DNA from: Promethearchaeota archaeon
Lineage (GTDB): Archaea > Asgardarchaeota > Lokiarchaeia > Sigyniarchaeales > SOKP01
DNA: 13,957 nt
Assembly: GCA_019058015.1 (NCBI GenBank)
Contig: JAHLWH010000115.1
Coordinates: forward strand, 1-13,957
Direction of reading: 5' to 3'
This document shows positions 1-13,957 of this stretch, piece by piece (the stretch's first letter is position 1; each line of letters begins with the position of its first letter). The notes below the pieces were generated by a model. It did no database searches. It saw nothing but the letters and a program-made list of their open reading frames with translations, and was not told where the DNA came from. A program made the position numbers and the translations under genes.

Positions 1-645
1 CCCCTAAAGGTTACGGGCAGTTTCCTATTTAGTTTCGATTTTACTGGAATTGTCCTATCGAATAGGGAGGACACAAGAGTGGCAGAATATTACGTGCAAG
101 GAACGGAAGAAGAGAAGGAGTCAATCAGAAGCCTCTTGCGAGGGTTTTCCGACAACGTTCATGATTTTACCACACAGTTTACGTTCCGGGAGGGTCTTTC
201 CATAACAATAAACTCGATGGATGAGATGCTTGCGCTGGATAGGCTTTCTTTTGTGAAGATGCTGCTGACTGGTTTTGAAAAAGAATATAAGCGAGTTGGG
301 TATTTTGGGAAGAATATTAATAAGAAATATATCAAGGAATTTAATGAAAAGGTCCAGAAGACTTCGGCGTTGGAAATTTACTACTCGGGTTTCGATAAAG
401 TTGAGTGGATTAAATGGTATAACAAATATATATACCAAAATAGAGATATTGATAAAGAAGGAGTTAAAAAGTTTATGAGCTTTATGATTACAAATTGGAA
501 CGATGACTGGTTCGACCACCCAGAAAAATATAATTTCGAGAGTTACGGCTCCCTTATATACGCACCAATTGTTTTTCAGCCATGGTTCAATCCTGACTTT
601 TTGGTCTTGCATAAATATTTTCCAAACGTCCAATATGTAAATTAG
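1..645 (+). CDS. Hypothetical protein, either 5'-partial or starting at GTG 79
   Basis: Frame +1 is open from base 1 (PLKVTGSFLFSFDFTGIVLSNREDTR-VAEYY...) to TAG at 643-645. An AGGGAGG SD-like motif at 64-70 supports GTG 79 as an alternative start. No family recognised. Confidence 0.6.
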   Translation, partial: PLKVTGSFLFSFDFTGIVLSNREDTRVAEYYVQGTEEEKESIRSLLRGFSDNVHDFTTQFTFREGLSITINSMDEMLALDRLSFVKMLLTGFEKEYKRVGYFGKNINKKYIKEFNEKVQKTSALEIYYSGFDKVEWIKWYNKYIYQNRDIDKEGVKKFMSFMITNWNDDWFDHPEKYNFESYGSLIYAPIVFQPWFNPDFLVLHKYFPNVQYVN

Positions 646-750
646 ATAATCTCTAAATTTAGTGTCTGTTAAATTATATATTTAAGTTTTTCTTTCTTTT
701 TATTAGAAATTACATTCAAATTTTTAGTGAATTAAAACGAGCGACTCATA

Positions 751-1809
751 ATGGAAGAGAAAGATCTCGGGATATTTTCAGATGAGAAGAAGTATCGTGA
801 AGCCTTAAAAAAATGGAGATCTATACCCGAAGATGAGAGAAATCAACTAAAAAAGTCTAAGACATTAAAGGAAATTGAGAGGATTTCGGACGAGGTTGAG
901 AGAAAGACTCTCAGAGAGATCGCCGATAGGTATGATTATAAGAAGAGTCCACCTTATTTGGAGTTAAACTGGCAAAATAGGGTAATTGCGTTACAAATAA
1001 ACAATGTAGAGATTAATAATCCAGAGATATTTTCTCATTTTACGTGTCTATATAATCTCTTTCTCGGCGGCTGTAGTATTAAGGATATGGATTGGCTCAG
1101 TCCACTTATAAATCTTGAAGAACTTGATTTAATGAATAATAAAATATGTGAAATGACCGGTTTAAGTAAAATAAAGAAACTTAGAGAGTTAGATATATCT
1201 GGAAATCAAATAATAGAGATTGATGAGTTGAAGGAACTCCAGAATTTAAAAAAATTAGACTTACAAGAGAATCAAATTAAAGAAATAAAGGGATTTGACA
1301 GCTTAATTAATTTAGAACTCTTAAATCTAAGAAATAATCAAATCACCGAGATTAAAGGGCTGACCAGACTTAAGAATTTAAAAGATTTATACTTAGAAAA
1401 CAATCAAATAACCGAGATCAAAGGATTAAACGGTCTCGAAAATATCCATGCCATTAACTTGGAAAATAATAAGATAACTGAGATTAAGGGGCTTGAGAAC
1501 TTGATTACGCTTCATGAAATTAATCTAGCTAGAAATCAGATTACCGAGCTTAAAGGGATTAACGGGTTAATTGGTCTTCATGTTGTTAGCATTGATTTCA
1601 ACCCGATAACCAAGATTCAATCGATAAGGGACGTGCCGAACCTCGGCGTCATATCTTGGTTTGACCCGAAGTATTTTACAGAGAGGGATATTGAAGTGAT
1701 AAACGAACAACTGGGGACGGAGGGGTTGGATTTATATAAGCGGGAGAGGGATTCTCTTGATTCGGAGGGGACCCCTTATTTTTATCTTGAGATCATTCCG
1801 AAAATTTAA
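751..1809 (+). CDS. Leucine-rich repeat protein (SDS22/internalin-like 22-aa repeats)
   Basis: About 9-10 tandem LxxLxLxxNxIxxIxGL repeats (e.g. LELLNLRNNQITEIKGL, LKDLYLENNQITEIKGL) between non-repeat N- and C-terminal regions. Confidence 0.92.
   Translation: MEEKDLGIFSDEKKYREALKKWRSIPEDERNQLKKSKTLKEIERISDEVERKTLREIADRYDYKKSPPYLELNWQNRVIALQINNVEINNPEIFSHFTCLYNLFLGGCSIKDMDWLSPLINLEELDLMNNKICEMTGLSKIKKLRELDISGNQIIEIDELKELQNLKKLDLQENQIKEIKGFDSLINLELLNLRNNQITEIKGLTRLKNLKDLYLENNQITEIKGLNGLENIHAINLENNKITEIKGLENLITLHEINLARNQITELKGINGLIGLHVVSIDFNPITKIQSIRDVPNLGVISWFDPKYFTERDIEVINEQLGTEGLDLYKRERDSLDSEGTPYFYLEIIPKI
1039..1650 (+). repeat. Degenerate 66-bp tandem repeat encoding the LRR units
   Basis: The Asn codon of the N-[QK]-ITE-[IL]-KG unit recurs at 1336, 1402, 1468 and 1534 (66-nt period). 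Boundaries are approximate. Confidence 0.8.
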
Positions 1810-2123
1810 TTAGAGAAATTAGTTATTCAAGTAAAAAGGTTAAAAAATTTTTTTAGAAGTTTTGCAGTATTATATTATTTTTTATACTCTTTTTTTAAAT
1901 GGATCATATAGATGAGTTTAAAGAAATCTTAGATTGGTATATAGATTAGGGGACCAAAATTGCTCGCGCTACGTATGAGGGGGTGTAGAATTAGAGAAAC
2001 ACAAAAAATACACCTTAAAGTTGTATCTTATTTGTATCACAAATTACTAAAATTTTAATGTTTAAAAAAATATAAAAAATTAAATTAAAATAATCAAATC
2101 AATCAAATATCGTTGAAATTGCA

Positions 2124-2357
2124 GTGAGTGAAGTAAAAATCTTTAGAATTTCTGGATTTTACACCAAAAATCGTGTAAAATATTTATTTAGAAAAGATGT
2201 TAGGGCTATAAAAGAAGAAGATGCACTTGAAAAAGTCTTAACTTTAATAACTTCAACGAGTTTATTAAGAAGGCAGATTAAAATTGAGAAGGTTGAGGTA
2301 ATTAAACCAGAAGAAACAAGTGATATGCTTTTAAGAGAAATTTCCACTACCGAATAA
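2124..2357 (+). CDS. rpl18a: 50S ribosomal protein L18Ae/LX (eL20)
   Basis: 77 aa with the VKIFRISG...FRKDVRAIKEEDALEKV...RRQIKIEKVEVI pattern, immediately upstream of prefoldin alpha and ftsY as in the conserved archaeal gene order. Confidence 0.9.
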   Translation: MSEVKIFRISGFYTKNRVKYLFRKDVRAIKEEDALEKVLTLITSTSLLRRQIKIEKVEVIKPEETSDMLLREISTTE

Positions 2358-2394
2358 AAAATGTAATATTTTAATTAAAAATTTTGTGATTAGA

Positions 2395-2826
2395 ATGAAA
2401 AATCAACAAGATCTCCAGCGTCAACTCCAAAGTTTAAATATCTTACAACAGCAATTTGAATTTTTAAAAAATCAGATTGATATTATCGATAATTCTCTAC
2501 AATTAGTAAAGACCACAAAAAAAACAATAGAAGGTCTTACAGAACTAAAATCGGGAGATGAGCTAGTTGTTCCAATTGGAGGAATGGCTTATATTAAAGC
2601 TAATATTTTAGAATCTAATAAAATTCTTATGTATATAGGCTCGGATGTTATAATTGAAAAAAACTATGAAGAAAGTACTGAGTACATTGATGAGTTAATA
2701 AAGCGTCATAACGAACAAAGAGAGTCATTAGCAACTCAATATGTACAGTTAGATGCCCATATAAAATCATTAACACCGAGAGTACAACAACAACTGAGTC
2801 AATTTCGAGATGGTCTTCAAAAATAA
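2395..2826 (+). CDS. pfdA: Prefoldin subunit alpha
   Basis: Coiled coil, beta-hairpins (ELVVPIGGMAYIKA...ILMYIGSDVIIEK), coiled coil. ATG 2395 is preferred over GTG 2386. Gene order is conserved. Confidence 0.93.
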   Translation: MKNQQDLQRQLQSLNILQQQFEFLKNQIDIIDNSLQLVKTTKKTIEGLTELKSGDELVVPIGGMAYIKANILESNKILMYIGSDVIIEKNYEESTEYIDELIKRHNEQRESLATQYVQLDAHIKSLTPRVQQQLSQFRDGLQK

Positions 2827-2867
2827 ATAAAAATGATATTTTTTAGAGGAAGAAACTAATTTAAATC

Positions 2868-3782
2868 ATGCTGGAAAACCTAAAAAAAAGCTTGTCCTCG
2901 TATGTTGAGAAAATTTCAAAAAAAACTTTATCATTTGAAAAGACAGAAAAACCGCTTAACACCTTAAAACTAATTTTATTGCAAAATGATGTTGCCTTAG
3001 AAGTTGCAGAGAGGGTTTGTGAGTTAGTGAATGAAACTCTTGAAGATGAAATTGTTGGCCGATTTAAATCTACTAAAAATTTAGTGAATTTTGCACTTAA
3101 AGATGCTATTTTTAAAATTCTTGATGTGAAGCCTATTGATTTACTAAATGATATCGAAAAAGTAAATAATCAAGGCAAGCCATACATTATATGTTTTCTT
3201 GGTGTTAATGGAACAGGTAAAACTACCACAATTGCTAAGCTTGGAACTTATTTAAAGAAACATGGTTTGAGATGTGTTGTAGCTGCTAGTGATACATTTC
3301 GAGCTGGAGCAATTGAACAATTATTAGAACATATGAATAACGTTGGAATTAAGGTAATTAAACATGATTATAAATCAGATCCTGCCTCAGTAGCATATGA
3401 TACTGTGGAACATGCAACTGCAAAAAGTATAAATGTTGTTATGATAGATACCAGTGGCAGACAAGTAAGTAATAAAAATCTAATGAACGAAATGAAAAAA
3501 ATTGTGAGAGTTGTTGAGCCTCATTTGATTCTATTTATAGGAGATAGTCTTGCTGGAAATGATGCCCTACAACAAGCTAAAAAGTTTAATGAAGAAGTTG
3601 GAATTGATGCCTCAATTTTAACCAAATTAGATGCGGATGCAAAAGGAGGTGCAGCATTATCAATTGTTTTTGAAACTAAGAAACCTATTCTCGCAGTTGG
3701 TATCGGTCAAGGTTATAATGATTTGGAATTATTTGATGTAAATATTTTCCTTGAAGAAATATTTAGTTTAAACTTGGCTTAA
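2868..3782 (+). CDS. ftsY: SRP receptor FtsY (NG-domain GTPase)
   Basis: SRP-GTPase motifs GVNGTGKTTT, DTFRAGA, DTSGRQ and TKLDADAKGG. No long acidic N-terminal domain. Confidence 0.97.
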   Translation: MLENLKKSLSSYVEKISKKTLSFEKTEKPLNTLKLILLQNDVALEVAERVCELVNETLEDEIVGRFKSTKNLVNFALKDAIFKILDVKPIDLLNDIEKVNNQGKPYIICFLGVNGTGKTTTIAKLGTYLKKHGLRCVVAASDTFRAGAIEQLLEHMNNVGIKVIKHDYKSDPASVAYDTVEHATAKSINVVMIDTSGRQVSNKNLMNEMKKIVRVVEPHLILFIGDSLAGNDALQQAKKFNEEVGIDASILTKLDADAKGGAALSIVFETKKPILAVGIGQGYNDLELFDVNIFLEEIFSLNLA

Positions 3783-3880
3783 AAAAAAAATAAAACATTT
3801 CAGAAATTAATTTAAATTATGAGTTATAATTTTTTTAATAAAAAATAAATTTAAATAACGGTAAACCTTAATGATAAATT

Positions 3881-4105
3881 ATGAGTAGATATGAAACAAC
3901 AAGAATTTCTGAGACTTCGATTAGAGGTCGTATAAGAAGTTTCCTTCAAAGTACAAAAAGAATAATTAAAGTTGCTACTAAGCCATCCACAAAAGATTAT
4001 TGGCTTGTCACGAAAATTTGTCTGATTGGAATGGTAATACTCGGAGCTATATCTTACGTTATTCAGTTATTATTCTCACTTTTAGGCGGAATGTTGAATT
4101 TTTAA
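3881..4105 (+). CDS. secE: Protein translocase SecE / Sec61 gamma
   Basis: RIIKVATKPSTKDYW amphipathic segment followed by a single C-terminal TM helix (ICLIGMVILGAISYVIQLL). Lies downstream of ftsY. Confidence 0.92.
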   Translation: MSRYETTRISETSIRGRIRSFLQSTKRIIKVATKPSTKDYWLVTKICLIGMVILGAISYVIQLLFSLLGGMLNF

Positions 4106-4212
4106 ATCTTCTTTTTCTTTAAATTACTATATTTTTTATCTTTTTGAAAGATTATATAGAATTTTTGTAAAATATATAATTAAATGGAATTTTAAAAAAA
4201 GTTACGATTTTT

Positions 4213-4638
4213 ATGAAAATTAAAGTTAATTGGATTAATGATTTTGGATTTAGAGCAGAGATTAGACACTTTAAAGATATATTAATAGATAAATCTCGCT
4301 CCTTTAAGGGAAATGATCGAGGACCAAGTCCTGTTGAATATATATTAATTGGAATTGGCAGTTGTTTAGGTGCTTCATTTATTCACTGCTGTAAGATTAA
4401 TAATTTTGAAATACAAAAACTAAATATTGTTGTAGATGGTAAATTGACTCATAGAAAACCTTATAATCATTTAGAATTAGTAAATGTAAAAGTTGAGTTA
4501 AATATCATTCATATTGAAGGAAAAAAAAATAAAAAATTTGAAAAATGCATTGAAATTTTTAGAGAATATTGTGTAGTTTCAAACTCCCTTATAAGAGGAC
4601 TGCCTATTAATGTAAATATCAAGCAAGAATTCCGATAG
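4213..4638 (+). CDS. OsmC/Ohr family protein
   Basis: GPSPVEYILIGIGSC and EYCVVSNSL two-cysteine OsmC signature; 141 aa. Confidence 0.88.
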   Translation: MKIKVNWINDFGFRAEIRHFKDILIDKSRSFKGNDRGPSPVEYILIGIGSCLGASFIHCCKINNFEIQKLNIVVDGKLTHRKPYNHLELVNVKVELNIIHIEGKKNKKFEKCIEIFREYCVVSNSLIRGLPINVNIKQEFR

Positions 4639-4670
4639 TTAGTCACACTCTGCCAACCTAGTTGTCGTTC

Positions 4671-4687
4671 ATTTTTTTAAAAAAAAT
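4671..4687. terminator. Possible bidirectional oligo-T terminator between convergent osmC-like and dnaG genes
   Basis: T7 run followed directly by an A8 run gives a U-tract on both strands. Weak evidence given the AT-rich background. Confidence 0.35.
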
Positions 4688-4700
4688 AATTTCTGAATTA

Positions 4701-5950
4701 TTAAATCTTCAATACTTTTATTTGTCTCGGGATTTTCAAATCTTCTTCTATTCCAACGCAAATGATTGTATCTATTTTCATATTTATTGCCAAGGAAATT
4801 AGCCTTTTAGATAAAATACCATCTAATATTAAGTATTTTATATTTGAAAATTCACTCAAATTATCAAATACTTCTGCAGTATTTAATTCAAAAAGAATAT
4901 TTTCCTCTGAGTCAATTCCAATTGCTTTTTTTGTTCCTTTAGAATTAGAAATATACTCAGTAATTTTTGACCCTTTATCGAGTTTCAATATTTTTAAAAT
5001 ATTTTTATATTTATTCTTCGAATCTTTAATTTTTTTTTCAATTACTGGTTTCCCTTTATGTGATGTATCTACTGATGAATTCTTATTATTAATTATCTCT
5101 GAAATTGGTCTCTTATTTTGAAGTGCTTTAATCATCTGTTTTCTTGTTAATTCTTCAACTTCGAGACCATCAGGAGCTCTTGCAACATAATCAAGGTGTG
5201 CTACTTGTAATAATTCATTTAAGATTATTGTGCCTCCCCGGTCTCCATCTAAAAAAGCAGTAATTGGGCTTTTATTATGAGTTAATTTAATAATTGACTT
5301 AGGAATTTGAGTACCTTCCACAGCAATAGCATTTTTGATATTTATACGCATTAAATTTAAGACATCTGCTCTTCCTTCAACTATTAAGAGATCTTGGCTA
5401 ATATCAACATTAGGACCTGCAGGTAAATTTTCAGGCCCCCATTTTTTAATTTCACTAAGTCTTATATCTTGAGAAATTTGTTCTTCAATTTCCCTAGGTT
5501 CGGGACTATTCTCATCCCATTTTTTTAATAATTCTGTTGCTCGTTCAATAATTTGTTTTCTTTTGTCTTCGCGAATATCTTTGATATCATTAAGGTCAAT
5601 TTGTGCGGAACAAGGACCTACTCGACTCACGGTTTCTATTGTCGCTGCCAATAAAACGGTCTCTTTTCTTGTTAGACTTGAAGGAATAATTATTTTGCCT
5701 TTAGATATTCCCTCTTCGGTCGTTAATTCGACCTCAATTCTTCCTATTCTCCCACTTTTTTGTAAATCTCTTAAGTCTAAATCCGATAAAAGACCTTCGG
5801 TTTAGGCGATATGACCGAAGTGGCTATTTATCTTTGCCCAAAAATGGCACCGACAATATCGCTCTTTTCAACCACTCCATTTACTTTATAATCTGCTATG
5901 ATATGATATTTCGTAGTGAAATTAGAAGTATAATGATCATTATCTGTAAT
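4701..5950 (-). CDS. dnaG: Archaeal DnaG-type primase / exosome-associated protein; spliced CDS complement(join(4701..5801,5834..5950)), ~405 aa
   Basis: Exon 1 encodes ...FTTKYHIIADYKVNGVVEKSDIVGAIFGQ. Exon 2 continues TEGLLSDLDLRDLQKSGRIGRIEV...IIIPSSL...LLAATIETVSRVGPC and the TOPRIM motifs IVEGRADV, AIAVEGT and FLDGDRGG. The ORF track (TTG 5651) misses the first ~89 codons. The start is probably ATT 5950 or ATA 5953. Confidence 0.93.
5802..5833 (-). other. Putative 32-nt bulge-helix-bulge-type (relaxed HBh') mRNA intron in dnaG
   Basis: mRNA reads ...UUU GGGC AA^A GAUA aauagccacuucgguca UAUC GCCU AA^A CCGAAGGU. It has a 4-bp central helix GGGC/GCCU, two AAA 3-nt bulges and an inner helix GAUA/UAUC. 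Cuts after bulge nt 2 give GGG CAA|ACC GAA GGU = G-Q-T-E-G. Confidence 0.85.
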
Positions 5951-5956
5951 TATAAA

Positions 5957-5967
5957 ATCACACTCCT
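5957..5967 (-). promoter_or_regulatory. Shine-Dalgarno-like element of dnaG (AGGAGTGTGAT)
   Basis: Resembles the archaeal GGAGGTGAT consensus. Lies 3-6 nt upstream of in-frame ATA/ATT codons, with an in-frame TAG at 5966-5968. Confidence 0.6.
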
Positions 5968-6413
5968 ATTTTTTGTAATTAAATTTTTATCTAAATTTTT
6001 CAATTTTTAAATGAATAAAATATATAATAGTGAAATAATAATTGATTTACACTAAATTCGTCATATAAATTATTTCTATTAATAACATAAGTATAGAAAT
6101 TATTAAATTTATTTTTTTGGGTTTTAAATTCAAATCTACCTATTACTTAGGTATTATTCTATTATTTAATTTTTAATTGAATACATCTATATCATGTATT
6201 GGGATGAGAAAATAATTGAAAAGATTTTTAAAACTCATATTCATAAGAAATTCAAGATAATATATAAAACAAATTTTGGTAGATTCTATTTCTATTTCAA
6301 AGAACTTAATAAAAACGAAATAAAAGGTAGAGTTGTATTTTTTCCTTCATCTTATTGAAATTTTACTAATATTTTTTTTAAACCAGTTATAAAAAATAAC
6401 AATCTTAAAATTA

Positions 6414-6430
6414 GGAAACAATTTTTATAG
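6414..6430 (+). promoter_or_regulatory. Candidate BRE + TATA box for the Get3/ArsA gene
   Basis: GGAAACAA-TTTTTATA about 37 nt upstream of ATG 6467. The AT-rich background limits confidence. Confidence 0.35.
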
Positions 6431-6466
6431 ATTCAACTCTTTTTTATTCCAACAAAAAAATTATTT

Positions 6467-7522
6467 ATGGCTGGAAACAATTTGATAGAATACTTACTAG
6501 TGTTTGGTGGGAAAGGAGGTGTAGGAAAAAGTTCTATTAGCAGTGCGACTGCGGTTAAGGTATCTGATCTATTACCAAATAAAAAAATTCTTTTGATCTC
6601 ATTTGATATTGCTCATAATTTGACTGATTTATTTGGAATTAATATAGGGAATAATATAACTCCCATAAAAGATAATCTATGGGCAATCGAACCAGATCCT
6701 CATATTTATGCTGAAAAATATACAAAAGAATTTGCTGAAAAGTCAAGAAAATTAATGAAAATGACACCTATTGTGAATTTAATTCCGAAATTGGAAGAAT
6801 ACATTGATAATACCTTTAATGCAGATTCAATTCCGGTCGCTTTAAAAAATGCAATTTTTTTCCAACAAATTTTAGACGCAGAAGATACTACTCAAAACCT
6901 TCAATTCGATATAATAATTTGTGATTTTCCACCAACGGCTAATATGGTAGCTCTCTTTGAAATTCCCGAAGATCATGTTAAGGGTATTATGAAATATAGC
7001 TTACGTATCATATCAGAAATTCGAAAGGCTATGCAAAAATTTACTAAAGCTGCAAAATTTTTATTTCCATTTGGGAAAAGTTCAGAAGAGAGAAAAGGAT
7101 TGGCTGAAGAACTTTTGGAAATGTTAAATGAAATTGAGGAAAGAGGGGAAAGAATTGCCGATCTGATTAAGAATTATGGCTCCTTAAGGTTGGTTTCTAT
7201 CGCCGAAAAACCAAGTTATGAAGAAATTAAAAGAGCATATGAACTAACTCAGAAATATATTAACACCGACGGGATTCATATAAATATGTTGATTCCAGAA
7301 GATGCAGCAGATCATTGCAATTTTTGTAAAAATAAACATCAAAAACAGCAGAAATATATTAAACAAATTGAACAAGAATTTAAAAATTTAAAAATTTGGA
7401 AATCTAATTCATTGGGAATTGAACCAATTGGGTTAGATGGATTAAGAACCTTAGCAGATGAGATCTATTCTTCTATAGACGATGTAAATGATATATTAAA
7501 TCCCTTAAAAAAATCGAAATAA
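6467..7522 (+). CDS. ArsA/Get3(TRC40)-family ATPase, single domain
   Basis: Deviant Walker A GGKGGVGKSS, switch I SFDIAHNLTDLF, switch II-like DFPPTAN, C-terminal CNFC (CxxC) motif and an EPIGLDGL tail. Confidence 0.88.
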   Translation: MAGNNLIEYLLVFGGKGGVGKSSISSATAVKVSDLLPNKKILLISFDIAHNLTDLFGINIGNNITPIKDNLWAIEPDPHIYAEKYTKEFAEKSRKLMKMTPIVNLIPKLEEYIDNTFNADSIPVALKNAIFFQQILDAEDTTQNLQFDIIICDFPPTANMVALFEIPEDHVKGIMKYSLRIISEIRKAMQKFTKAAKFLFPFGKSSEERKGLAEELLEMLNEIEERGERIADLIKNYGSLRLVSIAEKPSYEEIKRAYELTQKYINTDGIHINMLIPEDAADHCNFCKNKHQKQQKYIKQIEQEFKNLKIWKSNSLGIEPIGLDGLRTLADEIYSSIDDVNDILNPLKKSK

Positions 7523-7624
7523 AATTAAAATTCGATTGAATATATTGAAATACATCATAAATTAAATTATATTTTCTTTTCAAAATTTGAAAAGTAAAAT
7601 AAAAAATTTACTTAGGGAAACAAA

Positions 7625-8884
7625 ATGGTCGAAAAGAAATTAAATGATTACATGCATGGATTCATTGTAGATATTTGTAATAAAATCGGACCACGGGAGG
7701 CTGGTTCTAAACAAGAAGAGCTTGCAGGCAATAAAATTGAAGAGGAATTGAAAAAATTTTGTGATGAAACGCATCAAGAAGCGTTTATATGCAGTCCAAC
7801 AGCTTTTTTGGGTTTTATCAGATATGGAGCTTTAATGGCGTTAATTTCAGTCATATTTTATTGGCTCTCCCTTTTAGTTGATCTTGGATGGCTCCAAATA
7901 GATAATATCTTTAGTTTAATTTTCCTAGTTATTGCAGTAATATTACTTGGAATTACGGTTCCATACTTTATCTTCGAAATAATAAGATACTTTGAATTTT
8001 ACGATTTCATGTTCCCAAAAAAAAAATCGAAAAATGTCATTGGAACGATAAATCCAACAGATAAAGTTAAAAATTCAATAATCTTTTCTGGACATCATGA
8101 TTCTGCTTATGAATTTAATCTATTCTATTATTTAAAAAGAATAGGGCAATTGATGATCAATATCGGATTACTTGAAGTGTTTTTGCTCTTTTTTTTGGTT
8201 GTTTTGAAATTAATTTTTTATTTCTTACCTATAGATATAACGATGATCTTTCTTGGGTTCGGCATAGCCTTTTTAACTCTATTACCCGTCGCAGTTCTTT
8301 TTATGTTTTTTCATAGCTATAATCCAGTCTTGGGAGCATTTGATAATTTATCAGGAGTAGTGATTTTACTTGGGATTGGTAAATACTTATATGAAAATAA
8401 AAATAATGAGAAAATCTTTCCAAAACACACAAAGATCCATTTAGTATCCTTTGCTGCAGAAGAAGCGGGACTAAGAGGCTCAAAACGTTATGTAAAAGCG
8501 CATTATAATGAATTGAAAGAAAATGGCACAATAATTGTCAATATGGATGGAATTGCTAAAACTGATAAATTATTGATAATTAGTAAAGAACCATTTATTG
8601 GTGCTAAATATAATCCAGAAATTTATAACCCAATATTAAAAATAGCGAGCGATTTAAAATTTAATATTAAAACTGGTCCTCTCTCTTTTGGTGCAACTGA
8701 TGGAGCTGCTTTTGTTCGTAAAGGGTTACCTGCTGTGACAATATCTGGACTTGATCTTAAAGAAGAACTCCTACCCTTTTATCATACTAGAGAAGATACG
8801 CCAGAAGTTGTTGATAAAGAATCTTTGGGACAAGTATTAGATATCTGCTTAAACTATATAAAATTGATAGATTCATCTAATTAA
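7625..8884 (+). CDS. Membrane-embedded M28-family zinc peptidase
   Basis: Metal and catalytic motifs SGHHDS, GAFDNLSG, AAEEAGLRGS, NMDG, ATDG and YHTREDT, with about four hydrophobic TM helices inserted in two pairs. Confidence 0.88.
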   Translation: MVEKKLNDYMHGFIVDICNKIGPREAGSKQEELAGNKIEEELKKFCDETHQEAFICSPTAFLGFIRYGALMALISVIFYWLSLLVDLGWLQIDNIFSLIFLVIAVILLGITVPYFIFEIIRYFEFYDFMFPKKKSKNVIGTINPTDKVKNSIIFSGHHDSAYEFNLFYYLKRIGQLMINIGLLEVFLLFFLVVLKLIFYFLPIDITMIFLGFGIAFLTLLPVAVLFMFFHSYNPVLGAFDNLSGVVILLGIGKYLYENKNNEKIFPKHTKIHLVSFAAEEAGLRGSKRYVKAHYNELKENGTIIVNMDGIAKTDKLLIISKEPFIGAKYNPEIYNPILKIASDLKFNIKTGPLSFGATDGAAFVRKGLPAVTISGLDLKEELLPFYHTREDTPEVVDKESLGQVLDICLNYIKLIDSSN

Positions 8885-9116
8885 TTTCTAACTTTTTTTC
8901 TTTATTACCGGGACTTGTAAATTTGATTAGTAGATTATTTGAAAAGATGCTTAATTTGCTCAATTATTTCTAAAATACATTAAGAATCTTTAAATTAATA
9001 AAATTTTAACCTAAGAATAATAAAAAAATAAAATAAATGAAAATTCAAAAAGAATTATTGTTCTTCTGTTAATGTATCAATTTCCAGACATTAAAGACTG
9101 TAGGGCAAACGACATT

Positions 9117-9341
9117 AGCTTTCGCAGTAATTTTAAGAACTCGAGGAAAATTATCCCTTTTTGAAGCCAGAGAATAATATCTTATAACTTGCAGAGGATT
9201 GGGAATATCCTTAAATATATTTTATCGGTCGTGAAAGATTTTAGACTCTTTTCTATACATTGGACCTACTTTAGCTTGGCTCACGTATTCGATATTTTTA
9301 TCTTCACCGAAAGCTTCCACTATTGCTTGATGTCCTAAATA
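9117..9341 (-). pseudogene. trpG: Degenerate internal fragment of a TrpG/PabA-type class I glutamine amidotransferase
   Basis: One frame reads YLGHQAIVEAFG...GPMYRKESKIFHDR*NIFKDIPNPLQVIRYYSL...FPRVLKITAKA, matching the family pattern CLGHQAI..AFG, PMHGK.S.I.HD, IF..LPNP....RYHSL, L.ITA. It has an internal TAA at 9222-9224, a catalytic Cys to Tyr change, and both ends are missing. Confidence 0.8.
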
Positions 9342-9345
9342 AATA

Positions 9346-10713
9346 TTAATTGTTTTCATAAGCATAAAGTAGTATGAGGCATGTACCAAATTGATGCAAT
9401 TCAAAAATTCTTTTATATTTTGCAATATCACTTAAGTAAGATATTGTTATGGGAATCCCAGTCCTAACTGATCTTTGATTTAAGATTATATTTAATTCAT
9501 GATGTAAACTATTGCGTGTTTGTATTATAATCATACTCGATTGAAAGATTTTAAGTTTTTCATTAGAAGATATATCGATGAAGTTTGAATCAGTTGGTTC
9601 TGTTATGGTCATATTCAATATATAATTATTAAACTCCTGATAAAAATCTGGATCATCTTTATTATGTGCTATCATAAATGAATCATAAGAGGTTATTTTC
9701 TGTCTATTATTTGATAATTTTAATGGAAATGTAAAAGCATTATCCGTAAATAAATCCACTAAACTAAATAATAACTTTGTTGGAGGTTGTTGAAGTACTT
9801 TTCTTAGAAGGGTCTCTATAAATGCTGTAAAGAAGTTTAGCAACTCCAACCTTAATACACTAGAAAAAACATCCACATAACCCAGCTCTTCGTATAAATA
9901 TTTTTTCATAAATTTATATTTAATCGTTAGATATGTTAAAGCATAATCTGGAAAGTCCCTCATATTATTTTTTAAATAATCAATCAACTCCTTAAAGGTA
10001 GGGATTTTTTTATTAATATTTAAAAGGTTAACAATATCACTATTGATTAATAAATTATATTGTTCTTCAAAAAAGGAAATTTGTTCTCCTTCCACAATAT
10101 TTAGCAAATTATCAGCAGGAGTATTAGAAATCCCCGTTAATCGATCTTCTATAAGAGTAGAGCCGATTTGACCAAACATTCTCATAACTCTATCAGAATT
10201 ATAATAAATTAATGATAACATGTGATGGGGTACACCTTTATGAACACGAATACCTGTTATCTTTTCAATTTTCAATAAACATGATAGATAGAGAGTATAT
10301 AATGTTTCTGCATATAAGTAATAAAAACCTCCACTTCGATAAAACTCCAAACCAAAAGAAGAAAATACTAAATCTAAAGTATTAATAATTATATCAAATT
10401 TTTCATCTCTTTGATTATTTAATTTAGTTCCAATTTTTCGAAATAAGAAAATTATATTGTTTGTGAAATTCTCAAAAGATAATAACAATCTATGAAAATC
10501 TTGATTTGTGAATGTATCCTTTTGTATTTTCTCATTTAACTGAGGAAAAATTTTATGAAAAACTAAATTTGGAATAATAAGAATATCTCCAAAATCATTT
10601 TGGAATTCGATATTCAAAAATATTGAAATTATATTACCATCAGACTGATTTTTGATAGTCCCTTCATTAATAATTATATTTTCCCATGGATCTTCTCTTA
10701 CTGGAGTGGTCAT
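9346..10713 (-). CDS. Hypothetical protein with putative C-terminal HEPN (RxxxxH) RNase domain
   Basis: 455 aa intact ORF with RNSLHH (9499-9516) and an upstream helix FTAFIETLLRK carrying the typical HEPN Glu. The domain call is by motif only. Confidence 0.6.
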   Translation of the reverse strand: MTTPVREDPWENIIINEGTIKNQSDGNIISIFLNIEFQNDFGDILIIPNLVFHKIFPQLNEKIQKDTFTNQDFHRLLLSFENFTNNIIFLFRKIGTKLNNQRDEKFDIIINTLDLVFSSFGLEFYRSGGFYYLYAETLYTLYLSCLLKIEKITGIRVHKGVPHHMLSLIYYNSDRVMRMFGQIGSTLIEDRLTGISNTPADNLLNIVEGEQISFFEEQYNLLINSDIVNLLNINKKIPTFKELIDYLKNNMRDFPDYALTYLTIKYKFMKKYLYEELGYVDVFSSVLRLELLNFFTAFIETLLRKVLQQPPTKLLFSLVDLFTDNAFTFPLKLSNNRQKITSYDSFMIAHNKDDPDFYQEFNNYILNMTITEPTDSNFIDISSNEKLKIFQSSMIIIQTRNSLHHELNIILNQRSVRTGIPITISYLSDIAKYKRIFELHQFGTCLILLYAYENN

Positions 10714-10903
10714 ATTAATTCAACTACTTATCAAATTATGAATGGATTATAATAAATTATGCTATTAAGAAATTTAATTTTAATTTTTCTTTAAATTATA
10801 TTAAATTGTTATGTTGAGCATTCGATATTTAGTTAATAGGGCAATTAGCAAATGATAAATTTATATTTATATGTAGTAATTATATGTATTGAGGGTGGTC
10901 AAA

Positions 10904-11617
10904 ATGAAAAAAGACTTAGAAAACAAAATTAAAGAAGAAATTACTGAAATTAATAAACTCTTAGCAAATGTTATAAATGTCAAAATAATTAGTGACGAGG
11001 ACATTCCATTCAAAAAAATAGTTGAGAAAATTGAAAAGCCTCATCCATATATTTTTTACGTGCTTTTTAAAAGTTTGAATTATATTATCCATGGAAAGAA
11101 TTTATTTCAAAAATCACTTTGGCATGTTATTTTGGAATACAAATCTCATTTTTTTATTATTAATGAATATTTTTTCACTATTCAAATGTATGCTGATGAA
11201 ATATCATCAGATACAGAAGAGATCGCTCAAGATTTAATTGATAAATTAATTGATTGTTGCGATCTTTTAGATAATCTATTCCAAAATCATTTTAAAGAAG
11301 ATATTAAATCTAAAAAGTGTTATGTCAACAATATTTATTGGAATGTTAAAAGAATTTATGAATTTTTTAGAGATATGCTAAAAGAAGAAAAAAAATATGA
11401 TTCTATTATCGAAGTACTTAAGGAAATGAAAAGCAATGAGGGCTTTATATTTAGTCTCATACTTTCCTTCTTTTCTACTTGTGAATTTATATTGGATATT
11501 TTCTATATATTTGACAATCCAAAAGGGGCTTTCTTTAAATTTCAAAAGAAAAATTGGTACAATAAATTTGAAGATGTTTTTGGTCCATATAATCTTCCCG
11601 AAATTGAAAAAATTTGA
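10904..11617 (+). CDS. Hypothetical protein, possibly C-terminally truncated
   Basis: SD-like GAGGGTGG at 10891-10898 precedes ATG 10904; 237 aa. No family recognised. Confidence 0.6.
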   Translation: MKKDLENKIKEEITEINKLLANVINVKIISDEDIPFKKIVEKIEKPHPYIFYVLFKSLNYIIHGKNLFQKSLWHVILEYKSHFFIINEYFFTIQMYADEISSDTEEIAQDLIDKLIDCCDLLDNLFQNHFKEDIKSKKCYVNNIYWNVKRIYEFFRDMLKEEKKYDSIIEVLKEMKSNEGFIFSLILSFFSTCEFILDIFYIFDNPKGAFFKFQKKNWYNKFEDVFGPYNLPEIEKI

Positions 11618-12015
11618 GAAATAATTATTATGTTTTTTAATAATAGAAGATTTTACAATATTTAGTTAAAGTTCTACATTTCTAAAAAAATACTACTTTT
11701 TATATACTAGTTGATTAATAATTTATTAATTAATTATTAATATTTTAATTGAGTTTTACAATTATTAAAAAAACAAGACATGAGGAATAGTCTATTAATA
11801 GGAATAGTTATTAATTACCTATAATTTTTTACTAATAATAATCTTAATCTAAATTGTTTTCAAGACCATTATAATGGACTATCAATACAATGCAGATTTT
11901 GTCTGCAAATAATAATTTCTAATCCCATCTTATTACCATAATATTTAAATATATGTCTTTACTTAATATACATAAAAATAATATAATTAAAAAGGTGTAA
12001 AAAATCCCAAAAAAA

Positions 12016-12840
12016 TTGGATTATCCTGTCGATGGTCTTGATCTAAAAAAAGCAAAAGATTTAGTTAAAACTTTATTTAATGAACTAGGGGAATCGGCTT
12101 CGAAGAAGCTTTTTGCTGAAACTATACAAATGACTGCTAGTGGTGGATCTTTTAGAGGTAAATTAAGTTCATTAATGAAATTTGGTTTAATTAAATATGA
12201 TGAAAATGACAATATATTATTAACAGATCTAGGTAAAAAGATTGTAAATGCGTATACTACTGAAATTGAGAAAAAATTTCTTTTTAAAGCCTTTATAAAT
12301 GTGCCAGAATTTAGAGCGATTATTGAAAAATTTAAGGATAGACATTTAAACTTAAAAATTTTAGATAAGATTTTGATCCTAGAGTATAATGTGGAAAAAA
12401 AACATGTAATTCGAGTAAAAAAAAGTATCATTAATTCATTGGATTATATAGGAGTATTGAATAAGGAAACTGGTGATTTAGATCTTACTTCAGTTATAGA
12501 CATCCCTAAAGAAAATATTAAAGATTTAAAAGATGAAGTAGAAACTGTTGTACTTAAGGAAAAAGAGCAAAGAGTATTTAACTTAAAACATGAATCTATT
12601 AAATCTTTAATAAACTTAAATAGTGAACTCTTTGATTTATTTATTACTTTTGCTAGTCATTTAAGCCCTATGGATATTTCTATTGATGATGTAAGAGATA
12701 TTATTCAGAGAAACCCTAATTTTACCCATACAAAATTAGCTATCGAATTTTTAAAAGATGTTATTGAAGAAGGGAATCAAATCTCTCAGGATAAACTCGA
12801 AAAATTGATAGAGGCCCTTAAACTCGATTTGAATATATAA
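12016..12840 (+). CDS. Hypothetical protein with N-terminal winged-helix-like domain
   Basis: FAETIQMTASGGSFRGKLSSLMKFGLIKY...ILLTDLGKKI fits a wHTH recognition helix plus wing pattern. The start could be ATC 12004. Confidence 0.65.
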   Translation: MDYPVDGLDLKKAKDLVKTLFNELGESASKKLFAETIQMTASGGSFRGKLSSLMKFGLIKYDENDNILLTDLGKKIVNAYTTEIEKKFLFKAFINVPEFRAIIEKFKDRHLNLKILDKILILEYNVEKKHVIRVKKSIINSLDYIGVLNKETGDLDLTSVIDIPKENIKDLKDEVETVVLKEKEQRVFNLKHESIKSLINLNSELFDLFITFASHLSPMDISIDDVRDIIQRNPNFTHTKLAIEFLKDVIEEGNQISQDKLEKLIEALKLDLNI

Positions 12841-12865
12841 GAATACCCTATAAAGAGAGAAAATA

Positions 12866-13051
12866 ATGAAAAAAAAGGTTTATGAATTACTAATAAGGGA
12901 AACAAATAATCCAAGACTATTAAAAAATATTTTGGAAAAATTTGTTGAAATGCTGAGTGAGTTCAGTTCTGTAGAGTTAGTGGTGAAAGAAGTCAAAAAA
13001 TTCAAAAATAAGAATTTAATTGAATTGAGAGGGTTAGACCCTTGGTTATAA
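12866..13051 (+). CDS. Small hypothetical protein or 5' fragment of a decayed gene
   Basis: ATG 25 nt after the previous stop, with a purine-rich leader. 61 aa of protein-like sequence; no family recognised. Confidence 0.4.
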   Translation: MKKKVYELLIRETNNPRLLKNILEKFVEMLSEFSSVELVVKEVKKFKNKNLIELRGLDPWL

Positions 13052-13462
13052 TTAAATATTACTATTTAATAGTACTTAAATACATAAATAACGCATCTAA
13101 CTCGAATCGAGATAAGCCAAGACAGAGATATTGATCTTGTACAGAAAATAAAATTAAAAAGCGGTATATTAGGGAAAATAATAATTAAATGGATAAAAGT
13201 GTAATCTAATCAGACCACCTCACCCAAATATTGTTTTTATTTAAATATATATTTTTCTCCTATTTTATTGAAGAATGAGGAGCTAGAGATAATAGTAAGT
13301 AAAACTATATAATGAAAAAATCTTGATTTAATTGAGATAAAGAATAAAAGTATTCAATTTGGAGAGACTGAATAGGATTAATACTTTCTTTTATTTATTA
13401 CATATTAAAATCTATCAGATTCATATGTAAAAATTATTAAAAAAAATATTTATGTTTATAGA

Positions 13463-13708
13463 TTGGCTTTAGGTTCAAGTTTATTCAATCAAATGCTAAC
13501 CAACTGTAAAAATAGTATATCTAGAAAAAGATTTAATTATGTTAAGCCTAGACAAATCAAGGAGGATTACATTATAAAAGAAGAGTTGCAGAATCTTGTG
13601 TGGAAAATGCCACTAAACAATGTTGCAGAAAAACTTAGTACTACTACTGGCTATATCAAGAAATGGTGTGTTGAATGGGGGATAAATAGACCAGATTCCT
13701 CTTACTGA
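13463..13708 (+). pseudogene. Remnant of an HTH protein of the 'EELxxLVW..P...A......I.K.C....I.RP..GYW' type
   Basis: KEELQNLVWKMPLNNVAEKLSTTTGYIKKWCVEWGINRPDSSY then TGA where Trp (TGG) is expected. No convincing start. Confidence 0.5.
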
Positions 13709-13777
13709 CCAAGTCAAACGGCAGTCGTAAACCATCCTAATAAATATCTCTTTTTGGAAAATGATATTTCTTAATTT

Positions 13778-13957
13778 TTATGTGCCGTCTTTATAACCAT
13801 GAATATAGTTATATTGTTCTTCAGTTAATTTATCAATTTTAATTCCCATAGATTGCAATTTAAGATTACCGATTTGAGCGTCATTATCCTCTGGGTTCGT
13901 TATCATTCCTGGCTTTAAATCTTGCTTCTTTTTCACTATATACTCTGAAACTAATGC
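13778..13957 (-). CDS. ahcY: Adenosylhomocysteinase, C-terminal 59 aa (gene extends beyond the window)
   Basis: Translation ALVSEYIVKKKQDLKPGMITNPEDNDAQIGNLKLQSMGIKIDKLTEEQYNYIHGYKDGT* matches the AhcY C-terminal signature LKL..MGI.ID.LT.EQ..Y.....GT. Not in the supplied ORF track. Confidence 0.88.
   Translation of the reverse strand, partial: ALVSEYIVKKKQDLKPGMITNPEDNDAQIGNLKLQSMGIKIDKLTEEQYNYIHGYKDGT

Follow-up and report, generated by a model that had tools for sequence, protein, structure and literature searches.

The window analyzed here, a 13,957-nucleotide stretch of DNA from a Loki-type Asgard archaeon (Promethearchaeia), raises the question of how a conserved gene is expressed when its reading frame is interrupted in the middle of a conserved protein motif. 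The gene, dnaG, is present as a single copy in a genome estimated to be 94% complete. On the minus strand, a 32-nucleotide insert (5833..5802) lies exactly between the Gln and Thr codons of VGAIFGQ/TEGLL, and the sequence reads GGT GCC ATT TTT GGG CAA, then AGATAAATAGCCACTTCGGTCATATCGCCTAA, then ACC GAA GGT CTT. In the unspliced frame, AGA is followed at once by a TAA stop codon (5830-5828), and the length of 32 nucleotides also shifts the frame. When the 32 nucleotides are taken out, the translation contains SDIVGAIFGQTEGLLSDLDLR and then continues for 366 further codons to a stop at 4703-4701. An earlier note on this DNA had described such an insert, with its TAA codon and frameshift, had called the gene dnaG with both flanks intact, and had placed it in a probable Asgard archaeon. 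The insert was found as described, and the named relatives were Promethearchaeota/Promethearchaeia metagenome-assembled genomes. The gene was identified as dnaG by its match to the NCBIfam profile NF003108 (archaeal DnaG, 419 positions), against which the split is exact, with exon 1 ending at position 26 and exon 2 starting contiguously at position 27. The features of the locus are as follows.

5961..5966, minus strand: Shine-Dalgarno-like GGAGUG before the ATA/ATT start, conserved across the genus (five genomes)
5950-5948 (ATT) or 5953-5951 (ATA), minus strand: probable start of dnaG exon 1; no in-frame ATG/GTG/TTG ahead of the conserved N-terminal block
5834..5953, minus strand: dnaG exon 1, about 39-40 codons, 3' end GGG CAA (Gly-Gln); residues 15-40 correspond to NF003108 model positions 1-26
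5840..5845, minus strand: 5' half of outer helix h, AUUUUU, in the Ile-Phe codons; pairing with GAAGGU in 89.3% of cells
5836..5839, minus strand: central helix H, 5' strand GGGC (exon 1, Gly codon plus C of CAA); paired in 45/45 distinct sequences, third base covaries
5833..5835, minus strand: 5' bulge AAA, cut predicted between 5834 and 5833 from relatives, in agreement with the RNA joint
5802..5833, minus strand: 32-nt probable bulge-helix-bulge (BHB) intron AGAUAAAUAGCCACUUCGGUCAUAUCGCCUAA, with in-frame UAA at 5830-5828; skipped in an RNA contig, same-site inserts in relatives
5829..5832, minus strand: inner helix h', 5' strand GAUA; first three pairs kept in most relatives
5814..5824, minus strand: intron hairpin, GCC (5824-5822), loop ACUUC, GGU (5816-5814); included in the BHB fold of -7.7 kcal/mol
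5808..5811, minus strand: inner helix h', 3' strand UAUC, pairing with GAUA
5804..5807, minus strand: central helix H, 3' strand GCCU (intron), pairing with GGGC in 45/45 distinct sequences
5801..5803, minus strand: 3' bulge AAA, cut predicted between 5802 and 5801 from relatives, in agreement with the RNA joint
5793..5798, minus strand: 3' half of outer helix h, GAAGGU, in the Glu-Gly codons; 6 bp with AUUUUU at a two-base offset
4701..5801, minus strand: dnaG exon 2, 366 codons plus stop, beginning ACC GAA GGT (Thr-Glu-Gly), with the Toprim domain; NF003108 positions 27-418, E = 6.4e-115

The dnaG exons are under purifying selection (dN/dS = 0.22-0.26 within the genus), no further defects were present in the gene, and a second intact copy, which the earlier note had named as grounds for refutation, was not found. 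Over the same comparison the intron showed 0 differences in its 32 nucleotides, while dS was 0.13-0.14. The start of exon 1 is less ordinary. No in-frame ATG, GTG or TTG stands upstream of the conserved N-terminal block, and past the TAG at 5968-5966 the sole in-frame codon of these three kinds sits 14 codons before the end of exon 1; the ATA/ATT behind GGAGTG, by comparison, is conserved across the genus. A structured dnaG leader was considered as well, and a single-sequence folding test of 5954-6466 on the minus strand (z-score, +0.67) gave it no support. The neighboring genes encode OsmC, ArsA/Get3, an M28 peptidase, FtsY and prefoldin, and neither a homing endonuclease nor a mobile gene was seen among them. 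There were no tRNA genes in the window and no Rfam matches at the gathering score anywhere within it. A self-splicing group I or group II intron, or a member of another Rfam family, was rejected on this ground and because the insert is 32 nucleotides long, compared to a core of hundreds of nucleotides.

The ends of the insert form a relaxed BHB, the motif of tRNA-endonuclease-type introns, in which a 4-bp central helix (GGGC/GCCU) separates two AAA bulges and is followed by an inner helix (GAUA/UAUC). All of the pairings that had been named for this site were recovered at their positions, namely, GGGC 5839-5836 with GCCU 5807-5804, the AAA bulges at 5835-5833 and 5803-5801, and GAUA 5832-5829 with UAUC 5811-5808. 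Of the flanking helices, h' has 3 to 4 bp and is extended by the intron hairpin, and h has 6 bp but is shifted by 2 nucleotides. The shift arises from two unpaired bases, CC (5800-5799), that follow the 3' bulge and make it effectively 5 nucleotides long. Since the outer helix is displaced in this way, the motif is not canonical; it can fairly be described as relaxed and HBh'-like, as in the substrates of broad-specificity EndA. The earlier assignment to the relaxed HBh' form, made on the grounds of a weak exon-side helix, was thus a fair one, given that a 6-bp AUUUUU/GAAGGU helix does exist but is offset by two unpaired bases. In this genus the BHB fold (-7.7 kcal/mol) is not the lowest-energy fold, which at -11.4 kcal/mol pairs intron CUUCGGU with exon 2 ACCGAAG. 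The latter helix was evaluated as a conserved switch and rejected, as 69.2% of the relatives' cells pair, a level reached by 141 of 500 shuffles, and no covariation was seen.

To establish how widely the insert occurs, 400 Asgard genomes were searched with a degenerate pattern of the two dnaG exon motifs separated by a gap of 14 to 44 nucleotides, a design that is blind to longer inserts and to genomes whose flanking motifs deviate. One match each was obtained in 55 of the 400 genomes, and the backwards pattern gave none in 400; a same-site insert in dnaG therefore occurs far beyond chance. By family, the inserts were found in f1 (51 of 134 genomes, plus the window's own genome), in f3 (1/1) and in the distant family f33 (2/2), and all five genomes of the genus carried one. 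The pattern was absent from the other 83 f1 genomes, and intron-less dnaG alleles exist in that family. In f33 an unrelated 32-nucleotide intron sequence occupies the same Q/T site, and it is built alike, with GGCC/GGUU as H and CCGA/UCGG as h'.

Altogether, 52 insert-bearing dnaG loci were collected, with inserts of 29 to 43 nucleotides. Among the 45 distinct sequences, many of them close kin, the central helix was kept in every one (45/45), with compensatory changes of the kind that the earlier note had proposed to look for in related genomes; the double changes in this helix trace to few independent events. The wobble base of the Gly codon and its intron partner were C:G in 28 sequences, A:U in 7, U:G in 6, G:C in 2 and G:U in 2. 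In helix h', the first pair was G-C in 45/45, the second A-U or G-U in 43/45 and the third U-A or C-G in 38/45, and the fourth pair was formed in 12/45. The equivalent intron hairpin of the relatives (AGCC/GGCU) was 94.7% paired. Across the alignment, 89.8% of cells pair, compared to 26 to 52% when the partners are slid. The covariation score was 0.147 versus 0.097 in shuffles, none of which (0/500) reached the observed value, and de novo prediction on the alignment with RNAalifold gave the central helix as the only structure. Half of the motif consists of codons (Ile-Phe-Gly-Gln and Thr-Glu-Gly), and the upkeep of the helix thus runs through a synonymous codon position. This covariation between a codon wobble base and an intron offers a clean natural experiment on the constraint that exon sequence places on a splice motif.

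The bulges of the relatives also bear on where the RNA would be cut. A symmetric cut after the first bulge base is excluded, since in sequence L043, with a 3' bulge of AUA, it would turn the invariant Gln into His (CAU). The third base is excluded as a cut site because the 5' bulge of some sequences ends in U or G. This leaves the second bulge base, after which the RNA would be cut under the rule that the earlier note had applied, and cuts at that position restore the frame in every relative. The exact phosphates cut in the dnaG pre-mRNA are accordingly predicted to be those between 5834 and 5833 and between 5802 and 5801.

The genome encodes the enzymes that such a reaction would call for. 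Two genes with an EndA domain (PF01974; 100 and 67.6 bits) lie in open frames of 200 and 207 amino acids on contigs C235 and C115, and there is one RtcB gene on contig C65 (PF01139, 577 bits). ARAGORN called introns in 23 of 38 tRNA genes, with some of these calls doubtful. Asgard archaea are described as having an (alpha-beta)2 EndA with an L1 insert that is linked to relaxed BHB cleavage (PMC5829648), and the two EndA paralogs predicted here are consistent with a broad-specificity heteromeric enzyme. We propose that in the pre-mRNA the exon sequence GGGC would pair with GCCU near the 3' end of the intron, which would leave one AAA bulge on each strand, with 4 bp between them, while the intron hairpin (GAUA/UAUC plus GCC/GGU) would close the inner side. 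The tRNA-splicing endonuclease EndA would then cut each bulge behind its second base, and the ligase RtcB would join GGG CAA to ACC GAA, restoring VGAIFGQ/TEGLL. The excised intron would presumably be circular. Because the unspliced mRNA stops at the UAA one codon into the intron, production of DnaG would depend on splicing, and the intron may even have a regulatory role, for example, by tying the supply of DnaG and of the exosome to splicing capacity.

Conceivably, a different RNase and ligase, or a structure-specific editing activity, excises the intron from the RNA. In favor of this, the motif has a relaxed form, and another fold has the lowest predicted energy. We nevertheless regard removal by other enzymes as unlikely. 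The geometry, with a 4-bp helix between two 3-nucleotide bulges, is exactly that of an EndA substrate, and it restores the frame in every relative. Moreover, the unrelated f33 intron sequence and another gene of this genome show the same geometry, and the EndA and RtcB genes are present. EndA and RtcB are therefore the presumed enzymes of dnaG splicing.

Sequencing runs from other studies were compared with the locus at both the DNA and the RNA levels. The dnaG insert is genomic. DNA contigs from three other runs, belonging to three further studies, read through it with no indel listed (X5, 4650-6050; X7, 5396-6012; X20, 5653-5905); run X20 bears an RNA-Seq label but was counted as DNA, which it probably is. 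This agrees with what the mapping of DNA reads had been proposed to check. A spliced form of dnaG exists in an RNA library, as found in a single contig of a related strain. This contig, of 530 nucleotides and a depth of 34.4, comes from metatranscriptome run X19 and differs from the window at 9 letters in 436 nucleotides (about 98% identity). Its joint (5800/5833) skips 32 nucleotides and can slide by 3 letters, a range that includes the predicted junction 5801/5834; it fits four equivalent positions because AAA stands at both ends. The exon-exon junction of spliced dnaG would read TTTGGGCAA on the exon 1 side and ACCGAAGGT on the exon 2 side. This one assembled contig from one run constitutes the RNA support, DNA may occur in RNA libraries, and the contig terminates in an odd 30-nucleotide inverted piece. 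Hardly any of the sampled words occurred in RNA runs X21, X23 and X24, which were left out of the comparison. The claim of a spliced mRNA intron thus gained support, in that the contig skips exactly the 32 nucleotides in question.

The RNA contig could also be read in another way, with the insert kept in the mRNA and bypassed during translation, as in T4 gene 60 or the yeast mitochondrial byp elements, and with the gap-free contig coming from an intron-less strain's DNA or RNA. There is a stop codon right after the take-off region and a hairpin in the gap, intron-less alleles do occur in f1, where 83 of 134 genomes lack the pattern, and the RNA contig is a single one. Bypass elements have matching take-off and landing codons, and their gap is retained in the mature mRNA. 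Here, by contrast, no such codons match (CAA before the gap; UAA and ACC at its end), and the RNA contig has no gap. In addition, the five genomes of the genus all have the insert even though the X19 contig is closer to the window than they are, and bypassing has no need of a conserved, covarying exon-intron helix. We consider bypassing very improbable. The remaining notion, of a dnaG pseudogene in decay or an insert created by the assembly, which the broken gene seen by gene callers and the missing ATG, GTG or TTG start might suggest, has practically no probability given that no other dnaG was found in the genome, that its low dN/dS is accompanied by no other defects, that the insert recurs in DNA contigs of three other runs and in 55 genomes, and that ATA/ATT after GGAGTG is kept across the genus.

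We conclude with high confidence that the 32 nucleotides are a real archaeal BHB intron that interrupts the coding sequence of dnaG, a single-copy gene. A practical consequence is that standard gene callers cut this essential gene short in 55 or more of the genomes searched.

A scan of the whole genome, in which a BHB motif was combined with an ORF-joining test, addressed the earlier suggestion that other conserved genes might be split by BHB junctions. A second case was indeed found. An AIR-synthase-like gene on contig C61 of the same genome holds a canonical BHB intron of 30 nucleotides (15749-15778). The scan for introns of 14 to 120 nucleotides returned 508 matches versus 720 in a composition-matched decoy, and a relaxed scan for short introns returned 1,737 versus 2,481, with no enrichment in either case; the BHB motif alone thus cannot find introns. 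When the 34 strict matches and the best 55 relaxed matches were judged by eye, only dnaG and the C61 gene were convincing, and the remainder looked like gene boundaries or non-coding frames. This brings the count of such introns in the genome to at least two. Both occur in some species of a genus and are precisely absent in others, and their distributions differ. This within-genus polymorphism provides material for the study of intron gain and precise loss. On balance, we lean slightly toward the view that BHB introns are recurrent and fast-turning-over in protein-coding genes of Loki-type Asgard archaea rather than a one-off occurrence. If so, the closest prokaryotic relatives of eukaryotes would routinely express some essential proteins via enzymatic mRNA splicing, gains and precise losses would be ongoing, and splicing may gate the expression of a component of the RNA exosome.

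The known counterpart is the BHB intron in the cbf5 pre-mRNA of Crenarchaeota, which was reportedly described by Watanabe in 2002 and by Yoshinari in 2006. In the literature on BHB introns within archaeal coding sequences, crenarchaeal cbf5 was the only case found and no dnaG intron was described, in keeping with the statement of the earlier note that it knew of none. According to a 2020 account, cbf5 was the only archaeal gene with a BHB intron inside its coding sequence (PMC7714728), and a 2025 paper still cites the cbf5 work alone; dnaG is one of very few archaeal protein-coding genes known to need BHB splicing. The cbf5 intron, in the gene for a pseudouridine synthase, is reported from Desulfurococcales and Sulfolobales (Yokobori 2009, PMC2738675). 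Like it, the dnaG intron is short, of BHB type, frame-breaking within a coding sequence and in need of splicing, and its host has a predicted two-subunit EndA. Both are patchy within their clades, a pattern read as an old gain followed by secondary precise losses, and both lie in genes for proteins of RNA metabolism, archaeal DnaG being described as an exosome subunit (PMC7667871). They differ in the gene, in the phylum (Asgard rather than Thermoproteota) and in the kind of support, which for dnaG is a metatranscriptome contig rather than RT-PCR or an in vitro assay. A homologue of the cbf5 intron was ruled out, as the intron is in dnaG and cbf5 of this genome is continuous (TIGR00425 positions 4-319 in one 329-amino-acid frame); the likeness is one of mechanism only.

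Two further systems are related. The mRNA of Haloferax volcanii HVO_1309 is described as having a BHB intron in its 5' untranslated region (PMC7714728). Like the dnaG intron, for which this is presumed, it makes an mRNA, not a tRNA or rRNA, the target of the archaeal splicing endonuclease, but it lies in an untranslated leader, where no frame is rebuilt, whereas the dnaG intron lies inside a conserved protein motif. The non-canonical tRNA introns of TACK and Asgard archaea, with relaxed BHB forms (HBh' and hBH), are reported to be cut by an (alpha-beta)2 EndA with an L1 loop (PMC5829648; PMC11291895; bioRxiv 10.64898/2026.10.13.758758). The dnaG intron shares their motif, size range and presumed enzymes and occurs in a lineage rich in tRNA introns, but its substrate is the coding region of an mRNA. 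A second host gene, in an Asgard archaeon and with transcript-level support, indicates that mRNA splicing by protein enzymes is not a crenarchaeal oddity. It also places BHB mRNA splicing in the lineage closest to eukaryotes, where it resembles splicing of the HAC1/XBP1 type, which is likewise reported to use RtcB (PMC8718801).

The 32-nt insert in dnaG is a real, conserved intron within a coding sequence of an Asgard archaeon, very probably spliced by the endonuclease EndA and the ligase RtcB. The earlier note had placed this insert between Gln and Thr and proposed it as an intron of the bulge-helix-bulge (BHB) type, and the minus-strand sequence bears out the position: GGT GCC ATT TTT GGG CAA is followed by AGATAAATAGCCACTTCGGTCATATCGCCTAA and then by ACC GAA GGT CTT. 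Translating through the insert meets both obstacles that had been described, an in-frame TAA one codon inside it and a 32-nt frameshift, and removal of the insert in silico gave the translation KSDIVGAIFGQTEGLLSDLDLR, followed by 366 open codons. When compared with the NCBIfam profile of archaeal DnaG (NF003108, 419 positions), exon 1 (40 residues) matched model positions 1-26 (E 9.9e-9) and exon 2, which holds the Toprim domain, matched positions 27-418 (E 6.4e-115), so that the two exons abut exactly in the profile. A second, intact dnaG was sought in the genome (3.84 Mb in 283 contigs, estimated to be 94% complete), and dnaG proved to be present as a single copy. Comparison of the window with three congeners gave exon dN/dS values of 0.22 to 0.26 (dS, 0.13 to 0.14) and 0 differences in the 32-nt intron, results that disfavor a pseudogene and favor constraint on the intron. 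The neighbors of dnaG are ordinary housekeeping genes, with no endonuclease or mobile gene among them. The features discussed are as follows.

Window 5833..5802, minus strand: 32-nt insert in dnaG
Window 5814-5820 with 5795-5801, minus strand: alternative helix CUUCGGU/ACCGAAG of a predicted fold
Window 5948-5966, minus strand: dnaG start region, ATA ATT behind a Shine-Dalgarno-like GGAGTG
Window 5954-6466: AT-rich spacer of 513 nt between divergent genes
Contig C61 of the same genome, 15749-15778 (locus L134, 1249-1278), plus strand: putative further BHB mini-intron of 30 nt, with the canonical hBHBh' form

One search of sequencing runs returned 20 that contain all or part of the stretch, and four of these were examined. 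The metatranscriptome X19 supplied a sequence lacking the insert, in the form of one assembled contig from a related strain (530 nt; depth, 34.4; 9 mismatches over 436 nt). In this contig, a joint between 5800 and 5833 leaves out 32 nt; the AAA at either end allows its placement to vary by 3 letters, and the range includes the predicted exon junction. The insert itself is genomic, since DNA contigs from three further studies (runs X5, X7, and X20, the last labeled RNA-Seq and probably DNA) cross it without a gap and with no indel listed. RNA libraries can hold contaminating DNA, and the X19 contig might derive from an intron-less strain rather than from splicing. That reading is disfavored by the presence of the insert in all four other genomes of the window's genus and by the degree of divergence, as the three nearest congeners differ from the window at 4.6 to 5.6% of dnaG exon nucleotides, compared to about 2% for the X19 contig; the fourth congener has 72% protein identity to the window's DnaG. 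Beyond 5881, the spliced contig ends in 30 nt matching 5901-5930 on the opposite strand, and this inverted end may be an artefact of strand switching or fold-back close to the transcript's 5' end, or a misassembly.

The named relatives are Promethearchaeota or Promethearchaeia MAGs, Asgard archaea of the Loki type. A dnaG match was present in 39 of the 41 nearest genomes, and among 30 loci fetched from these, 17 carried an insert of 29 to 40 nt at the identical Gln-Thr junction and 13 did not. Forty further junctions, a selected sample because the loci were picked for a short open frame, had an insert of 29 to 43 nt in 35 cases and none in 5. For an unselected census, 400 genomes of the phylum were searched with the degenerate pattern GGNGCNNTNTTYGGNCAR, a gap of 14 to 44 nt, and ACNGARGGN. 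The pattern matched once each in 55 of the 400 genomes; the reversed control pattern matched in 0 of 400. Matches came from family f1 (51 of 134 genomes, plus the window's genome), family f3 (1 of 1), and the distant family f33 (2 of 2), and the remaining 30 families gave no census match. Within f1, the insert was present in the window's genus (4/4, plus the window's genome) and in genera g4 (4/4), g9 (2/2), g8 (1/1), and g5 (1/1), was present in part in g3 (6/7), g2 (18/42), and g11 (15/54), and was not found in g6 (0/10), g7 (0/6), g10 (0/1), g12 (0/1), or g13 (0/1).

Alignment of the relatives recovered both same-site inserts and compensatory helix changes (52 insert-bearing loci, corresponding to 45 distinct sequences). 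In 45 of 45 sequences, the GGNC that immediately precedes the Gln wobble pairs with intron GNYU, the strand of the central helix that sits two bases 5' of the 3' junction. The covarying pair, formed by the wobble base of the Gly codon and an intron base (C:G, 28; A:U, 7; U:G, 6; G:C, 2; G:U, 2), was unpaired in none of the 45. Since the sequences are kin, few independent events underlie these compensatory changes, and within the window's genus there is a single one, G:C versus A:U. For the full proposed structure, 89.8% of cells were paired, compared to 26 to 52% with the partners slid, and the covariation score was 0.147, compared to 0.097 in shuffles, 0 of 500 of which reached the observed value. 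By element, pairing was 100% in the central helix, 94.7% in the intron hairpin, 89.3% in the outer exon-exon helix with a two-base offset, and 76.7% in the inner helix, where the fourth pair mostly fails; RNAalifold, run without an input structure, returned the 4-bp central helix alone.

EndA cuts after the second base of each bulge. The earlier note had applied this rule to the window's bulges, and it extends to the relatives, every one of which regains CAR-ACN (Gln-Thr) in frame when both bulges are cut after the second base. Cutting both after the first base would yield His at L043, a locus with the 3' bulge AUA, and 5' bulges ending in U or G in some sequences exclude a third-base cut. The BHB fold (-7.7 kcal/mol in the window's genus) is not the fold of lowest energy, which at -11.4 kcal/mol contains a 7-bp helix between intron CUUCGGU and exon-2 ACCGAAG. 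This alternative helix was rejected as a conserved element and is regarded as a by-product, because its pairing in relatives (69.2%, a value reached by 141 of 500 shuffles) is no better than that of shuffles.

Exon 1 is without a usable ATG, GTG, or TTG start. Throughout the genus, the dnaG frame opens with ATA ATT behind GGAGTG, with ATT ATT instead in one species; one congener has TAA immediately 5' of ATA ATT, and in another TGA and a single TTA codon precede ATT ATT. In most other genera of f1, GTG occurs at or adjoining the homologous position (16 of the 21 loci checked in these genera). The spacer upstream separates dnaG from a divergent ArsA/Get3-like gene, and single-sequence folding of its minus strand gave no excess stability (z +0.67).

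The genome holds two EndA-domain genes (frames of 200 and 207 aa) and one RtcB gene, and ARAGORN placed introns in 23 of its 38 tRNA genes, some of the calls (tRNA-Stop, tRNA-Pyl) being doubtful. Passages of one paper (PMC5829648) assign an (alpha-beta)2 EndA to Asgard archaea and link its L1 insert to cleavage of relaxed BHB motifs; the presence of two paralogs would fit this enzyme type. A genome-wide BHB scan for further split genes yielded one candidate, its best match being the C61 insert, in an AIR-synthase-superfamily gene. The motif consists of an ACGU/GCGU central helix, the bulges AAU and AAC, and inner and outer helices of 9 and 11 bp, respectively, and the insert joins frames of 160 and 307 codons in phase 1 (CGFHV/T/RAALRDL). 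In Pfam, the downstream piece hits AIRS, beginning at position 43 of 112, as well as AIRS_C; the upstream piece by itself had no profile match. Of the 29 relatives' loci that contain both pieces, 23 have an uninterrupted gene (CGFHVTRAA), including two in same-genus genomes, and 6, the window's genome included, have a 29- to 30-nt insert at the same point. Genomes G020 and G024 have the C61-type insert and lack the dnaG intron, and the distributions of the two introns differ across the genome sequences compared. The first 9 nt of the C61 intron repeat the last 9 nt of its exon (TTCACGTAA). In the dnaG alignment (A1), the intron interior of many relatives holds two UCGGCU copies, and the inner part of the intron is similar to the final part of exon 1 (GCCAUUUUCGGCCAA versus GCCAAUUCGGCUUAA). 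Such resemblances may simply be palindromic helices or may hint at an origin by local duplication.

An unrooted tree was built from the 74 distinct exon-2 proteins (27 intron-bearing) left from 92 loci after removal of identical rows, rows below 300 aa, and rows without the motif. Explaining intron presence on it takes a minimum of 10 changes, at least 3 of which are forced by well-supported branches. With shuffled labels about 22 changes are required, and 0 of 500 shuffles had a count as low as that of the real labels. The intron state is thus clustered, yet it has changed repeatedly. The f1 introns are mutually alignable, and we infer one old gain in f1 and several precise losses, on a tree that, being unrooted, does not separate gain from loss. 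The two f33 genomes (G398 and G399; loci L135, 738-769, and L136) have, at the same Q/T site of dnaG, a 32-nt intron that is unrelated in sequence and has the same layout (central helix GGCC/GGUU, two bulges, inner helix CCGA/UCGG). This could reflect very old ancestry, or insertion more than once where the codons supply half a BHB.

In agreement with the earlier note's statement that it knew of no described dnaG intron, a literature search, with subscription journals and supplements outside its scope, found no publication that describes an intron in dnaG or BHB introns in protein genes of Asgard archaea. One paper (PMC7714728) gives the cbf5 intron as the sole one reported beyond its own 5'-UTR case, a 2025 paper (PMC12397907) cites the cbf5 work only, and a term search of a preprint from 2026 about tRNA introns in Asgard archaea gave no mention of mRNA or dnaG. 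In this genome, cbf5 is uninterrupted. The dnaG intron is a new case of a kind that is known but very rare, and its inferred history in f1 resembles the scenario proposed, in PMC2738675, for the cbf5 intron, namely, an old gain and precise losses.
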